Positions 1 to 64,000 of a stretch of DNA of 64,000 nucleotides are shown one piece after another; positions within the stretch are counted from its first letter, which is position 1, and each line of letters starts with the position of its first letter. The DNA is taken from the NCBI GenBank assembly GCA_048940445.1, contig JBHLON010000015.1, positions 9,837-73,836 on the forward strand. The letters are read 5' to 3'. The DNA is from Promethearchaeota archaeon (GTDB lineage: Archaea > Asgardarchaeota > Lokiarchaeia > Sigyniarchaeales > SOKP01). A program made the position numbers and the translations under genes. Below the pieces are notes generated by a model. It searched no databases. It was not told where the DNA came from and saw only the letters and a list, made by a program, of their open reading frames with translations.

Positions 1-1
1 T

Positions 2-226
2 ACTGAAGATTTAGTTAGTTCAATTAATAAACTGCATGAAAAAATTCAATTTAATTTAGAACAATTTAAAATTAAGCGAGACGAAGTTGAGAGACTTTCA
101 GATGTGGACATTGAATCCATGTCGAGCGAATTTAAAAAAGTATTAGGTTTATTGGAGTTACAAATTAAAGAATACCAACTTAAAAGACTTGCCGATGAAT
201 ACGTTCATCAGCATAGAATTCTTTAA
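2..226 (+). CDS. 3' end of a helical/coiled-coil hypothetical protein (truncated by window start)
   Basis: Open frame 2 reads TEDLVSSINKLHEKIQFNLEQF...LADEYVHQHRIL to TAA at 224-226, 30 nt before the actin-related gene; absent from the ORF track. Confidence 0.75.
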   Translation, partial: TEDLVSSINKLHEKIQFNLEQFKIKRDEVERLSDVDIESMSSEFKKVLGLLELQIKEYQLKRLADEYVHQHRIL

Positions 227-256
227 TTTTGGAATTAATATGTAATAAGATTATTT

Positions 257-1399
257 ATGTCATCGAAATTAAGAGACCAAACTGCTCCTTTAATAATTGA
301 CATTGGGACTTCAAATTCCAGAATAGGATGGGCGGGTGATGACTTTCCAGATATTGTTGCTCCAAGTGTATATGTTGACGTTTCTGATTATTTATTCACA
401 TCTGATGTTATTGAAGGACTAGAAGAATTGTTTTTAAAGAAGGAACAGATCTCTCATTTAGTTGGACATCAAGCATTAAAATATCAAAATATTCTAAAAG
501 TTCATGAATTTAAAAAAGAAAATAATTTTAACATTCTTCTTAAATTTTTTTTGTATTATTACAAACAGTTAAAAATTGATGATGAATATCAATTTAAACA
601 ACCTTTAGTTATCTTATCTCCGTTTTTCATATCAGATTTGGAGAAATCAAAATTACAAGATCTGTTTTTTAATTCCTTAAAATTTCCCTCAATTCTTTTC
701 TTAAATGAAAGTCAAGCTATCCTTTCCACACTTCAAAAAGATAGCGGTGTTATAGTGAGTATGGGTGAATCCCATACTTATATATCTACAATTTTTCATG
801 GTTTTACAAATATAATGGCTAAAGACGTTTTTCCAATTGCGGGTAAAGATTTAACAAATTATTTCTTGAATTTGATTTTAACCCGCATTAGTACATCGAA
901 AAATATTTATATAGATAAACCGATTGCAAAAGAAATTAAGGAAAAGCTATCATTATGTGTTTTAAATCCTCAAGAGGAACAAAAAAGAGTGAAAAGTGGT
1001 TTTACAAAATATGATAGAGTGATCGATCTTCCTGATGGATCTAACTTAAAAATAAATTTAGAACGTTTCTTACTATCTGAACCCTTATTTAATCCAAAAT
1101 TAGCTCATATCGATTATATTGATCTTGGGGAAGCAATTTCAAAAGTAATTAAAACATGGGAAAGAGAAAATTGGGAAGAATTGTTAACTAATATTATATT
1201 ATCGGGTGGAGGGAGTTTAATTACGGGATTAGATCAAAGAATTCGAATGGAATTACAAAAGCACTTTTCCGAAAAATTAAATGATAAAATTAAGGTTATA
1301 GCTGCTTCTGGTAGAGAGAATATGGGTTGGATAGGTGCTTCTATCCTATATACAAAAGGAAAGCTGGATAAAGGCTGGATTGATAACCCTGACTTTTAA
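257..1399 (+). CDS. Actin-related protein (divergent Asgard Arp)
   Basis: IIDIGTSNSRIGWAGDDFP (actin DNGSG..KAGFAGDDAP), AGKDLTNYF, AKEIKEKL, LPDG, ERFLLSEPLFNP, NIILSGGGS, WIGASIL. Confidence 0.93.
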   Translation: MSSKLRDQTAPLIIDIGTSNSRIGWAGDDFPDIVAPSVYVDVSDYLFTSDVIEGLEELFLKKEQISHLVGHQALKYQNILKVHEFKKENNFNILLKFFLYYYKQLKIDDEYQFKQPLVILSPFFISDLEKSKLQDLFFNSLKFPSILFLNESQAILSTLQKDSGVIVSMGESHTYISTIFHGFTNIMAKDVFPIAGKDLTNYFLNLILTRISTSKNIYIDKPIAKEIKEKLSLCVLNPQEEQKRVKSGFTKYDRVIDLPDGSNLKINLERFLLSEPLFNPKLAHIDYIDLGEAISKVIKTWERENWEELLTNIILSGGGSLITGLDQRIRMELQKHFSEKLNDKIKVIAASGRENMGWIGASILYTKGKLDKGWIDNPDF

Positions 1400-1425
1400 C
1401 CTAAAATTATAGTGAGTACATAATT

Positions 1426-4002
1426 ATGAACGCAAACTTAAGTAAAAAAAGCAATTTTTTAGAGGATTTCCAACAGAAAGTAATACAAGGTAGACGTTTA
1501 TTACAATCAGGAAACCATAGGTGGGCAGATAGATTATTAACTGATCTTTATTTTGAGATTGAAAAAAATGATTGGTTGGATATTCAGAAAAAACATCAAT
1601 TGATGATGATCATCTCAAATTCTTGGTGGATGTACATTAATTCCCTGATTCAAAGAAAAGAAGGAAAAATTGATTTTGATATAATTAAATATATTGATGC
1701 GTATAAACGATTCTTTTCATTTTTATCAAAGATTGATGATTTTTATCTTTTTAATAACTTTGGAACTATGCTTCTTAAATCATTTATTAACTTAAAAGAA
1801 TTATCCCAACAAGGGATTACTAAATATATAAATTCGTTTAGTGCAAAAGTTATAGAAAAGGAAGAATTTCAAAAGTTAATTGAATTGCAGATTTTGCTAA
1901 TGTATTTGAGAAAATCTGTTCTACCTCAAGAATTTTTTCATTATGCCACAGAAATATTAGGAAGAACTCTTTTTAAACTAGAACCGAATAAGAGAGCATT
2001 ATTCTTATTTATTTTTTTAGAAAATGTAAATTATAAATATAATCTTTTGGAAGATTCATCAGAATTCGTCCAAATCATAACTAAAATTTTAGCCAATCGT
2101 CTCCCAGGATACTTAAAGGATGAATTCAGTAAATTAAGCAGAATTTCGATAAACGAAAGAAATTTTGAAGAGATTTTAGTAGATCTTGAGGATTTAATTT
2201 TTTATTTGAATAATATTGGAGAATTTTCATGGATAATGATCATAATTAAAAATCTCTTCGAAAAAGTACAGAAATTTCAATCTTTTGTTGATGCAATTTC
2301 TTATATAAGAAAATTTATAGATTTTGCCATTACACGTAATAGGTTTGAGATAGCATTCGAAATTTATGACTTTCTTGAAGATTTATTTATGACACAAACT
2401 GATTTAGGATACGATAAGGTCTTAATTGAATTATGGGTTGAAGCTTGTAAGAAATTCGTTGATATGAAGGAAAAAAGATATCTCTTACAGGCTCTAGAAA
2501 AACTAAACACTCATTTAAAAATACCTCAAACTAACTCTCAATTACTTCATTATTTTTTAACTTGCAATTATCTATGGCAATTTAATTCGATATTTTTTTC
2601 ATTAGAATCTAAGGATTTTTGGCGTATGATGTTCTATCGTGCCTTATTTGAAGAAAAAGATTATGATCTTGCTCGTAAGATTATTGAATATTTAGATAAA
2701 AATATCAGATCTGTTATTTTAGATCCTGCTATTTTATATAATGAAACTGAATCATTACAACAAAATATGTATACATTTGAAGAAAAATCCTTCCATTTTG
2801 AATTAGAACAATTCTTTATAAAGCAAATAATTTTTCGAATTAATAGAGACGGTTTAATATCTTATAGAATGATGTCAGAAGATGGTAAAGTCATCGATGG
2901 AAGAGTTTTAAATGAATATTGGAATGATGCACAAATTAATGAAATTTATAATGATATCTTTTCTGATAATAGAGATAAGAAATATGATTTCGATCTCATG
3001 GAATTTGGTAAATTACTATATGTTTTTCTCCCTAAACCGATAAGAAAACTTTTAAGACGATTTGAAATTAAAACTTTAACATTTGTACCAGAAATCTATT
3101 TTATACTCGATCAAATGACGATTCCTTTTGAATTAATTTATGATAATAATTTCTTTTTATTGAAATATTCAATAGGATATATAATCGGTGAAACACCTTT
3201 AGGAGGAGTCAAATTTGAGAAGGATATAAAAGAAGAAATTACTAATAGTTTACAAAAATATCATGTATTATTAATTGACTCTGTAAATTCTCTCGGACCA
3301 TTCAGGTGGAACGAAACTACGAAGAGTAAAGAATTAATTTTTCCATTTGCCTCTGGTTCTAACGAGATAAATTTTATTACCGAATTTTTTAATAAAAGAA
3401 ATGAAGTTGAAAGTATCACAATATTAACAGGAATTAATTCTACAAAAGAAGCTATATTATCAAATGTAACAAAGAGTCCAAATCATGTTATTCATTTTGT
3501 TGGAAATCTTTTTTACTCACATTGGAATCCAAATGATAGTTTTTTCATCACAAATGATAATCAAATAATTACGATAAAGGAAATTCTTTATTCGATAAGA
3601 AGAAATTCTTCAAGCATTAAACCATTCTTATTTTTCAATACGCAAGTTTTTGATATTAATGGAAAAAAGATTAAGAATGCCCCCAACAGTTTAGGAGATG
3701 TTGCGAAACAGTTTGATTATGAAGAAATTACTGGTATTGTGACTCGAAATTATCCTATATTTGATGATGAGACAAAAGAAATTAACGCTAATTTTTATAT
3801 TAACTTATTTAGCAAAAACAATCAAGGGATATCACTTTTAAAAGCACGCCAAATTTGTATGTCTAATAGAGTAACTAAACTTGTAGAAAGCAAAGTTAAA
3901 GATTTAAGTGATACAAAAGGAAGTATGAGTATTGATTTGCAAAGCTCTTTAGCTATTTCAAGTTACATGCTTTTCGGAAAACCTTGGAAAAAGTTAAGTT
4001 AA
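1426..4002 (+). CDS. Alpha-helical solenoid plus C-terminal CHAT (caspase-like) domain, probably inactive
   Basis: CHAT-like motifs FGKLLY..LP, IPFELIYD, HVIHFVGN (cf. lHFaGHG), FFNTQ (cf. fLNAC), SLLKARQ, YMLFGKP (cf. fvlyGDP). Confidence 0.7.
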   Translation: MNANLSKKSNFLEDFQQKVIQGRRLLQSGNHRWADRLLTDLYFEIEKNDWLDIQKKHQLMMIISNSWWMYINSLIQRKEGKIDFDIIKYIDAYKRFFSFLSKIDDFYLFNNFGTMLLKSFINLKELSQQGITKYINSFSAKVIEKEEFQKLIELQILLMYLRKSVLPQEFFHYATEILGRTLFKLEPNKRALFLFIFLENVNYKYNLLEDSSEFVQIITKILANRLPGYLKDEFSKLSRISINERNFEEILVDLEDLIFYLNNIGEFSWIMIIIKNLFEKVQKFQSFVDAISYIRKFIDFAITRNRFEIAFEIYDFLEDLFMTQTDLGYDKVLIELWVEACKKFVDMKEKRYLLQALEKLNTHLKIPQTNSQLLHYFLTCNYLWQFNSIFFSLESKDFWRMMFYRALFEEKDYDLARKIIEYLDKNIRSVILDPAILYNETESLQQNMYTFEEKSFHFELEQFFIKQIIFRINRDGLISYRMMSEDGKVIDGRVLNEYWNDAQINEIYNDIFSDNRDKKYDFDLMEFGKLLYVFLPKPIRKLLRRFEIKTLTFVPEIYFILDQMTIPFELIYDNNFFLLKYSIGYIIGETPLGGVKFEKDIKEEITNSLQKYHVLLIDSVNSLGPFRWNETTKSKELIFPFASGSNEINFITEFFNKRNEVESITILTGINSTKEAILSNVTKSPNHVIHFVGNLFYSHWNPNDSFFITNDNQIITIKEILYSIRRNSSSIKPFLFFNTQVFDINGKKIKNAPNSLGDVAKQFDYEEITGIVTRNYPIFDDETKEINANFYINLFSKNNQGISLLKARQICMSNRVTKLVESKVKDLSDTKGSMSIDLQSSLAISSYMLFGKPWKKLS

Positions 4003-4084
4003 AGCTAAATTTCTTTTAACAAATATTTATAAAAATTTGGTATTTTAGATAGTATATAAAAATTAATTTAATTAAGATTTAGTT

Positions 4085-4624
4085 TTGTCAGAAAATAGAC
4101 TTATTGAGCTTCGGATTGAAAACCAGAACCTTAAGAGACAAGTACAAGATTTAGAAAGTAAAGTTTTAACCCTAGTAGGGATGGTGAATTTAGTTTCTTC
4201 AGGTGGCCCAGATGTGAAATATCGATTAAATGATGAATTGATTGAATTTTTTAATTCAACAAATACACAGTTGAATATAGTATCTCCAAAAGTGGATAAT
4301 TTTTACGCTATAGAGTTAAAAAGATTAGCAAAAAGGGAAATTCCAATTTTAATGATTACAAATGATAGAGGGGGGATTCCAAAAGGTTATCAAGAAGTTT
4401 ACGATGATCTAAAACAAACAGAGGGAATAAATATAATAAATAATCCTAATGTAAGATACTTATTGGTATTTAATTCTGAAAAAGCTATGTATTCGGGGGG
4501 ATCATTAGATAAGGATGAATTAGAAAAATCCGTATTAATTGTAACCACCGTGAAAGAAACAACAAAATTAAGAAGCATTGCACAGATTTTTAGTATGATG
4601 CTTCCAACTTTTATGAGAAAATAA
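4085..4624 (+). CDS. Coiled coil plus PLD-fold domain lacking the HKD motif
   Basis: N-terminal heptads ENQNLKRQVQDLESKV; LNIVSP, ILMITN, and VRYLLVFNSEKAMYSGGSL align with PLD HxKxxxxD...GSxNL. Confidence 0.6.
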   Translation: MSENRLIELRIENQNLKRQVQDLESKVLTLVGMVNLVSSGGPDVKYRLNDELIEFFNSTNTQLNIVSPKVDNFYAIELKRLAKREIPILMITNDRGGIPKGYQEVYDDLKQTEGINIINNPNVRYLLVFNSEKAMYSGGSLDKDELEKSVLIVTTVKETTKLRSIAQIFSMMLPTFMRK

Positions 4625-4649
4625 TCTAGAGTTAAAGGCTTAAGTTAAG

Positions 4650-4781
4650 ATGATTCAGAATTTAGATAAAGAGGAAGAAAATAATGAGCATTTTAATGAA
4701 ACAGAATTAAAAATTAGCTCTGAGGAAAATTTTGACTGGGATTGGATATTTGATAAAGGATGGTTGAGAATAAAAAAGTAA
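4650..4781 (+). CDS. Candidate 43-aa acidic, Trp-rich micro-protein
   Basis: ATG 4650 to TAA 4779-4781: MIQNLDKEEENNEHFNETELKISSEENFDWDWIFDKGWLRIKK; fills the gap between two + strand genes. Confidence 0.4.
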   Translation: MIQNLDKEEENNEHFNETELKISSEENFDWDWIFDKGWLRIKK

Positions 4782-6922
4782 TAAATTCTGATTTCATAGT
4801 TAAATATTTTGGGCTAAACTCCCAAATCTATAAAGAAGGTGTTAAAAATCTAAAAAAGATTACTAAAGAGTCCAATTTGCAAGAAAGGTTCAGGAGTCTC
4901 AAAAATCTTTATGGCAAAATATACAGCATTGAACCTACTCAAGATTTACTTATTAAGTATTCTTATTATATCCAAGTCCTAAGATTAATCTTAATTAAAA
5001 AATTAAGTAGTATAAGAGGAATAGACTTTAAAAAACTTTATTATTCTGATTTAGATACTGATTTCAATGAATTTAAGGAATTTTATGTTGATTTTTTAGA
5101 GAAATCTACATTAGAAAAAATGTTTGTATTATTAGAAAATGTTAATTTTTCAAATGAAGATTTGTTTCATGAGCTTTATCAAGAAATATTTTTTTCAGCA
5201 ACTAGACACCAATTAGGAGAGTTCTACACTTGTAAGAATCTAGTAAAGATGATGGTTGATAACTTTTATGAAATAAGGAAAAAAGTTTTAGATCCTGCTT
5301 GTGGTTCAGGCACATTTTTAGTCGAAATACTATTAAAAATAATAAGTTCTGAAGAAACTAAAGATGTAAGTAAAATTGATGCAATTAATAATGTTTATGG
5401 GTTTGATGTCAATCCAATAGCAGTTTTAACTGCTAAAGTTAACCTTAAAATTATTATTCTTGATTATTTTAGACTTGACGTACATAAACTACAAGGACCT
5501 ATAATATATTTCAAAGATGCTCTTTTTTTTAGTAAAGAAGAAAAACTGAATCTGGAAAATGCATTTGATTTAATAATAGGTAACCCTCCATGGCTTACAT
5601 ATAAAGATATTTACAATAAGGATTATCAACAAAAAATAAGAGATTTAGCTGATACTTTAGATATTAAACCTCCAAGCCAATATATCACTCATATTGAATT
5701 AGCTGCGATATTCTTCTATGCAATTCCAATAAAATATTTAAGAGACTACGGTAAAATATTCTTTGTAATTACTAAAAGTGTGCTAAATGGAGATCATTGC
5801 TATAAATTTAGAAAATTTTCAATTTTTGATAATCTAGAGATTTGGGATTTCCCCAAGAATTATTTCTTTAATATTGATCACATCTGCCTCAAGGCAAGAT
5901 ATATTGGGAAAAATTATAAAAAAACCTTAGAAGAGAAATTTCCGATCACTGCTAAAATCTATAATGATAATTTAAAACTCTTAGAAACAACCAGATACGA
6001 TAGTATTGGATTAGAAAAAGACGGTGCAAAAATAATACTTCCTAAAACAGAGCGAGATGCCCTAAATAAACTATCAATCAGCAATTACAAGAAATTATTC
6101 TTCCAAGGAGCTACTTTAGTTCCGAGAAGTCTTGTTTTCTTTAAAATTAATAGCGAGAAAGATAAATTTCTGCAAATATCTTCAGATCCGGATATCTTAT
6201 CACGCGCTAAGAAAAATTGGATTTTCAAATTTGAGAATAGAGAAATAGAAAAAAATTTTGCTTTTCAGACGTTTCTTAATAAAGATCTAATTCCTTTTTA
6301 TATAAAGAAGCTTCGCAATATATTTTTACCTATTAATGAAAATTTTGAATTCAATATGTTAAATTTAGAGAAATTTCCAAAAGCATATGAATTTTACAAT
6401 GAATTAAATAAAATCTATCAGAGCAAAAAGAAAGCTACGAGTAAAATTAAGACTTTATTTTCAAACCTTAATTATTGGAATAAGCTTTCGAAGCAATCAA
6501 ATAATAAACGTTTTATTGTGATATATAATGCAAGTGGATCGATGATTAAATCTGCAGTACTTGATAATCAAGAAAAAAATGCATTCATCGGGTCAGAAAA
6601 CTACTATTTTTCCACAGACTTATCTAATGAAGCATATTTTCTCTCATCAATTCTTAATTCTAATATACTCAGTAAAAACATAAAAATAATTAAATCTAGC
6701 AGACATATTCATAAAAGACCTTTTTCGTTTCCAATACCAATTTATAATAATGATAATCTTCTCCATCGTAATTTAGCTAATAAGGGAAAAAAATATGAAT
6801 CTGTTGTTCAAGATCTTTTTTTTAATAATCCTAAGATTAATGCATCAAAAGTCAGGATCTTCATTAACAGGAAACTTCAAAAACTTGACACACTCACAAA
6901 ACAAGTAGTATTTGGATTATGA
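4760..6922 (+). CDS. N6-adenine DNA methyltransferase (gamma class, Eco57I/TaqI-like)
   Basis: LGEFYT, VLDPACGSGTFL, GFDVNP, IIGNPPW; C-terminal target-recognition region. Confidence 0.88.
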   Translation: MVENKKVINSDFIVKYFGLNSQIYKEGVKNLKKITKESNLQERFRSLKNLYGKIYSIEPTQDLLIKYSYYIQVLRLILIKKLSSIRGIDFKKLYYSDLDTDFNEFKEFYVDFLEKSTLEKMFVLLENVNFSNEDLFHELYQEIFFSATRHQLGEFYTCKNLVKMMVDNFYEIRKKVLDPACGSGTFLVEILLKIISSEETKDVSKIDAINNVYGFDVNPIAVLTAKVNLKIIILDYFRLDVHKLQGPIIYFKDALFFSKEEKLNLENAFDLIIGNPPWLTYKDIYNKDYQQKIRDLADTLDIKPPSQYITHIELAAIFFYAIPIKYLRDYGKIFFVITKSVLNGDHCYKFRKFSIFDNLEIWDFPKNYFFNIDHICLKARYIGKNYKKTLEEKFPITAKIYNDNLKLLETTRYDSIGLEKDGAKIILPKTERDALNKLSISNYKKLFFQGATLVPRSLVFFKINSEKDKFLQISSDPDILSRAKKNWIFKFENREIEKNFAFQTFLNKDLIPFYIKKLRNIFLPINENFEFNMLNLEKFPKAYEFYNELNKIYQSKKKATSKIKTLFSNLNYWNKLSKQSNNKRFIVIYNASGSMIKSAVLDNQEKNAFIGSENYYFSTDLSNEAYFLSSILNSNILSKNIKIIKSSRHIHKRPFSFPIPIYNNDNLLHRNLANKGKKYESVVQDLFFNNPKINASKVRIFINRKLQKLDTLTKQVVFGL

Positions 6923-7081
6923 ATTTATTAATAAATTATTAAAGAAGGCTCTAAATTGATTTTAGGAAAATTTCTAATTTTAACCAAATCTAATAGTATA
7001 AATTACAAAGGTTTTTCTTTTAAAAACAATTTTAATATTTGACGAGAGAGAAAAAAGAAGAATTTTAAGGTTATTTTAAAA

Positions 7082-8230
7082 TTGAGTTTCAAAGAATTAG
7101 GCATTAGTGAATTTTTAGTTAATGCTTTGCAAAAATTAGAGATTAATCGACCAACTCCAGTGCAAAAAACTGCTATTCCTGTAATATTAAATGGTCAACA
7201 TATAATGGTTCAAGCTAAGACAGGAAGTGGGAAAACATTAGCCTTCCTATTACCTATTATTGAAAGATTAAGTGGCAAATCTAATGAGGTTTTAATTTTA
7301 GAGCCTACTAGAGAGCTTGCAAAGCAAGTAGATCAAGTATTAAAGGAATTAGGAAATCATACTATTAAATCGACAACTATCTATGGAGGAGTATCAATAG
7401 ATCGCCAGATTAATGATCTAGAGAATGGAGTTAACTTTATTTGTGGAACCCCGGGAAGACTTATTGATATTTATAAAAGAAAGAAATTAGATTTTAAAAA
7501 TATAAAGTTTGTCGTTATTGATGAGGCAGATCGTTTATTTGACATGGGATTTGCCCCTGATGTCAACTATATTTTAAGTAAAATTAAAACAAAATATCAA
7601 TTTATGCTCTTTTCAGCAACACTTTATTCTGAGATTAGAAAATTAGTGAAAAAGCATTCTAAAAATGATTTTAAATTCATCAATCTGAGTAAAGATGATT
7701 TAACAGTAGGTAATACCAAACAATATTATTATTTAATAGATAGATTCGAACAGAAATTTGGCACATTTCTAAAGATTTTAAAATTTGAGAATCCTAAACA
7801 TACTTTAGTATTTGTAAATACTAAAAAAACAGCTTCATGGTTGGTAAGCAAGTTAAAATCAAGAAAAGATTTTAATTTTCAAGTAGATATGATTTCTGGG
7901 AGATTAACACAACATATGCGTGAAAAAATTTTAAAATCTTTTAGAGAACATAGAATCAATATGTTAATTGCCACAGATGTCGCTGCTAGAGGTTTGGATA
8001 TTGAAGATATTACTCATATAGTTAACTATGATGTCCCGAAGTATCCTGATGTATATATACATCGGATTGGAAGAACTTCAAGAATGAATAAACGTGGCAC
8101 GGCTATTACATTATGTTTGGCAGATGAATATGAGTATCTTTGTCATATTGAAGGTTTAATCAATAAAGAAATCCAGCAAAAAACCATAGAAAAGAAAGAT
8201 ACTAGGCGATTTCATAATCCTTTCTATTAA
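7082..8230 (+). CDS. DEAD-box RNA helicase
   Basis: AKTGSGKT, PTRELA, TPGRL, DEAD, SAT, ARGLD, HRIGRTSR; TTG start. Confidence 0.95.
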   Translation: MSFKELGISEFLVNALQKLEINRPTPVQKTAIPVILNGQHIMVQAKTGSGKTLAFLLPIIERLSGKSNEVLILEPTRELAKQVDQVLKELGNHTIKSTTIYGGVSIDRQINDLENGVNFICGTPGRLIDIYKRKKLDFKNIKFVVIDEADRLFDMGFAPDVNYILSKIKTKYQFMLFSATLYSEIRKLVKKHSKNDFKFINLSKDDLTVGNTKQYYYLIDRFEQKFGTFLKILKFENPKHTLVFVNTKKTASWLVSKLKSRKDFNFQVDMISGRLTQHMREKILKSFREHRINMLIATDVAARGLDIEDITHIVNYDVPKYPDVYIHRIGRTSRMNKRGTAITLCLADEYEYLCHIEGLINKEIQQKTIEKKDTRRFHNPFY

Positions 8231-9084
8231 GCATTAACCTGCTTTTCAGAAAATACTCTCTCTAAAAATTTATGGAATTCTTTAGAGTTTTTTTCTAAGT
8301 CTTGTATAGCTTTAGTAAAATGATTTTTTATGAACTCTTTAATGAGTTTGTTTTTCAGAATTACTAGATTGTTTATTGTTTTAAATTCTTTCGCTAAATG
8401 AACGTTAAAAGGTGCTTCTTTTCTTCCTCTTATCTTTGGAATATAAACAATATAGCATTTAAATAAAGTGCTAATAAGATGGTTGAAATTATTATGAGGA
8501 AATTTTTTATTATACCAACTTTTTAATTCTCTTATTGGTATGGATTTATTAGATAACAGATTCAGCGTTTCTATAACTTCTTGTTTTTCTAATAGTGAAG
8601 ATATATTATACTCTTTTAGATTATTCTCGGTTTCATCTTCTATTGCTAAGTAGAATTCTTGAATCCAGTCTTTAATTAAATTAAAATTAGATTCTATTTC
8701 CCTATGAGAAGAATGGCCATCTTCTTCTGTATTTCTATAAAAACCCCTAAAAATATATTTCTTTGCTTTTAACCATTCTATAAATTCAATGCAAATTGTA
8801 AATAACGCTTTTTCAAGCTCAACGGAAACAGGCTGTTGAAATATTATTGAAATCATTAAAAACTCTTTCTTTCCACGAGCCCACTCTGAATCAATTTCAA
8901 AATAATAGTTTAATGTATAAGATGAATTGAATGAATGGGTAAAAAATCCTTCTGAAATGATTTGATCCATCAAGCTAGAGATAATTGAAGCATTTTCTTC
9001 TTTCAATTTATGCTCTGGATAAGAATAGAATACACAAGGTCCCAATTTTCGATCAAAATAGGAGATTGCAATTAAGAATTGCAT
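8227..9084 (-). CDS. Longin/uDENN-like domain protein
   Basis: SYFDRKLGPCVFYSYP and EWARGKKEFLMISII resemble NPRL2/folliculin-type longin domains; possible C-terminal winged helix. Confidence 0.6.
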   Translation of the reverse strand: MQFLIAISYFDRKLGPCVFYSYPEHKLKEENASIISSLMDQIISEGFFTHSFNSSYTLNYYFEIDSEWARGKKEFLMISIIFQQPVSVELEKALFTICIEFIEWLKAKKYIFRGFYRNTEEDGHSSHREIESNFNLIKDWIQEFYLAIEDETENNLKEYNISSLLEKQEVIETLNLLSNKSIPIRELKSWYNKKFPHNNFNHLISTLFKCYIVYIPKIRGRKEAPFNVHLAKEFKTINNLVILKNKLIKEFIKNHFTKAIQDLEKNSKEFHKFLERVFSEKQVNA

Positions 9085-9202
9085 TAAGTTGTTTATGACT
9101 TTATTTTAATCTAATTATTTAAGACATATAACCCTCTAATAAAAAACTGAATATTATTTAGATACTTATCAACGGGATTTTCTTAGAGAAATAATTGAGA
9201 AA

Positions 9203-9514
9203 TTAAATAATTCCTTCTTCATTTTTATCATTCCATTGTCTTTTTTTTTTGGTGTTATCAAAAAATAAATTCTTTTTTACTTTAAACTCAATCCTACGTA
9301 AGGTATCCTGCAGTTCCAGAGTATCATAATCCTTCATAAGTAAATCTATCAAACTTGTTTTTACGGCATTTAAATTATCAACACCACATTTATAATATAC
9401 GCTATCTGGATCTAACCCTAAGTTTAAAACCTCAAATAACCCATTTAAAGCCTCTTTAAGTTTATCATAATACTCCCAAGCATCATCATTACAATCGATA
9501 TTTGAATCACTCAT
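9203..9514 (-). CDS. Hypothetical protein
   Basis: 103-aa ORF with ATG start and upstream GTGAG SD-like sequence; no recognisable motif. Confidence 0.65.
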   Translation of the reverse strand: MSDSNIDCNDDAWEYYDKLKEALNGLFEVLNLGLDPDSVYYKCGVDNLNAVKTSLIDLLMKDYDTLELQDTLRRIEFKVKKNLFFDNTKKKRQWNDKNEEGII

Positions 9515-9918
9515 ATGTTCTCACTATAAATTAATTTTAATAAGTATTTAAAAAAAATTAGTAGAAAACTAAAGCATTTTTTTCAAATTCCTTTTGCTTT
9601 AAAATTTTTTATAATATGAAAGGTGTAAAACATATTTTAATACAAATTTTTTGTTTCCCAAGCTTATAAACTAGTGTTTTTAGAATTAATCTAAAGAAAA
9701 TATATTCTTTGAAATTTTCTAAATTTAAGATCACATCTAAAATTTAAAAATGAATACAAATTGAAACTAATAAAACAAAGTATGTTTGGTTTTCTCACAA
9801 TTCGCAAGTATTATAAAGAAATTAATAATTTCTAATAATAAGTAAAGATGGACAATTATTGTTATGAAAAAGGAAGCTTTTATAACAATTATTAAACTTA
9901 GGAAGTGGTGAACAAGTT

Positions 9919-10155
9919 ATGATTATAAATCAAGAACTAGAGTTTAAATTAACTGATTTAGGAGAGATTAATAATAAGAATCTTAATGATTTCAAGTTAT
10001 CTCTAAATAAGTTTCTATCAAAGAATGATTATCCCTTTTTTGATACATTTTTAGTCAAAGGTTTCGAATATAAAAAAATTGGTCGGAATGGTAATTCTTT
10101 GCTTTTAGAATTTGAAGAAGTATTAGAAGAATTAATTAATAGAGTTAAATATTGA
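9919..10155 (+). CDS. Hypothetical protein
   Basis: 78-aa ORF preceded by GGTGA SD. Confidence 0.55.
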   Translation: MIINQELEFKLTDLGEINNKNLNDFKLSLNKFLSKNDYPFFDTFLVKGFEYKKIGRNGNSLLLEFEEVLEELINRVKY

Positions 10156-10356
10156 TTCTTTAGTAAATTTCGGTTAAAATACGACATTAATTCAATGATT
10201 TCTTTAAGTAATATCCAAAAATGACTATAGATACAAATTTACCAATAATGCTTAAAACAATTCCCTCCCGTCTTGGACGTGAGAATCCCTCCTTAAATCA
10301 GAGATTATATGGGTAATATAATATTTAAATTTTAATCATATCAATAAAGCATTACT

Positions 10357-11418
10357 TTATCGCTTTTTTTGTTTTCCTTCAATTATGGCTCTCCCCATTT
10401 CTAAGACTCGATTAAAAGGTTCCTCACGATCATCTCTAAGTATTAAAGAAATCGCTTGTTCTGGGCAAACGCCTGCACATAAACCGCAACCTAGGCATAA
10501 ATCTCGATCAATAATAGCGATATCCTCAAGAGATATAGCTTCTACTGGACATCTTTCTATACAGGTTCCACATGCGATACATTTTTCTTCTTCTATTTTT
10601 GATTCAAATAAAGCATTCATAAATCGATGTTTATCTTTACCATATTGAGTAATACCCTTCATTGAAGCACAGCAACAAGAACAACAATTACATATGTTTG
10701 AAAGGTGTTTTGAATTAGCTCCAGCATGAACTAAGCCAGCTTCATCAGCATGTTTAATAATTTGAATCGCTTCCTCGGATGTTATCTCACGTCCAATACC
10801 ATTCTCTATATAGTATTCCGCTGCAACACCAAAACTTAGGCACGTCTCTATAGGATGATTACAGCCTTCTCCTAACAACTGAGCCTCTTTTCTGCAGATA
10901 CAATCAGTTACGGCGATAACTCTTGCATTTTTTATTGATTCCTGCAACATTTGATAAGGAAAAAGAGTAGTACCTGATTGAATAGTTTCTTCTAAAGGGA
11001 TAACTTTAAATCCGGGGATATTACTTACCCCCATCTCCTCAAGACCTGCTTCATTATAATACTGTCTGTACAATTGAGCTAATTCTTTATCCATGTTCTT
11101 AACTGAATATTCATATAACCCTATCATGAACGGAATAGCATTATAAAGGACTTGATTATTTCTACGCGTTCGAAAGATAAGTCCTTTTTTTGCCATTGAT
11201 TCAAGCTTTTCTTCTACTTCATTCAACGGTCTTCTTGTTCTTTTCGCTATAACTCGAGCTTGTTCTGGTTTTATAGTTAAAAACGTGGTTAATTCAGCTT
11301 CCTCTTCAGAGAAAAGCCGTTTTAAAATTTCGATTTCTATTCCAGATGATGTTTTACGAAATCCTATTGGGAATTGATCGAGAAATTCTCTTAATTTCTT
11401 ATATGATTCCATTGTCAT
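10357..11418 (-). CDS. 4Fe-4S dicluster protein with N-terminal HTH-like region
   Basis: CICRK, ICNCCSCCC, CIACGTCIERCP and CLGCGLCAGVCP. Confidence 0.88.
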   Translation of the reverse strand: MTMESYKKLREFLDQFPIGFRKTSSGIEIEILKRLFSEEEAELTTFLTIKPEQARVIAKRTRRPLNEVEEKLESMAKKGLIFRTRRNNQVLYNAIPFMIGLYEYSVKNMDKELAQLYRQYYNEAGLEEMGVSNIPGFKVIPLEETIQSGTTLFPYQMLQESIKNARVIAVTDCICRKEAQLLGEGCNHPIETCLSFGVAAEYYIENGIGREITSEEAIQIIKHADEAGLVHAGANSKHLSNICNCCSCCCASMKGITQYGKDKHRFMNALFESKIEEEKCIACGTCIERCPVEAISLEDIAIIDRDLCLGCGLCAGVCPEQAISLILRDDREEPFNRVLEMGRAIIEGKQKKR

Positions 11419-11614
11419 AAAAACACATATCTTATTTCTTTGATAATCTAATATTAAACTCCTTTTTTTAAAAAGGCTTGAGAATTTAATAATCTTTTTT
11501 GGAAAAGAAATTTTTATATAAAATAAGTTTTATATTATTTCTAATAGGTTATTTCTAAACAGAATTATAAAGAATTTTAATTACTTAATGAGAACACTAT
11601 GGAGTGAATAAAAA

Positions 11615-12229
11615 GTGCCTTCACGTAGAGGAGATGGTACATTAGTCTTTAAGATTTGCTTTTATGGACCTAGCCTTGGAGGTAAAACTACCGCACTTGA
11701 GTGGGTATACCATAAAGAAGGTTTAGCTAGTGGAGACATGCAACAAATACAAGATCCTACTGGGCGCACTCTCTTTTTTGATCGTGTAGTTGCTCGTGTA
11801 TCTAACGTTGTATTCCAGGTCTACACTGTGGCAGGACAAAGACGTCATAAATTCCAAAGACAAACTGTATTAAAAGGTACAGATGCCGTAATTTTTACTT
11901 GGGATTCTCTAATCGATCAATGGCAGGAGAATATCTGGTCGCTTAAGGAATTATTGAAATTTTATGGAGATAAACTTATTCCAATAAAAGAATTTGATCC
12001 TCCTGAAGTGCCAATTGTTTTACTCGCAAATAAGCGGGATTTGGAAGGAATAGTCGAAATCTCAAAAATCAGACAAGTTTTGGATACTGCTAAATTGAAT
12101 CATTGTTTAATATATGAAACAATTGCGATTCAAGGTGTAAATGTAAAGAGAGCATTTGTATATGCTGCTCGACAAGCAGTATTAAATCATTATAAAAAGC
12201 TTTCAGGAAAATCAATTGAAGGCTTTTAG
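11615..12229 (+). CDS. MglA-family small GTPase
   Basis: G1 GPSLGGKTT, switch I GRTLFFD, G3 YTVAGQ (MglA YTVPGQ), G4 NKRD. Confidence 0.88.
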   Translation: MPSRRGDGTLVFKICFYGPSLGGKTTALEWVYHKEGLASGDMQQIQDPTGRTLFFDRVVARVSNVVFQVYTVAGQRRHKFQRQTVLKGTDAVIFTWDSLIDQWQENIWSLKELLKFYGDKLIPIKEFDPPEVPIVLLANKRDLEGIVEISKIRQVLDTAKLNHCLIYETIAIQGVNVKRAFVYAARQAVLNHYKKLSGKSIEGF

Positions 12230-12275
12230 TTACTAGTTCTTTATATAAAATATAGTCTCTCAATAACTGGAGAAT

Positions 12276-12827
12276 TTAAAGATATATAATTTTGGGTTTA
12301 ACTTCATTTTTAGAAATTTTGAGAAATCCATATGAACTTACTACAGTTAATCGATTATCTATAGGAGTGGTAGTTCCAGGATTAAAGAATAAGATACCAC
12401 TTTCTCTTTCATTTACTGGTCTGTGGGTATGTCCAAATATTACAATATCATAATCTGAATCCATAAGATTTAATTTCTTTATTAGACGCTTGACTATCAT
12501 ATTTGGTCCTCCCATTCCATGGATCATTAAGACTTTATGACCTAATATTTCCAGTTCTATTTTTTCTGGTAACTCTCTTGTTAGATTTTTATCAAAATCC
12601 ATGTTTCCTCGAATTGCGATAACCTTTTCTTTTCCAAAAGTCATTATTAGTTGTTGATAAGCTTGAAAAGATGTGAAATCTCCTAGATGGAACACGTAAT
12701 CAACATTTTTTTGAGAAAAGTCATCAATTACTTTCTGTGGAATAACAGAAGTTCTGTGCGGAATATGAGTATCTGAAAGTATTCCAATTAATAGTTCCTC
12801 TTTATTTGATTTAATCAATATTTCCAC
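12276..12827 (-). CDS. YfcE/MJ0936/Vps29-family metallophosphoesterase
   Basis: SDTHIPHR, HLGDF, RGNMD, IHG, FGHTH, FNPG. Confidence 0.9.
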   Translation of the reverse strand: MEILIKSNKEELLIGILSDTHIPHRTSVIPQKVIDDFSQKNVDYVFHLGDFTSFQAYQQLIMTFGKEKVIAIRGNMDFDKNLTRELPEKIELEILGHKVLMIHGMGGPNMIVKRLIKKLNLMDSDYDIVIFGHTHRPVNERESGILFFNPGTTTPIDNRLTVVSSYGFLKISKNEVKPKIIYL

Positions 12828-12830
12828 TCT

Positions 12831-13760
12831 CTATTCTTCTTGTATATGTTGTTTTATTCTAAATTTTACCACTTTAAGAGCAAAATTAATAACTTCTCGT
12901 GTATCTTTCCATCTGCCCTCATCAAGTTTTTCCTTTATCCAATAGTATAAATCTTGTTCAATAGGAATTGTTATATATATTGGTTGGGTCAATTGAGCTT
13001 CTTTTGAGTGTGCCTTGTTCATGAGCCATGAAATTATATTTACAATTAATTTAAAGTTATCCGCAGCACGAATACCATAGATTTCATGAAAACTGGAAAA
13101 GAGAGAGAGATTACCAATTACAACTACTTTCCCAAGGCTATAACGTGCAGCAGCGATTACTGCAACTTTCCTTACTGGCTCATCAAACCATTTTCCTTCA
13201 CTAAAGTATTTATGCCAGGCAGAATCCTCGGATGAAAATGCTACTGCTGTTACGTCTAAATCATCATCCTCAATATTTTCAAATATCTCAAGGGTACAAC
13301 CTGCAGAATGTACAATTTGAGATATATCTTTAGTAATAAAGTGTTTCTTAAAATCTTTAATAATTGGGCGAGAATTATCTTTTGAGAAAAATTCATTATC
13401 AAATAAATGATCCGAATTAAATTTAATTCCAAAATTTGAAGTTAATTCTGAAAGGTTATTCTTGTTAGCTTTATCTCCTCCCTTATCATTAAGAATTAAT
13501 AATGAGCCTCCATTTTTAACATATCTAACTAAATCGTTGATTTCCTCTGGTTGTAAAAAAGCTTCAGCCATTGGAACTCCGATAATGAATACATTATATC
13601 GAGATAATTTCTCATAAGTAATACCCTCCTCAATTTTTCCCAACTTGAAATCGGAATTAAATAGAAACTCTATAAACTCATTAAAAGCAGGATCTTCAAT
13701 TATGAATTTATTCTTGTGGGAATAGTCAAATCCAAAATATGGATTTAATTCCGCATTCAT
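12831..13760 (-). CDS. GIFT (GldG/IFT52-like, GATase-fold) domain fused to a C-terminal ribbon-helix-helix
   Basis: FDYSHKN, YVKNGGSLLIL, FGIKFNSD, GKVVVIGNLSLF, DNFKLIVNIISWL; tail ITIPIEQDLYYWIKEKLDEGRWKDTREVINFALK. Confidence 0.65.
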   Translation of the reverse strand: MNAELNPYFGFDYSHKNKFIIEDPAFNEFIEFLFNSDFKLGKIEEGITYEKLSRYNVFIIGVPMAEAFLQPEEINDLVRYVKNGGSLLILNDKGGDKANKNNLSELTSNFGIKFNSDHLFDNEFFSKDNSRPIIKDFKKHFITKDISQIVHSAGCTLEIFENIEDDDLDVTAVAFSSEDSAWHKYFSEGKWFDEPVRKVAVIAAARYSLGKVVVIGNLSLFSSFHEIYGIRAADNFKLIVNIISWLMNKAHSKEAQLTQPIYITIPIEQDLYYWIKEKLDEGRWKDTREVINFALKVVKFRIKQHIQEE

Positions 13761-13802
13761 AATATAAGATATTGTTTTAATTGATTATAAATTATTTAAT
13801 TT

Positions 13803-14150
13803 ATGTTAAAAAAGCATTATAAAGATATAGAAAATGAACCAGCAACTTTAACTAATGGGACTCCAGTTGATAATGTATTTGTCCGTTGGCTGATTGATGA
13901 AAATGATGGTGCTAATAATTTTGCTATGAGAAGGTTTGAGATTAGGCCAAATGGGAAGGTCCCCATACATAGTCATCCTCAAGATCACGAGATTTACATA
14001 TTACAAGGATCTGGAATATTTTTTAACGAGTCGGAGCAAGTTAAGGTAGAGCCAGGTGATGCAATTTATATCCCACCTAATGAAGAGCATGGAATTAATA
14101 ATACAGGGAAAGAGAATCTTGTATTTTTATGTCTTATACCTTACCTTTAA
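13803..14150 (+). CDS. Cupin domain protein
   Basis: HSHPQDHEIYILQGSG and PGDAIYIPPNEEH metal-binding motifs. Confidence 0.9.
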   Translation: MLKKHYKDIENEPATLTNGTPVDNVFVRWLIDENDGANNFAMRRFEIRPNGKVPIHSHPQDHEIYILQGSGIFFNESEQVKVEPGDAIYIPPNEEHGINNTGKENLVFLCLIPYL

Positions 14151-14162
14151 TATTAAAAGTAT

Positions 14163-16601
14163 TTAGTCTTCTTTATCACATTTTCCTATCGCTACTACAG
14201 AATCTCCTTCATAAAGCTTGATGACTCTTACTCCTTTAGCTTTTCTATGAGTTATTCTTATTGAATCTACTGGAACTCTGATTACTTGTCCTTGTTCAGT
14301 ACCAATTAACATATCCATGTGTTTTGCAATTTTAATTGCAATGACTTTATCATTTTTTTGATGATTTAATGTAATATTTTTCACACCCTTTACACCTCTA
14401 CCTGTTTTTCTGTACTCTTTTACTGAAGTCCTCTGACCATACCCATTTTCAGTTAAAGTTAAAATAATATCATCATTATTTACTAAAAGCGTATCAATTA
14501 TAGCATCTTTTTCTCTTAGATCTACTCCTTTAACACCCATGGAATATTTTCCTAATTCTCTTAATTCGGATTCATCAAATCGAACTGCATATCCTAACTT
14601 TGTTGCTATAAAGATATCTTGTAATTCATTTGAGAGCTTTTTTACACTAACTAATTCATCATCAGAACGAATTCTTTGAGCTCTTACTCCTGTACTTTTA
14701 AATTTCGAAAATGCTTTTAAAGGTGTTTTTTTAATTATACCATATTTAGTTGTCATCAAAAGCATCTCATTAGTGTCAAAATTATTAATTGGAATCATAT
14801 CAGCTATTTTTTCATCTTCTTGTAAAGCAATGAAATTAACAATAGGTTTTCCTCTTGCGGTTCTGGTTTGTAAAGGAATATCATAACACTTTATTGAATA
14901 CACTCGACCTTTAGAGGTAAATATTAAGATTGTATCATGAGTTGATGCTACGAATAAGTCTGTGATAAAATCTTCTTCTCTAATTGTCATACCTTTTTTA
15001 CCACGGCCTCCTCTTGCTTGAGTTTGATACTCTTGCACTGAAATTCTTTTTATGTACTGATTTTTAGTGAAAATGACTATCGTTGGTTCATTTTTTATCA
15101 AATCTTTCTTTTCAATTTCTTTAAAATCTTCTGATGGAACAAATTCTATTTTTGTTCTTCTTTTATCTCCGTATTTTTTGATAAGATCCCTTAATTCTTG
15201 CTTAATAATATTAAGTTGTGTAAGTTTATCTGCCAAGATTTTTTTACATAATTTAATATCTTCGTTTAATGATTTCTCTTCATCAACTAATTTCTGATGT
15301 TCCAGATTGGTAAGGCGAGATAAAGGCATTCCTAAAATTGATTGCACTTGAATCTCAGTAAAACTATATTTTTCAGTTAATTTGGTCTTAGCTTCACTAA
15401 CATCTTTTGATTTTTTGATTACATCAACAACATCATCGATATTATCCAAGGCGAGAAGCAAACCCTCAACTTTGTGAAGTCTTTCTTTAGTTTTTTTTAA
15501 TTTGTATTCTGTTCTCTTTTGTATTATTATAAGTCTATGTGAAATATATTCCTGAAGGATTTCTTTTAAAGTCAAGATTTTTGGTTGTTTACCTTCGTTA
15601 ATTAGAACTAGGTTAGTAATGCTAAAGCTAGTAAGTAAACTCGTTCTTTTAAATAATATATTCTTTATAATAACTGGATGAGCACTCTTAGTTAATTCTA
15701 TTACAATTCGCATACCACTCTTATCAGATTCATCCCGCAAGTCTTTTATATCTTTTAGTATTCCATTTTTTATCAACTTAGCAATTGATTCTATTAAATT
15801 TGATTTATTAACTAAGTAGGGAATTTCCTTAATAACGAGTTGAATTTTATCTCCTTTAGTTTCTGTTTCTATTTTTCCCTGGACACTAATGGTTGCGTTA
15901 CCGGTTGAATAGGCATTATATATCCCACTTGTATCTGTAATTATCCCTCCGGTGGGAAAATCTGGTCCTTTAATAATTTCCAAGAGTTCCTGAATCGATA
16001 TTTCAGGATCGTCAATTGTTGCGATAACTCCTTCACAAATTTCAGTTAAATTATGAGGTGGCATAGAAGTGGCCATTCCAACCGCAATTCCCTTTGTTCC
16101 ATTTATTAATATATTGGGCAATTTTGCTGGTAAAAATATTGGTTCTATTGTAGAATTATCAAAATTAGGTTGAAAATCAACAGTTTCTTTATCAATGTCT
16201 TCAATCAATTCCTCTGAAATCTGAGATAGTCGTGCTTCTGTATATCTGTAAGCTGCTGGTTCGTCTCCGTCAATAGAGCCAAAATTTCCTTGAGGATCAA
16301 TTAAAAGATATCTTAAAGAAAAATCTTGACCCATTCTTACTAGTGCATTATAGACGGCCATATCTCCATGAGGATGATAATTGCCAAGAGTATCGCCTAC
16401 AATTTTAGCACATTTCACATGAGGTCCGGTGTGATTCCAATTATTCTGGGCCATAGCGTAAATAATTCTTCGATTGACGGGTTTAAGTCCGTCTCTTACA
16501 TCAGGTATAGCTCTTCCAACAACCACTGACATGGCATAATCGATATAGCTACTTTTCATCTCATTTTTTAACATTATGTCTTCAATATGTTCTGAACTCA
16601 A
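14163..16601 (-). CDS. gyrA: DNA gyrase subunit A
   Basis: RAIPDVRDGLKP, YHPHGD, catalytic RYTEARL, GyrA-box QARGGRG, beta-pinwheel CTD repeats. Confidence 0.97.
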   Translation of the reverse strand: MSSEHIEDIMLKNEMKSSYIDYAMSVVVGRAIPDVRDGLKPVNRRIIYAMAQNNWNHTGPHVKCAKIVGDTLGNYHPHGDMAVYNALVRMGQDFSLRYLLIDPQGNFGSIDGDEPAAYRYTEARLSQISEELIEDIDKETVDFQPNFDNSTIEPIFLPAKLPNILINGTKGIAVGMATSMPPHNLTEICEGVIATIDDPEISIQELLEIIKGPDFPTGGIITDTSGIYNAYSTGNATISVQGKIETETKGDKIQLVIKEIPYLVNKSNLIESIAKLIKNGILKDIKDLRDESDKSGMRIVIELTKSAHPVIIKNILFKRTSLLTSFSITNLVLINEGKQPKILTLKEILQEYISHRLIIIQKRTEYKLKKTKERLHKVEGLLLALDNIDDVVDVIKKSKDVSEAKTKLTEKYSFTEIQVQSILGMPLSRLTNLEHQKLVDEEKSLNEDIKLCKKILADKLTQLNIIKQELRDLIKKYGDKRRTKIEFVPSEDFKEIEKKDLIKNEPTIVIFTKNQYIKRISVQEYQTQARGGRGKKGMTIREEDFITDLFVASTHDTILIFTSKGRVYSIKCYDIPLQTRTARGKPIVNFIALQEDEKIADMIPINNFDTNEMLLMTTKYGIIKKTPLKAFSKFKSTGVRAQRIRSDDELVSVKKLSNELQDIFIATKLGYAVRFDESELRELGKYSMGVKGVDLREKDAIIDTLLVNNDDIILTLTENGYGQRTSVKEYRKTGRGVKGVKNITLNHQKNDKVIAIKIAKHMDMLIGTEQGQVIRVPVDSIRITHRKAKGVRVIKLYEGDSVVAIGKCDKED

Positions 16602-16640
16602 GCTATTAACCTCATATCAAGTTAAAAATAAATTAAAATG

Positions 16641-18650
16641 CTAAATATCTAAAACGTTTACCTCATCAAAGTTACTTATAATAAACTTTTTTCGAGGTTT
16701 TACTTCTTTTCCCATCAATTTTGAAAAGATTAAATCATTTTCTAGGTAATCCTCATAAGTGACCTTTTTCAATTTTCTAGTTTCTCGATTCATTGTTGTC
16801 TGATATAATTCGTCAGGATTCATTTCACCTAAACCTTTATATCTTTGAATTTTTATTGTTTCTAAGTTCTTTAGTTTATACTTTTTTTTTAATTCCCCGA
16901 AAATTTTATCTCGTTCTTGATCAGTGTAAACATAATGCTTCGATTTTTTATAGGAAATTTGATATAAAGGGGGACAAGCAATATATAAATGACCCTCATC
17001 TATTAATGGTCTCATATATCTAAAAAAGAATGTGAGGAGAAGAGTTTCAATATGTTTTCCATCAATATCAGCATCAACCATAATGACGACTTTATGATAT
17101 CTAAGTTTATTTATATCAAAAGTATCTTCTATATCACCATTTTCTTCATCTTCTCCATTAGTACCATTTGTAAAGTCTTCTTCATAAATTCCAACTCCTA
17201 GTGCCCTGATAATAGATTGAATTTCATTATTTTTTAAGATTTTATCCATTCGAGCTTTTTCTACATTCAAAATTTTACCTCTAAGAGGGAGTATTGCTTG
17301 GTATGTTCTATCTCTACCTTGTTTTGCTGAGCCTCCAGCTGAATTTCCCTCTACAATAAAAATTTCGGTTTTTTCAGGATTATTTGACGAACAATCTGCT
17401 AACTTCCCTGGCATTCTAGCGCTATCTAATGCAGATTTACGGCGAATAAGTTGTCTTGCTTTTTGTGCAGCTTCTCTGGCTAACTTTGCATTTATGGTCT
17501 TTAACACAATTTTCTTACCAGTTTCAGGATGCTCTTCTAAGTATTGAGTTAACCTATCAGTAGTTATTTGGCTTATAATCTGTCTTAATTCAGGATTACC
17601 AAGTTTAATTTTCGTTTGACTTTCAAATTGAGGATCAGGTATCTTTACCGAAATGACCGCTGATAAACCCTCTCGAGTATCAGAGCCACTTAATACATGA
17701 TCCTTATATTTTTTCTCCATATAATTTTCAATATAAGAGTTGAAGGTCCTTGTTAATGCAGATTTAAAAGCAGTTAGATGTGTTCCTCCTTCGATTGTAT
17801 TAATGGTATTTGCATAAGTTAGAATATTCGTTTGATATCCTTGATTATATTGTAAAGCAATATCACAATATGTAGTAGAACCATCTTCTTCCTGATAAGT
17901 ATCGCTAATACAAATGATATCATCATGTAAAGGCTGTTTATCTTTATTTAAATAGGCTATAAATTCTTTAATACCTCCCTCAAAGTGGAATTCTACTTTA
18001 TCATCATTACTTTTATTGAGAAGTTCGAATCTCGCTTGTGGAGTAAGAAAAGCTAGTTCTCTCACTCTATTAGCTATTAAAGAAAAACTGAAAATAGGTT
18101 CTTTTGGATCAAATTCAAATATTTCAGAGTCTGGATAAAATGAGATTTTTGTATAACTTTTTTCATTATTAACTTTGATTATTTCTGGTTCAGAAACCTT
18201 CTTACCTTTAGAGAATCTCTGCTTATATAATTGCCCATCTCTACAAATTTCTACTTCTAACCATTCAGTTAATGCGTTTACAACCGAAAGACCAACACCA
18301 TGCAAACCACCAGATATCTTATAGCTTTTCTTATCGAATTTACCTCCAGAATGTAAATGCTCAAGTATTACTTCTAAGGCTGGTTTATTGAATTCAGGAT
18401 GAATATCAATTGGAATCCCTCGTCCATTATCATGTACTTGAACAGAATTATCTTTATTTAACGTTATTTTTATTTCATCAGCAAATCCACTAATTGCCTC
18501 GTCGACAGAATTATCTAATACTTCAAAAATTAGATGATGCAGTCCTTTTTTTCCTGTATCACCAATATACATCGCTGGACGCTTGCGAACCCCATCCAAG
18601 CCCTTTAGAACTTTAATATCTACTGCGTCGTAAGTTTCCTTATCAGACAT
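16641..18650 (-). CDS. gyrB: DNA gyrase subunit B
   Basis: VRKRPAMYIG, EVLDNSVDE, GGLHGVG, PGKLADC, PLRGK, DADIDG, RYKGLGEM. Confidence 0.97.
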   Translation of the reverse strand: MSDKETYDAVDIKVLKGLDGVRKRPAMYIGDTGKKGLHHLIFEVLDNSVDEAISGFADEIKITLNKDNSVQVHDNGRGIPIDIHPEFNKPALEVILEHLHSGGKFDKKSYKISGGLHGVGLSVVNALTEWLEVEICRDGQLYKQRFSKGKKVSEPEIIKVNNEKSYTKISFYPDSEIFEFDPKEPIFSFSLIANRVRELAFLTPQARFELLNKSNDDKVEFHFEGGIKEFIAYLNKDKQPLHDDIICISDTYQEEDGSTTYCDIALQYNQGYQTNILTYANTINTIEGGTHLTAFKSALTRTFNSYIENYMEKKYKDHVLSGSDTREGLSAVISVKIPDPQFESQTKIKLGNPELRQIISQITTDRLTQYLEEHPETGKKIVLKTINAKLAREAAQKARQLIRRKSALDSARMPGKLADCSSNNPEKTEIFIVEGNSAGGSAKQGRDRTYQAILPLRGKILNVEKARMDKILKNNEIQSIIRALGVGIYEEDFTNGTNGEDEENGDIEDTFDINKLRYHKVVIMVDADIDGKHIETLLLTFFFRYMRPLIDEGHLYIACPPLYQISYKKSKHYVYTDQERDKIFGELKKKYKLKNLETIKIQRYKGLGEMNPDELYQTTMNRETRKLKKVTYEDYLENDLIFSKLMGKEVKPRKKFIISNFDEVNVLDI

Positions 18651-18938
18651 AAAAGATCTATTCTTATGTAGATTCTAATGTAAAGTTAAATTAATCAATT
18701 CTTAATTGAACTAATAAGATTATTTAACATTATACATATAATGAAAGGTATTACGCTAATTTAAATATAAGCACATTTTTGTTTTAACCAAAATTAAATT
18801 ATGTTCAATTAGTTAGACAGAACCTTAGAAATTTGTTAATAAGTTAAGCTTATTATAAAAATGATTGCCAAATTTATGACTTTTTGTTCAAACGGGCTTT
18901 CCATTTAAGAATGATTGAAGTTTAAAAAAGAGGTATAA

Positions 18939-19802
18939 TTATCTATTTTTTCTTATCTGATAAGCCAAATCAACTATTTCAGTCAATTGAGAATTCACAT
19001 CATGAGTTCGAATTATATGTACACCATTATATACTGCTATAGCTGTAGCAGAAAGAGTACCATTTAATCTATTCTCTGGGTCAGGAATATTTAAAGCAGT
19101 TCCTATAAAAGATTTTCTCGAGATAGCAATAAGAATAGGTTTATTTAAGATTCTTAATTTATTTAGATTTGCTATTATTTTTAAATCATATTTATATGTT
19201 TTTTCTTCAGTCCAGTGTCCAATTCCGGGGTCTAGGATTACTTTATTAATATCATATCCTTTAGACTTCAAATGTTTAGTAGTTCTCTTAAATTCATGGA
19301 TTATTTCTTCTATAGTTAATAAATCGCCTGGTATTTCTTTTGATGCCATTAAAATTGTAGGTAAATCTTTTTCATTCACAAAATCAGCTAAGGAAGGATC
19401 AGTTTTAAAACAACTTACATCATTGATTATTATTTTCTTTTTATCTTTTTCGGAAATCTCAAAAGCTTTTTCAGCTACTTGTGTATATTGGGTATCAACA
19501 GAGATAATTATATCATTTGGAATGATTTCACATAAAAGCTCCATTGCTGGTTTAAATCTATCTATTTCTTCATCAATAGTAATTTTCTTTGACCACGGAG
19601 CAGTTGATCTTGCCCCCAAATCCAATATTTTTGCACCGCTTTCAATCATCTCTAAAGCAGCTATTTTCATTTTATCAAGAGTTTCATAAACAGAACCTCG
19701 ATAGAAAGATTCTGGGCTTAAATTTAAAACACCCATTACAACTGGTGAAAAATCATCCCCGATTTCTAAATATTCAAATAAATTTGCATATATTTTCTTC
19801 AA
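18939..19802 (-). CDS. folP: Dihydropteroate synthase
   Basis: MGVLNLSPESF, SVDT, IINDVS, LDPGIG, SRKSFIG, IRTHDV. Confidence 0.92.
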   Translation of the reverse strand: MKKIYANLFEYLEIGDDFSPVVMGVLNLSPESFYRGSVYETLDKMKIAALEMIESGAKILDLGARSTAPWSKKITIDEEIDRFKPAMELLCEIIPNDIIISVDTQYTQVAEKAFEISEKDKKKIIINDVSCFKTDPSLADFVNEKDLPTILMASKEIPGDLLTIEEIIHEFKRTTKHLKSKGYDINKVILDPGIGHWTEEKTYKYDLKIIANLNKLRILNKPILIAISRKSFIGTALNIPDPENRLNGTLSATAIAVYNGVHIIRTHDVNSQLTEIVDLAYQIRKNR

Positions 19803-19873
19803 GGTTATCTATAATTGTAAAAAACTATATCAAATAAGTTTAATTTTTTAATCTCCAAATAAGTTCTTTACAA

Positions 19874-20791
19874 TTAAATTTCCGATTTTGATCTAATCAA
19901 ATCAGAAATTTTTACTTCAGGATGGTGATACTTTTTGTTATATGCTACTATCTCACCATAAATTGCATTATTAGGGCACCATACATAACATGCATAACAT
20001 GTTTCGCAATGATGCTGCCATAAGGGTTTACCATTCACGATTTCTATATTATCAACTGGACAAATTTGAGCACAAATTCCGCAACTATTACACTTATCAT
20101 TGACTTTGAAGCTTTTATCAGCAAGATGGATAAGTTGCTCGAATGAATAATGGATCTTATCTTCTGTTTTTTCCTTAGAAACTTCAGAGACTTCAGCAAG
20201 TTTTTTATAATGCAAACGAAATATGGCTTTAGATAGTGAAATTAATGGTGAAAGCTTAGATGTCTCAAATATTCCTTCCTTCAAATCAGAAATATAAATT
20301 ATTATTTGTTCAAGTTTTTTATTCCATTTCTCATACAATTCTTGCTGTTTATCTGTATCTTTCATGATTGCTTCTTTCGAATCAATTTTTTTATGAAAAA
20401 AAGAACTTTTTATTTTTAATCCTGGTGAATAAGGAACAGACATTTTTACTGTAAATCCTGCAGAAAGCTTTCCACCTTGAGTACTGATTAGATATTTAAA
20501 TTTTTTAATAGTCTTACCTGGTCCTCCTGCATGATTACATATAGCAAATATGTATTTGGGAGTTAGATTTTTAAGTTTTTTTACAAATCGTTGAACAATG
20601 AGAGGAACGCCCCCAAAATCTGCATAATAGACTGGAAAAACAATTCCAACAACATCTGCTTCGATCTCTATATTATGTATTTTTTTTAAAGCCACAATAG
20701 AAGTTAATTTCCCATTCAATTTTTTAGCAACATCTCTCGCTACAACGTAAGAATTTCCCGTTCCTGTGAAATAATAAATATGTGTTTTGAT
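19874..20791 (-). CDS. EFR1-family flavodoxin-ferredoxin fusion
   Basis: VFPVY, CNSCGICAQICP, CETCYACYVWCP; the frame extends 24 codons upstream of the tracked TTG to include KTHIYYFTGTGNS, starting at ATC 20791. Confidence 0.85.
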   Translation of the reverse strand: MKTHIYYFTGTGNSYVVARDVAKKLNGKLTSIVALKKIHNIEIEADVVGIVFPVYYADFGGVPLIVQRFVKKLKNLTPKYIFAICNHAGGPGKTIKKFKYLISTQGGKLSAGFTVKMSVPYSPGLKIKSSFFHKKIDSKEAIMKDTDKQQELYEKWNKKLEQIIIYISDLKEGIFETSKLSPLISLSKAIFRLHYKKLAEVSEVSKEKTEDKIHYSFEQLIHLADKSFKVNDKCNSCGICAQICPVDNIEIVNGKPLWQHHCETCYACYVWCPNNAIYGEIVAYNKKYHHPEVKISDLIRSKSEI

Positions 20792-21159
20792 TTGATAACA
20801 CCTTAATATTAGGAATTTTAATTTTTAATTATATCATAAACATAATTAATCACTCTCTATAAGTTGTTCTCATTTTCTTAAAAATTCTGGAAGCTATTTA
20901 GCCGGTTGCAGTTAGGATACAATTTAAAATACATTATAAATAACAAAATAATAACATGGTCATTATATTGAAATATTTAGAGAAAGAAAAAGTTCTTCAA
21001 AAACAATTAAGCTGAACTCTTTGATAAAAAATAATGAATTGTAAATCATTTTTAATTCCTTTTTCATTTTATATTGTAAAGATGTGGATTTTGATCACTA
21101 GTCTATACACTTTTATAGGCGAAAATTGATTTAAAATAAGCTTAATTTTTTAATTTAGA

Positions 21160-21942
21160 ATGGAACTTTTTGCAATCAAACTGCCACTTATTAAGGAAAA
21201 TGATGATCTACTCAATATCATTATTGATAATGTTAAAAAGCTAAAAGGATCCTTGCATGAAAGGGACATTGTGGTTATAGCTGAGAAGGTTGTGGCAACA
21301 TCTCAAGGAAGAGTGATTAATTTATCAGATGTTAAAAATATCTCAAAAAGAGCTAAAAAACTAGCGAAAGAGTATGATATGGATAGGAGGTTAGTCCAGC
21401 TTATATTAGATGAAGCATCGATGGTTTTAGGAGGTATGAAACACGTAATTTTAACTAAAGTAAACGATTTTTTAATTGCAAACTCAGGAATAGATCAATC
21501 TAATGCGGGACTGGGTAAAGTTGTATTACTACCAACAGATTTATATGATGTTGTGTGGGATTATTGGAAAAGATTGAAAACTGAATTTAATTTAAATAAG
21601 CTTGGGATTATAATAGCAGATTCCCGCGTCCAGCCTTTAAGAAAAGGTACTATAGGTATAGCCATAGCAACTGCGGGATTTGAACCAATTGAGGATTTAC
21701 GAGGAAAACCAGATCTTTTTAATAGACCTTTAGAGATAACAATGAGAGCTATAGCTGATGATCTTGCAAGTGCCGCTCAATTTTTGTTAAGTGAAGCCAA
21801 CAAACAAACACCAGTTGTAATTATTCGAGGAGTAGATATGGATTTTACAGAAAAACCAAAACTAACAATGGAAATGCCTCCAGAAGAATGCCTTTATATG
21901 AATATATTCTCAAAATATCTTCTAAAGAAGAAACAAGATTGA
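21160..21942 (+). CDS. cofE: Coenzyme F420-0:L-glutamate ligase
   Basis: IAEKVVATSQG, ANSGIDQSN, IIADS...PLR, DLRGKPDLFNRPL, ADDLASAA. Confidence 0.92.
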   Translation: MELFAIKLPLIKENDDLLNIIIDNVKKLKGSLHERDIVVIAEKVVATSQGRVINLSDVKNISKRAKKLAKEYDMDRRLVQLILDEASMVLGGMKHVILTKVNDFLIANSGIDQSNAGLGKVVLLPTDLYDVVWDYWKRLKTEFNLNKLGIIIADSRVQPLRKGTIGIAIATAGFEPIEDLRGKPDLFNRPLEITMRAIADDLASAAQFLLSEANKQTPVVIIRGVDMDFTEKPKLTMEMPPEECLYMNIFSKYLLKKKQD

Positions 21943-21975
21943 TTGTATTGAACAATTCTAAAAAATTTAAAAGAA

Positions 21976-22965
21976 TTAGATAATTTTTAAACGTTGAAAT
22001 AAACCAGTAATTAATATAGGTAATGCAATGGTTGCATCACACCACACACTTACATATTTTGATTCTAAGGAATATTTACCCCACGATTTAGATTCACTAA
22101 TAGTACACCCAGAAAGGCCTCCATCATACTCAGTTGCAGTATGTATCCTTACAGAATAATTATATCCTATAGTTTCCATATTATCAATTTGATCCAACAG
22201 TGGAAAGATTTGTTGAGCCCAATTTCGAGGCACTCCTCCTCCAATTATTATAGTTCCATATTCTTCTGCATTTCTAATGATATTGGCAAACTTTAATACA
22301 TCCCCAAAAATATCAAGAGTGAATTTATAACCATCTTTAACAGAATATTTAATCATATCTAATGCAAATTCTGAATCTGAAAATGCTGGAACAAATATAG
22401 GAACATTATATTTCGCAGCTAAAGAAAGAATACATCTTGATCCCATTTTTTCGCCTACTTTTTTAAACAAATCTGAGGGTGTTATTTCAATATTTTTAGA
22501 ATTAAATGAATCATGAATTATGTGTAATAATAAATCTTCTGCTTTTTTATAATTATCCTCGGGTAAAAATACATCATATATTCTATTAATACGTACTTTG
22601 AATAGCTCTTCATCATCTATATTGGTAGTTCCCATATAATGACCAATATCCGATGCTACGTCAACTAAGTCATGTATTACATTTGCTCCAGTACTCACTA
22701 TAGCATCAATAAGGTTATGTTCGATTAAAGCACATATTATTTCACCCATCCCTGCTGGAACCATTGCACCTGAAAGGGTTAAAACAGTTAAAATGTTGTC
22801 GTCAGAGACCATTTTATAAAGTATATCAAGAGCAATTCCTAGATTTCTACCTTGAAATCCACAATTTTTTAAGGAATTTAGTAAATCTTCTATATTTTTT
22901 ACATTATAGACATTAAATGGAGTAATTTTTTTAATTAGGTATTCTTCTAAATGATGCTTATCCAT
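21976..22965 (-). CDS. Deoxyhypusine synthase family protein (possibly homospermidine synthase-like)
   Basis: GFQGRNLG, SGAMVPAG, STGAN, PAFSDSE, DGGLSG, SWGK active-site Lys. Confidence 0.88.
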   Translation of the reverse strand: MDKHHLEEYLIKKITPFNVYNVKNIEDLLNSLKNCGFQGRNLGIALDILYKMVSDDNILTVLTLSGAMVPAGMGEIICALIEHNLIDAIVSTGANVIHDLVDVASDIGHYMGTTNIDDEELFKVRINRIYDVFLPEDNYKKAEDLLLHIIHDSFNSKNIEITPSDLFKKVGEKMGSRCILSLAAKYNVPIFVPAFSDSEFALDMIKYSVKDGYKFTLDIFGDVLKFANIIRNAEEYGTIIIGGGVPRNWAQQIFPLLDQIDNMETIGYNYSVRIHTATEYDGGLSGCTISESKSWGKYSLESKYVSVWCDATIALPILITGLFQRLKII

Positions 22966-23317
22966 AGATTAATAAAAATGCGTTAAATGTTTTAAATAAC
23001 ACTAAAATGTTATATTAGATTAGAAGCCGTAAATATTGTTTTCACTTAATTTTATACTTAAACTTTCAATATTATTTGCATTTTATTCCGGATGTCTATT
23101 TTGTATAAATTTAAAGAAATGAATTGACTCTAAGTAGAAAATTCTAATATATATTAACAAGATATAGCAAGTAATATGAAAGATTCAAACATAGGTAAAC
23201 ATTTTAAATTTTATTTTAATAGTATTTTACATTATTCATATGTTTTAATTAAATTTAAATAATTTTAGTATTTATTATAATAATAATAAATATAAGAATT
23301 AAGATTAAAGCTAAGGT

Positions 23318-23866
23318 ATGTCTCTCGTCCCAAAAAAGGTTTTTTTTGTAAAAGGGAAAGGATTTCACAAGTCGAAGTTAGCAGCATTCGAACAAGCGCT
23401 TAGAGAAGCAGGTATTGAAAAATTCAATTTAGTAAACGTTTCTTCTATCTTACCACCATATTGTATCGAAATAGATCCTAAGGATGGCTTAAAACAACTT
23501 CGTCCGGGTCAGATTGTTTATGCAGTTATTGCCAGAGCAGATTCTAATGAATATAATCGCTTAATATGTGCTTCAATCGGAGTAGCGAAACCTGCTGATG
23601 CTGGCCATTATGGTTATTTAAGTGAACATCATTCTTTTGGGATAAAGCCTGAAAATGTTGGAGATTTTGCCGAGGATTTAGCTGCAGAAATGCTAGCAAC
23701 GACGTTGGGTGTTCCTTTTGATCCAGATGCTAATTATGATGAAAAAAAAGAGGTTTTTAAAATGGAAGGCAAAATTGTAGAGACAAAAAGTATCACCGAT
23801 TCTGCTACTGTTCGAAATGAAAACGAATGGGCTTCAGTAATCGCTGCTGCGATTTTTATAATATAG
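23318..23866 (+). CDS. pdaD: Pyruvoyl-dependent arginine decarboxylase
   Basis: FEQALREAGI, NLVNVSSILPP (Ser-Ser autocleavage site), GYLSEH. Confidence 0.92.
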   Translation: MSLVPKKVFFVKGKGFHKSKLAAFEQALREAGIEKFNLVNVSSILPPYCIEIDPKDGLKQLRPGQIVYAVIARADSNEYNRLICASIGVAKPADAGHYGYLSEHHSFGIKPENVGDFAEDLAAEMLATTLGVPFDPDANYDEKKEVFKMEGKIVETKSITDSATVRNENEWASVIAAAIFII

Positions 23867-24016
23867 TCTTTGTTTTTAATTTTTCACTTTTTTATCTGTT
23901 TTTAAAGTTTTTCTAAAATAAGGTATTTTATGGCATAATTTACTGTTTTTAGTGAAATTTTTTAGAAATACTATATTTTCATATATATCAACTAACTGAA
24001 TCGTTAAGTTTTTAAG

Positions 24017-25318
24017 ATGACTGAATTAAAATATATCACGATTGAGGAAGCTCTAAAAAAAGATTCTGGAGAGGTAAACCTTAGGGGGTGGGTATATAGA
24101 CACAGAGCATCAAATAAGTTTGTCTTTATAGTCTTAAGGGATGAATCCGATATTATACAATGTGTCATTTCTAAGAGTAAAAAACATGAAATATTTGAAG
24201 AAGCTGAGAAATTAACAATTGAATCTTCTGTAGAAATTTCAGGTGAAATAAAAAAGGATGAAAGAGCACCTACAGGTTATGAGGTTACTGTATCTAGGCT
24301 AAAAATTATTCAAGTTGCTGAACCATTCCCAATTACAGAACATCAATCTCCTGAACTTTTATATGATAATCGGCATTTATGGTTAAGATCCAGAAAATTA
24401 ACTGCAGTTCTAAAAATAAGGCACACTATTGTTGGAGCGATACATGAATTTTTTAGAAGTCACGGTTATTATGAATTTGATGCCCCAATATTCCAACCTA
24501 CTCAATCTGAGGGAGGAGCTACTTTATTTGAAGTGAAATATTTTGAAGATAAGATTTATCTTAGTCAAACGTGGCAATTATATGCTGAAGCAGGTATCTT
24601 TTCACTAGGCAAAATTTACAACATGGGACCCACATTTAGAGCTGAAAGATCAAAGACTTCACGACACTTAGCTGAATTTTGGATGGCTGAAATGGAAGCT
24701 GCTTGGATGAAATTAGAAGAAATTACAGAAGTAGCTAAATCTGAAATTAGATTTATTCTTCAAAAAGTTTTAGAAAGCAACGAGAAAGAACTTGAAGTAT
24801 TAGAAAGAGATATTGAATTATTGAAACATTATGCCAAAGCAGAATATCCCACAATAAAATATGCAGAAGCATTGGAAATACTTCAACAGAAATATAAAAT
24901 GGACGTACCATGGGGTAAAGATTTAAGAACAATTGAAGAAGCTAAAATTGCTGACCATTTTAAAGTACCCGTAGTGGTGACTCATTATCCCACAGAAATT
25001 ATGGGCTTTTACAAACCACCAAGTAAGGAAAATCCCAAAGAAGCATTATGCTTTGATATGCTAGCCCCTGAGGGATACTGTGAAATCATAGGTGGTTCAG
25101 AAAGAAGTTTATTAGTAGAAGATATGATGAAGAGATTAAAAGCACAAGGAGAAGACCCAAAAAATTATGAATGGTATTTCGAATTGAGAAAATATGGAAG
25201 CGTTCCTCATTCTGGTTATGGATTAGGTGTAGAAAGAGTAGTATCTTGGATCTGTGGATTGGATAATATTAAAGATGCCATTCCATTTCCCAGAACAATG
25301 GTTAGAAAGACGCCTTAA
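24017..25318 (+). CDS. asnS: Asparagine--tRNA ligase
   Basis: RHLWLR, YLSQTWQLYAEA, FRAERSKTSRHLAEFW, YGSVPHSGYGLGVER. Confidence 0.92.
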   Translation: MTELKYITIEEALKKDSGEVNLRGWVYRHRASNKFVFIVLRDESDIIQCVISKSKKHEIFEEAEKLTIESSVEISGEIKKDERAPTGYEVTVSRLKIIQVAEPFPITEHQSPELLYDNRHLWLRSRKLTAVLKIRHTIVGAIHEFFRSHGYYEFDAPIFQPTQSEGGATLFEVKYFEDKIYLSQTWQLYAEAGIFSLGKIYNMGPTFRAERSKTSRHLAEFWMAEMEAAWMKLEEITEVAKSEIRFILQKVLESNEKELEVLERDIELLKHYAKAEYPTIKYAEALEILQQKYKMDVPWGKDLRTIEEAKIADHFKVPVVVTHYPTEIMGFYKPPSKENPKEALCFDMLAPEGYCEIIGGSERSLLVEDMMKRLKAQGEDPKNYEWYFELRKYGSVPHSGYGLGVERVVSWICGLDNIKDAIPFPRTMVRKTP

Positions 25319-25453
25319 CAATTAGAATTTATCAAATTTAAATTCTTTCTAACTACTTTCAATCAAATTTTTTAGAAATCCAGAACTATTATCGATGAAT
25401 TACATAATATTGGCTATAATTTTGTAGTTTACATGAAAGGAAGGTTGTACTAA

Positions 25454-26923
25454 ATGCAACTCACTAATCTTATGGGATATGAAATAATCGAAAAAATAAA
25501 AAAAAGAGAAATTACAGTTCGAGATGTAATTAGTGAAACCTTTCAAAGAATAGAAAAATATGATCATCTCCTTCATTCTTTTGTAAATCTTTCACAAGAA
25601 AAAGCATTCGCAAAAGCAAAAGAATATGATGTTAAAATTCAGAATGGTGAAAAGGTTGGAAGCTTATGTGGATTACCTTTAGCAAATAAAGATTTAATAT
25701 GTGTTAAAAACTTTCCTACAACCTGTTGTTCAAAGATTTTAAAAGATTATTATCCACCTTATAATGCTTATGTAATAAACCGCCTGTTGGAACAAGAAGG
25801 AGCAATTCATTTAGGTAACACAAATATGGACGAGTTTGCCATGGGAAGTTCAACAGAGAACAGTTGCTATGGTCCTACATATAACCCTTGGGATTTAGAA
25901 AGAGTTCCAGGAGGCTCAAGTGGAGGATCAGCTGCTTCTATATCAGCAGGATTATCCATCATAGCTTTAGGAAGTGATACTGGAGGGAGTATCAGGTGCC
26001 CAGCATCTTTTTGCGGTGTAGTTGGATTAAAACCTACTTATGGCAGAGTTTCACGTTATGGATTAATTGCTTTTGCAAATTCATTAGATCAAATTGGTCC
26101 AATAACAAAATGTGTTTATGACTCTGCTTTATTACTTGAAATCATCTCTGGCAAAGATATGTTTGATTCAACTTCAGTAAATGTAAAGATTGATAAATAC
26201 ACAAATGAAATTGAGAAACCATTATACAAAATGCAAATTGGAGTCCCAGAAGAATTTTTTGGTGAGGGAGTTACTCCTCAAGTAAAAAAATCTGTTAACA
26301 AATCAATTGAGAAACTTGAAAATTTAGGAGTCACTATTAATGAAATGACAATTCCACATCTAGAATATACTGTTGCGACTTATTATTTACTCTGTATGAG
26401 TGAAGCAAGCTCAAATTTAGCTCGATTTGACGGATTAAGATATGGGAAAATGAGTTCAGATTTATCTGGCGATGTATTTGATGTCTATGCAAGAACAAGA
26501 GCAAAAAATTTTGGGAATGAAGTAAGAAGGAGGATTTTTTTAGGAACCTACGCCTTATCTGCAGGATATTACGATCAATATTATTTAAAAGCTCTTAAAA
26601 TTAGAAGTTTAATTAAAAATGATTTTCAAAAAGCTTTCAAAAAATATGACGCAATTGTATGCCCGACAATGCCTCGTACTGCTTTTAAGATTGGAGAATT
26701 AATAAATGATCCAGTTCAGATGTACATCACAGATATTTTAACGTGTCCAGTTAATCTAGCAGGTCTACCTGCTCTTTCAATCCCCTGTGGTTTTGATAAT
26801 CTTGGATTACCAATTGGTTTTCAAATAATTGGAAATTATTTTGATGAAAAAAGAATTCTTAATATTGGATATCAATTAGAGCAAGAATTAAACATTTTCA
26901 GGAAAATGCCGTCCTTGAATTAA
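25454..26923 (+). CDS. gatA: Asp/Glu-tRNA amidotransferase subunit A
   Basis: Amidase signature NMDEFAMGSS, PGGSSGGS, GSDTGGSIR, SSNLARFDG, EVRRRI.LG. Confidence 0.95.
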   Translation: MQLTNLMGYEIIEKIKKREITVRDVISETFQRIEKYDHLLHSFVNLSQEKAFAKAKEYDVKIQNGEKVGSLCGLPLANKDLICVKNFPTTCCSKILKDYYPPYNAYVINRLLEQEGAIHLGNTNMDEFAMGSSTENSCYGPTYNPWDLERVPGGSSGGSAASISAGLSIIALGSDTGGSIRCPASFCGVVGLKPTYGRVSRYGLIAFANSLDQIGPITKCVYDSALLLEIISGKDMFDSTSVNVKIDKYTNEIEKPLYKMQIGVPEEFFGEGVTPQVKKSVNKSIEKLENLGVTINEMTIPHLEYTVATYYLLCMSEASSNLARFDGLRYGKMSSDLSGDVFDVYARTRAKNFGNEVRRRIFLGTYALSAGYYDQYYLKALKIRSLIKNDFQKAFKKYDAIVCPTMPRTAFKIGELINDPVQMYITDILTCPVNLAGLPALSIPCGFDNLGLPIGFQIIGNYFDEKRILNIGYQLEQELNIFRKMPSLN

Positions 26924-26937
26924 GAGTGTGAATTAAA

Positions 26938-28380
26938 GTGAACAATGAAAATTCAGGAATTATCATTGGTTTAGAAGTCCATATTCAATTAACCAATTTA
27001 AAAACTAAACTTTTCTGCAGTTGTAATAGTGATTATCGAGACGCTACACCTAATACCCATTTATGCCCAATTTGCATTGGTCTACCAGGTTCCTTACCAG
27101 TGTTAAATGAAAGAGCAATCGAATACGCAACAAGACTTGCTATAGCTCTCAACTGTCAAATCAATGATTTCATGTACTTCTTTCGTAAAAATTATTTTTA
27201 TCCAGACCTCCCCAAAGGATTTCAGATATCTCAATATAATAAGGCAGGAGGTAAAGCATTTGCAAATGGGGGAACGGTAGCTATTAAAATTAATTCAGAT
27301 AAAAAGACTATTCTACTTAATAGAATTCATTTGGAAGAAGATCCAGCAAGATTAGTTCATAAGGGATCTATAAGGACTTCCCCTTATACATTAGTGGACT
27401 ATAATCGTTCTGGAATAGCGTTAATAGAGATTGTTACAGAACCAGTATTAAATTCACCAGCTGAGGCAAGAGAGTTCTTAAATCAACTTAAATTGATCGT
27501 GCAATATACAGGAATCTCTAATTTGAATTTGGAAGGTTCTTTAAGAGTAGATGCAAATATTTCAATTAAAGGACATGCAAGAGCTGAGGTAAAAAACATT
27601 TCTAGTTTTAAGGAAGTTGAAAGTGCTTTATTATATGAAATCATGCGCCAAAAAAATGAATTAAAAAAAGGAAAAGAGATTCTTCAGGAAACAAGGCACT
27701 GGGATGGAAGAGTCACAATTGCCTTAAGGACAAAAGAATTTGAAAAAGATTATAGATATTTTCCAGAACAAGATTTAGTTCCTATCATAATCGATAAAGA
27801 ATTCATCAATTCGATAAAAGAGAGAATGCCAGAAATGCCATATGATAGAGTTTCTCGTTTCCAAAGACAATATATGCTTTCTGAGTTTGATGCTGAAAAT
27901 CTAATTCTTGATAAAGAGATTGCTGATTTTTATGAAAATGGTGTTAACTCGGATCCAACCTTCGGTCCAGATGAGTTTAAATTATATTGCAACTGGCTAA
28001 TGAATGATATTGTTGGCTGGTTAAATGAAAATAATGTAAGGATCGTAGACACACAATTAAAGCCACATCATATCGTTGATTTAATTTTAAATATTAGGAA
28101 AGGGAATATTACGACCAAGATTGCAAAGACACTCATCTCGGATATGATGAAAGGAAAAACTATTTCAAAAATTATAGAAGATAAAGGCAAGAAACGAATC
28201 TCAGATGAAAATATCTTGAAAGAATATTGTATAGAAGTGATTCAAGAAAATCCAACAATTATCAAGGACTTAGCAAAAAATGAAAAAGCATTTGAAGCAC
28301 TAGTAGGTAGAGTAATGGGAAAGACAAAAGGTCAAGCAGATCCCAAAATCACAAGAAAAATTTTAAATAGGTTACTATAA
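26938..28380 (+). CDS. gatB: Asp/Glu-tRNA amidotransferase subunit B
   Basis: IGLEVHIQL, RKNYFYPDLPKGFQISQ, HLEED, EIVTEP, DYRYFPE. Confidence 0.95.
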   Translation: MNNENSGIIIGLEVHIQLTNLKTKLFCSCNSDYRDATPNTHLCPICIGLPGSLPVLNERAIEYATRLAIALNCQINDFMYFFRKNYFYPDLPKGFQISQYNKAGGKAFANGGTVAIKINSDKKTILLNRIHLEEDPARLVHKGSIRTSPYTLVDYNRSGIALIEIVTEPVLNSPAEAREFLNQLKLIVQYTGISNLNLEGSLRVDANISIKGHARAEVKNISSFKEVESALLYEIMRQKNELKKGKEILQETRHWDGRVTIALRTKEFEKDYRYFPEQDLVPIIIDKEFINSIKERMPEMPYDRVSRFQRQYMLSEFDAENLILDKEIADFYENGVNSDPTFGPDEFKLYCNWLMNDIVGWLNENNVRIVDTQLKPHHIVDLILNIRKGNITTKIAKTLISDMMKGKTISKIIEDKGKKRISDENILKEYCIEVIQENPTIIKDLAKNEKAFEALVGRVMGKTKGQADPKITRKILNRLL

Positions 28381-28414
28381 TATTTTTGAGAAAAAAAGAG
28401 AATTAGATTATAAT

Positions 28415-28768
28415 CTAAAGTAAAGTCTTAAGCGTTTCTACTGCAGCACTTAATTTCAAATTAATTATCCCTAATTGAGCTTCTACGGTTGTTATTATAC
28501 ACAAGATATTACCACCGACTTCAGAAAAAAGAATCCTTCCTTTTTCACTTTCTATAATCGCATTAAAAAATTGTCCTTGTTCTAATTCTTTTGTAGCTCT
28601 TTGAGATGCCTTCAGAATAAGTGTTACCATAGCTGCAACAGCTTCTGGATCCACCCATCCTGGTAATGCACTACCTTTAATCAACCCAAACTTTTCAATA
28701 AGGGCAGCTCCATGAACACCTTTGATTGATTTAAGACTTTCAAGAATTTCTCCTATTCTATCGCTCAT
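28415..28768 (-). CDS. Roadblock/LC7 (MglB-like) protein
   Basis: LKSIKGVHGAALI..FGLI, VAAM, ELEQG, AQLGII pattern; 117 aa. Confidence 0.88.
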   Translation of the reverse strand: MSDRIGEILESLKSIKGVHGAALIEKFGLIKGSALPGWVDPEAVAAMVTLILKASQRATKELEQGQFFNAIIESEKGRILFSEVGGNILCIITTVEAQLGIINLKLSAAVETLKTLL

Positions 28769-28919
28769 TTAACTCATCTTTTCTACTTTTTCTATCTACT
28801 TACTTTTTTATAAATTAAATATATAATTCAATAATTAATCTTATGATAATATATAAGATATCTAAGATTTAAAAATATTTAACAATCAGATTACTATCCT
28901 CCAAAAACAAGGCTAAACT

Positions 28920-30074
28920 GTGAGATTTATGGTCAATATTATTTATCGCTATTATAGAAAAGGAGATGAGGAACAACTCGCAGAATTATTTAATAAAGCA
29001 TTTCAAATGAATGGTTTTAGTTTTGTTAGGACGAAGAAGAACTGGAAATGGAGATATTTACAGTCACCTGACTTTGAACCAGAAATGATCCAAATTGCTG
29101 AAGATATCGATAATCATAAGATTGTTGGAATGGTCTGTGTAAATCCAATAGAAAAAATTAATATAAATGGGGTAGACTATTTAAATGGAAATATTAATGA
29201 TGTTTCTTGCCATCCAGATTATATAAAACAAGGTATATCTACAAGTCTTATGCAAAGATCAATAGAATATATGCGACAAAAAGGATGTGATATTTCTCTT
29301 TTGATTACAGATTTTAGTGGTTTTCCAAGAAAAAGGTTGTATTCAAAACTTGGGTATCAAGATTTCGATATTTCTAATAGTTATATTAGTTTCCCAAACT
29401 TTTACCAATTATTCAGAGATATGCCTTTAATTATCTTTCTTTTACCAAGTTTAATTCTTTTTTCAAGTATACCTCGCTTGATTAAGAAATTTTTTATTAG
29501 TTTAAATTCCTATAATAAAGTTTTTAGTCATATAATTGAATATGATAGTCATCACTTCAAATATTTAGAATTTTCTGATAAGATTTTAAAACAATATTAT
29601 ACAGGCTATCCAATTACTAGGAAAGGATATCCTATATGGGCAAGGATTAAAGTTCCATCGAAAAGATATAAACCAACGTATATTCTAATTAAGAAAAAGA
29701 ATAGAATTGTTGGGGGTGCTATTTTGACCCATGTTAATTTATATCATTTCAAATATGGGCTAAAATTACGAATTGGAATAATTCATGAACTTTTTCTAAA
29801 TCCCAGCCAATTAAATAATAAAAAAGAACTATCCTTTGCTCATGACTATCTAATCGACAAAATCTTGAAGGCTGCAACTTATAGATCAGTTGGATTATTA
29901 TTAATCAATCCCAATAGTGATAATTTTCTATTAAAGAAAAGCTTGAAAGAATACAATTTCTTTAAATTCCAAGATTTGAGCCTTATGATATTGAAATTGA
30001 AAACTAATTTGGCACTTTCTAAACCTAAGAAATTTTTTTTCATACCCACGTATTTATCCTTAGGTTTTCCTTAA
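28920..30074 (+). CDS. GNAT-family N-acetyltransferase (likely tandem GNAT)
   Basis: DVSCHPDYIKQGIST acetyl-CoA motif, LYSKLGY; likely start ATG 28929. Confidence 0.8.
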   Translation: MRFMVNIIYRYYRKGDEEQLAELFNKAFQMNGFSFVRTKKNWKWRYLQSPDFEPEMIQIAEDIDNHKIVGMVCVNPIEKININGVDYLNGNINDVSCHPDYIKQGISTSLMQRSIEYMRQKGCDISLLITDFSGFPRKRLYSKLGYQDFDISNSYISFPNFYQLFRDMPLIIFLLPSLILFSSIPRLIKKFFISLNSYNKVFSHIIEYDSHHFKYLEFSDKILKQYYTGYPITRKGYPIWARIKVPSKRYKPTYILIKKKNRIVGGAILTHVNLYHFKYGLKLRIGIIHELFLNPSQLNNKKELSFAHDYLIDKILKAATYRSVGLLLINPNSDNFLLKKSLKEYNFFKFQDLSLMILKLKTNLALSKPKKFFFIPTYLSLGFP

Positions 30075-30210
30075 GAATTCTTCAAATTCATGCTAAATTT
30101 CTTAATAATAATAAATGAGAATTATTAAGAATCTTTTAAATTGAAAATTGGAGTTTTTTATAGTTCGTTTAACCTTGAATAGTAGGGAACAATGAAAAGA
30201 TGATTTATAA

Positions 30211-30495
30211 ATGAGTAAAATTACTAAATGGAAATATAATGACATTTATGAAAGTCAGTTGCGGAGAGAAAAATTAGTCGATCTCCTCCTAAGTGAAATT
30301 ATTTTCATTAAAAAAGAAATTAAAAAATATAATATAAAAGACGAGAAGAATAAAGTTAAAAAAGCCTTGAAAAAACTTGAGTATCTCTTAAATCTCTTGA
30401 AAGATAATGATAATAACTTGTCAGATTCAGATTTTCATAAGATAATTTTATTTATTCGTGGGATATTTAAGGATATCGTCGATAATATAGAATAA
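30211..30495 (+). CDS. Hypothetical helical protein
   Basis: 94-aa ORF with no recognisable motif. Confidence 0.5.
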   Translation: MSKITKWKYNDIYESQLRREKLVDLLLSEIIFIKKEIKKYNIKDEKNKVKKALKKLEYLLNLLKDNDNNLSDSDFHKIILFIRGIFKDIVDNIE

Positions 30496-30540
30496 TTTTC
30501 TTTTAAAAGAAAAATAAAAAATTGATAATTTGAATTAATA

Positions 30541-31482
30541 TTACATTTTAATCATATCTCCTAACAGACCCATTAAGTTTTCCTTCTTTGGTGCTTCCTT
30601 CATCAGCTCCTTTATCCTATCTGCGATCTGTTGTGGAGTAAATGGTTTGTGATCATTCTTTATTTGATTAACAGTATGCCATCCTTGGAATAACATAACA
30701 CGATCTCCAACTACTCGAAATACTTCTCCACTTATCTTTTTAGCATCATCTGATGCCAGAAAGACTACCATTGGTGCCACATTTGATGGATGAAACACAT
30801 CAAACCCAATTTCATCAAGTTTTTTCATAAATGCAGCCGTTTGAGGAGTAGCATCTACAGTTAAACGAGTACGTGCTAAAGGAACAATACAATTAACCGT
30901 AGCATACTTTTTCAATTCCATAGCAGAAATAATTGTAAAAGCTGCTATACCAGCTTTAGCTGCTCCATAATTGGATTGCCCCATGTTCCCTAATAATCCA
31001 GCATCGGATGCTGTGTTTATGACTCTTCCAAAATTACCTAGTGATTCATCTTCTTTACCTTTTTCCCTAAAATAAGCTGATGCATGACGCGTCATATTAA
31101 AAGTACCTTTTAAATGAACTCCAATGACATCATTAAATTCAGCCTCTGTCATATTAAAGAGCATACGGTCTCTCAGGATTCCAGCATTATTAACTAAAAT
31201 ATCTAGTTTACCAAATTCAGCAATAGCCTGATCGATCATTGCTTTAGCTCTATTAAAGTCAGTTACTGAATCGTAATTAGCTACCGCTTTAACGCCTAAT
31301 TTTTTCATTTCCTCTACTACTTGATCCGCTACCTTGGTTTCTGCTCCTGAACCATCAAAACCAGCACCAAGATCATTTATTAGTAGATTACAGCCTTCTT
31401 TAGCAAAAGCTGTTGCTTCTTCATGACCTAGTCCTCGCCCAGCACCAGTAATTATGGCAACTTTACCATCTAACATTCCCAT
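30541..31482 (-). CDS. Short-chain dehydrogenase/reductase (MFE-2/HSD17B4-like 3-hydroxyacyl-CoA dehydrogenase)
   Basis: TGAGRGLG, NDLG, NNAGILRD, YGAAK. Confidence 0.92.
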   Translation of the reverse strand: MGMLDGKVAIITGAGRGLGHEEATAFAKEGCNLLINDLGAGFDGSGAETKVADQVVEEMKKLGVKAVANYDSVTDFNRAKAMIDQAIAEFGKLDILVNNAGILRDRMLFNMTEAEFNDVIGVHLKGTFNMTRHASAYFREKGKEDESLGNFGRVINTASDAGLLGNMGQSNYGAAKAGIAAFTIISAMELKKYATVNCIVPLARTRLTVDATPQTAAFMKKLDEIGFDVFHPSNVAPMVVFLASDDAKKISGEVFRVVGDRVMLFQGWHTVNQIKNDHKPFTPQQIADRIKELMKEAPKKENLMGLLGDMIKM

Positions 31483-31626
31483 TTTTTAAATTCAACTCAT
31501 TTTTTAATTATTTGATTATATTTTTCTAATTTGTTATAATTAGATTTCAATTTCAAAACTTAAAAAATTTTAAGAATTTTAAATTCTACTTTATTAAAAT
31601 TTTGTAAACTAAAACAAAATTTACTT

Positions 31627-32133
31627 ATGGAAACAATTACTCATTGTTTTGCTGGAATAATTTGCCAAATAATTTGTTTTAATTACTTTTTTTTTCCTCT
31701 AAATATAATTTTAACAATAATTATAGCAATAGCTTCTCACATAGTAATTGATATATTTGCACGAAGTACATATCATATGCCAGAACCACAATGGAAAGAT
31801 AAATTTTGGATTACATGGCAAATAATAACACGTATTAGTGCTGTCATTGTAATTGTTTTCTTCTTTTTTCCTTTCTGGTTAGGTATGTTATTTGCCAAAT
31901 TTCCAGACATTGTAGATTGGCGAATCCTAAGAGCGATTCAAAGAAGAATCTATAAAAAGAATTCTAGTTCAAATAGGGGCTTTATACTAATTTTTCATCC
32001 TTTCAAAGATTGGGTAAGCAACAAATTTTTCTTTTGGCTCCCTGATTTAAATCAGAAAAAATATGGAATAATTATAGAAATAATATTCATAATAGTGTTG
32101 TATATAATCATTTATTTTTTATTTTACTTCTAA
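31627..32133 (+). CDS. Membrane protein, putative metal-dependent hydrolase
   Basis: ITH, SHIVID and PDIVD motifs among hydrophobic segments. Confidence 0.55.
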   Translation: METITHCFAGIICQIICFNYFFFPLNIILTIIIAIASHIVIDIFARSTYHMPEPQWKDKFWITWQIITRISAVIVIVFFFFPFWLGMLFAKFPDIVDWRILRAIQRRIYKKNSSSNRGFILIFHPFKDWVSNKFFFWLPDLNQKKYGIIIEIIFIIVLYIIIYFLFYF

Positions 32134-32525
32134 ATAATGATATCATTGAAATTCTTAAACCAAAACAAATGACTTATACAGTTACAATCTGATGACCCAA
32201 AATCTTTGATGTAACCTTCAGAATTGGCTAAAAGGTCTCTTGCTATTATACATTCTAAAGCTGTTATTGATGGAATAAGATATACTTTTGTAACCTTAGT
32301 AAATGTATCTGCTAATAGATAGTCTATATGCCAGTGGACTCTTTTTGAATTAGAATTTGATAAATGCCTTTTTACCCGATTTAATAATGTACTAGAGCCT
32401 TTTTCTCCCATTGCAGAGCCTACGTAAAGATAAAAACCTTTAGAGAACAGAATTGCTCCCAATGAGCCTATTTTGATACTTCTTTCTTTTTCAAGAAAGA
32501 TTATTAGTAGATATGAACCTTTCAT
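32130..32525 (-). CDS. GIY-YIG (DUF123/Uri) nuclease family protein
   Basis: KGSY...YLYVGSA, RVKRH, HWHIDYL, FGSSDC.C.SHL. Confidence 0.9.
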   Translation of the reverse strand: MKGSYLLIIFLEKERSIKIGSLGAILFSKGFYLYVGSAMGEKGSSTLLNRVKRHLSNSNSKRVHWHIDYLLADTFTKVTKVYLIPSITALECIIARDLLANSEGYIKDFGSSDCNCISHLFWFKNFNDIII

Positions 32526-32725
32526 TTGTTACATTCTTTCTTATGATCATAATAACATCCATCACAGAAATAGTCTCCACATTTCCTGCATACATTCGCA
32601 CAATTATCACATAATGGATTAAAACATTCTGAGCATTCATACATAATTCCTTCAGGTGCTTCTTCCCCGCAATTTTCACATAAAACTTTATTCAGCTTAA
32701 TCACTTGCAAGATATATGTATACAT
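32522..32725 (-). CDS. Small Cys-rich zinc-finger protein
   Basis: Five CxxC pairs plus HxxxC; overlaps the nuclease gene by ATGA; true start probably downstream of 32725. Confidence 0.75.
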   Translation of the reverse strand: MYTYILQVIKLNKVLCENCGEEAPEGIMYECSECFNPLCDNCANVCRKCGDYFCDGCYYDHKKECNK

Positions 32726-32797
32726 AATTCAACAATTAAAAATTTTAAAAAATCTTTATTATTAGTTAATTAAGTCTTAAAAATTCATGATAATATT

Positions 32798-33937
32798 ATG
32801 AATAATTTATTCTTCACAGAAAAGCACTATAAATTACAAGATAATTTAAATATATTTTTAGCAAAAGAGTTAGAACCTATTAAGAACAATTTAAATGGTC
32901 AAAACAAAGTTCCTATTTCTCTAATTCAAAAAATAGGAAAAGAAGGATACTTTGGACCTTTAATCCCTAAAGTTTATGGTGGAACGGAATTAGGATTAAT
33001 TGCGCATTGTGAAATTACTGAAGAGATCTCAAAATTTAATGTAGCAGTATCAGTTACTAGGACACCCTGTATTCTAGATGGATATCTTTTAAATAAATAC
33101 GGAAGTCAAAAACAAAAAGAGACGTTCTTACCTAAAATCGCAACAGGTGAAAAATTATGTAGTATCTGTGTTACAGAAGATGAAGCCGGTTCAAATGTAG
33201 CTGGAATAAAAACAAAAGCAGAAAAATCTGGAAATAACTATATTTTGAATGGCTCTAAAAAGTTTATCACAAACGCTGGTATCGCAGATTATTATTTCAT
33301 TTGGTGCGTTACTAATCCAATTGTAAATCCTCGAAATGGTATGAGTGTGTTTATAGTTGAAAATGATACCCCCGGGTTATCTATTGAAAATCCATATGAA
33401 TTAATGGGAATAAATGGAGTTTATAATGGTATTATTCATCTAGATAATGTAAAAGTCTCTGAGGAGAATCTTATTGGAGAAGAAGGAATAGGGTTTCAAA
33501 GCTTAATGGATACTTTCAATATAGAACGCTTAACCTTAAGTTCCGAATGTAATGGAATATCATTAGCAGCTTTAGAAGATTCTAAAAACTACGCTAAAAA
33601 TCGGATTCAATTTAACAAGCCTATTTCCACCTTCCAACTTATTAGAATTAAGATTGCTGAGATGGTTACTAAGCTTCAAGCTGCAAGATTGTTAACTTAT
33701 AGTGCTGCAGCATTAAAAAACAAACAAGATATTACCAAAGAAGCCTCAATGGCAAAAACTTTTAGTAGTAAGACAGCATTAGAGATTACATCAGAAGCAG
33801 TCCAAATTCATGGAGGGGATGGATATACTAATACCTATTCTGTCGAGAGATATATGAGGGATGCTAAATTCTTTCAAATTGGTGGTGGGACAACAGAGAT
33901 ACAAAATCTTATTATTGCACGGGAAGAATTAAAATAA
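32798..33937 (+). CDS. Acyl-CoA dehydrogenase
   Basis: TEDEAGSN, NGSKKFITN, RIQFNKPI, QIHGGDGY, IGGGTTEIQ. Confidence 0.95.
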   Translation: MNNLFFTEKHYKLQDNLNIFLAKELEPIKNNLNGQNKVPISLIQKIGKEGYFGPLIPKVYGGTELGLIAHCEITEEISKFNVAVSVTRTPCILDGYLLNKYGSQKQKETFLPKIATGEKLCSICVTEDEAGSNVAGIKTKAEKSGNNYILNGSKKFITNAGIADYYFIWCVTNPIVNPRNGMSVFIVENDTPGLSIENPYELMGINGVYNGIIHLDNVKVSEENLIGEEGIGFQSLMDTFNIERLTLSSECNGISLAALEDSKNYAKNRIQFNKPISTFQLIRIKIAEMVTKLQAARLLTYSAAALKNKQDITKEASMAKTFSSKTALEITSEAVQIHGGDGYTNTYSVERYMRDAKFFQIGGGTTEIQNLIIAREELK

Positions 33938-33961
33938 ATCTGATTTTATTAATTAGGTAAA

Positions 33962-35107
33962 TTAAAACCACTTATTACGCCAGTATATTACAGTGGTATG
34001 GTGAATTTTTATACCATATTGATTTTTATGTATGTTCGCAATCTCTTGAAGTGTATATTTTGGGAGTAAGTCTTTTAGTTCTTCTTTAGAGAATTTAAAC
34101 CGTTTTCTTCCATATTTTCCACTTAATTGCCTTTCAATTTGAGACACTGAAACAAAATCACGCTTTCTTGGTAAACTTTTATCGAAATTAACAATTATAT
34201 TATTATATAAAGTAAAACCTAAGCTTAAATCATAAGTTATAGATAGATTACCATCTTTCTTGCATTGTCTTTTCTCACGTATTAAATAATCGAGTTTAAA
34301 TTTAGATTTTATATCCTCTATAAACAATTTGCTATTTGAAAATATACTTATTTCTGTTATCTTTCCACATTTATTATGTTGAATAGAACCATCACCGTCG
34401 TAGAATCCTAAAAGGAAAGCTAAATCAAACTCTTTATTATTAAGCTTAGGAAATCTTAATTTATCAGCCTTCTTTCCTACAGGAAAGCCATGAATCATTA
34501 ATTTTTCAGCAAATAAACGATTCTTTATTCTGACTCTATATATACGAGAATAATATGGTTCTCTATTCTTATTATATTTAGTTCTCTTATAATATTCTAC
34601 TCTTTTAGGATTGAATCCAATATCCTCAATAAATCTCTTAATTAAAATACCATCTTTAACATCGATTTGCACACTTACTACTAACTGGCCATCTTTCTTT
34701 TTGTATATGTTTCCTTCTGCAAAAAGCCACCCTAACCAATAAGCCTTCTCCTTGCTACTAATAATTTCAAAATATTTCAATTGGAGATTTGGATTCTTTT
34801 TAAAAATATAATTTCTATTTGAAGGTAAATCGTTATATCTACTATACTTATTAATAACTTCTTCAATCTTAGATGAATAACAATTATTAACCTTTAAAGC
34901 ATTGATCCAATTAGATACTAATTCTTTAGTAAGTAAATATTGAGGATTGTCTTTACTATAAACTAGTTTACGTGTGATATGAGATTTATGTTGATTTAAT
35001 ATCTGAACAGATAAATCTTCTTGACTTATATGTCGTCCAAGTAAAGAATCTATTCTCTTAAGTAAATCTTTTATAAAGTTCAGAGTAGTATAAATCTCTT
35101 TTCTCAT
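33962..35107 (-). CDS. Free-standing double-motif LAGLIDADG homing endonuclease with C-terminal HTH
   Basis: AYWLGWLFAEGNI and AFLLGFYDGDGSI; LPRK; tail TLQEIA...HHTTVIYWRNK. Confidence 0.85.
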   Translation of the reverse strand: MRKEIYTTLNFIKDLLKRIDSLLGRHISQEDLSVQILNQHKSHITRKLVYSKDNPQYLLTKELVSNWINALKVNNCYSSKIEEVINKYSRYNDLPSNRNYIFKKNPNLQLKYFEIISSKEKAYWLGWLFAEGNIYKKKDGQLVVSVQIDVKDGILIKRFIEDIGFNPKRVEYYKRTKYNKNREPYYSRIYRVRIKNRLFAEKLMIHGFPVGKKADKLRFPKLNNKEFDLAFLLGFYDGDGSIQHNKCGKITEISIFSNSKLFIEDIKSKFKLDYLIREKRQCKKDGNLSITYDLSLGFTLYNNIIVNFDKSLPRKRDFVSVSQIERQLSGKYGRKRFKFSKEELKDLLPKYTLQEIANIHKNQYGIKIHHTTVIYWRNKWF

Positions 35108-35236
35108 TGAATTTACTTTAGAATTATTGGTTTTTAATTGCCTTAAGATTAGTATAACAATTATTTAAGGAATAAGAATATTTATCATTTAAGAGATTGA
35201 TGATTTATTATTTTTCCAGGCAATAATTAAAATAAT

Positions 35237-35749
35237 TTATATTTTTTTTAGAAATTTTTCCATAAATAACTCGTCTTCATAAGTATTATCAATCTTTATT
35301 TGTCGTTCTAAATCTCCTTTAATAATAAATCCTAAATTTTGATAAAATTGAATTGCTTGTTTATTTCTTTTTCTTATGTAAATTACTATTTTTTCATAAT
35401 GTTTTACACGAGCAAATTCAAAAGTTTGATTTGCCAAAGAATTACCAATATCCTTTCTTCTATATTCAGGAAGTATAAAAGTACCAATAGTACCAACATG
35501 GGATGTAGAAGTTAATACTCTAGACCAAAGATCTAAGGTTTGAAAGCCAACAACTTTGCCCTCGACTTCTGCTATGAAAACTATTTCTCGTTCAGAAAGT
35601 GATAAAAGATATTCTCTTTCTTGTTGGGGTGTAAAAGGTTTCTCAACTGCAGAATAGACTTTTTCAGCACAGATCACTTTCCAAATGTTTGAAATACTTT
35701 CAGCATCATTTTCAGAAGCTTTACGTATTTTAATATTCAAAGATATCAC
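35237..35749 (-). CDS. GNAT-family N-acetyltransferase
   Basis: ILPEYRRKDIG, NKQAIQFYQNLGF. Confidence 0.9.
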   Translation of the reverse strand: MISLNIKIRKASENDAESISNIWKVICAEKVYSAVEKPFTPQQEREYLLSLSEREIVFIAEVEGKVVGFQTLDLWSRVLTSTSHVGTIGTFILPEYRRKDIGNSLANQTFEFARVKHYEKIVIYIRKRNKQAIQFYQNLGFIIKGDLERQIKIDNTYEDELFMEKFLKKI

Positions 35750-35826
35750 TTAAATTAATTATCTATTTTTTTTAAATTTACAATTTAATTAGAATCTATA
35801 AATATTTTGAAAATTAAATAAATATT

Positions 35827-36741
35827 ATGGAGAAAATGGAAAATGTTTTAGAAAACGTTGCAATAATAGGAACTGGAGTTTTAGGAACACAGATTTCTAT
35901 GATTGCTGCATATAATGGTTATAAAGTTAGGATTTATGATGTGAATCAAGATTCTTTTGCCCAGAATTTAAAGACACTTAGAGATGAATTAAAGAGTAAA
36001 AATGTAGAACCTATCATTCCGTGGGAAAAGTGGCATGAATGTGAAAAAAGTATTAGACGAGAGAAGAGTATAGAAGAATGTATTAAAGATGCAGAGCTAG
36101 TTATTGAAGCAGTATCAGAAAAAATTGAGCTTAAGCAAGATATATTTAAAAGGATCGGAGAAAAAGCCATGCCGAATGCGATTATAGCAACAAATAGTTC
36201 ATCAATACCTGTTTCCAGATTAGAAGCAAGCAGTGGAAGAGCGGAATATTGTCTTAATATTCATTTTTATTTTCCATTACAGGGGATAAATATAGTTGAT
36301 GTTATGGGAGGTACTCACACTTTGCCAGAGATATTAGAGAGAGGTGTTGAATGGGTTCGTTCTTTAAACTTTATTCCTCTTACAGTTAGAAAAGAATTAT
36401 TAGGTTTTTGTTTTAATCGGGTTTGGAGAGCAATCAAGCGTGAAACTCTATATATGTGGGGAAATGGTTTTGTCGATTTTAAGGATATCGATCGGGCATG
36501 GATGGTGTTCAATGATTCAATAGAAGGTCCTTTTGGAATTATGGATAAGGTGGGATTAGATGTGGTATATGATATAGAGATGGTGTATTATAATGATTCT
36601 AAGGATCCAAAAGATTATCCACCAGAAGCTTTATTAGAGAAGGTTAAGAAAGGAGAATTAGGGATAAAAAAAGGTAAAGGATTTTATATATACCCAAATC
36701 CGGAATATCTTGAGTCAGATTTTTTATATTCTAAGAAATAA
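35827..36741 (+). CDS. 3-hydroxyacyl-CoA dehydrogenase
   Basis: IGTGVLG, VIEAVSE, ATNSSS, GPFGIMDKVGLD, LG.KKGKGFY. Confidence 0.92.
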   Translation: MEKMENVLENVAIIGTGVLGTQISMIAAYNGYKVRIYDVNQDSFAQNLKTLRDELKSKNVEPIIPWEKWHECEKSIRREKSIEECIKDAELVIEAVSEKIELKQDIFKRIGEKAMPNAIIATNSSSIPVSRLEASSGRAEYCLNIHFYFPLQGINIVDVMGGTHTLPEILERGVEWVRSLNFIPLTVRKELLGFCFNRVWRAIKRETLYMWGNGFVDFKDIDRAWMVFNDSIEGPFGIMDKVGLDVVYDIEMVYYNDSKDPKDYPPEALLEKVKKGELGIKKGKGFYIYPNPEYLESDFLYSKK

Positions 36742-36770
36742 AAAGAGTAAAAACAAATATTAATCTATTT

Positions 36771-37559
36771 TTATTTTCTAAATTCATTAAAATTAGGTTT
36801 CCTTTTTTCTATGAATGCGTTCTTTCCTTCAACAGCTTCATCTGTTCCATAATACAGAGAGAGTCCACCAACTCCTAATTGAGTAATACCTGTAGTTCCG
36901 TCGCTTTCAGCTAAAAATGCGTATTTTAACATCTTGATGGCTGTAGGGCTCTTTTCTAATATTTCTTGGCACCAGGTATTAACTTCTTCATCTAATTTTT
37001 CATATGGAACTACTGCATTTACAAGTCCCATATCTAATGCTTGTTTTGCTGTATAACGACGACAAAGGAACCAGATTTCCTTGGCACGTTTAACTCCAAC
37101 GGCTCGCATTAAATCACCAGTTCCATATCCTGGATCAAAGGAACCCACCCGTGGTCCAGCTTGTCCAAATTGTGCATGTTCTGCTGCAATACTTAAATCA
37201 CATGCCACATGCCATACATGACCGCCTCCAATTGCATATCCATTAACCCTTGCAATTACTGGTTTAGGCATTGTGCGTATCAAGTGTGTTACGGTTTGCC
37301 ATCCTACTTCTAATGGTAACATATATTTGCCTTTATATCCTCCTTTCTCACGAGTTGTTTGATCTCCCCCAGTACAAAATGCTTTATCTCCAGCACCGGT
37401 AAAGACAATTACACCAATTTCGGGATCCATGCACTGATTTAAAGCATCGATTAGTTCATAAAGAGTGTGTTGTCTACATGCATTATATCGTTGAGGTCTA
37501 TTTATTGTAATACGAGCAACCCTATCTTTCTTTTCAAAAATAATATCTTCATATTCCAT
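36771..37559 (-). CDS. Crotonase of the MenB/BadI group
   Basis: INRP..YNA, AFCTGGDQ, GYAIGGGH, QAGPRVGSFDPGYG, EIWFLCRRY. Confidence 0.88.
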   Translation of the reverse strand: MEYEDIIFEKKDRVARITINRPQRYNACRQHTLYELIDALNQCMDPEIGVIVFTGAGDKAFCTGGDQTTREKGGYKGKYMLPLEVGWQTVTHLIRTMPKPVIARVNGYAIGGGHVWHVACDLSIAAEHAQFGQAGPRVGSFDPGYGTGDLMRAVGVKRAKEIWFLCRRYTAKQALDMGLVNAVVPYEKLDEEVNTWCQEILEKSPTAIKMLKYAFLAESDGTTGITQLGVGGLSLYYGTDEAVEGKNAFIEKRKPNFNEFRK

Positions 37560-37674
37560 TCTATATCATCTTCACATATCAATAAATTGTTAAAATGTAA
37601 TTAATCAATTAAAATGAATAAAATATATTTAAAGCAATCTCTATATCTTCTAAATTGAAAATGTAAAAATGATT

Positions 37675-38169
37675 TTATAGCATTTTACAGAGCGTATACC
37701 ATTTTAATTCCTTATTATATTCTGCTTTATAGCCACGTTTACGACAAATAGATAATGCAGCAGGATTATCAGTGTAATATACTATCCTTTTATAGCCCAG
37801 ACGTAGTAGAAAATCTTCAAAAAAATCAAAAAACTGCTTTCCATAACCTTTACCTCTATATTTTTTCTTTAACCAAAGCTCATGCAACTCTATTATTTCT
37901 TTATTCGTACCAATTAATTTTTCTAGTATTTTTCTATCACTTTCACTGCGTTCTGATCCTTTTCTATGTTCATTAGTAGATGATTCATGCCATATTGCCC
38001 ATCCAATCAACTCTTGATTTTCTATCCAAACAATTAGATGAGAAGGGTCTTCCTTGACAATCATTTCTTCTGCATCATCGAATATTGCAATATTCTGAAG
38101 AAGCTCATTTCTCAATTCAATCAGGCTAATTCCAAATTTTTCTAAATTAAAACCAACTATAAATTCCAT
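37675..38169 (-). CDS. GNAT-family N-acetyltransferase
   Basis: LWLKKKYRGKGYG; ATG 38169 (MEFIVG) avoids the overlap with the upstream gene. Confidence 0.8.
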   Translation of the reverse strand: MEFIVGFNLEKFGISLIELRNELLQNIAIFDDAEEMIVKEDPSHLIVWIENQELIGWAIWHESSTNEHRKGSERSESDRKILEKLIGTNKEIIELHELWLKKKYRGKGYGKQFFDFFEDFLLRLGYKRIVYYTDNPAALSICRKRGYKAEYNKELKWYTLCKML

Positions 38170-38227
38170 TTGCCATTTAAAGGATAATTTTATTTTATAT
38201 AATAGAAAAAGATGGGTTCTTGAGTAA

Positions 38228-39412
38228 TTACTTAAATGGATATAAGTTAGTAAAAGAACTACATCCTTTCCCAATTTCTGGAGTTAATCTCCCTGTTATT
38301 CGAAATACTATTCCTTCTCTCCCACATTCAGAACATCTATTAAAGTTTATTATTTCTATTATATCATCAAGCATGACAGCAACACCAGCATAAGATTCCA
38401 CACCATAGGGAGTTAACACTTCTAAGATTCCAGGTTCATTTACTTTTTTTATTCTCTCTAGAAAATTTAAGTCTCGAATAATCACTTGGGCTTCATTTTT
38501 CTCTAGATGGAATACAAAATCTTCATACTTTTTGCTCCAATGACCACCACAAGCAATAGGAATCTCAGTTGCTCCATAATTATCTGTAATGTTCTCATAA
38601 GGAATGTTGAAGAATTCTGAGACAAATTCCATAAATTCTGCTTTATTTATTTTATATCCAAGTTTTACTCTTCCTTTAACTCCGTCCCAGCCACCTCCTC
38701 CAAGCTGAACCCTAAAGGTTTCTGGCATACTAAAGCCTTCTTTATGATGCTTAAAATAATCCTTAAAATTTTGGTACATTAAAGGTGCGGAATTAGCGAT
38801 TAATGTAGGAATCTTCTTACGTTCCACTTCTTTAAGGCATTTCTCCATTAATTTTCCATCAATTTCTATGAATGCTTTCTTTTTAAAATGACTAATCATA
38901 TGCAATAATGCTTTAGCAAGTTTGAACTTTAAAAGATATTCTATTTTGTACCCATTCCAGATATCAGTAATATCTCGATAAAAAAGAAAGCCTCTCTTTC
39001 CATACCATGAACCAGGCATTTTATTCATAAATGCTAAAGAAGGAGCAAATAGGATCAATTGTTTGATTGATTCCATATTGGCATAATCTTCAAATACTCT
39101 TCGATAATTTTCTTTAAACAGATCAATATCTTCAGGACCTCTACCTACTAAACTTGGATCACCGGTTGTTGATGAACTTATTGTCCAATAAGATAGTTGG
39201 TTATACGGAATTCGTAATAATTCGGGAAACTTTCCTAAAGATTCTTTAAAATAATTCCAATTAACATAAGGGACTTCTTCGAGATTTGACTCTTTAATAG
39301 TTTGATCAAAATCATATTCTTGATTTTCACAGATCTGTTTATAAAATTTGCAATCTTTAGAAGTTTCTTCAACTTCATTTTGTAAATCAGTAAATAGTAT
39401 TTCTGAAGCCAT
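38228..39412 (-). CDS. LuxE-like acyl-protein synthetase (ANL superfamily)
   Basis: SSSTTGDP, GGGGWDG, DNYGATE, GR...GKGCS with C-terminal Cys. Confidence 0.78.
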   Translation of the reverse strand: MASEILFTDLQNEVEETSKDCKFYKQICENQEYDFDQTIKESNLEEVPYVNWNYFKESLGKFPELLRIPYNQLSYWTISSSTTGDPSLVGRGPEDIDLFKENYRRVFEDYANMESIKQLILFAPSLAFMNKMPGSWYGKRGFLFYRDITDIWNGYKIEYLLKFKLAKALLHMISHFKKKAFIEIDGKLMEKCLKEVERKKIPTLIANSAPLMYQNFKDYFKHHKEGFSMPETFRVQLGGGGWDGVKGRVKLGYKINKAEFMEFVSEFFNIPYENITDNYGATEIPIACGGHWSKKYEDFVFHLEKNEAQVIIRDLNFLERIKKVNEPGILEVLTPYGVESYAGVAVMLDDIIEIINFNRCSECGREGIVFRITGRLTPEIGKGCSSFTNLYPFK

Positions 39413-39511
39413 AATAATTACCTCATTTTCTTATGTATATTATAGTAAATTTAAATTTAATTGTGAGAGTAAATAAAAAATTAATTTAAAAATTATAGGT
39501 ATTTGTTGATT

Positions 39512-39533
39512 TCGTGAAACCTAAATTTCACGA
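39512..39533. promoter_or_regulatory. Perfect 8-bp inverted repeat (operator or hairpin)
   Basis: TCGTGAAA-cctaaa-TTTCACGA, about 100 nt upstream of the luxE-like start. Confidence 0.45.
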
Positions 39534-39575
39534 TTATTAATAATATAGGTAAATAGATAATAATAATAGCAAATC

Positions 39576-40100
39576 TTAATGAAGAATCATTTTTTCTTTA
39601 ATTTCTTGGACTAATTTCATTCCTTCTTTATTAACTTGTGCAAAAATATCCCTTAGAATCTCATTGAGTTCAAGATTTTTTAATTCACATGATATAAATA
39701 GGAGTGAAATCAATTGTTTAGCGAATAATTCAATATTTTTAGTATCATCAAGAGGTATTCTTATTCCTAATGCTTTTATATCCATATGAGTCTCTTTGTC
39801 TTGTTGACGAATTACTACAAAAACGTCATTTTTACGACCTTTCCATTCTTCAGTAATAGCTCTAATAGATAATACATATCTTTTAGAAGGACTACCGATT
39901 CCTATTACATCTTTGGTAAAGCTAAGTGGCTGTGAGTTTCTAATCGAACTTAAGCCAAATGATCTATTAATTAAATTCGCTTTATCTAGCTTATTTTTCA
40001 ATTTTGTGACTTCTTCTGTAAGCTGTTCTACTTTTAACGAGAGTTTTTCAAATTTTTCTAAAAATAATTCTTTATCTATAAGATTATCCGTATTACTCAT
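39576..40100 (-). CDS. Hypothetical protein: coiled coil plus possible PC4-like domain
   Basis: Heptads FEKLSLKVEQLTEEVTKLKNKL; VFVVIRQ...KALGIRIPL. Confidence 0.6.
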   Translation of the reverse strand: MSNTDNLIDKELFLEKFEKLSLKVEQLTEEVTKLKNKLDKANLINRSFGLSSIRNSQPLSFTKDVIGIGSPSKRYVLSIRAITEEWKGRKNDVFVVIRQQDKETHMDIKALGIRIPLDDTKNIELFAKQLISLLFISCELKNLELNEILRDIFAQVNKEGMKLVQEIKEKMILH

Positions 40101-40258
40101 TTGATTTACTACCTTGAATATAAGTATTATACTTTCTGAAAGATTCGTTAATAAAATTAATTATTAAAGTATTAATCTCATACGGATTTCTAATTTTTAA
40201 ATGTGATAAATTTACTGATTCATCATTAAAATATTTTAATAACACCTATGATTAAATT

Positions 40259-41518
40259 TCAATTGGTCCACTCATTTTCACTTTCTTCGTCATAATCTGT
40301 AATGGTAAACTTTTTTTCTGATAATTCAGCATAGTGTTCCATTTCTTGTTTATAACTTAGAGTGTTTCTAATTTCTTCATCGATTTTAGTCATAAATTTC
40401 TTTTCATTAGAATAATACTTTTTAATTTCATATAATCCCAGAATTACTAAAATAGCCACGAAAAAGACTATGACATAAATGTTTCGCAACACATTTATAA
40501 TAGCATCATTTAAAAATGCCATAGATTGAATGTAAGGTAAAACTTGTAACCATTCATAAGGAAAATAATGGATAAATTCATAAGTTACTTTTGAAAGCAC
40601 CAACCATATTAAAATAGTATCAAGCCCGAATCGTTTCATTTTCAATTTTTTGCTTAATAATTCGGCTTGGGAACCCATTAATGTACTAATTGAATAAAGA
40701 ATAATGAACACATCGAAAAATATCATAACAATTTGAGTAATAATGGGTGAACTCCCTCCAGATCCCATACTATTAACAGCTATAAATAATTTTACCACAA
40801 AATAATATGTATAAATAACAACTAATATAGAAAATATCCCAATCCATGCATTGAGAATCTTTCTAGATAAGAAGAGCAGACTTAATAATGCAAAGCCAAT
40901 GATCGCTATTCCAACAACTATAAATAATACTCTAACACCTAAATTCAAGCCAGGATAAAACGAGAGTTCAGGAATAAATGTATAAATTATATCGAGAATA
41001 CCTAAGGCAGGAACGAGAAAAATAACCAATAGAAACAAAGATAATAATATTCCCCCAGAAAATGTTAAGCTACGAGTAATTTTTCGATGATTATGCCTCT
41101 TCAATCTATTGTCTACATTTTTAGCTATTAAATAGGCCCCATAAAGTATAAACCAAGATGAGAAAAAGAAGTAACTGAAGATAGAAAAAGCAAATAAAGC
41201 AATTAAAATAACCCCTATTAATGACATTAGAGGCAAGGTAACAATAAAAATTAAAATTACTTTCCATGAGGGAATCTCTTTTATATCTTTTTTATAAAAT
41301 ATAGATAATAAATATAAGAACATCAGAAAAGTTAAGAACGGTAAAAATAGAACGACTCCAATAATATCCCATAAATCTACTTGGAATGGCCCAATTTGGA
41401 TGGTTATTTGAAGAGGAATTTGGATGAGAATAATGTCAATTAAAAGCCAGATGACTAGAATTAAATACTTTCTATTTTCTTTTAGACCTAACTTTCTTAA
41501 GTTTTCAATAAACTCCAT
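40259..41518 (-). CDS. Multi-pass membrane protein
   Basis: About 10 hydrophobic segments; acidic C-terminal tail. Confidence 0.8.
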   Translation of the reverse strand: MEFIENLRKLGLKENRKYLILVIWLLIDIILIQIPLQITIQIGPFQVDLWDIIGVVLFLPFLTFLMFLYLLSIFYKKDIKEIPSWKVILIFIVTLPLMSLIGVILIALFAFSIFSYFFFSSWFILYGAYLIAKNVDNRLKRHNHRKITRSLTFSGGILLSLFLLVIFLVPALGILDIIYTFIPELSFYPGLNLGVRVLFIVVGIAIIGFALLSLLFLSRKILNAWIGIFSILVVIYTYYFVVKLFIAVNSMGSGGSSPIITQIVMIFFDVFIILYSISTLMGSQAELLSKKLKMKRFGLDTILIWLVLSKVTYEFIHYFPYEWLQVLPYIQSMAFLNDAIINVLRNIYVIVFFVAILVILGLYEIKKYYSNEKKFMTKIDEEIRNTLSYKQEMEHYAELSEKKFTITDYDEESENEWTN

Positions 41519-41642
41519 AAAAAAAAGATAGACTTGGTTTATTTAAAATTTTTTAATTAGTAAGGCTTTTTAAAAAGCTTATTCTTAACATAAATATTTA
41601 AACAGATACACGATCTAATATTCAACTACATTTTCTAAATAT

Positions 41643-42335
41643 GTGAGAAGATTGATATTTCAGACAGATTATTGGACATATTTGCAAGCATTTTTTGAAT
41701 GGGTTGGACAATCTGCTGGAGTTATGGTTTTCATTAGTGGTTTTATTGCTTTGACATGGTTTGGATATGAAAGAAAACGAAGAGGATCTTTTACTAAACG
41801 AAAGCTTGAAGAAGGTAAAAAGTTTGATACAACGAAATTCCTAAGGGTACTGTCTTATCTTGGATTAGCTGTGGGGATAATGGATATTTGGGCGGGAGCG
41901 TGGGGATTGATCTTTAATATTCCTCCAAGCTTCAAATATGAAGATGTATCTGGTGCTAGTGCGAATTATTTTACATGTATCTTTTTGATGGTAATAGGAA
42001 TAGCAATGTTTTTTAAACCGATATCAGACTTACCTCTTTCTAGTATTTTAGCGCTTATTGCTGGAAGTGCCTCCACTTTTATCCTTGCCTCATTAATACC
42101 ACCTGACGTAGAAGTAAATATTTCCGAATGGATTAATCCTAAACTACTACTCTTTATTGTGTTTATTATAATTACAGCACTAGTAGGAATTACAGCAAAA
42201 TTATTTATTGGAATTTTACAATGGATTTCAAAGATATTATCATGGCCACCAATAGCTTTCATAATCATGGTATTTTGTTTTGCTCAAGGAATAGCTCTTT
42301 GGGGATTCGGAGTTTCAATACCAAATTTATTATAA
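41643..42335 (+). CDS. Multi-pass membrane protein
   Basis: About 6 hydrophobic segments. Confidence 0.8.
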   Translation: MRRLIFQTDYWTYLQAFFEWVGQSAGVMVFISGFIALTWFGYERKRRGSFTKRKLEEGKKFDTTKFLRVLSYLGLAVGIMDIWAGAWGLIFNIPPSFKYEDVSGASANYFTCIFLMVIGIAMFFKPISDLPLSSILALIAGSASTFILASLIPPDVEVNISEWINPKLLLFIVFIIITALVGITAKLFIGILQWISKILSWPPIAFIIMVFCFAQGIALWGFGVSIPNLL

Positions 42336-42353
42336 TCTTATTTTTTCTCTTTT

Positions 42354-43157
42354 TTAAATATAATCTGTCAAGTTTTTCTGGTGATTAAATGATTCAAAAG
42401 GTAAATTTAATTCTCTCTTTATATTATTAGCAGATTCAGGAGCAAAACCCTGAAAGTGATTATTAACAATTATAAAGATTTCAAAGATTTCTGGATTTTT
42501 CAAGAGTTTATCAATATTACTGAATAAATCCTTAAAAGCATCTTTCTGCTCTCGTTGGATTCTTCCAAAAGTAGACAATTCACGATCTCCAATTAATCGG
42601 ATATAGTAATGTTTTTGATTCGGTAAGTAATATGGTATTATTCCGGGTTGGTAGGTGGTTCCAAGTATTATGGTTTCTTTATCGATAATATCTATAAGTA
42701 TTTTGGAATTAAACCAACTATTATCACGTACTTCAATAATGTAGACAATACCTCTCTTTTTAGGAATGAGATTAATCAATCTTTTTAATTTATTAAGATG
42801 ATTTTCAGAATATTTAAACCGAGGTGGAAATTGAAAAAGAAATCCAAAAATCTTCGATTGTAGTGGTTCAAACGTTTCAAAAAACTGATATATACGTTCT
42901 TCAAGATTCCCCTCAAAATTGTGAGTTATCTCTTGCCAAACTTTTACAATAAAACGAAAATTGTCTGGTACAATAGTTTGCCATTTTTTTACCATTTCAA
43001 TTGAAGGTAGATTATAAAAACTCGAATTAAGTTCAATAACATTGAAATAATTAGAATAGAATTTTAAATACTGCTGTCTTTCAAGTTTCTTAGAATAAAA
43101 AGTACCTCTCCATCCCTTATAATCCCAACCTGCTGTACCTATCGATATTTTAACCAT
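42354..43157 (-). CDS. DUF72 (YecE) family protein
   Basis: IGTAGWDY..W.G.FY, ELNSSFY, LFQFPP, EVRDNSW, YIRLIG, NNH. Confidence 0.92.
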   Translation of the reverse strand: MVKISIGTAGWDYKGWRGTFYSKKLERQQYLKFYSNYFNVIELNSSFYNLPSIEMVKKWQTIVPDNFRFIVKVWQEITHNFEGNLEERIYQFFETFEPLQSKIFGFLFQFPPRFKYSENHLNKLKRLINLIPKKRGIVYIIEVRDNSWFNSKILIDIIDKETIILGTTYQPGIIPYYLPNQKHYYIRLIGDRELSTFGRIQREQKDAFKDLFSNIDKLLKNPEIFEIFIIVNNHFQGFAPESANNIKRELNLPFESFNHQKNLTDYI

Positions 43158-43370
43158 ATTAACTTAAAAAGATTAATTTGTTTAGGATTATTTAATATTC
43201 TATCTAAAGTTAACAATATAGAATGAGTTAAAATAAATTACTTTTATAAATAATTAATTTTATGTAAAATATATATTAAGAAGTGAAAATTAAAAAGAAT
43301 AAGAGCTTAAGTATTTTTTAATTCAAGACTTTTGATAATAATAAAAATTTAGTTCTATTATGATAAAAGG

Positions 43371-44048
43371 GTGACCCTATTGGATGATCAAATTGATTGG
43401 ACTAAAGCTGAAGAAAATCCTGAAAAGAGTCAAAAGGTTGATGGAAGGACTCTATTAGATCTTAGAGCCAAAGTAAATCAGTTAGAGCATGATTTATCTT
43501 CTAATAAAGAAGAATTGCGAAAAACAAAGGAAGAATTGAAAGAAACTCAAAAAAAGTTGTCTGGGAGAGAGAAAAGTTTAGTTAAAGTAACAGAAAAATT
43601 TTCTTCTGCTAAAAAGAATTTAGATGATATGGCTGAACAAAAGTTAAATGTTGACATTGAAGTTACAAAATTAAGACCAAAGACTGTAGAATTAGAAAAA
43701 AAGCTCTCAGAAGCTGAAGTTAAAATAACCCAACAAGAACAAGAACTAGAATTTTCTTCAGAAAAAATGACTGAATTGGAACAGAATGTTAGTTCTAAAG
43801 AAAAAACAATTGAGAATCATAAAGAAGATTTAAAGAATAAGAATATTGAAATAAACAGTCTCAAGGAACAATTGACTAGTAGCCAAAAAGAAAGGAAGGA
43901 ATTAATTGAAAAAGTCAAAAATCTTGAAAAAAAATTATCTGAAGTTAATTCTGCATCAAATATTCTTGAAAAAGTCCGAGAAACTATGGTCCATAAGGGT
44001 TTTCTTTCAGACAAAGAACTTGAAGAAATATTAAACGAGTTTGAATAG
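43371..44048 (+). CDS. Long coiled-coil protein (paralog A)
   Basis: Continuous heptads; head IDW...PEKS.KV.GR.LLDLR and tail HKGFLSDKE; probable start TTG 43380. Confidence 0.85.
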   Translation: MTLLDDQIDWTKAEENPEKSQKVDGRTLLDLRAKVNQLEHDLSSNKEELRKTKEELKETQKKLSGREKSLVKVTEKFSSAKKNLDDMAEQKLNVDIEVTKLRPKTVELEKKLSEAEVKITQQEQELEFSSEKMTELEQNVSSKEKTIENHKEDLKNKNIEINSLKEQLTSSQKERKELIEKVKNLEKKLSEVNSASNILEKVRETMVHKGFLSDKELEEILNEFE

Positions 44049-44170
44049 AATGAAATTTTTTAGGGTTAATAGTAAATGTAAAAACTACTTGAAAAAATAT
44101 ATATATGATATTGTAAACTTAATAATATAAATTAAAGTAAAATAATCACAAACAAATCAAAAAATAGTAG

Positions 44171-44893
44171 GTGTTAAGAAGATTGGCGATAGACTGGGAT
44201 CGTATATCAGAAAAGCCTGAAAAATCATATAAGGTTGAAGGGCGATTTTTGTTAGACCTTAGAACGAAAATTAACGATTTAGAACAACAAGTAAAAATGA
44301 AAACAGATAAACTAGATAGAACAATGAATGAATTAAATGAATCTAAGGAGAAGTTAGGTGGAAGAGAAAAAAGTTTAACTGAAAAAACAGAAGAATTGTC
44401 AGCAAATAAAAAGGATTTGGAAAACATCAAGGAAGATAAAGGAAAGATTGATAAAGAACTTGTGGCTCTTAAATCTAGTTATTCTGAGTTAGAAAAGAAG
44501 TTATCTGAGTTGGAGCCATTAAAAGAATTAGAACCAAAAATGAAGAATTTGCAAGAAGACATGGAACAAAGAGAAAGGGAGCTTGAAAGCGTGAAAAAGG
44601 ATTTACAACAAACAATATCAGATAAATATGTTGAGATTGAGAGTCTTAAAAGCGATTTAAATAAAGTGATTCAAGAAAAGGAGGAAGAGATCATAAAAGC
44701 AAAAAATGATGTATTATCAAAAGAAAAAGAGATAGAAGCTCTAGACTTAAAAATTAAATCTCTTGAAGATTACATCGCTGAGGCAAAGGGAGCACCACAA
44801 GTTATTGAAGAGATTAAGGAGCTTATGGCTCATAAAGGCTTTCTTTCTGATAAAGAGTTTGATGAAATTTTAGAAAAGAATTTAACCAAATAA
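44171..44893 (+). CDS. Long coiled-coil protein (paralog B)
   Basis: Same head, GREKSL and tail motifs as paralog A; probable start TTG 44183. Confidence 0.85.
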   Translation: MLRRLAIDWDRISEKPEKSYKVEGRFLLDLRTKINDLEQQVKMKTDKLDRTMNELNESKEKLGGREKSLTEKTEELSANKKDLENIKEDKGKIDKELVALKSSYSELEKKLSELEPLKELEPKMKNLQEDMEQRERELESVKKDLQQTISDKYVEIESLKSDLNKVIQEKEEEIIKAKNDVLSKEKEIEALDLKIKSLEDYIAEAKGAPQVIEEIKELMAHKGFLSDKEFDEILEKNLTK

Positions 44894-45017
44894 TTCAATA
44901 CATTTTATTTTAACATAATACTACCTTATTGTAAAGCTCTTTAATTTATTTTTTAATAATTTTAGAAAATTAAAGTAAGTATTTATTTTAGCAATCTCAT
45001 TTTAATAAATTAATAAA

Positions 45018-46307
45018 ATGCTAGTACAAATAACTCCGTTTGAGGAGGAATTTTACAAATTTCTTTTCTCAATTATTATTTCGATTTTTTGTGGATTTCT
45101 AATTGGAATCGAGAGGACAAGGGCAAAGAAACTATTTGGAGCAAGAGATCATATCGCATATGCGATCTTATCCACAGTATTAATAATATTGTATGAAAAC
45201 TTTATTTTTGATATAGCTCGTATTGTTATATTTCTAATTTTTGCAGCAATGATAATATTTCTTTCAATTGGTAGTGTTTATCGTCTTTTTCATACTCAAG
45301 AACCGGGTTACACGTCCACTATGTCTATGTTACTAGTAATAGTAGTGGGAATTTTGAGCTATTATATGCCTTATCTGGCTATAGCGATTTCAGTTATATT
45401 TTTAGTGATTCTATCCACCAAAAAAGAATTTGAAAAGATAAGAGAACTGAAACAAATAGAATGGACAGGAACGGTAGAATTTTTAGCAATCGTCATCCTT
45501 TTATTTATCTTGATCCCAGAGAATATACAAATTGTAGGGATTAATATAAGAGCTATAATGATAATTTTCATCACCATTCTAGCTATTAAATATTTTAGTT
45601 ATTTTCTATTAAAAAGTTCTAGTAAAAACAACCTTTATTATATCTCATTTTTGGGAGGATTTGCGCATAGTGAAGCGACCGCTGTTGAACTAGCAGAAAA
45701 TGGAGCTCCTTCATCATCAATTTGGTTAGTTATTCAGACTATGCTTCTACGTATGTTACTTATAATATCGATTGGGGCAATTAATTTATTTTGGTATTCG
45801 TTAACTCCAATATTGATTACAACAATCGTAGGTTTGTTTGGTGCTTTTTTGGTTCTAAGAAAAAAGAAAATAAGTTTAACCCTTTTAAAAATAAAGAATC
45901 CGTTATCAATTAAAGGAGCTTTAGTATTTACTGGGACGTACCTACTGGCTATCCTAATCACCCTCGGTTTACAAGCATATGGAATGTATCTACCTCCTTT
46001 AAACTACTATTGGTATTATCTAATTTCTTTTGTTATAGGTTTATTATCGGGAGGTGCATCATCCTTATTTGTCGTGACTACTTACAGTATCTCCCTGATT
46101 AATACGGCTAATGCGTTAATAATGCTTTTAATTGGTTTATCCGCAGCAATAATCAATAAGATCTTTTATGCTCGAAGAAGTTTGCATAAGAGTAAAAATA
46201 AGAGAAATTTTACAATTCACCTATTAATTTATCAAATTTTGACTATTAGTGTATTAGTGGTTTTTACTTTTATTACGATTATATGGTTTAATTTATCTAT
46301 TTTTTAA
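45018..46307 (+). CDS. MgtC/SapB-DUF4010 membrane protein
   Basis: GFLIGIER, GARDH, FLGGFAHSEATA; many transmembrane segments. Confidence 0.8.
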   Translation: MLVQITPFEEEFYKFLFSIIISIFCGFLIGIERTRAKKLFGARDHIAYAILSTVLIILYENFIFDIARIVIFLIFAAMIIFLSIGSVYRLFHTQEPGYTSTMSMLLVIVVGILSYYMPYLAIAISVIFLVILSTKKEFEKIRELKQIEWTGTVEFLAIVILLFILIPENIQIVGINIRAIMIIFITILAIKYFSYFLLKSSSKNNLYYISFLGGFAHSEATAVELAENGAPSSSIWLVIQTMLLRMLLIISIGAINLFWYSLTPILITTIVGLFGAFLVLRKKKISLTLLKIKNPLSIKGALVFTGTYLLAILITLGLQAYGMYLPPLNYYWYYLISFVIGLLSGGASSLFVVTTYSISLINTANALIMLLIGLSAAIINKIFYARRSLHKSKNKRNFTIHLLIYQILTISVLVVFTFITIIWFNLSIF

Positions 46308-46388
46308 AAAAAAATTTCTCAAATTTATTATAGTCAATTAATGTATATTTAATCTAAAGGAAAATAGTATATTCAATTTGAAAGAATT

Positions 46389-47495
46389 ATGGTTAACTTA
46401 ATTTGGAATGGTAAGTCAAACATTTCCAAAGGATTAGATAATGCGAATGAATTATATCATAAAAAGTACGAAACTTTAAACCTTACTGGTAAAAATCTCG
46501 ATTGTTCTTATCAGTTTATTGAAGATAATTTATCTTGGAGAAATAAGTTATTTTGGGGAGATAATTTAAGTGTTTTATTATATTTATTAGAGAATTTAAA
46601 ATCCAAAATAAATCTAATATATATTGATCCTCCTTTTTTTTCTGGCAATAATTATCAAATAGAAATTAAACAACAGGAGAATATATTTAAAGATACAATA
46701 TATAGTGATTACTGGGAAAATGATTTAGACTCCTATTTACAAATGCTTTATGATAGATTGATTTTGATGAAAAAACTATTATCTGATGAGGGTTTAATAT
46801 TTATCCATTTAGATTGGCATGCATCTCATTATGTTAAAATTCTATTGGATGAGGTTTTTGGTCAAAAAAACTTTGTAAATGATATAATTTGGTATTATTA
46901 TAATAAATATTCAGCAGGAAAGATGAATTTACCTCGAGCCCATGATAATATATTGGTTTATGCCAAATCTAATAATTATACTTTAAATGAAATAAGAATA
47001 CCCAGAAATAAACCAATAAAGCAATTAAAGAGAAAAATGGTAAATGGTGTATTAAAGAACGTAAAAGATGAGTTTGGACACGTAGTTTATAGGATAGTAG
47101 ATGATAAGAAGTTGGATGATGTTTGGAAAATTCCTTGCTTACAACCTGCTTCTAAAGAGTGGACAGGTTTTCCGACGCAAAAACATCATGAATTAATAGA
47201 GACAATTATCAAGTTAGGTAGTAATGAACAAGATTTAATTGCAGATTTTTTCTGTGGTTCAGGAACAACGATTTTATCTGCTGAACGATTAAAAAGAAGA
47301 TGGATTGGATGCGATATTTCAGCATATTCAATCTATATCTCAAGAAAGCGATTATTGAAATTTAGGAGAATGCTTAAAAGCAAAGATAAGATTAATATTC
47401 CATTTGAGATTGTTACCGAATTAACAGAAGAAAAGAATAAACTTATAGAATCTAGATTCTTTCAGAATGATTTAAAAATAAGAGCTATTAGATAA
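46389..47495 (+). CDS. Beta-class (Mod-like) N6A/N4C DNA methyltransferase
   Basis: GDNL, IYIDPPF, FPTQK, ADFFCGSGTT. Confidence 0.9.
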   Translation: MVNLIWNGKSNISKGLDNANELYHKKYETLNLTGKNLDCSYQFIEDNLSWRNKLFWGDNLSVLLYLLENLKSKINLIYIDPPFFSGNNYQIEIKQQENIFKDTIYSDYWENDLDSYLQMLYDRLILMKKLLSDEGLIFIHLDWHASHYVKILLDEVFGQKNFVNDIIWYYYNKYSAGKMNLPRAHDNILVYAKSNNYTLNEIRIPRNKPIKQLKRKMVNGVLKNVKDEFGHVVYRIVDDKKLDDVWKIPCLQPASKEWTGFPTQKHHELIETIIKLGSNEQDLIADFFCGSGTTILSAERLKRRWIGCDISAYSIYISRKRLLKFRRMLKSKDKINIPFEIVTELTEEKNKLIESRFFQNDLKIRAIR

Positions 47496-47501
47496 CTCTT
47501 C

Positions 47502-48275
47502 CTAAGTATTTACTAAGACATAATAAAGAGCACCCAATTCACCAATAATAAACAAATTAGGATCAAGTTCCTGAAACTCTTGATTATAAATTGCTTCAAT
47601 TTTAAATCCTCCTTTCTGGATTAAATTTTTAAAATCCCTATAAAACCAGAGTCTTAATTCATGTTTTTCTTCAAAAATATAGGTCTGTGAATGATCCTCT
47701 ACTTTCATTTTAAAGCGAACATGTCGTATTTTTTTTATTTTATCATATTGATAGGGAGACCAAGTCGCTTCAATTTTGATACCATTTCTCTCTGCATACC
47801 ATGTTTCGTCAGGTTTTCTTTCTTTTTTGATATCCCTATATGCACATACAATTTCAACTATGTAAATACCTCCTTTAACAATCGACTTAGACATAGATTT
47901 AAAATGTTCAATTATAGCATCATTAGTGAGTAAATAACCAAGACTATTAATTGATATTATCGCAGCATCCAATTTAGGGTCAAAGGTTAATATTCTCATA
48001 TCACCGAGGACTACAGATGCTTTATCATAATAACCATGCTTTTTGATGATTTCTGTTGAATAGTTTACCATATTGTCACTGATGTCATAACCAGTGATAG
48101 AGAAACCATATCTGGGAAAATTAATTAAAAATATACCTGTTCCACATGCTGGCTCTAAGATATTTTTTACATCGATTTCTGAATATTTTTTAAAACAATC
48201 AATATAAAATTCAATTTCTTTTGATACGTCTCTCTCAAAAATGATATCATAATAAAGAGGCATATTATATAGCAT
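47502..48275 (-). CDS. Class I SAM-dependent methyltransferase
   Basis: ILEPACGTG, GYDIS, GDMR. Confidence 0.9.
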   Translation of the reverse strand: MLYNMPLYYDIIFERDVSKEIEFYIDCFKKYSEIDVKNILEPACGTGIFLINFPRYGFSITGYDISDNMVNYSTEIIKKHGYYDKASVVLGDMRILTFDPKLDAAIISINSLGYLLTNDAIIEHFKSMSKSIVKGGIYIVEIVCAYRDIKKERKPDETWYAERNGIKIEATWSPYQYDKIKKIRHVRFKMKVEDHSQTYIFEEKHELRLWFYRDFKNLIQKGGFKIEAIYNQEFQELDPNLFIIGELGALYYVLVNT

Positions 48276-48411
48276 AGATTCCCCTTTTGGACGTTCTATA
48301 GGTATCTCTTCCTTAAAATTTTGTGAATTATCATTATTAACATTAAATTAACCAGCTCCTAATAATTTTATATGATTATTAATAGAACTTCAATTTTTTT
48401 TAAAATTTTTC

Positions 48412-49848
48412 TTAATGATGGTAAATTACATTCCATCCTAAGTATTTTGTAAGAGCTTCATAAACTACTTCTCCGATTTCACTTAAACTAGCCGCGATAT
48501 GATGAGCAAATCCTTCCTCACATACAGTTTTTAGAGCTTGTTGAAGATTAGGGATTTTTATAACACCATACCCTCCATATGTATCAAGAGGATCATCAGT
48601 ATAATTACCTTCCGTTAAAAAAGCCTTTATTTCCCCAAAAAGATCATCTGTTTCAATTCTCAATAAGGTGCATGGTTTAGACTTTATTCTCCCTTGAATT
48701 GCTCCATAAGTAATTTCATCTCCCTTGAGATCTGAAATGATGGGATGAATAGTTATTTCAGTATCCTTAAAAAATGATTTTGGTAAATTACTGCAGTGAA
48801 AAAGTACCATTTTTTCCGGATCTTCTCCATAATTATTGTTCCAATCTAAAATAGCTGAAGGAGTATCTGAAGCTACTTGTAAAATATACATTCCGATCAA
48901 ACCAGCTATATCAACTTCACATGCAGCAGGAATTAAACCTTCGCTAAATATACTCATAATAGCACATGGAACAATTCCAAAATTGTCTTGGATACTTGGC
49001 CAACATTGGAAAGCAAAACCGTCTAAATTATAATCTAACACCCATTTTTCAACCACTACAGATAATTTTGCTAATTTTAGAACTCCTTCTTCAAGAAAAT
49101 TTGTTGTAGGTGTATAGGCTTTAATGAATTGTATTTTTTCTTTTACTTTAGGATCATCATTTTTTAGCTTATTTATTGCTCCAAGTATTTCAGATAAGTC
49201 AATTGGTTCGATTGTAATTCCATTAGTTTCTAAAATCTTTTCACTATATCTAACGGTTTCAAATGCTGCTGGCCTTGTACCGATTTGGCCAAATCTAGCT
49301 CTTTGTAGCATTTTTACTATTCTACAGATTTTTTCAAATCGTCTAATATCATTTTTAAAAATTTCTGATTTAATTGAGCATGTATGCAATTTTGTTAGAG
49401 AAAAAGGGATTCCACGCTGATATAGGACATTACAAATGGAAATTTTTCCACAAAATGCATCTCTCCGGTTTTTTCGATCCATTTTATTAGGGTCATCTGG
49501 AGAGGCTTGAATTAGGATAGGTACTTTAAGATCTGCTAGTTTTAAAGTTACAGCAAATCCTTTCTCATCAGAGAAATTAGGCATACATAAAATGATCCCT
49601 GATATCGAGTCTCGATTTTTTTTGAATAAATCTGCACATTTTATAGCATCTTGATACGACTCCACGACTCCATAATGAGTATCTTCTTCATTTAAGATAA
49701 CATAGTCATATCCCATCTCTTTCATTACCTCAATTATCTCATCTCTCCCTTCTTTTGCGAGATGATCTGGAAAAACATCTCTGTTTCCAACCATAATCCC
49801 AAATGTTGTTTTATCGACTCGTTTGGTTATAAAGGTCATAGATATCAA
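48412..49848 (-). CDS. L-fucose/L-arabinose isomerase family protein
   Basis: NFSDEK, RRDAFCGK, QCWP, ACEVD, FHCSN, GFAHH. Confidence 0.88.
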   Translation of the reverse strand: MISMTFITKRVDKTTFGIMVGNRDVFPDHLAKEGRDEIIEVMKEMGYDYVILNEEDTHYGVVESYQDAIKCADLFKKNRDSISGIILCMPNFSDEKGFAVTLKLADLKVPILIQASPDDPNKMDRKNRRDAFCGKISICNVLYQRGIPFSLTKLHTCSIKSEIFKNDIRRFEKICRIVKMLQRARFGQIGTRPAAFETVRYSEKILETNGITIEPIDLSEILGAINKLKNDDPKVKEKIQFIKAYTPTTNFLEEGVLKLAKLSVVVEKWVLDYNLDGFAFQCWPSIQDNFGIVPCAIMSIFSEGLIPAACEVDIAGLIGMYILQVASDTPSAILDWNNNYGEDPEKMVLFHCSNLPKSFFKDTEITIHPIISDLKGDEITYGAIQGRIKSKPCTLLRIETDDLFGEIKAFLTEGNYTDDPLDTYGGYGVIKIPNLQQALKTVCEEGFAHHIAASLSEIGEVVYEALTKYLGWNVIYHH

Positions 49849-49923
49849 AATTAAATAAATTTTAATTACGAACTTAAATTTTTTATAGAAAATAATTTTA
49901 ACTAAAAATCAATTTATTTGTTC

Positions 49924-50370
49924 TTACCATTTCCTTATATCAATAAGAGTTATTCCCTTTCTTGTTCTTTCCCTCTCTTCCTCTAAATGTTTTTCCAATC
50001 CGACTTCCTTTACTCTATTGTAATGATCTATTACAAATGGATATCTATCGCGATGATATGAAGTTTTTGAACATGAAAGAAATTCATTGCACAATAGACA
50101 ACTTTTTAATTTTTTAGCTTTTTCACATTTAAGTACTTCACACCATGGATTTTTAATTTTTAGGCAAGTAGGACAACTATCTTTTGAAATCCATTGAAGT
50201 CCTTTATATAAATCATCAAAACTAAAATCAACAGAGTCTTTTGCCCAACTATAAGAACCTTCTATAATTTTCAGAAGTTCTTTTGCTAAATTTGCAATTT
50301 TACCAGTTCCAGTTGGACACATTTCACAAAATACTCCACAAACTCCATAACAATATTCTTTATCTGACAT
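49924..50370 (-). CDS. DUF3795-like Cys-rich protein
   Basis: CGVFCEMCP, CPTC, C.V.KC, CLLC.EF..C. Confidence 0.7.
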   Translation of the reverse strand: MSDKEYCYGVCGVFCEMCPTGTGKIANLAKELLKIIEGSYSWAKDSVDFSFDDLYKGLQWISKDSCPTCLKIKNPWCEVLKCEKAKKLKSCLLCNEFLSCSKTSYHRDRYPFVIDHYNRVKEVGLEKHLEEERERTRKGITLIDIRKW

Positions 50371-50433
50371 TATAATGAAGATTTAAGGTTAATTAATAGT
50401 TAAATTTTTTTCTTAAACATCATAATAGAAGGT

Positions 50434-51519
50434 ATGAATATCGTTTTTGTAGAAAATATTCAGATTTACAAAAAACTTACTAATATTAAGACCGTTGGGG
50501 GCATTGAAACTAACACCAATGACATAATTAAGGAAATGCTGAAAAAAGGGCATTATGTGTGGATTTTTAATAAACAAGAAAAACCACAATGGGCCGAAAA
50601 TGGTCAAGTTGACATCATTGCAGCTTCTACATTTGATCCTATCACATATCTACAAGTAAAAAAGCTAAAAAAAAAGTATAACGCTAGTGTTGTTATGCAT
50701 GCTCATACAACGGTTCAAGATTTAGCAGGTAATTTTTTACCAGATAAACCGATATTCAATCTAATATTTAAGTATTGGCTTAAAATTTTATATGGAAATG
50801 CTCATCTTTTAATAACTCCTAGTGAATATTCAAAAAAATGTTTAATTGACATCCAAACTACCATGACCTATCCTATTTATGTAGTAAGTAATGGAATTCG
50901 GTTAGAGTTTTTTAAAGAAGTAGAAAGCTATAGAGTAAATTTTAGAGAATTTTTAAATAAAAAGTATAAAATTCCTTTAGATGCAACAATTATTATCAAT
51001 GTAGGTTTAAGTTGGAAAAAGAAAGGAGTAGATATGTTTGGGAGGATTGCTAAAGCATTTCCAGAGTACTACTTTGTATGGGTTGGACCTAAAAATAAGA
51101 ATCCCGATATTGATGAAGCTTTAAAATTGAAAAATGTAATATTTACAGGATTTTATGAAGATATTAGAGAAGCCTATTTTGGTGCAGATGTGTTTTTAAA
51201 TACATCTCTAAATGAAAATCAAGGTATTCCATTAATAGAAGCAGCTATTTGTAGGTTACCAATCATAGCCAGAGACATAGCCGCATTTGACTGGGTTAAG
51301 CATGACTATTCATGTTATAAGGCTAAGACATTGAATGATTATATTATAGGTATCAAAAAACTAGTCTCGGATAATGAATTCAGAACAAGAATTGTTGAAA
51401 ATGCTTACAATAAAGCAGTGGAACTTCATGATTTTAATAAAATTGGAGATAAAGTTGAATATGTATATAAAAAAGCTATAAAAGTCAAAAAGATATGGGA
51501 AGCTACAAGAAATAATTAA
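50434..51519 (+). CDS. GT4 glycosyltransferase (glycolipid synthase-like)
   Basis: HAHTT, SNGI, KKG, FVWVG, ENQGIPLIEA (EX7E). Confidence 0.9.
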   Translation: MNIVFVENIQIYKKLTNIKTVGGIETNTNDIIKEMLKKGHYVWIFNKQEKPQWAENGQVDIIAASTFDPITYLQVKKLKKKYNASVVMHAHTTVQDLAGNFLPDKPIFNLIFKYWLKILYGNAHLLITPSEYSKKCLIDIQTTMTYPIYVVSNGIRLEFFKEVESYRVNFREFLNKKYKIPLDATIIINVGLSWKKKGVDMFGRIAKAFPEYYFVWVGPKNKNPDIDEALKLKNVIFTGFYEDIREAYFGADVFLNTSLNENQGIPLIEAAICRLPIIARDIAAFDWVKHDYSCYKAKTLNDYIIGIKKLVSDNEFRTRIVENAYNKAVELHDFNKIGDKVEYVYKKAIKVKKIWEATRNN

Positions 51520-51555
51520 AAATATATTCAATTATTCTTTAATTCAAATATTCGT

Positions 51556-52842
51556 GTGAATTTAAAAGGTATCCCTATCTTGAGTCTTGACGCTTATTTT
51601 CGCAGATTTTATACTTGGATTCAAAAATCATTTGCCTTTGCTTTATGGATTCAAATAGTTTTTATCATAATATCATTAATTTTAACGTTTACTATTAATC
51701 GTAATACTAATGATTTTCTCGTTTTTTATAAATCTGCTGAAATATTTCTAAAAGATTTTGAAAATTTGTATAATCCCTCGGTATATGGTTCAGCATGGGA
51801 ATATAGATATTTACCTTTATCTCCGATTTTATTTATTCCTTTTTACTTAACTGGGTTTGGGTTTGGATTTATATTATTCACGCTTAGTAACTTTGCTTTG
51901 AATATAATAATCTGCTTCCTCCTATTTAGAATAATTAATATAATCAAACCCATAAATACGAAAAATCGAAAATTTAAATTTATTTTTTATTTATCTTTGT
52001 ATTTAATAGGTGTGCCGCAGTTAATGAATTACTTTTTAGGTCAGGTAAATTTATATATTACACTTTTAATCTTATTTTCACTTTACATTCTACTTAAGTA
52101 TGATAATATAAAATGGGATTTTCTGGGAAGTCTAATTTTAGGAATAAGTGTTATATTAAAACCTATTACAATATTTATGATTCCCTTTTTAATATTAATA
52201 AATATTAGCTTTAGGAGAAGACAATTCAATTTCTTTATCAAAAGAAATTTAGTGAGATTAATTGGGGCCATATTACCCCTTTTTTTTAATATAATTGTTT
52301 TCGTGATTTATCCAAAGTTATGGACTGGTTTTTTGGAAACTAATTTTACAGGATCTAACCCCACAGATATAAATTTTTCATTTAGTTTAACAAAAATAAT
52401 ATTAAACTTCTTTATATTTTATAACTTAGGTTTTAACCAAATGTTAATATTCTTAATGATCCTAGGCTTTTTTGGTATAACAGGTTTCCTTGTCTATATT
52501 TTTCGAAAACCAAGTAAGAATGCCTTAGTATTTGGTTATACCTTTGGGATTTTAATTACATTTATAAGTTATTTTGAAGTGTGGGAGCATCATCTAATAA
52601 CTCTAATACCCTTCTTAATAATACTTTTATTTATTTTGCCTGATAATACTACTATTACTAGAATCTTTATCAAGCCAAGCATTTATGTATACAATTTTCT
52701 AAATGTTGTGTTTCTAGGAATTTTTGTGCTCACCATAAACTTCTTTCCTTATAATTTCGTTGGAACAATATTTCTAATATTGAATTTTTATGGTTTATGT
52801 AAATATTGCTTATCTAAAAGAAACAATACAAATAGAGAATGA
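51556..52842 (+). CDS. GT87/DUF2029 GT-C membrane glycosyltransferase
   Basis: NDF.VFY, YRYLP, GQVN, LKP, WEHH; multi-pass. Confidence 0.82.
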   Translation: MNLKGIPILSLDAYFRRFYTWIQKSFAFALWIQIVFIIISLILTFTINRNTNDFLVFYKSAEIFLKDFENLYNPSVYGSAWEYRYLPLSPILFIPFYLTGFGFGFILFTLSNFALNIIICFLLFRIINIIKPINTKNRKFKFIFYLSLYLIGVPQLMNYFLGQVNLYITLLILFSLYILLKYDNIKWDFLGSLILGISVILKPITIFMIPFLILINISFRRRQFNFFIKRNLVRLIGAILPLFFNIIVFVIYPKLWTGFLETNFTGSNPTDINFSFSLTKIILNFFIFYNLGFNQMLIFLMILGFFGITGFLVYIFRKPSKNALVFGYTFGILITFISYFEVWEHHLITLIPFLIILLFILPDNTTITRIFIKPSIYVYNFLNVVFLGIFVLTINFFPYNFVGTIFLILNFYGLCKYCLSKRNNTNRE

Positions 52843-52957
52843 CTCGAGATTCAGAAATCCAATGATTTAGAATGGTTAAAATTAAATAATGTTGTTTCAC
52901 AACCTAAATTGAATTATAATCTATAATGATTCCAATAAGTCAAGTAAGTTTGTAATT

Positions 52958-53668
52958 ATGGTACAAGAATTTCTTATTATTTTTTTACCAGCATTCACCT
53001 TAGGAATTTTACATACAGCGATCCCATGTGAAGATAAAGCAATATTTTTCTTCTGGTCTTTTGGAATTGCTAAAAGTCCAAAAAGAAGTGTATTAATTTT
53101 GGCGCTTTATGGGATAGGTCTAATGTCTGCGAATATGCTTATTGCTGGTGGAACTATTTTGGCAAGTACTCTACCTAAACTTGTAATTCCAGGATTTATT
53201 CCAAACCCTTATGTTATAAACTTTTTTGGCGCCTTTACATCCATGTTTGCTGGTATCTTTCTTCTATTCTTTATAACTCGCCGTGATTACATGCCCCATT
53301 CCAAGTATGCAAAGAGTATAGTAAATCTAAATTGGGAAAGTATAAAAACACCTTATTTTTTTGGTGTTTTAGTAGGGTTTGCACCTTGTATTTTTGAATT
53401 AATAATATATTCCCAATGTATACAATTTACATTAGGATATGGGTTTATAGAAGGGTTTTTTGTAGTATTTTACTTCTCTTTTGGAACTTTTATTGGTCTA
53501 TTTCCTCTTGCTTTAGCAAAGCATGGTACCTCACACATAGTAAAGCCAAAAGATAAGAGTAGAAAAAGAATTTTCTATATAATGATCTTGATTATTATTG
53601 TATTTAACACTGTAGTCATGATTTTATCTTTTTTACAAATTTCTGTTTTTCCAGTACAAAACCTATAA
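52958..53668 (+). CDS. Membrane protein, NicO/UreH/DsbD-like transporter family
   Basis: GILHTAIPCEDK, GFAPC, FSFGT; about 6 transmembrane segments. Confidence 0.6.
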   Translation: MVQEFLIIFLPAFTLGILHTAIPCEDKAIFFFWSFGIAKSPKRSVLILALYGIGLMSANMLIAGGTILASTLPKLVIPGFIPNPYVINFFGAFTSMFAGIFLLFFITRRDYMPHSKYAKSIVNLNWESIKTPYFFGVLVGFAPCIFELIIYSQCIQFTLGYGFIEGFFVVFYFSFGTFIGLFPLALAKHGTSHIVKPKDKSRKRIFYIMILIIIVFNTVVMILSFLQISVFPVQNL

Positions 53669-53824
53669 ATAAACTGATAAAATCAATTCAGAGTAATCAA
53701 AAAGTTAAAAATTTATCCATAATTCAAAATCAACAGTTGGTCTATGTTAATAATTTATATTAGTATTTTTATATATATTATAACCAAATTCACTATCTAA
53801 ATTAGCAAGGATGAATTTAAAATA

Positions 53825-56191
53825 ATGAATTGTTTATTCTGTGATTCCAAAAAAATTGAATTTACATGTGAAAGGTGCCGATCCAGTTTTTGCATCAACC
53901 ATATGGCTACAACAGAAAATTGGATCTGTAAAAAACATGATCTTGTTTATTCAAAGGCGAGTGCAGTCGAAAAAAGTTTTAGATGTACGGTTGTTGAAAA
54001 CAGTAGATGCCCAGAATGCGGTTCTTTATTAAGATTAGAAAGATTATCTTCTGGACAATATTATTTAGAATGTATAAATCCTGAAGATGGATGGAATTCA
54101 TATTTAAAAACTCCCGGCTTATTCTTCCCAACAAAAGAGCAATTAGCTAGAGAAGCAAGTAAATATAATCTAATTCGGGGTTTTAAATTATTATTATGCC
54201 GTAGAGGTCTAAAACATATTGTTGGCAAAGAGATCTGCCCAAATTGCTTTTTAGAATTATTAAAAAGGTCTCATGTTACAAATTTCTCAACTATTATGAA
54301 TGCATTTAATCTCTCAGCTCCACAGATGATTAAGTTAATTAATAAGTATGTGGACGAAGAACGCATCTATGGTATAATTGATCAACAAACTCAAATGTTT
54401 TACTATATATCTCCTGAGATGAGAGAAAAAATATTAGCGAATATTCAAAATGATGGTAATCTAAAAGTAGCTGATTTAGCAATTATGCTAGATATGAGTT
54501 CTGAAATTGCTTTAAAGGTGATATATAAATTAATCAGCCAATTTCAAATTAGGGGCTCATTTTCACAAAATAAAAAAATTTATTACACTCAAAAGTACAT
54601 AATGGACAATTTGATAAAAGAAATTAATAATAAAGGTCGAATCTCTTTAAAAAATTTAGCCAAAATATTTACCATACCTATTGATCTTGTAAAATCATTT
54701 GTTGTTAATTTAATGAGAACAAATGCTATTAGTGCTTATTTTGCTGATCGTGGTAACGAAGTAATTAGTTCTGAACAAATTTATAAAGACATTAAATCAT
54801 ATTCTAAAGAGAAAGGATTATTTGAACTCTCAAAACTCGCTAATGACTTAAAAATCGCAGTTGAATTAGCTAGAAAAAATCTTCACGAGCTTATAAAATC
54901 AGGAGATATTCAAGGAATATTCACACAGAGAAGAGAATTTATGACGAATAAATATCTAGAAAGCAAAATTAAGGAATTTGCTAAGGCTTACAGAACAATG
55001 CCTTTAAGGGAATTATCCAATAGATTAGGAGTCACAGAATCAAGTATAGAAGAAAATTTAGCTCAATTAATAGGAAAGGGAGATATTGATGGATATATTG
55101 ACATGCAAAAAAGACTTTTCGTAGCTTATAGTGTTAGTAGGACAGAAATACCAAAAGATGCAATCCAAAAAGAAACTAAAAAGGTTTCAGAAGGAGACAT
55201 TGAAGTGGTAAGAGATTATGACTTTGAAGGGGGCCAGGTTCATATGAAAATTGCGGTCAGAAATAATAGTAATATGGCTATAAATAATGTAAAAGTAATT
55301 TTAGACCCTCCTTCAAGTTTTAAGATCAAGCAACCGTTAATTACCATTCCTGTTATTGAAGCGAAGGCTAGTCGGGGCGTAGATTTCTATCTTGAGCCAA
55401 AACAATGCGGAATCTCAAATATTGGTGGAACTGTTATATATAAAGATGCAACGGGAGAATCTCATACGATTCATGTTAGGAAAAAAGAAGTACAGATAAA
55501 ATGTCCTCTTGTTTGTACATCTTTGACGTCTATTGAAGATTGTCAAATCGCTATTCAAACCCTTCCTAACGATGCTCGCGCCTTTTTGATTGCCGACTTA
55601 GATCCTCGATTAGCTTATCGAGCTGGGATTAGAACCTTAAAAAACTTTGAAACGAGCGCAGTAACATCTCACGAGGGGACAGACGCTAAAGGAAGCTATG
55701 AAGCTGAGGCATGGTTTTGTTCTGAAGCCAAAATAACGGGAGGAAGAATTATAACTAGAATTTATGTCTCAGAAGGAAGTCAATCCTTAGAAGTTAGAGT
55801 ATGGACGTCAAATCCTGGACAATTAACAGGTTTTTTAGCCCGAATAATCGAATTATTGTTTGAAGAAATTAATATTATCAGAAAGATTAAATCTGAGGAA
55901 AGAGAGAAGACAATTGACGTTATGGCGATTACACAGAATCTTGCTGAAGTTTCAGACTATTGTATGTTAAGGTGGAAAGCTCAAAATATTAGAAATAAAT
56001 TGCATGATACTTTCATTAGATTAAGGAAAGTTTTAGGTGATAACGAGGCAATTCTAGGCAGAATTGAATTTTGGTTGACTCAACTCAATAATTATGGGAG
56101 AGACGACAAAATTAGCGATGCAGATGCAGATACGCTAGTACAAGATGTTGAAAAGTTCAAAAATGTTATTGCAAGAGCTATTAAATTGTAA
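53825..56191 (+). CDS. Multidomain protein: Zn fingers, tandem PCI/winged-helix repeats, Ig-like and alpha/beta appendage-like domains
   Basis: CLFC..CERC..FCINH, CPEC, CPNC; five WH repeats ending IxGxID-like; IAVRNNSNMAINNV...GTVIYKD. Confidence 0.7.
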   Translation: MNCLFCDSKKIEFTCERCRSSFCINHMATTENWICKKHDLVYSKASAVEKSFRCTVVENSRCPECGSLLRLERLSSGQYYLECINPEDGWNSYLKTPGLFFPTKEQLAREASKYNLIRGFKLLLCRRGLKHIVGKEICPNCFLELLKRSHVTNFSTIMNAFNLSAPQMIKLINKYVDEERIYGIIDQQTQMFYYISPEMREKILANIQNDGNLKVADLAIMLDMSSEIALKVIYKLISQFQIRGSFSQNKKIYYTQKYIMDNLIKEINNKGRISLKNLAKIFTIPIDLVKSFVVNLMRTNAISAYFADRGNEVISSEQIYKDIKSYSKEKGLFELSKLANDLKIAVELARKNLHELIKSGDIQGIFTQRREFMTNKYLESKIKEFAKAYRTMPLRELSNRLGVTESSIEENLAQLIGKGDIDGYIDMQKRLFVAYSVSRTEIPKDAIQKETKKVSEGDIEVVRDYDFEGGQVHMKIAVRNNSNMAINNVKVILDPPSSFKIKQPLITIPVIEAKASRGVDFYLEPKQCGISNIGGTVIYKDATGESHTIHVRKKEVQIKCPLVCTSLTSIEDCQIAIQTLPNDARAFLIADLDPRLAYRAGIRTLKNFETSAVTSHEGTDAKGSYEAEAWFCSEAKITGGRIITRIYVSEGSQSLEVRVWTSNPGQLTGFLARIIELLFEEINIIRKIKSEEREKTIDVMAITQNLAEVSDYCMLRWKAQNIRNKLHDTFIRLRKVLGDNEAILGRIEFWLTQLNNYGRDDKISDADADTLVQDVEKFKNVIARAIKL

Positions 56192-56293
56192 TAAAATTTT
56201 CTGTGAGCTCTCCTATTAAATTATAATTTTTTATAAATATTTATATATTCAAGTAGTTCTTATAATAATTAAATAATAACTCCATACAATCAG

Positions 56294-56716
56294 GTGTTTA
56301 AGATACCAATTATTAGCATTAGTATTAATGAACAACTTCGCGAATTCATTAATAAATTAGTAAGAAAGAATCAGTATGAAAATAAGTCTAAATTGATTAG
56401 AGACGCGCTATTGCGTTTAATGTCAACAATGGAGATATCAAACTTGGAATCTTTCGGTGATATCAGTCCATCAACTAAAAGTGTTATAGGAAATTTATTA
56501 ATAGTTGCTCCACTTGATTCAAATGTCCAAAGGAAGTTGAATAAAGTTGAATCAGAGTATAATGATAAAATAGTTAGTAAAAATCAACATTTTCAAGGAG
56601 AAAATGTAATTAATTTTCTCATATTTGAAGGAGATCTACAAACTTTTCAAGAATTTGTGGTTGAGATTAATGGTATCAAGGAATTAAAAAATTTTAGATA
56701 CCTTATTATAAATTAA
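56294..56716 (+). CDS. CopG/NikR-like RHH-ACT transcription regulator
   Basis: IISISINEQL...YENKSKLIRDAL RHH; C-terminal ACT-like domain lacking the full NikR His/Cys set. Confidence 0.8.
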   Translation: MFKIPIISISINEQLREFINKLVRKNQYENKSKLIRDALLRLMSTMEISNLESFGDISPSTKSVIGNLLIVAPLDSNVQRKLNKVESEYNDKIVSKNQHFQGENVINFLIFEGDLQTFQEFVVEINGIKELKNFRYLIIN

Positions 56717-56893
56717 TTCCCCTACTTTAAAATAATGCAAATTCAATTTTTATATCCTTAAATGAGAAAGAAGAGGAATATCTCCCTCCAAAAGTATAAC
56801 GGAATTAAATTTTAATATTATGAATTAAAGAGCTGAATTACGAAGAATTGAAAAAGGTATCGAATAATTATTAAAAATGAAAAGATGAATTAA

Positions 56894-57247
56894 ATGGGTA
56901 AAAATAAATATGGTAAAGATTTTCACAGTAAAAAGACAGGAGTAAAATCGAATAAAGGTGGAGATCCAATTCGAGGTGGAAAGATTAAAGCGAGTCACAT
57001 TCTAGTTGAGAAATTCACAAGAGCACAGGAACTTTATGAAGATTTACAATCAGAAGAAAACTTCGAGAATTTAGCACGAAAGTTTTCGATATGTTCTAGT
57101 AAGAAAAGAGGAGGAAATCTAGGGGAATTTTCTAAGGGGGATATGGTTCCAGAGTTTTGGAATGCTTGTGTTCAATTAAGAATTGGAGAAATCTCTCCTC
57201 CTGTAAAATCTAAATTTGGGTATCATATTATAAAGAGAACAGGTTAA
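56894..57247 (+). CDS. Parvulin-type peptidyl-prolyl isomerase
   Basis: ASHILV, FENLARKFS.C.S..RGGNLG.F, MVPEF, FGYHII. Confidence 0.95.
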   Translation: MGKNKYGKDFHSKKTGVKSNKGGDPIRGGKIKASHILVEKFTRAQELYEDLQSEENFENLARKFSICSSKKRGGNLGEFSKGDMVPEFWNACVQLRIGEISPPVKSKFGYHIIKRTG

Positions 57248-57264
57248 TAATGATTTAGAAAAAG

Positions 57265-57368
57265 TAGCCCGGCACGGATTCGAACCGTGGTTTCCCTTTC
57301 AGATTATGGAATTACTCTGAAACTCGGGATTCAGAGTCCCAAATGCTTGGCCACTACACTACCGGGCT
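57265..57368 (-). tRNA. tRNA-Gln(CTG) with a 31-nt intervening sequence
   Basis: Acceptor AGCCCGG/CCGGGCT-A, anticodon arm TGGGA-CTCTGAA-TCCCG, T arm CACGG-TTCGAAT-CCGTG; 104 nt = 73 + 31; CCA not encoded. Confidence 0.93.
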
Positions 57369-57525
57369 AAATTAACGAAAAAGTATATTATTTAAAATAT
57401 TTAATTTCTAAAAAACCTTACTTTCCCTTCTATTCAAACTCTACTGATTATATTTAGACAACATTTAGCTTTAATTATAAATTAATTAAGGATAGATTTT
57501 TATTAGAGAATGATTTTATAATTTA

Positions 57526-57683
57526 TTGGATTACACAAACATTATCGGAGGATATTTTAAAAAGTTTTTAAAAAAAACTATTTTTTAAACCCCGTGAAGG
57601 TATTTGTCATTCAATTACCTAGGGAAACTGAAATAAAAAAACCCCGTATAAAAAAGTTCTTATTATCCTCCCGTGTAATCCAA
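57526..57683. other. Structured intergenic element with complementary ends (candidate ncRNA or MITE)
   Basis: TTGGATTACAC (57526-36) pairs with GTGTAATCCAA (57673-83); GGAGGATA (57547-54) pairs with TATCCTCC (57664-71); internal AGGTA/TACCT hairpin. Confidence 0.5.
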
Positions 57684-57726
57684 CCTTAAATTGTGCAATT
57701 ATTTAAAGTTAAAGATAAGATATGTT

Positions 57727-58941
57727 TTAAGGGGAATTCCTTAATAATTCATATATCTGAGTAAAATATTTATCAGACATTCCAGCAATATAGTCTCTGA
57801 CAATTAGTGTTAGTTTATTCTTGCTTTTTAAGGGAAAATAATAAGTCGAATATTCTTGATCATCAATATACTCAATATGATCTTTAAAGATAGAAGCATC
57901 ATAATTTTCCTCTTCAAGATGTTTTAAAGATTTACTCCATATTAATTCGAATTTCTCTTTTAACTCCTCAATGTATGGTTTTTTTGATTTGTCATCTAGT
58001 TTGAAGTAGTCTCGTCTATTGTAGATGTTTTCATAATTGAATCTTTTTAGTTCCTTCAAGGCATTAAATACATTTTCACTATATCCAATAGTGTTGTTTT
58101 CTAAACTATACTTAAGGAGATCCATGATTAAAGTTTTCATAATGCCTCGATTTGTATCTCCCAATATCCTTTTGCATCTTTCAGGAATTTCTTCTCTCGC
58201 TATGAATTTCAAGAGTATTGCATCTTCAATATCTCTGCCGATATATGAGATTGAATCAGCAAATCTTACTGCAATCCCTTCGTAAGACATTGGAATCCTT
58301 TTAATTTTATTTTCATTGAAACTATCTTTATATTCGTTAAAAAAGTCATTCCAGGTCTTACCATTGATTCTTTTTGGTTTCAATTCTCTTTCGTTTATTT
58401 CACCATCATGAGACAATATCCCATCAAGTACTTGAAGGGTTAAATTTAGACCATTTGCAGGTTTTTTGGGAAATCTCTTTTCAAGATAAAAAACCCATCT
58501 TATTCCTTGGGAGTTATGGTTAAAAGTGCCAATTTTTTCACGTTTACTAATATCATCTAAGATTTTTTCTCCAATATGTCCATAACAAGTATGCCCAATA
58601 TCATGAGCAAGTGCACATGCCTCTATTAAGTCGTTATTCAATCCTAAAACCCTACCGATTTGTCGAGCCACCCTTGAGACAAGAATTACATGTAATGAGC
58701 GATGTGTAATGTTTGCATTATTTATTTCAAAGAAGACTTGGGTTTTATCAATGTAACGAGCGTAGGCTTTTGAATGAACAATTCGGTCAACATCTCTGAA
58801 AAATGGGGGGCGAATATCATCATCATTTTCCACTTCTTCTTCATAATATCTTAAGGCTTGAGAATCTAAAATACCATGAATACCTACCTCTGTATTTTTC
58901 CTCATCCTTAGTTTTAATTCTTCAATTTTTTCAGAATCCAT
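57727..58941 (-). CDS. HD-domain dNTP triphosphohydrolase (dGTPase-like)
   Basis: RDVDRIVHSKAY.R..DKTQVF, AHDIGH..YGH.GE, LNLT, ADSISY, DYIAGMSD. Confidence 0.9.
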   Translation of the reverse strand: MDSEKIEELKLRMRKNTEVGIHGILDSQALRYYEEEVENDDDIRPPFFRDVDRIVHSKAYARYIDKTQVFFEINNANITHRSLHVILVSRVARQIGRVLGLNNDLIEACALAHDIGHTCYGHIGEKILDDISKREKIGTFNHNSQGIRWVFYLEKRFPKKPANGLNLTLQVLDGILSHDGEINERELKPKRINGKTWNDFFNEYKDSFNENKIKRIPMSYEGIAVRFADSISYIGRDIEDAILLKFIAREEIPERCKRILGDTNRGIMKTLIMDLLKYSLENNTIGYSENVFNALKELKRFNYENIYNRRDYFKLDDKSKKPYIEELKEKFELIWSKSLKHLEEENYDASIFKDHIEYIDDQEYSTYYFPLKSKNKLTLIVRDYIAGMSDKYFTQIYELLRNSP

Positions 58942-58991
58942 ATTTGTTTACCAATAAGAAATCTTACTTGAAAATAAAAGTATAAAGATAG

Positions 58992-59948
58992 TTAAAAAGT
59001 ACCTAATTTTAAATTAATTGCATCATATGGACAAGTCTCTTTACACTTTAAGCAAAGGTTGCATTCTCCTCTTCCGGTAAAAAATTCGAATGGCTCATCC
59101 AGGATTCGAATTTGTTTTGGACAGACTCTTTCGCATTCTCCGCATTCAGATCTTCCTACGCATCTAACAGGATTTCTTGATAATTTCAAGAATGAAAAGT
59201 CCGTTACAGCCGATGCAACAGCAGCAAAAGGACAAAAATATCTACAATAAAATCTAGGATATCGTGTTGAAAGTACAATAATAATAATGTAATAAATAAA
59301 TATAATAAACCCACCAAAATTAGCAAAAAGAGGTTGTAATCCTCCAGTTAAAAAAATTTCACTTACAATTTTTGGAAAAAATACAAAAATAAACTCTGAA
59401 AGGGAAAAAAATCCAATTGGTTTTTGAGCAAATAATCCTAATTGATCTCGAAAATCTTCATAAGCAACAAAGTTAGTTACTTTGGTGATCCCTAGAGGAA
59501 CAATTAGAATTACTAATAAAATAATAATTCCATACTTAGCATTTAATAATAGTTTATGAGTTCTGGGCTTAATAGGTTTCTTCTTTACAGGAACTGCTGC
59601 ACAAAGATCTTCGATTGACCCGATAGGGCATATCCAGCCACAGAAAAATCTATTAGTAAATAATAGTATCAGCAAAAAAATCCCGATTAAAAGAAAAGGG
59701 AAGATACCATTTGCCATACTATAAAATATATATTCCATGAACCCTGCTCCTTCTGAAAGAGGATTTCTTGGTGAATTTAGAATAGGAAGTACTTTTGTAA
59801 TACCTTCTAATCCTAAAAGATTAATCGAGAATATAAATTCAAGTATAATGTAGTTTACTAGTAGAAATGCTACGATCTGAACAATCCGCCTAATTATTGT
59901 AGTTAGATGATCTTTTATTTTGAAATTTCTAAACACCAAAAGTACCAC
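58992..59948 (-). CDS. NapH/MauN-type membrane 4Fe-4S protein
   Basis: RFFCGWICP.G, RFYCRYFCP, CGECERVCP, CNLCLKCKETCP. Confidence 0.88.
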   Translation of the reverse strand: MVLLVFRNFKIKDHLTTIIRRIVQIVAFLLVNYIILEFIFSINLLGLEGITKVLPILNSPRNPLSEGAGFMEYIFYSMANGIFPFLLIGIFLLILLFTNRFFCGWICPIGSIEDLCAAVPVKKKPIKPRTHKLLLNAKYGIIILLVILIVPLGITKVTNFVAYEDFRDQLGLFAQKPIGFFSLSEFIFVFFPKIVSEIFLTGGLQPLFANFGGFIIFIYYIIIIVLSTRYPRFYCRYFCPFAAVASAVTDFSFLKLSRNPVRCVGRSECGECERVCPKQIRILDEPFEFFTGRGECNLCLKCKETCPYDAINLKLGTF

Positions 59949-60075
59949 TTAAAGAAGATTTTAAATTAATAAATAATTGGTATTTAAAAAAATTAATTCT
60001 TCGAAGATTTCAAAATAGAGGTATTTTTAAGCAATCATTTTTTATTAAAAAGATGTTATAGACCATCGAAGTATT

Positions 60076-60240
60076 TCATTTTAATAAAATGGTTTCACGA
60101 TTTTTTGGACTCTTAGTTGCTTTCCGTAGCTTTTTATGCATCATTGTTAATAAACTCACACACTTACTCTCTTCTCCATGATTAGTAATAATTAGTTTTA
60201 ACCTTAGTTGATCCCGCCGCAGAAATTTGGATATCTGACT
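60076..60240 (-). pseudogene. Duplicated 3' fragment of the aCPSF1 gene
   Basis: Translates to SQISKFLRRDQLRLKLIITNHGEESKCVSLLTMMHKKLRKATKSPKNRETILLK*, 46/54 aa identical to the C-terminus encoded at 62882-63046; in-frame stop immediately upstream. Confidence 0.9.
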
Positions 60241-60359
60241 TCAACTTTAAATCATAAGTAATTCAGAGGATTCATGTATTATTTTTAATCATCTCTTTAA
60301 TTAAATAAGATATTTTAAAGAGATAATAATCATAATATATAATAAGACAAAAATTAGAA

Positions 60360-62753
60360 ATGAAAATCAAATTAAAAAGAGGGGAGAAAATCATGTTGAA
60401 TGGGCGAATATTAAGAGCTAGAGACCCTAAATTAAGAAAATTTAGAAATAGCCTCCGTAGAATGTGGCTCTCCCTTATTATTAACCAAGATCAAAAAATA
60501 AAAATCAAACAAGAAAGTCTAATAGATCATTCAGAAGGTTCAATCTTCAAGATAAAGGATAAGATAAAAGAGTATATGAAGCTAAAGTTTTCTAATGTAG
60601 AAATGAAACGTTTAATTAATTATTCAATCTGCTTATGCCCTATTTGCTTGAGATATGAAGAAGATATGATATGGGACTCCTATTCAGAAGCTTGGTATTG
60701 TGAAAATTGTTATAATCAAATTACTTCTCCAATTACTGATAAAAAAATCCTTGATGATCTCAATAAGCTTTTTCTTCTAAACAATGGAGGCCATGATGAC
60801 TACGATATCCAATCTTCTTGGAATAATGTTCCATTAAAGTTCTTTAAAAATTTATCTATTATCAATCTTACTCGCATAATCCTAGATCCTGAATTGGATC
60901 TTATCAAAAATATTATTAAAAAAAAAGTAGAGACAAAGGAAAAATATAATTCATACCAAATTGGAATCATGTTTAATGAAAGAGTTTCACAATTTATTAG
61001 TAAAAAACTCATGGATGTATTAAATGAATTAAATGATGAAAAAATAGATTCTTTAATGGAATTAGGTTTACTTCAATTCATTCATTTTCGAGATTTTATT
61101 ACATTATCTTGTGCTGTAAAAAAGTACTTTTTTGTAACTTTTTATAAATATGCTTATAATCATTATGATCGGGAAATAGAAGAATTTACTTCTCAATTAG
61201 GTCAAATTAGGCATCTCAAATCTTCTTTTATATTGGATTATGTAAAGGATCTTATTCGAGAAAATAGAATTAATGAATTATACACATATAAGTGGGTTGA
61301 TCTTTTAGAAGAAAGGGACTTTATTGATTTATGTGGAGATCCAGAATATGAACTCTTAAAAATTCTTTTAGAAATAAATAAAACAAATTTTGATGATAAA
61401 TTATTTTATGGATTGAAATTCCCATTTAATTTAATGAGGTTAGTAAATGATAAAATAGGTGAAACGATAGAACAAGTCGTTATTGAAGAAAATGAACTAG
61501 ATTTAATAATATTTTTTTCACTAGATTTTTTTGACTTCTTAAGTGAAGAACAACTCATCTCACTTTTCCAAAATTCGAAATTTATAGAACTATTATATAG
61601 CTTATATAACTCTGCTTATTTATATAACTCAGATAATTTATATAATTTAGCGAAAACCAAAATTAGTAAATTTTTCGAGGATTATAAACAACAGTGGATT
61701 CCTTACCTCAAGCTAATAATTATTGATAAATTCAAAAATGGAGATTTAATAGATATTTTCCGTTTGTGGGATTATGGTTGGTTATTAGACATCCCCGAAG
61801 ATGACTTTTGCTATATTTTGGCTCAAGAGGAATTGCATTTATTAAATAAGTTACTAAAAGCAGTACATTTTCATGGATTTGAGAAAAATTATGATCACAC
61901 CTGCGCCTCGTTTCCTTTTTTGTATAATTTTATTAAAATGCCTACAAGAATCAGAAATGCATTAAAAACTCAAGTTATTGAGGTTATTAAAAATGGTGAA
62001 ATGGAGGCAATTGTTCCATTAGTCGGTATACACTATCTGGAAATTCTCGATATTGATGAAATATATTCACTTATTAATGATCCTAAAGTTAAATTGTTAG
62101 AAATAATTAATCAAGCAGCTAAAGAACATAATGAGGAATTATATTATTTCAATTCAGAATTTTTTATTTGGACGGATAAATTTAATAATTTAATACAAAA
62201 GTTTGGGTTTAAATCCATATTCAAAACCCGAAGTTTATTAGAGTTATTATACATACCAAGATATGATATGATTTCTAAACACGACAAAAGATTTATTGAA
62301 GAAGGAGAGGAGAGTGTCGAAATTGCAGGAAGAAGATTTTATATGAAAAATGGATTTTTAGATTTACAAAATTTGTTTATACAAGACATTTCTAAGATTA
62401 AAGATTTGTTCTCATTAGAATCTCTAAAAGTATTAAATCTAAGTTTCAATTGGATAACGGAATTACCCCGAAAAATCACCCGCCTTCAATCACTTGAAAA
62501 ACTCATTATCCAAGAATCCCGCTTACAAAAAATACCTGAATATATTGCTAATTTAAAGAATTTAAAAGTATTAGATATTCAGGGTAATTATCTAGAGAAA
62601 TTACCTCAGTGTTTATTGGAAAGCGATTCACTTAAACATATCCTTCTCTCCGTGTTTAAATATCATGAACTTCCAATTCTGCATGAAATGATAAGAAAAT
62701 TACAACGAAAAGGAATAAAGGTCTCTATTCATGATATGCATTTTCTTGATTAA
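60360..62753 (+). CDS. Zn-finger, helical-repeat and C-terminal leucine-rich-repeat protein
   Basis: CLCPIC...WYCENC; LRRs LKVLNLSFNWITELP, LEKLIIQESRLQKIP, LKVLDIQGNYLEKLP. Confidence 0.82.
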   Translation: MKIKLKRGEKIMLNGRILRARDPKLRKFRNSLRRMWLSLIINQDQKIKIKQESLIDHSEGSIFKIKDKIKEYMKLKFSNVEMKRLINYSICLCPICLRYEEDMIWDSYSEAWYCENCYNQITSPITDKKILDDLNKLFLLNNGGHDDYDIQSSWNNVPLKFFKNLSIINLTRIILDPELDLIKNIIKKKVETKEKYNSYQIGIMFNERVSQFISKKLMDVLNELNDEKIDSLMELGLLQFIHFRDFITLSCAVKKYFFVTFYKYAYNHYDREIEEFTSQLGQIRHLKSSFILDYVKDLIRENRINELYTYKWVDLLEERDFIDLCGDPEYELLKILLEINKTNFDDKLFYGLKFPFNLMRLVNDKIGETIEQVVIEENELDLIIFFSLDFFDFLSEEQLISLFQNSKFIELLYSLYNSAYLYNSDNLYNLAKTKISKFFEDYKQQWIPYLKLIIIDKFKNGDLIDIFRLWDYGWLLDIPEDDFCYILAQEELHLLNKLLKAVHFHGFEKNYDHTCASFPFLYNFIKMPTRIRNALKTQVIEVIKNGEMEAIVPLVGIHYLEILDIDEIYSLINDPKVKLLEIINQAAKEHNEELYYFNSEFFIWTDKFNNLIQKFGFKSIFKTRSLLELLYIPRYDMISKHDKRFIEEGEESVEIAGRRFYMKNGFLDLQNLFIQDISKIKDLFSLESLKVLNLSFNWITELPRKITRLQSLEKLIIQESRLQKIPEYIANLKNLKVLDIQGNYLEKLPQCLLESDSLKHILLSVFKYHELPILHEMIRKLQRKGIKVSIHDMHFLD

Positions 62754-62881
62754 ACAAATATAAAAAAAGTAAAAATAAACAAAAAAATAATCAAAAAGGG
62801 AGTTAATATAAAGAAATGAATTTCTTCGGAGAAAAAATCTAATAAATCCTTCTAGTTTAATCATTCTTAATTAAGTATTTC

Positions 62882-63046
62882 TTATTTTAAAAGGATGGTT
62901 TCCCTGTTTTTGGGACTCTTAGTTGCTTTCCGTAGCTTTTTATGTATCATTGTTGATAAACTCACACACTTACTCTCTTCTCCATGATTAGTAATCACTA
63001 CTTTAGGTCGTGGTTGAATACGTCTTAAAAATTGAGATATTTGACT
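62882..63046 (-). repeat. Second copy of the 165-bp direct repeat (within the intact aCPSF1 gene)
   Basis: Offset 2806 nt from 60076-60240; core 62913-62995 matches 60107-60189 at 81/83 nt. Confidence 0.9.
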
Positions 63047-64000
63047 ACGAGATGAGTGTCCGCTAAAACCTTCCAAAGTAAATACACTTAAATTTAATCG
63101 TACAAGTTGCGTTCGACCCCTATCATCGACATACTGAAATTCCCGAAATCCTTTTTGTATCCGGCTTCCTAATGTTCCATTAACCTGGTACGACACAAAA
63201 ATTAACGAATTATTTTTATCCTCTGCCAGTGACCTGAGATATTGCACTGAAGGGCCCCCGATTAACATACCACTCGTTGCGAGAATAATACAAGGGCCAC
63301 CGGATATTACATCCATTCTTTCTTCAGGAGTACTGATTGTTGTGAAAAAATCACTTAAAAAAGGGTTCTTGCCTTGGTGAAGGATCTTTTCTCTCAAATC
63401 TGAGCTGAGGTAATCTGGATGAGCCGTATGAATGGCAGTTGCCTCCGCAATTAAACCGTCCAAAAATATTGGCACCCTATCAATAAGACCCTTCGAAATA
63501 AGCTCTTCGAGTACAATGATCAATTCTTGCGCACGTCCTACTGCCAACACGGGAATGAGCACTTTTCCTCCGCGCTTGAGGGTACTTATGAGAATTTGTC
63601 TCAGCTCTTTCTCCGAATCTTGCCGACTTGGAATCCGATCTTGAGGACCACCGTAAGTTGCTTCGATAAGTAGAGCTTCCACTCGCGGAAACTTCACATT
63701 TGCCTTTTCAAGCAACCTAGTCTTTTGATATTTCATATCTCCGGTGTAGATAAAGTTAAAACCGCCTTTACCGAAATGGAGGTGGATAACAGATGAACCA
63801 AGGATATGCCCAGAGTTATGAAGTGTAAGTTTAATATCGGGTGCAATATCAGTAACTTTTCCCCATGAGAGAGGGATAGTATGCAGAACTGTAGTTTTAA
63901 CATCTCTTCTTGAATAGGGTGGAGTTGTACCTTCTTTTTCACATATTTGAATATAATCTAACTGAAGCATCGTAGCTAAATTACGAGTTGGCAAAGTACA
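62882..64000 (-). CDS. fttA: aCPSF1/FttA beta-CASP ribonuclease (5' part lies beyond the window)
   Basis: NSGHILGS, YTGD, EATYGG, AVGRAQE, ATSGML.GG, GFSGHS, NHGE, P.N.ETI. Confidence 0.93.
   Translation of the reverse strand, partial: CTLPTRNLATMLQLDYIQICEKEGTTPPYSRRDVKTTVLHTIPLSWGKVTDIAPDIKLTLHNSGHILGSSVIHLHFGKGGFNFIYTGDMKYQKTRLLEKANVKFPRVEALLIEATYGGPQDRIPSRQDSEKELRQILISTLKRGGKVLIPVLAVGRAQELIIVLEELISKGLIDRVPIFLDGLIAEATAIHTAHPDYLSSDLREKILHQGKNPFLSDFFTTISTPEERMDVISGGPCIILATSGMLIGGPSVQYLRSLAEDKNNSLIFVSYQVNGTLGSRIQKGFREFQYVDDRGRTQLVRLNLSVFTLEGFSGHSSRSQISQFLRRIQPRPKVVITNHGEESKCVSLSTMIHKKLRKATKSPKNRETILLK

Follow-up and report, generated by a model that had tools for sequence, protein, structure and literature searches.

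What does an archaeon do with an actin-related protein (Arp) encoded among what look like dead enzymes? The question is raised by five open reading frames at the start of a 64,000-nucleotide stretch of DNA (the window) from a Promethearchaeota (Loki) archaeon. An earlier note, made from the letters alone, had tentatively read them as an operon for one Asgard Arp-containing scaffold built from inactivated enzymes. All five frames were found as that note described them, on the + strand and separated by gaps of 30, 26, 82 and 25 nt, and the Asgard origin is borne out by the source, related loci also carrying the title Promethearchaeota. The features are as follows.

1..226, + strand: 3' end of the gene for a 251-aa coiled-coil protein (outer module); the gene begins 530 nt before the window
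257..1399, + strand: divergent Arp, 380 aa (inner module); PF00022, E=2e-48
380..436, + strand: segment replacing the D-loop, Arp residues 42-60; chief contact predicted with the solenoid; contains the invariant Leu55
1426..4002, + strand: solenoid and pseudo-CHAT protein, 858 aa (inner module); recognized by a Pfam CHAT match and by the matches of its AlphaFold model
1474..1848, + strand: predicted Arp-binding surface, solenoid residues 17-141, from complex prediction
3505..3507, + strand: Asn694, at the position of the CHAT catalytic His in the alignment with intact CHAT
3643..3645, + strand: Gln740, at the position of the CHAT catalytic Cys in the same alignment
4085..4624, + strand: coiled-coil and PLD/TrmB-C-like protein, 179 aa (outer module)
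4650..4781, + strand: micro-ORF, 43 aa, overlapping the methyltransferase start by 22 nt
4760..6922, + strand: N6-adenine-type DNA methyltransferase, motifs apparently intact; a downstream neighbour in family f1 only

Each of the four core genes (those of the inner and outer modules) is single-copy and under purifying selection (dN/dS 0.09-0.20; 0.06-0.17 in subregions of the CHAT gene). The pseudo-enzymes are thus maintained and are not the products of decaying genes. Promoter-like sites occur at chance level in a promoter/terminator scan, which used a bacterial consensus and is uninformative here. The sole RNA run covering the corresponding locus of strain MK-D1 consists of genome-scale contigs (4.33 Mb) with flat depth over 18 kb, and is therefore unable to show a transcript.

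The Arp belongs to the actin family over its full length (165 bits against a cut-off of 27 for PF00022, residues 7-376) and aligns weakly, though from end to end, with solved actins (best E=5e-35). The view that it lacks key residues holds in part. G15, K18 (mostly Arg), D154, G158 and H161 are changed or missing in most or all orthologues, as is the His73 sensor loop, which is shortened, and the D-loop has been swapped for a family-specific segment. The nucleotide pocket, on the other hand, is kept: D11, G13, G156, K213 and the adenosine-loop glycines are in place, and G13, G156, G182, K213 and G301-302, which comprise the nucleotide-binding glycines and adenosine loop, are 87-100% conserved among 39 orthologues. 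The position of Gln137 falls on Q153 by HMMER and on E151 by MAFFT, neither being conserved beyond family f1. These residues mark a degenerate Arp, not a plainly dead one; nucleotide is probably still bound and would be hydrolyzed poorly.

Four actin-family genes are found in this genome: that of Lokiactin (on C72), two for other Arps, and that of the operon Arp. In trees that took in no eukaryotic sequences, the operon Arps form a clade of their own (100/100; 97 SH-aLRT with wider sampling) apart from Lokiactin, with internal branching that follows the families. The orthologue in MK-D1 is QEE15652; that in L. ossiferum is UYP47647.1, identified from its place in the gene numbering between the orthologues of the outer genes. 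UYP47647.1 is one of three non-Lokiactin ARPs of L. ossiferum whose transcripts have been measured, and it is transcribed below the level of Lokiactin (PMC9834061). That report says that it clusters with other ARPs, nothing finer, and gives no neighbours, partners or function. What is on record is the Arp protein itself; neither the cluster nor the predicted partner appears in the literature searched, as the earlier note had supposed of the system. Long Arps of neighbouring orders were considered as a Rosetta-stone link and set aside: what they bear instead of a solenoid is a winged-helix/PCI-like domain with a disordered tail, and the partner genes are all missing from their surroundings.

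The product of the gene that follows had been described as a solenoid joined to a dead CHAT protease, and this description stands. Besides its match to CHAT (PF12770, E=2.7e-6), the protein yields an AlphaFold model (pLDDT 85) with a TPR-like helical solenoid (residues ~5-447), a pseudo-protease subdomain (~464-590) and a caspase-fold CHAT subdomain (~610-858). The model matches Csx29/TPR-CHAT, DdvA and separase (Foldseek E down to 2e-10), with VIA Z 19.0 to 8d9f (rmsd 13.8, 350 aligned) and 15.3 to the separase protease domain 5fby (rmsd 4.0, 282 aligned); a PDB sequence search with the CHAT alignment gave no match. When registered against an intact CHAT from genome G237, the catalytic His position is Asn694 in 42/43 orthologues and the catalytic Cys position is Gln740 in 37/43 and Cys in none. 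Neither residue is restored in any of the 43. The caspase-fold end would be unable to cut and would act as a binding platform. Csx29/TPR-CHAT (Craspase), DdvA and separase likewise combine a solenoid, a pseudo-protease and a caspase fold, and their solenoid binds a partner protein. They differ from the 858-aa family in keeping the His-Cys dyad (for DdvA, see PMC11506125) where the latter has Asn and Gln. Unlike them, the 858-aa protein comes without a linked CRISPR, sigma factor or known substrate, and its predicted partner is the Arp.

The 179-aa protein appears to consist of an N-terminal coiled coil and a single PLD-like domain, in line with the first description of it as a coiled coil with a dead PLD. 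Pfam did not detect the fold on the window's protein by itself; PLDc_2 matches 33/41 of its orthologues (best 3e-6) and the Atlas neighbours too, TrmB and FilR1-middle are matched in a few of the 41 members, and NucT matches the family at E=0.008. The HKD residues are replaced across the 41: the His position is Asn122 in 36 and never His, the Asp position is Phe/Trp129, and the Asn of the GSxN motif has become Ser, Pro or Ala, while the Lys is kept as K/R. The protein would thus share its fold with TrmB C-terminal, PLDc_2 and NucT single-domain proteins. It differs from them in having no HKD and no helix-turn-helix (its N-terminal 40 residues match coiled-coil/zipper families only) and in carrying a coiled coil and an almost invariant motif of six residues at its C-terminal end. 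A resemblance of these last six residues to the FtsZ C-terminal peptide is no more than a lead; the motif is not enriched in the proteome (5 occurrences, against 3.2±1.8 in shuffles). A PLD fold without HKD is not unusual in archaea: UniRef gives the present proteins the label "TrmB C-terminal domain". Partnerless homologues of this PLD-fold family occur in other orders of the class. To the extent that sequences can tell, the locus does not belong among the active CHAT or PLD systems.

The first protein, of which the window holds the 3' end of the gene, is helical as had been noted. Its N-terminal half is disordered apart from a conserved amphipathic helix followed by a PxL(K) motif, and long C-terminal helices span residues 130-210 and 214-250. 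The family is closed: a profile search found no remote homologue among 1.84 billion representatives, Foldseek returned nothing, and the only fold matches were generic coiled coils (Z up to 7.4). Weak Pfam matches (PBC, Forkhead) and the UniRef label "FlaD/E" were uncorroborated and have been discarded in the light of that profile search. The helix and PxL motif look WH2-like by eye; searches with PF02205 and PDB WH2 gave no match to them, short motifs of this kind being near the detection limit.

Do these four products form one machine? Their gene order is conserved, as the earlier note had anticipated of relatives, across three families of one order (f29, f2 and f1), and both cultured Lokis hold the cluster: P. 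syntrophicum MK-D1 as DSAG12_01478-01481, and L. ossiferum as NEF87_003933 to _003930, with NEF87_003933/UYP47648 and NEF87_003930/UYP47645 as the outer genes. Among related, hence not independent, genomes, the Arp gene lies directly upstream of the CHAT gene in 69/71 loci with room for it, and the PLD gene directly after CHAT in 63/66. In the distant families, the Arp and CHAT genes overlap stop to start or nearly touch. The full-length CHAT protein is found in 117/134 genomes of f1, 6/14 of f2 plus G262, and 1/1 of f29. No full-length copy turned up in f30 (0/4 genomes, 63-88% complete) or outside the order in 399 genomes searched. One could take a gene order that persists from f29 through f2 to f1, together with the fixed place of PLD and the single copy of every gene, to mean that a single pseudo-enzyme scaffold requires every one of the four conserved products as a subunit. 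We consider this quite improbable on account of what happens to the outer genes. A profile search recovers them in 12/14 genomes of f2, and they are direct neighbours of each other in g9 (G210, on a single contig; G094; G089) and in g10 (G162; G234). In four individually searched g9 and g10 genomes, neither the Arp orthologue nor CHAT was found; the MK-D1 CHAT query matched the positive control G262 and nothing in these four. Absences of CHAT carry some risk, since the A2 profile missed the CHAT of G262. In the tree of the outer genes, g9 falls inside the MK-D1/L. ossiferum clade (support 93-94) and g10 stands apart, which implies at least two losses of Arp and CHAT. The outer pair thus remains intact without the inner one in two lineages, members of the PLD-fold family stand by themselves in other orders, and the PLD gene is absent at the locus of G065 and lies elsewhere in G262. 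Of the scaffold first proposed, what survives is the pairing of Arp with CHAT; a single complex of all five products does not, given five genomes in two genera with the outer pair alone, one genome with no PLD gene at the locus and one rearranged.

The reverse holds for the inner genes: the Arp and the separase-like CHAT protein are inherited and lost together in these Loki-type Asgard archaea. They stay together even in the rearranged G262, where the Arp gene lies at the end of one contig with a cut helical ORF after it, and the remaining CHAT gene starts another, upstream of the 251-aa gene. In G125 (a single MAG, possibly an assembly artefact), the Arp is missing along with the N-terminal ~650 residues of CHAT, which include the predicted Arp-binding part. 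About 3.8 kb separate the two genes in G357. It may be added that a single deletion can remove adjacent genes together, whatever their function.

Prediction of the complex supports binding between Arp and CHAT. For the Arp with CHAT residues 1-620, ipSAE was 0.73, against 0.00 for the best of 3 controls. The mark applied is reached by 58/80 solved complexes and 2/110 mismatched pairs, counts that apply roughly here, own alignments having been used; 7/44 blindly picked neighbours also reached it, and the score expresses the confidence of a model and not measured binding. At least 95% of contacts recur between runs, and partner pLDDT is at least 87. In the predicted interface, solenoid residues 17-37, 86-101 and 113-141 meet Arp residues 42-60, 76-80, 218 and 259-261, which align to the D-loop, 61-65, ~203 and 243-245 of actin. 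In actin, these elements make up the pointed-end face, through which subunits touch lengthwise in the filament. The solenoid surface takes in the conserved L25, N30, H31, W33, D91, Y93, F97, I131 and S137. The 24-residue interface takes in three (L55, L80, P259) of the 16 Arp residues that never vary, and L25 and W33 of the solenoid also lie in it; overall, conservation there exceeds that elsewhere by only a small margin (p=0.04-0.10). The solenoid N-terminus is thus predicted to cover the pointed end of the Arp. On each point where the earlier reading was open to challenge, the findings side with it: gene order is conserved, one predicted inter-subunit interface passes against controls, and the aligned orthologues (43 for CHAT, 41 for the PLD fold) lack the catalytic residues as well.

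This prediction also bears on the idea that the synteny is merely inherited and the products do not cooperate. Within f1, the AbrB-ACT gene, the methyltransferase and a DEAD helicase are indeed just as syntenic. Yet these flanks change from family to family while the core stays constant, Arp and CHAT move and vanish together, and their predicted complex passes against controls; we regard this explanation as most improbable.

On balance we lean, by a modest measure, toward a non-catalytic Arp-pseudo-CHAT heterodimer, an adaptor or regulator nested in an older two-gene coiled-coil/PLD-fold module. The first TPR-like repeats would grip the rebuilt D-loop and the other parts of the pointed-end face, forming a stable inner dimer. 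Since the surface gripped is the one that actin uses for lengthwise contacts, the Arp would be kept monomeric. The two outer proteins would be an older pair able to work without the inner module, and the heterodimer would most likely serve as adaptor or regulator of that pair, much as eukaryotic non-polymerizing Arps are held inside larger complexes.

A predicted interface confined to the pointed end leaves the barbed face free, and one could envision that it seats the first subunit of a Lokiactin filament. The pair would then be a pointed-end cap or nucleator, likened to Arp2/3 or dynactin Arp11, to which the WH2-resembling coiled-coil protein delivers monomers. Between 87 and 97% of Arp orthologues retain the W-loop Gly-aromatic pair (G168/Y169; actin 168-169), L346 and W356, the helix-linker-PxL(K) arrangement is conserved in the coiled-coil protein, and Asgard gelsolins bear WH2-like motifs (PMC9433394). 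However, the barbed cleft has been largely rebuilt: L349→K/Q, M355→G, I287→R and R290→W are seen, the C-terminal helices of actin are not conserved, and a two-residue deletion lies near actin 143-148 in a region (137-148) where the mapping depends on the alignment. Furthermore, the WH2 profile does not match the helix-PxL motif, the motif persists in genomes devoid of the Arp, and Lokis without the Arp-CHAT pair still have Lokiactin. We therefore think a cap or nucleator unlikely. Its fuller form, an archaeal capping or nucleating machine that arose independently of Arp2/3, in which the pseudo-protease caps the Arp, the barbed face seeds or anchors Lokiactin and the WH2-like protein supplies monomers, seems a shade more doubtful still. 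Among members of the family, conservation of the barbed face is 0.70; its identity to Lokiactin is 0.22, compared with 0.26 for the operon Arp overall and 0.54 for the barbed face of paralogue L036. Conserved in the family and unlike Lokiactin, it would most likely bind a partner of its own and not a Lokiactin filament, as the heterodimer reading has it.

Eukaryotes offer an analogy. Dynactin Arp11, the Arp2/3 pair and nuclear Arp4-9 are divergent Arps whose D-loop and ATPase loops are altered and which are bound by subunits devoted to them. The operon Arp shares the altered loops and, if the complex prediction is right, the dedicated partner. Searches run on its neighbours revealed no protein resembling dynactin, ARPC or HSA proteins. 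As the operon Arp is confined to one Loki order and sits on a long stem of its own, it probably arose in parallel and does not represent an ancestor. Among archaea, the crenactin "arcade" cluster likewise places an actin-family gene beside those of small partner proteins; crenactin polymerizes, and arcadin-2 binds its barbed-end groove (PMC5173319). Here, in contrast, a large solenoid is predicted to bind a degenerate Arp at its pointed end, and the arcadin families are absent among the Pfam and PDB matches of the neighbours. By analogy, then, the cluster most likely resembles the complex-bound eukaryotic Arps in its working and the arcade cluster in its organization, and is a member of neither.

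The company that the CHAT fold keeps brings to mind a different role, in defence or stress signalling, in which a former TPR-CHAT sensor would serve as decoy or inhibitor, the Arp as nucleotide sensor and the PLD-fold protein as ligand-binding effector, all under AbrB-ACT control and beside a methyltransferase. Its nearest folds are Csx29, DdvA and SAVED-CHAT; TrmB-C-like domains are generally known to bind effectors; and an AbrB-ACT gene, 31 nt upstream of the 251-aa gene here, is found upstream in f1, f29 and g10. Such a role is nonetheless very unlikely. The core genes, with their single copies, fixed position, presence in 117/134 genomes of the family and a tree that follows taxonomy, behave unlike patchy defence islands. 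Moreover, the conserved unit has no active effector, and the methyltransferase is missing from the locus outside f1.

Asgard Arps other than Lokiactin have been counted and placed on trees, and no partner is described for them in the literature searched. The present locus offers a candidate partner, a predicted interface at the level of residues, and natural knock-outs in the genera without the pair. Its restriction to one order limits its bearing on the ancestor of eukaryotes. If the heterodimer is confirmed, it means that an archaeon, like eukaryotes, keeps an Arp in a complex devoted to it, and that a fold of the separase/Csx29 type has been reused as a non-cutting scaffold. With the cluster present in both cultured Lokis, these ideas are directly testable.

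As for the micro-ORF, which had been counted as a member of the unit, its last ~16 codons are all that is conserved, in some genera of f1 and about one third of the closest loci. The dN/dS of the whole frame, a noisy figure for so short an ORF, is 0.75-1.1. It is present in G065, whose locus lacks the PLD gene, and in every case overlaps the start of a methyltransferase gene. Its ties are to the methyltransferase, not to the Arp module.

Two features of L001, the locus leading into the window, lie upstream of the core cluster:

L001:1-8298, upstream of the window: duplicated gene block with prenyltransferase
L001:8874-9275: AbrB/MazE-ACT protein gene

In the former, B12-radical SAM, SCP2 and U32-family genes form a duplicated block flanking an aromatic prenyltransferase (match to PTase_Orf2, E=2e-51), a gene content suggesting a cluster for lipid or quinone modification. 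The AbrB/MazE-ACT protein is possibly a ligand-responsive regulator. Its gene heads the core cluster in the window genome's family (f1), in f29 of the same order and in genus g10, and not in genus g9, MK-D1 or L. ossiferum.

At the other end of the cluster, the methyltransferase gene is read in the -1 frame relative to the micro-ORF that it overlaps.

Window 4753-4781 (+): micro-ORF/methyltransferase overlap region

An A-AAA-AAG heptamer lies immediately 5' of the micro-ORF stop in most loci bearing the micro-ORF and is absent from L024 and L041. A -1 frameshift at the overlap could yield a methyltransferase with an N-terminal extension; a simpler interpretation is translational coupling between the two genes.

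Two further features were seen at the locus in relatives:

L084:12436-13653: ORF after the PLD-fold gene (similar-sized ORFs in L083, L085, L087, L091-L093)
L106:5170-5787: pseudo-CHAT remnant, genome G125

In most loci of family f2, an ORF of ~380-410 aa comes next after the PLD-fold gene, whether the Arp pair is present or absent. The three scanned gave zero Pfam matches; these similarly sized ORFs could be a further outer-module member in f2. In G125 the pseudo-CHAT is reduced to its C-terminal 205 aa, lying between the two outer genes, and the locus lacks both Arp and solenoid, reflecting either a real deletion or a misassembly.

Other actin-family genes, and one further window protein, are as follows:

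L131:67-2628; L130:1480-3813; L129:1171-2622; L133:442-2154; L132: fused Arps, neighbouring orders of the class
L117:6747-7838: extra actin-family gene, genome G094
Window 8227-9084 (-): 285-aa protein with faint DUF4460/folliculin matches

Arps encoded in neighbouring orders carry a fused domain with weak PCI/winged-helix similarity, and some of them also have a long disordered tail in which short motifs recur. In the tree these Arps fall near the operon Arp, with low support. The G094 gene, within a tight string of co-oriented genes, is extremely divergent (branch length 3.3) and falls outside the operon Arp clade. The 285-aa protein, whose only Pfam matches are those faint ones (E 0.02-0.9), looks like it has a putative longin-type N-terminal domain.

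Follow-up and report, generated by a model that had tools for sequence, protein, structure and literature searches.

Two adjacent genes for similar coiled-coil proteins in the genome of a Promethearchaeota archaeon raise the question of what such rods are for, and in particular whether they build a filament, as had been proposed in a sequence-only reading of the window (the whole stretch of 64,000 nucleotides analysed here, from contig JBHLON010000015.1 of assembly GCA_048940445.1). The two neighbouring open reading frames lie on the plus strand and each encodes a head-rod-KGF-tail coiled-coil protein: gene A at 43371-44048 (225 aa from GTG 43371) and gene B at 44171-44893 (240 aa from GTG 44171), with an AT-rich spacer of 122 bp between them (44049-44170) that has a T-run right behind the A stop and TATA-like stretches. 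It is likely that both start further downstream, A at TTG 43380-43382 (222 aa, MDDQIDW...) and B at TTG 44183-44185 (236 aa, MAIDW...). Each of these probable TTG codons stands 5-9 nt past a GGTG(A) motif, a ribosome-binding-like GGTGA at 43370-43374 for A (43370-43382 together with the start) and GGTG at 44170-44173 for B (44170-44185 together with the start), and they are in keeping with a head that normally begins at about residue 3 in this family (3-6 in members).

A and B are 44% identical over 232 columns (BLASTP with composition adjustment, E 9e-46), a likeness that, on the alignment, is far above chance and above generic coiled-coil similarity, and their description as adjacent paralogues sharing a head and a tail has held up. 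The common head reads IDW..P.K..KVEG..LLDLR.K.N.LE and the common tail AP..IE.IKE.M.HKGFLSDKEF, and both motifs are kept family-wide (alignments A1, A2, A3 and A4). The head profile (A2) matches A at 43392-43517 (IDWTKAEENPEKSQKVDGRTLLDLRAKVNQLE..., HMM match 5.8e-23) and B at 44189-44314 (IDWDRISEKPEKSYKVEGRFLLDLRTKINDLE..., 9.8e-23), and the tail profile (A3) matches A at 43920-44045 (...ILEKVRETMVHKGFLSDKELEEILNEFE, 4.2e-20) and B at 44765-44890 (...AKGAPQVIEEIKELMAHKGFLSDKEFDEILEKNLTK, 5e-22), the latter folding as a helix-turn-helix cap in AF2. The internal GREKSL that had been noticed at the same register is indeed present in A (residues 61-80, 43551-43610) and in B (residues 60-79, 44348-44407, ...GGREKSLTEKTEELSANKK...), but it is a mark of the A orthogroup rather than a family motif: it is conserved in A orthologues of both genera (g1 and g12) and, among B proteins, is confined to those of this genome and of its closest relative. 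With a third-codon identity between A and B of 0.73 versus a background of 0.3-0.47, the tract is a short, local gene conversion in which A was the donor and B the recipient.

Neither protein is claimed by a curated family, all Pfam and NCBIfam matches being below cutoffs, and excised heads and tails gave sub-threshold coiled-coil noise alone in both libraries, so that the match to a known non-filament family by which the filament idea could have fallen was not among the results. The protein atlas returned generic coiled-coil clusters only, and a precomputed label, PF24161 (CCDC39), was set aside as generic. Some JGI homologue records carry the name "chromosome segregation ATPase", and weak NCBIfam matches to SMC/Rad50 coiled-coil arms go in the same direction; yet the TIGR02168 score is 35.7 bits against a cutoff of 567, and proteins of only 222-240 aa that have no Walker A motif, ATPase head or hinge are almost certainly not SMC/Rad50-like. 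We regard that label as a coiled-coil artefact, and the lack of any catalytic domain refutes it. As had been stated from the start, A and B have no ATPase and no transmembrane segment: neither has a Walker A/P-loop motif, a cysteine or a transmembrane segment, and their 19-residue hydropathy peaks are about 0.

The head is what places the two proteins in a wider family. Its pattern, I-[DNE]-W-x(6)-P-x(7)-G-xx-L-L-D-x-[RK]-x-K-x(4)-E, begins within the first ~6 residues and is present in both A and B; about 190 clusters among 1.84 billion representatives match the head profile, genuine matches always cover the extreme N-terminus only (residues ~2-6 to 47), and every one of 40 close homologues comes from Asgard sources. 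It was found in 159 of 161 genomes and in all 30 genera of Lokiarchaeia; when only genomes at least 80% complete are counted, it is present in 138/138 inside the class and in 4/194 outside, the latter being marginal (E 0.004-0.009). From these counts we consider the head universal in and specific to Lokiarchaeia. We define here the "IDW-head" rod family, in which this head is followed directly by a long heptad rod; as judged from their profile matches, A and B are members of this previously undescribed family. Searches with the head and tail motifs, which the earlier reading had suggested, thus recovered a narrow family whose head is class-wide and whose KGF tail is confined to the window's own taxonomic family (f1).

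At least four unrelated tails stand behind this one head, namely the KGFLSDKEF cap, the Loki Zn domain, an RDYDFFKK tail, and a Zn-ribbon plus gelsolin-fold domain. Since the head is coupled to so many unrelated tails, the tail is unlikely to be its partner, and recognition between head and tail cannot account for the conservation of the head. The cap pattern in A and B, ...AP..IE.IKE.M.HKGF[LI][ST]D[KR]E[FL]..[LI][LI], is strongly conserved with an invariant K-G-F..D.E; it was found in 123/134 genomes of f1, in 0/14 of a second family (f3) and in about none elsewhere, and by this distribution the KGF-capped form is an innovation of f1. The possibility that it is a truncated pre-Zn linker ("GGFS.EERI" versus "KGFLSDKEF") was ruled out, as hhalign gives the Zn and KGF tails a probability of 0.4% of being related. 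By eye the KGF tail has the short C-terminal helix-Gly-[hydrophobic]-[ST]-x-x-E-[FY] helix-capping pattern of SHOCT (PF09851), but SHOCT has no match to the excised A and B tails at E<=10 and in a genome-wide scan matches other loci only. The start of the tail also has what we take to be a resemblance to the villin headpiece "LSDEDF"; the tails have no such Pfam match at E<=10, and we regard this as a common helix-capping pattern. A protein joining a receiver domain to a KGF tail (P0040) was excluded from the evidence as a possible assembly chimera: it lies on a lone 1249-bp contig, its receiver domain covers only profile positions 1-92 of 111, its tail is nearly identical to that of P0023, and the tail-bearing frames listed for the 161 genomes include no fusion of this kind.

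The Zn tail is one that the family shares with gelsolins. A "Zn domain" has been reported on Loki2DGel, MKD1-2DGel and "unrelated multi-domain proteins" (Akil et al. 2022, PMC9433394), where the head and rod family is not described. The sister clade of A and B, the head-rod-Zn proteins (e.g., the 285-aa paralogue of this genome on contig C100), ends in that domain, which here has two CxxC pairs and an extended loop with a conserved Tyr, is strictly C-terminal and is Loki-restricted; the tail also has its match on the two-domain gelsolin (340 aa) encoded in the same genome. In contrast, A and B have neither cysteine nor Zn domain and carry the unrelated KGFLSDKEF cap instead, and the C-terminal (CxxC)2 with its extended Tyr-tipped loop that the third paralogue (L003:1312-2166, minus strand) bears is missing from both. 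With the Zn paralogue as query, a PDB sequence search gave no significant match; its likeness to the COG1579/HP0958/CT398 structures (4ilo, 5y05), which combine a coiled-coil hairpin with a Zn ribbon, is weak (E 0.84-0.94), and A and B have no Zn ribbon. A gelsolin fold is found in the Helarchaeota-labelled head-rod-Zn-ribbon-gelsolin proteins, whose AF2 C-terminal domain matches 7c2f_B, the Thor ProGel bound to actin (E 1.5e-6, TM 0.78 by target, rmsd 1.5 A), and has 48 structural matches at E<=1e-3, gelsolin-family throughout among the matches listed. In one order the rod joins the head to a gelsolin domain and in all others to the gelsolin-associated Zn domain. The Thorarchaeota 1DGelX, a gelsolin domain with a predicted coiled-coil "domain X" whose role is unknown (PMC7444086), has the same two ingredients as these Helarchaeota-labelled proteins; in the latter the gelsolin domain is terminal, whereas A and B have none.

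What lies between head and tail is a long rod. It is alpha-helical, with ~200 residues that would span some 30 nm as a complete coiled coil; a ~40-residue head precedes it at the N-terminus, and a short helix-turn-helix cap (KGFLSDKEF) ends the protein. In a heptad scan the register of A is nearly unbroken from about residue 46 to 201, and that of B shifts several times, with prolines in mid-rod; both proteins are acidic. The AF2 model of B (pLDDT 89.7) is an extended kinked rod consisting of a short helix (9-14), a loop, and two long helices at 24-113 and 115-222, both with pLDDT above 90, closed by the turn G223-F-L-S (223-226) and a helix at 227-238. Its head is of lower confidence (pLDDT 54-79), as expected of a docking motif, and is modelled as a short helix holding the Trp, then a Pro/Gly loop and the initial turns of the rod. 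Both rod ends are accordingly predicted to be capped by short fold-back helices and not to be open coiled-coil ends. Foldseek gave no matches with this model, and VIA-align only generic long helices (Z<=8), lamin and tropomyosin coil fragments being among the look-alikes. The rod had been described as divergent, which it is, and in addition it varies in length both between A and B and among orthologues, where A rods have 136, 147 or 157 residues and B rods 139-161, with steps of about 3-4, 7, 10-11 and 21 residues; in the wider family the total length ranges from ~176 to ~415 aa.

These properties bear directly on the proposal of an Asgard counterpart to intermediate filaments, to crescentin-type coiled-coil-rich proteins or to tropomyosin, in which heterodimers or mixed homodimers of A and B would assemble together head-to-tail and/or laterally and overlap lengthwise through their conserved ends. 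Conserved ends around a variable middle, long heptad-based rods and the extended model of B are what such a polymer would show, and the head-rod-tail layout is common to A, B, intermediate filaments, crescentin and tropomyosin. The profile matches that might seem to favour it are generic, PF00038 (Filament) scoring 27.5 bits with A and 22 with B against a gathering threshold of 40, PF19220 (Rod_CreS, the crescentin rod) 20 bits with A against 100, and PF00261 (Tropomyosin) 16.2 bits with A against 38.6 and giving no match with B among the best 25 of 43 families (E<=1). An intermediate filament rod is built of coils 1A, 1B and 2 with linkers at a conserved length of ~310 aa, and tropomyosin isoforms are quantised by the actin subunit, in steps of ~39-40 residues; the rods of A and B, at 136-161 residues and variable among orthologues, are neither conserved nor quantised in length in this way, and their ends, predicted to be capped, have no intermediate filament rod-end motifs. 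Moreover, overlap of ends cannot explain why a class-wide head is conserved on Zn, gelsolin and RDYDFFKK tails. We therefore consider the filament proposal unlikely, and the head-to-tail polymer of the earlier reading, in the face of one head on at least four unrelated tails and of a rod without fixed length, is not supported.

The obligate heterodimer proposed along with it fares no better. The A rod differs from the B rod by -10 to +18 residues, and in 13/17 genomes the g-e' interhelical charge pairs are more favourable for A.A and B.B than for A.B, in a test that presumes a parallel in-register dimer and uses a crude assignment of register; as the folded models are monomers, oligomeric state and chain orientation are inferred, and we infer from these pairs that A and B are mainly homodimeric. 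The rod lengths of A and B do co-vary (Spearman 0.48, p 0.049), a correlation to which we give no weight in view of the non-independence of the genomes. Strict tandem retention of two paralogues would, however, also fit a hetero-complex.

That retention is apparent from the phylogeny and the genome counts. In the tree, the A orthologues of genera g1 and g12 group together (support 100/98) and the B proteins form a clade within g1 (100/100), by which topology the tandem duplication to A and B predates the split of the two genera. In g1, about 33 genomes have both genes, 5 have neither and none has A alone, a pattern by which the two are kept or lost as a unit; tandem arrays are kept even where flanking genes differ. 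Retention since before the split and joint loss would be in line with co-assembly into a filament, but absence of the pair from 5/42 genomes of the genus makes it dispensable, which counts against that proposal. Around the pair lie genes for DUF72, two membrane proteins, MgtC/DUF4010, an N6/N4 DNA methylase and a fucose-isomerase-like protein; they are syntenic among closely related genera only, are lost in g11 and g2 and yield no functional clue. Genes for a transmembrane segment plus hexapeptide repeats (c1) were considered as a head-specific partner and rejected: they are a multigene family with members beyond the class too, which makes phyletic co-occurrence with the head uninformative and leaves positional conservation alone standing. 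Beside the head-rod-Zn gene, two membrane proteins with cytoplasmic beta-helix domains are encoded.

In another possible role, A and B would be Zn-less derivatives that have the head and the N-terminal rod in common with the class-wide head-rod-Zn protein and modulate it, by competing for its partner or by forming mixed coiled coils, and so tune the recruitment of Zn-domain cargo. In the tree the Zn and KGF clades (each 100/99) are sisters, the two heads are almost identical, and KGF forms are found only where the Zn form also occurs; A and B are dispensable, with variable copy number and arrays of 3-4 copies in some genera. Strong conservation of the KGF tail nevertheless argues for a positive function of its own beyond loss of the Zn domain, and nothing points to co-regulation; the A/B pair and the Zn gene are on different contigs. 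Such a modulating role is in our opinion improbable.

We give about an even chance to the reading that A and B are length-variable homodimeric rod linkers or tethers of a modular, Lokiarchaeia-specific family and not subunits of a head-to-tail heteropolymer. On this reading the head would dock or assemble with a partner that the whole class has kept, the rod would hold an adjustable distance, and the tail would pick a second partner; A and B would thus be mainly homodimeric linkers or tethers in a system that is probably the Lokiactin cytoskeleton or its anchoring. Cortexillin-type actin cross-linkers and golgin-type tethers are dimeric coiled-coil linkers with terminal docking modules. By analogy, the head-rod family would likewise swap terminal modules between paralogues across a long coiled coil of variable length, although it has no sequence or domain homology to them, its modules are tiny (~40 residues) and the family is limited to one archaeal class.

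The link to actin is proposed because the sister architectures bear actin-regulator modules; A and B themselves have no actin-related module and are linked to actin by association with the paralogous architectures only. The Zn domain of Loki2DGel is reported not to co-sediment with F-actin (PMC9433394), and the paper on Lokiactin co-IP in L. ossiferum (PMC13716822) nowhere has the word "coiled" in its main text. The suggestion of an undescribed Asgard cytoskeletal element survives in part: the Lokiarchaeia family is undescribed and a cytoskeletal link is plausible, its relatives being fused to actin-regulator modules, but the filament reading is unsupported. A more intimate association would have dimers of A and B lie along Lokiactin filaments as tropomyosin does and regulate the access of gelsolin and profilin. 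Acidic, nearly continuous coiled coils of ~30 nm, the tie of the family to actin-regulator modules and the tropomyosin fragments among structural look-alikes (Z ~7, generic) would be consistent with such side-binding; the observed length steps are not those of one actin subunit, the Tropomyosin score stays below its threshold, and the mid-rod prolines and register shifts of B also count against it. We hold side-binding to be very unlikely.

A long shot is that the Lokiactin cytoskeleton has in the head-rod family an organiser specific to Lokiarchaeia. The head would anchor dimeric rods at a fixed site (e.g., the membrane proteins adjoining the ancestral gene), the tails (Zn, gelsolin, KGF) would hold actin regulators or each other ~20-50 nm apart, and in the window's family the A and B caps would associate into a lattice or filament. 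If true, the cultured archaea closest to eukaryotes would possess a cytoskeletal element of a new and non-eukaryotic kind. The A/B pair alone amounts to well-conserved, dispensable, lineage-specific rods with no positive evidence for filaments. Lokiarchaeia include cultured Asgard archaea that are used to study actin-based cell complexity before eukaryotes, and the known regulators of their cytoskeleton are essentially profilins and gelsolins. A head that appears class-universal and class-restricted offers a concrete and testable candidate for the scaffolding layer that is missing from this picture. The head-rod-Zn form is present in three complete f3 genomes, which may include the cultured species; if they do, the protein could be localised or pulled down directly.

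The pair of adjacent, paralogous ORFs put forward by the sequence-only reading is real: gene A (43371-44048, forward strand, 225 aa) and gene B (44171-44893, forward strand, 240 aa) encode coiled-coil proteins sharing 44% identity over 232 columns (E 9e-46, composition-adjusted BLASTP). Their start codons had to be corrected, as the GTG starts listed for both overlap a GGTG(A) motif, with a TTG located 5-9 nt downstream; judging from the GGTG(A) spacing and the position of the head, a module of about 40 N-terminal residues, the likely starts are the TTG codons at 43380 (A) and 44183 (B) of the forward strand. The resulting N-termini, MDDQIDW... and MAIDW..., fit the family, since the head of relatives begins at about residue 3. 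Both proteins have a DEKR content of 42-46% and are devoid of cysteine, Walker A motif and hydrophobic segment (19-residue hydropathy peaks at about 0), in agreement with the absence of ATPase and transmembrane segment claimed for them. The family alignment confirmed a strongly conserved head (IDWxKxExxPxKxxKVEGxxLLDLRxKxNxLE) and a strongly conserved tail (AKGAPQ..E.IKE.M.HKGFLSDKEF..LL, the KGF cap) around a divergent rod with many indels, total lengths ranging from 176 to 288 aa. Pfam and NCBIfam returned for A and B only sub-threshold coiled-coil cross-matches (Filament, 27.5 bits vs a cutoff of 40; Rod_CreS, 20 vs 100; Tropomyosin, 16.2 vs 38.6; SMC, 35.7 vs 567), and the excised heads and tails matched no family. 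A resemblance of the tail to SHOCT, seen by eye, was dismissed because the SHOCT model gives no match to the tail at a cutoff as loose as E<=10. Forty homologues were retrieved from 5.8 billion proteins searched, every named one from Asgard MAGs; the JGI label "chromosome segregation ATPase" carried by homologues is a coiled-coil artefact. Our literature search found no published description of the head or rod family, and the claim of an undescribed Asgard coiled-coil family is supported by these named homologues and sub-threshold scores. Two short coiled-coil ORFs about 2 kb apart on contig C101 of the same genome (L056:1489-1983, reverse strand, 165 aa; L057:1486-1992, reverse strand, 169 aa) combine an "(I)DWPY" N-terminus with a KGF[LI]S..EF-type tail and lack the LLDLR part of the head; judging by sequence, they resemble remote family members.

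Profiles built separately from the head and tail motifs indicate that the head is class-wide and the KGF tail confined almost wholly to the window's own family. The 42-column head profile matches 159 of 161 genomes and all 30 genera of Lokiarchaeia; when completeness of at least 80% is required, the counts are 138/138 genomes in the class vs 4/194 elsewhere in the phylum, the latter being marginal (E 0.004-0.009). The tail profile matches 123 of 134 genomes in f1, the window's own family, vs 0 of 14 in the neighbouring family f3, and outside these two it gave a single marginal match. A third paralogue of the window's own genome (contig C100, L003:1312-2166, 285 aa) combines the same head with a rod and ends in a Cys4 zinc domain reading CPMC...VLSYVGHIPMYAKK.CKKCGYEF, and three complete f3 genomes (single contigs of 4.4, 6.0 and 4.3 Mb) possess such a head-rod-Zn protein (376, 415 and 274 aa) as sole family member. 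Zn-tailed and KGF-tailed proteins form separate clades in the tree (support 100/99 each). Head and tail have different histories and, given the two profile distributions and this two-clade tree, the form common to the whole class is the head-rod-Zn protein, with the KGF-capped proteins an offshoot at the level of the family. A kinship between the KGF and Zn tails was rejected (hhalign probability 0.4%). The Zn tail matches the Loki "Zn domain" of Akil et al. 2022 (PMC9433394). By their account, this domain is restricted to Loki, forms the C-terminus of Loki 2DGel gelsolins and "unrelated multi-domain proteins", and also exists as a free protein; that of Loki2DGel did not bind F-actin. In the window's own genome, the Zn domain caps a 340-aa two-domain gelsolin (L061:721-1740, reverse), a Pro-rich/Gln-rich coiled coil (L048:521-1393, reverse), a 172-aa coiled coil (L049:1501-2016, reverse) and a 427-aa coiled coil (L052:352-1632, forward), and stands as a free 67-aa ORF (L051:1489-1689, reverse); the capped ORFs are otherwise unrelated to one another.

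The diversity of tails carried by the head goes further. The head profile, run exhaustively with HMMER against 1.84 billion representatives, gave 191 matches; genuine ones place the head, without exception, from residues ~2-6 to 47, while a few long repetitive proteins align only to its generic coiled-coil half. Sorting the proteins of at least 150 aa by C-terminus distinguished four tail types: the Zn domain (17), the KGF cap (16), a third recurrent tail, ...RDYDFFKK..ERA.RA (P0089, P0116, P0125, P0135, P0162 and P0166), and a fourth type composed of a Zn-ribbon followed by about 90 residues (...VWIWKG..S.RFE.AEA...EGEEP..FP.). One of the RDYDFFKK-tailed proteins carries the NCBI name "Ca. 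Sigynarchaeum springense", so the head may extend a little outside Lokiarchaeia in the NCBI nomenclature. The fourth tail, with 13 relatives of which two bear the NCBI name "Ca. Helarchaeota", scores below threshold against Pfam Gelsolin (17.1 vs 21 bits) and aligns to the Pfam-positive gelsolin ORFs of the window's own genome (BLASTP against a very small database, best E 6e-8). An AF2 model of a fourth-tail protein (pLDDT 80.9 overall, 85-91 in the ~90-residue domain) matches gelsolin-family structures, with actin-bound Thorarchaeota ProGel ranked first (7c2f_B; E 1.5e-6, target-normalised TM 0.78, rmsd 1.5 A across 84 columns); of its 48 structural matches at E<=1e-3, all those listed are domains of gelsolin, villin, CapG or adseverin. 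Two fusions were each seen once and may be assembly chimeras: P0040 (138 aa, on a 1249-bp ENA contig) joins a receiver domain (profile positions 1-92 of 111) to a KGF tail that barely differs from the one in P0023, and P0056 (182 aa) joins the head and a short rod to a matrixin-like fragment.

The proposal that A and B form a head-to-tail heteropolymer, akin to intermediate filaments or tropomyosin, found no support. In those polymers rod length is constant or comes in multiples of about 39-40 residues, whereas the rods of A (136, 147 or 157 residues from head end to tail start) and B (139-161) are neither, B minus A ranging from -10 to +18. For B, AF2 modelling from a 49-sequence alignment (pLDDT 89.7, pTM 0.43) gave a structure that starts with a short helix (9-14) and a Pro/Gly loop, continues with rod helices 24-113 and 115-222 that break immediately before the mid-rod prolines, and ends with a tight turn (G223-F-L-S) and a cap helix (227-238). 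Its structural matches are generic long helices (Z<=8), which are no evidence of kinship; as they align over about 200 residues, the model predicts a kinked, extended rod about 30 nm long, both ends of which look capped rather than open. The weightiest point is that the head occurs class-wide on proteins with four unrelated tails, so its conservation cannot stem from recognition of the KGF tail. Nor is an obligate heterodimer supported: in a crude scoring of g-e' charge pairs along the ungapped N-terminal rod, A.A and B.B are favoured over A.B in 13/17 genomes (mean difference -2.3). The internal GREKSL is indeed common to A and B at the same register, but it is a motif of A orthologues, found among B proteins only in the window's genome and its closest relative (G262). 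Third-codon identity between A and B peaks there at 0.73, vs 0.3-0.47 elsewhere, head and tail included; the likeness reflects a short gene-conversion tract from A to B (A 43551-43610, B 44348-44407, forward strand) and not a shared functional site.

What is left of the suggested Asgard cytoskeletal filament is a coiled-coil family with a plausible connection to the cytoskeleton. It is tempting to hypothesize, at roughly even chances, that A and B would act as mainly homodimeric rod linkers of variable length, in which the N-terminal head would be a docking module universal to the class and the C-terminal cap would be specific to the family. Leads on a partner of the head come from the neighbours of the head-rod-Zn gene, which adjoins two tandem paralogous membrane-protein genes in 11/11 loci examined in f1 and f3 (in the window's own genome, 279 and 251 aa, contig C100, L088:9530-12198, the same place as L003). 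Their products combine membrane helices at the N-terminus with a hexapeptide-repeat (left-handed beta-helix) domain; the genes lie on the same strand as head-rod-Zn in f3 and divergently in f1, and genome-wide matches of the two families fall within about 2 kb in most f1 genomes compared (about 5 kb in G183). The link is positional only, because genes of this membrane-protein family number at least 8 per genome in f1 and 4 in f3 and are also present outside the class. In 10/12 loci of f1 and f3, a RagA/Gtr1-like GTPase gene (PF04670, 63.5 bits; in the window's own genome L088:15685-16512, forward strand) is found some 5 kb away from head-rod-Zn. According to PMC13716822, Lokiactin co-IP in L. 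ossiferum enriched gelsolins, one profilin and an ARF-type GTPase; the word "coiled" does not occur in its main text.

As to the origin of the pair, genera g1 and g12 share one clade of A orthologues (support 100/98), and each genus has its own clade of B orthologues (100/100 and 99/99), the two being weakly grouped together (81/62); the A/B duplication is therefore older than the split of the two genera. The tandem arrangement and gene order are kept in all g1 and g12 genomes sampled except G188, where the second copy is a 100-aa remnant without head. Among the 42 genomes of g1, about 33 contain both genes, 5 contain neither (completeness 87-99%), 3 show a partial B at the edge of a contig, G269 carries a divergent tandem pair, and none has A alone; arrays of three or four family genes occur in other genera. 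The flanking genes (DUF72, membrane proteins, MgtC/DUF4010, an N6/N4 methylase and a fucose-isomerase-like gene) gave no functional clue, and their synteny is limited to close genera, different genes flanking the family in g11 and g2. Elsewhere in the window, a 174-aa protein with an N-terminal coiled coil (39576-40100, reverse strand) adjoins a 419-aa polytopic membrane protein (40259-41518, reverse strand); neither has a Pfam match, and the two are adjacent in 16-17 of 21 loci of g1, g12 and g5.
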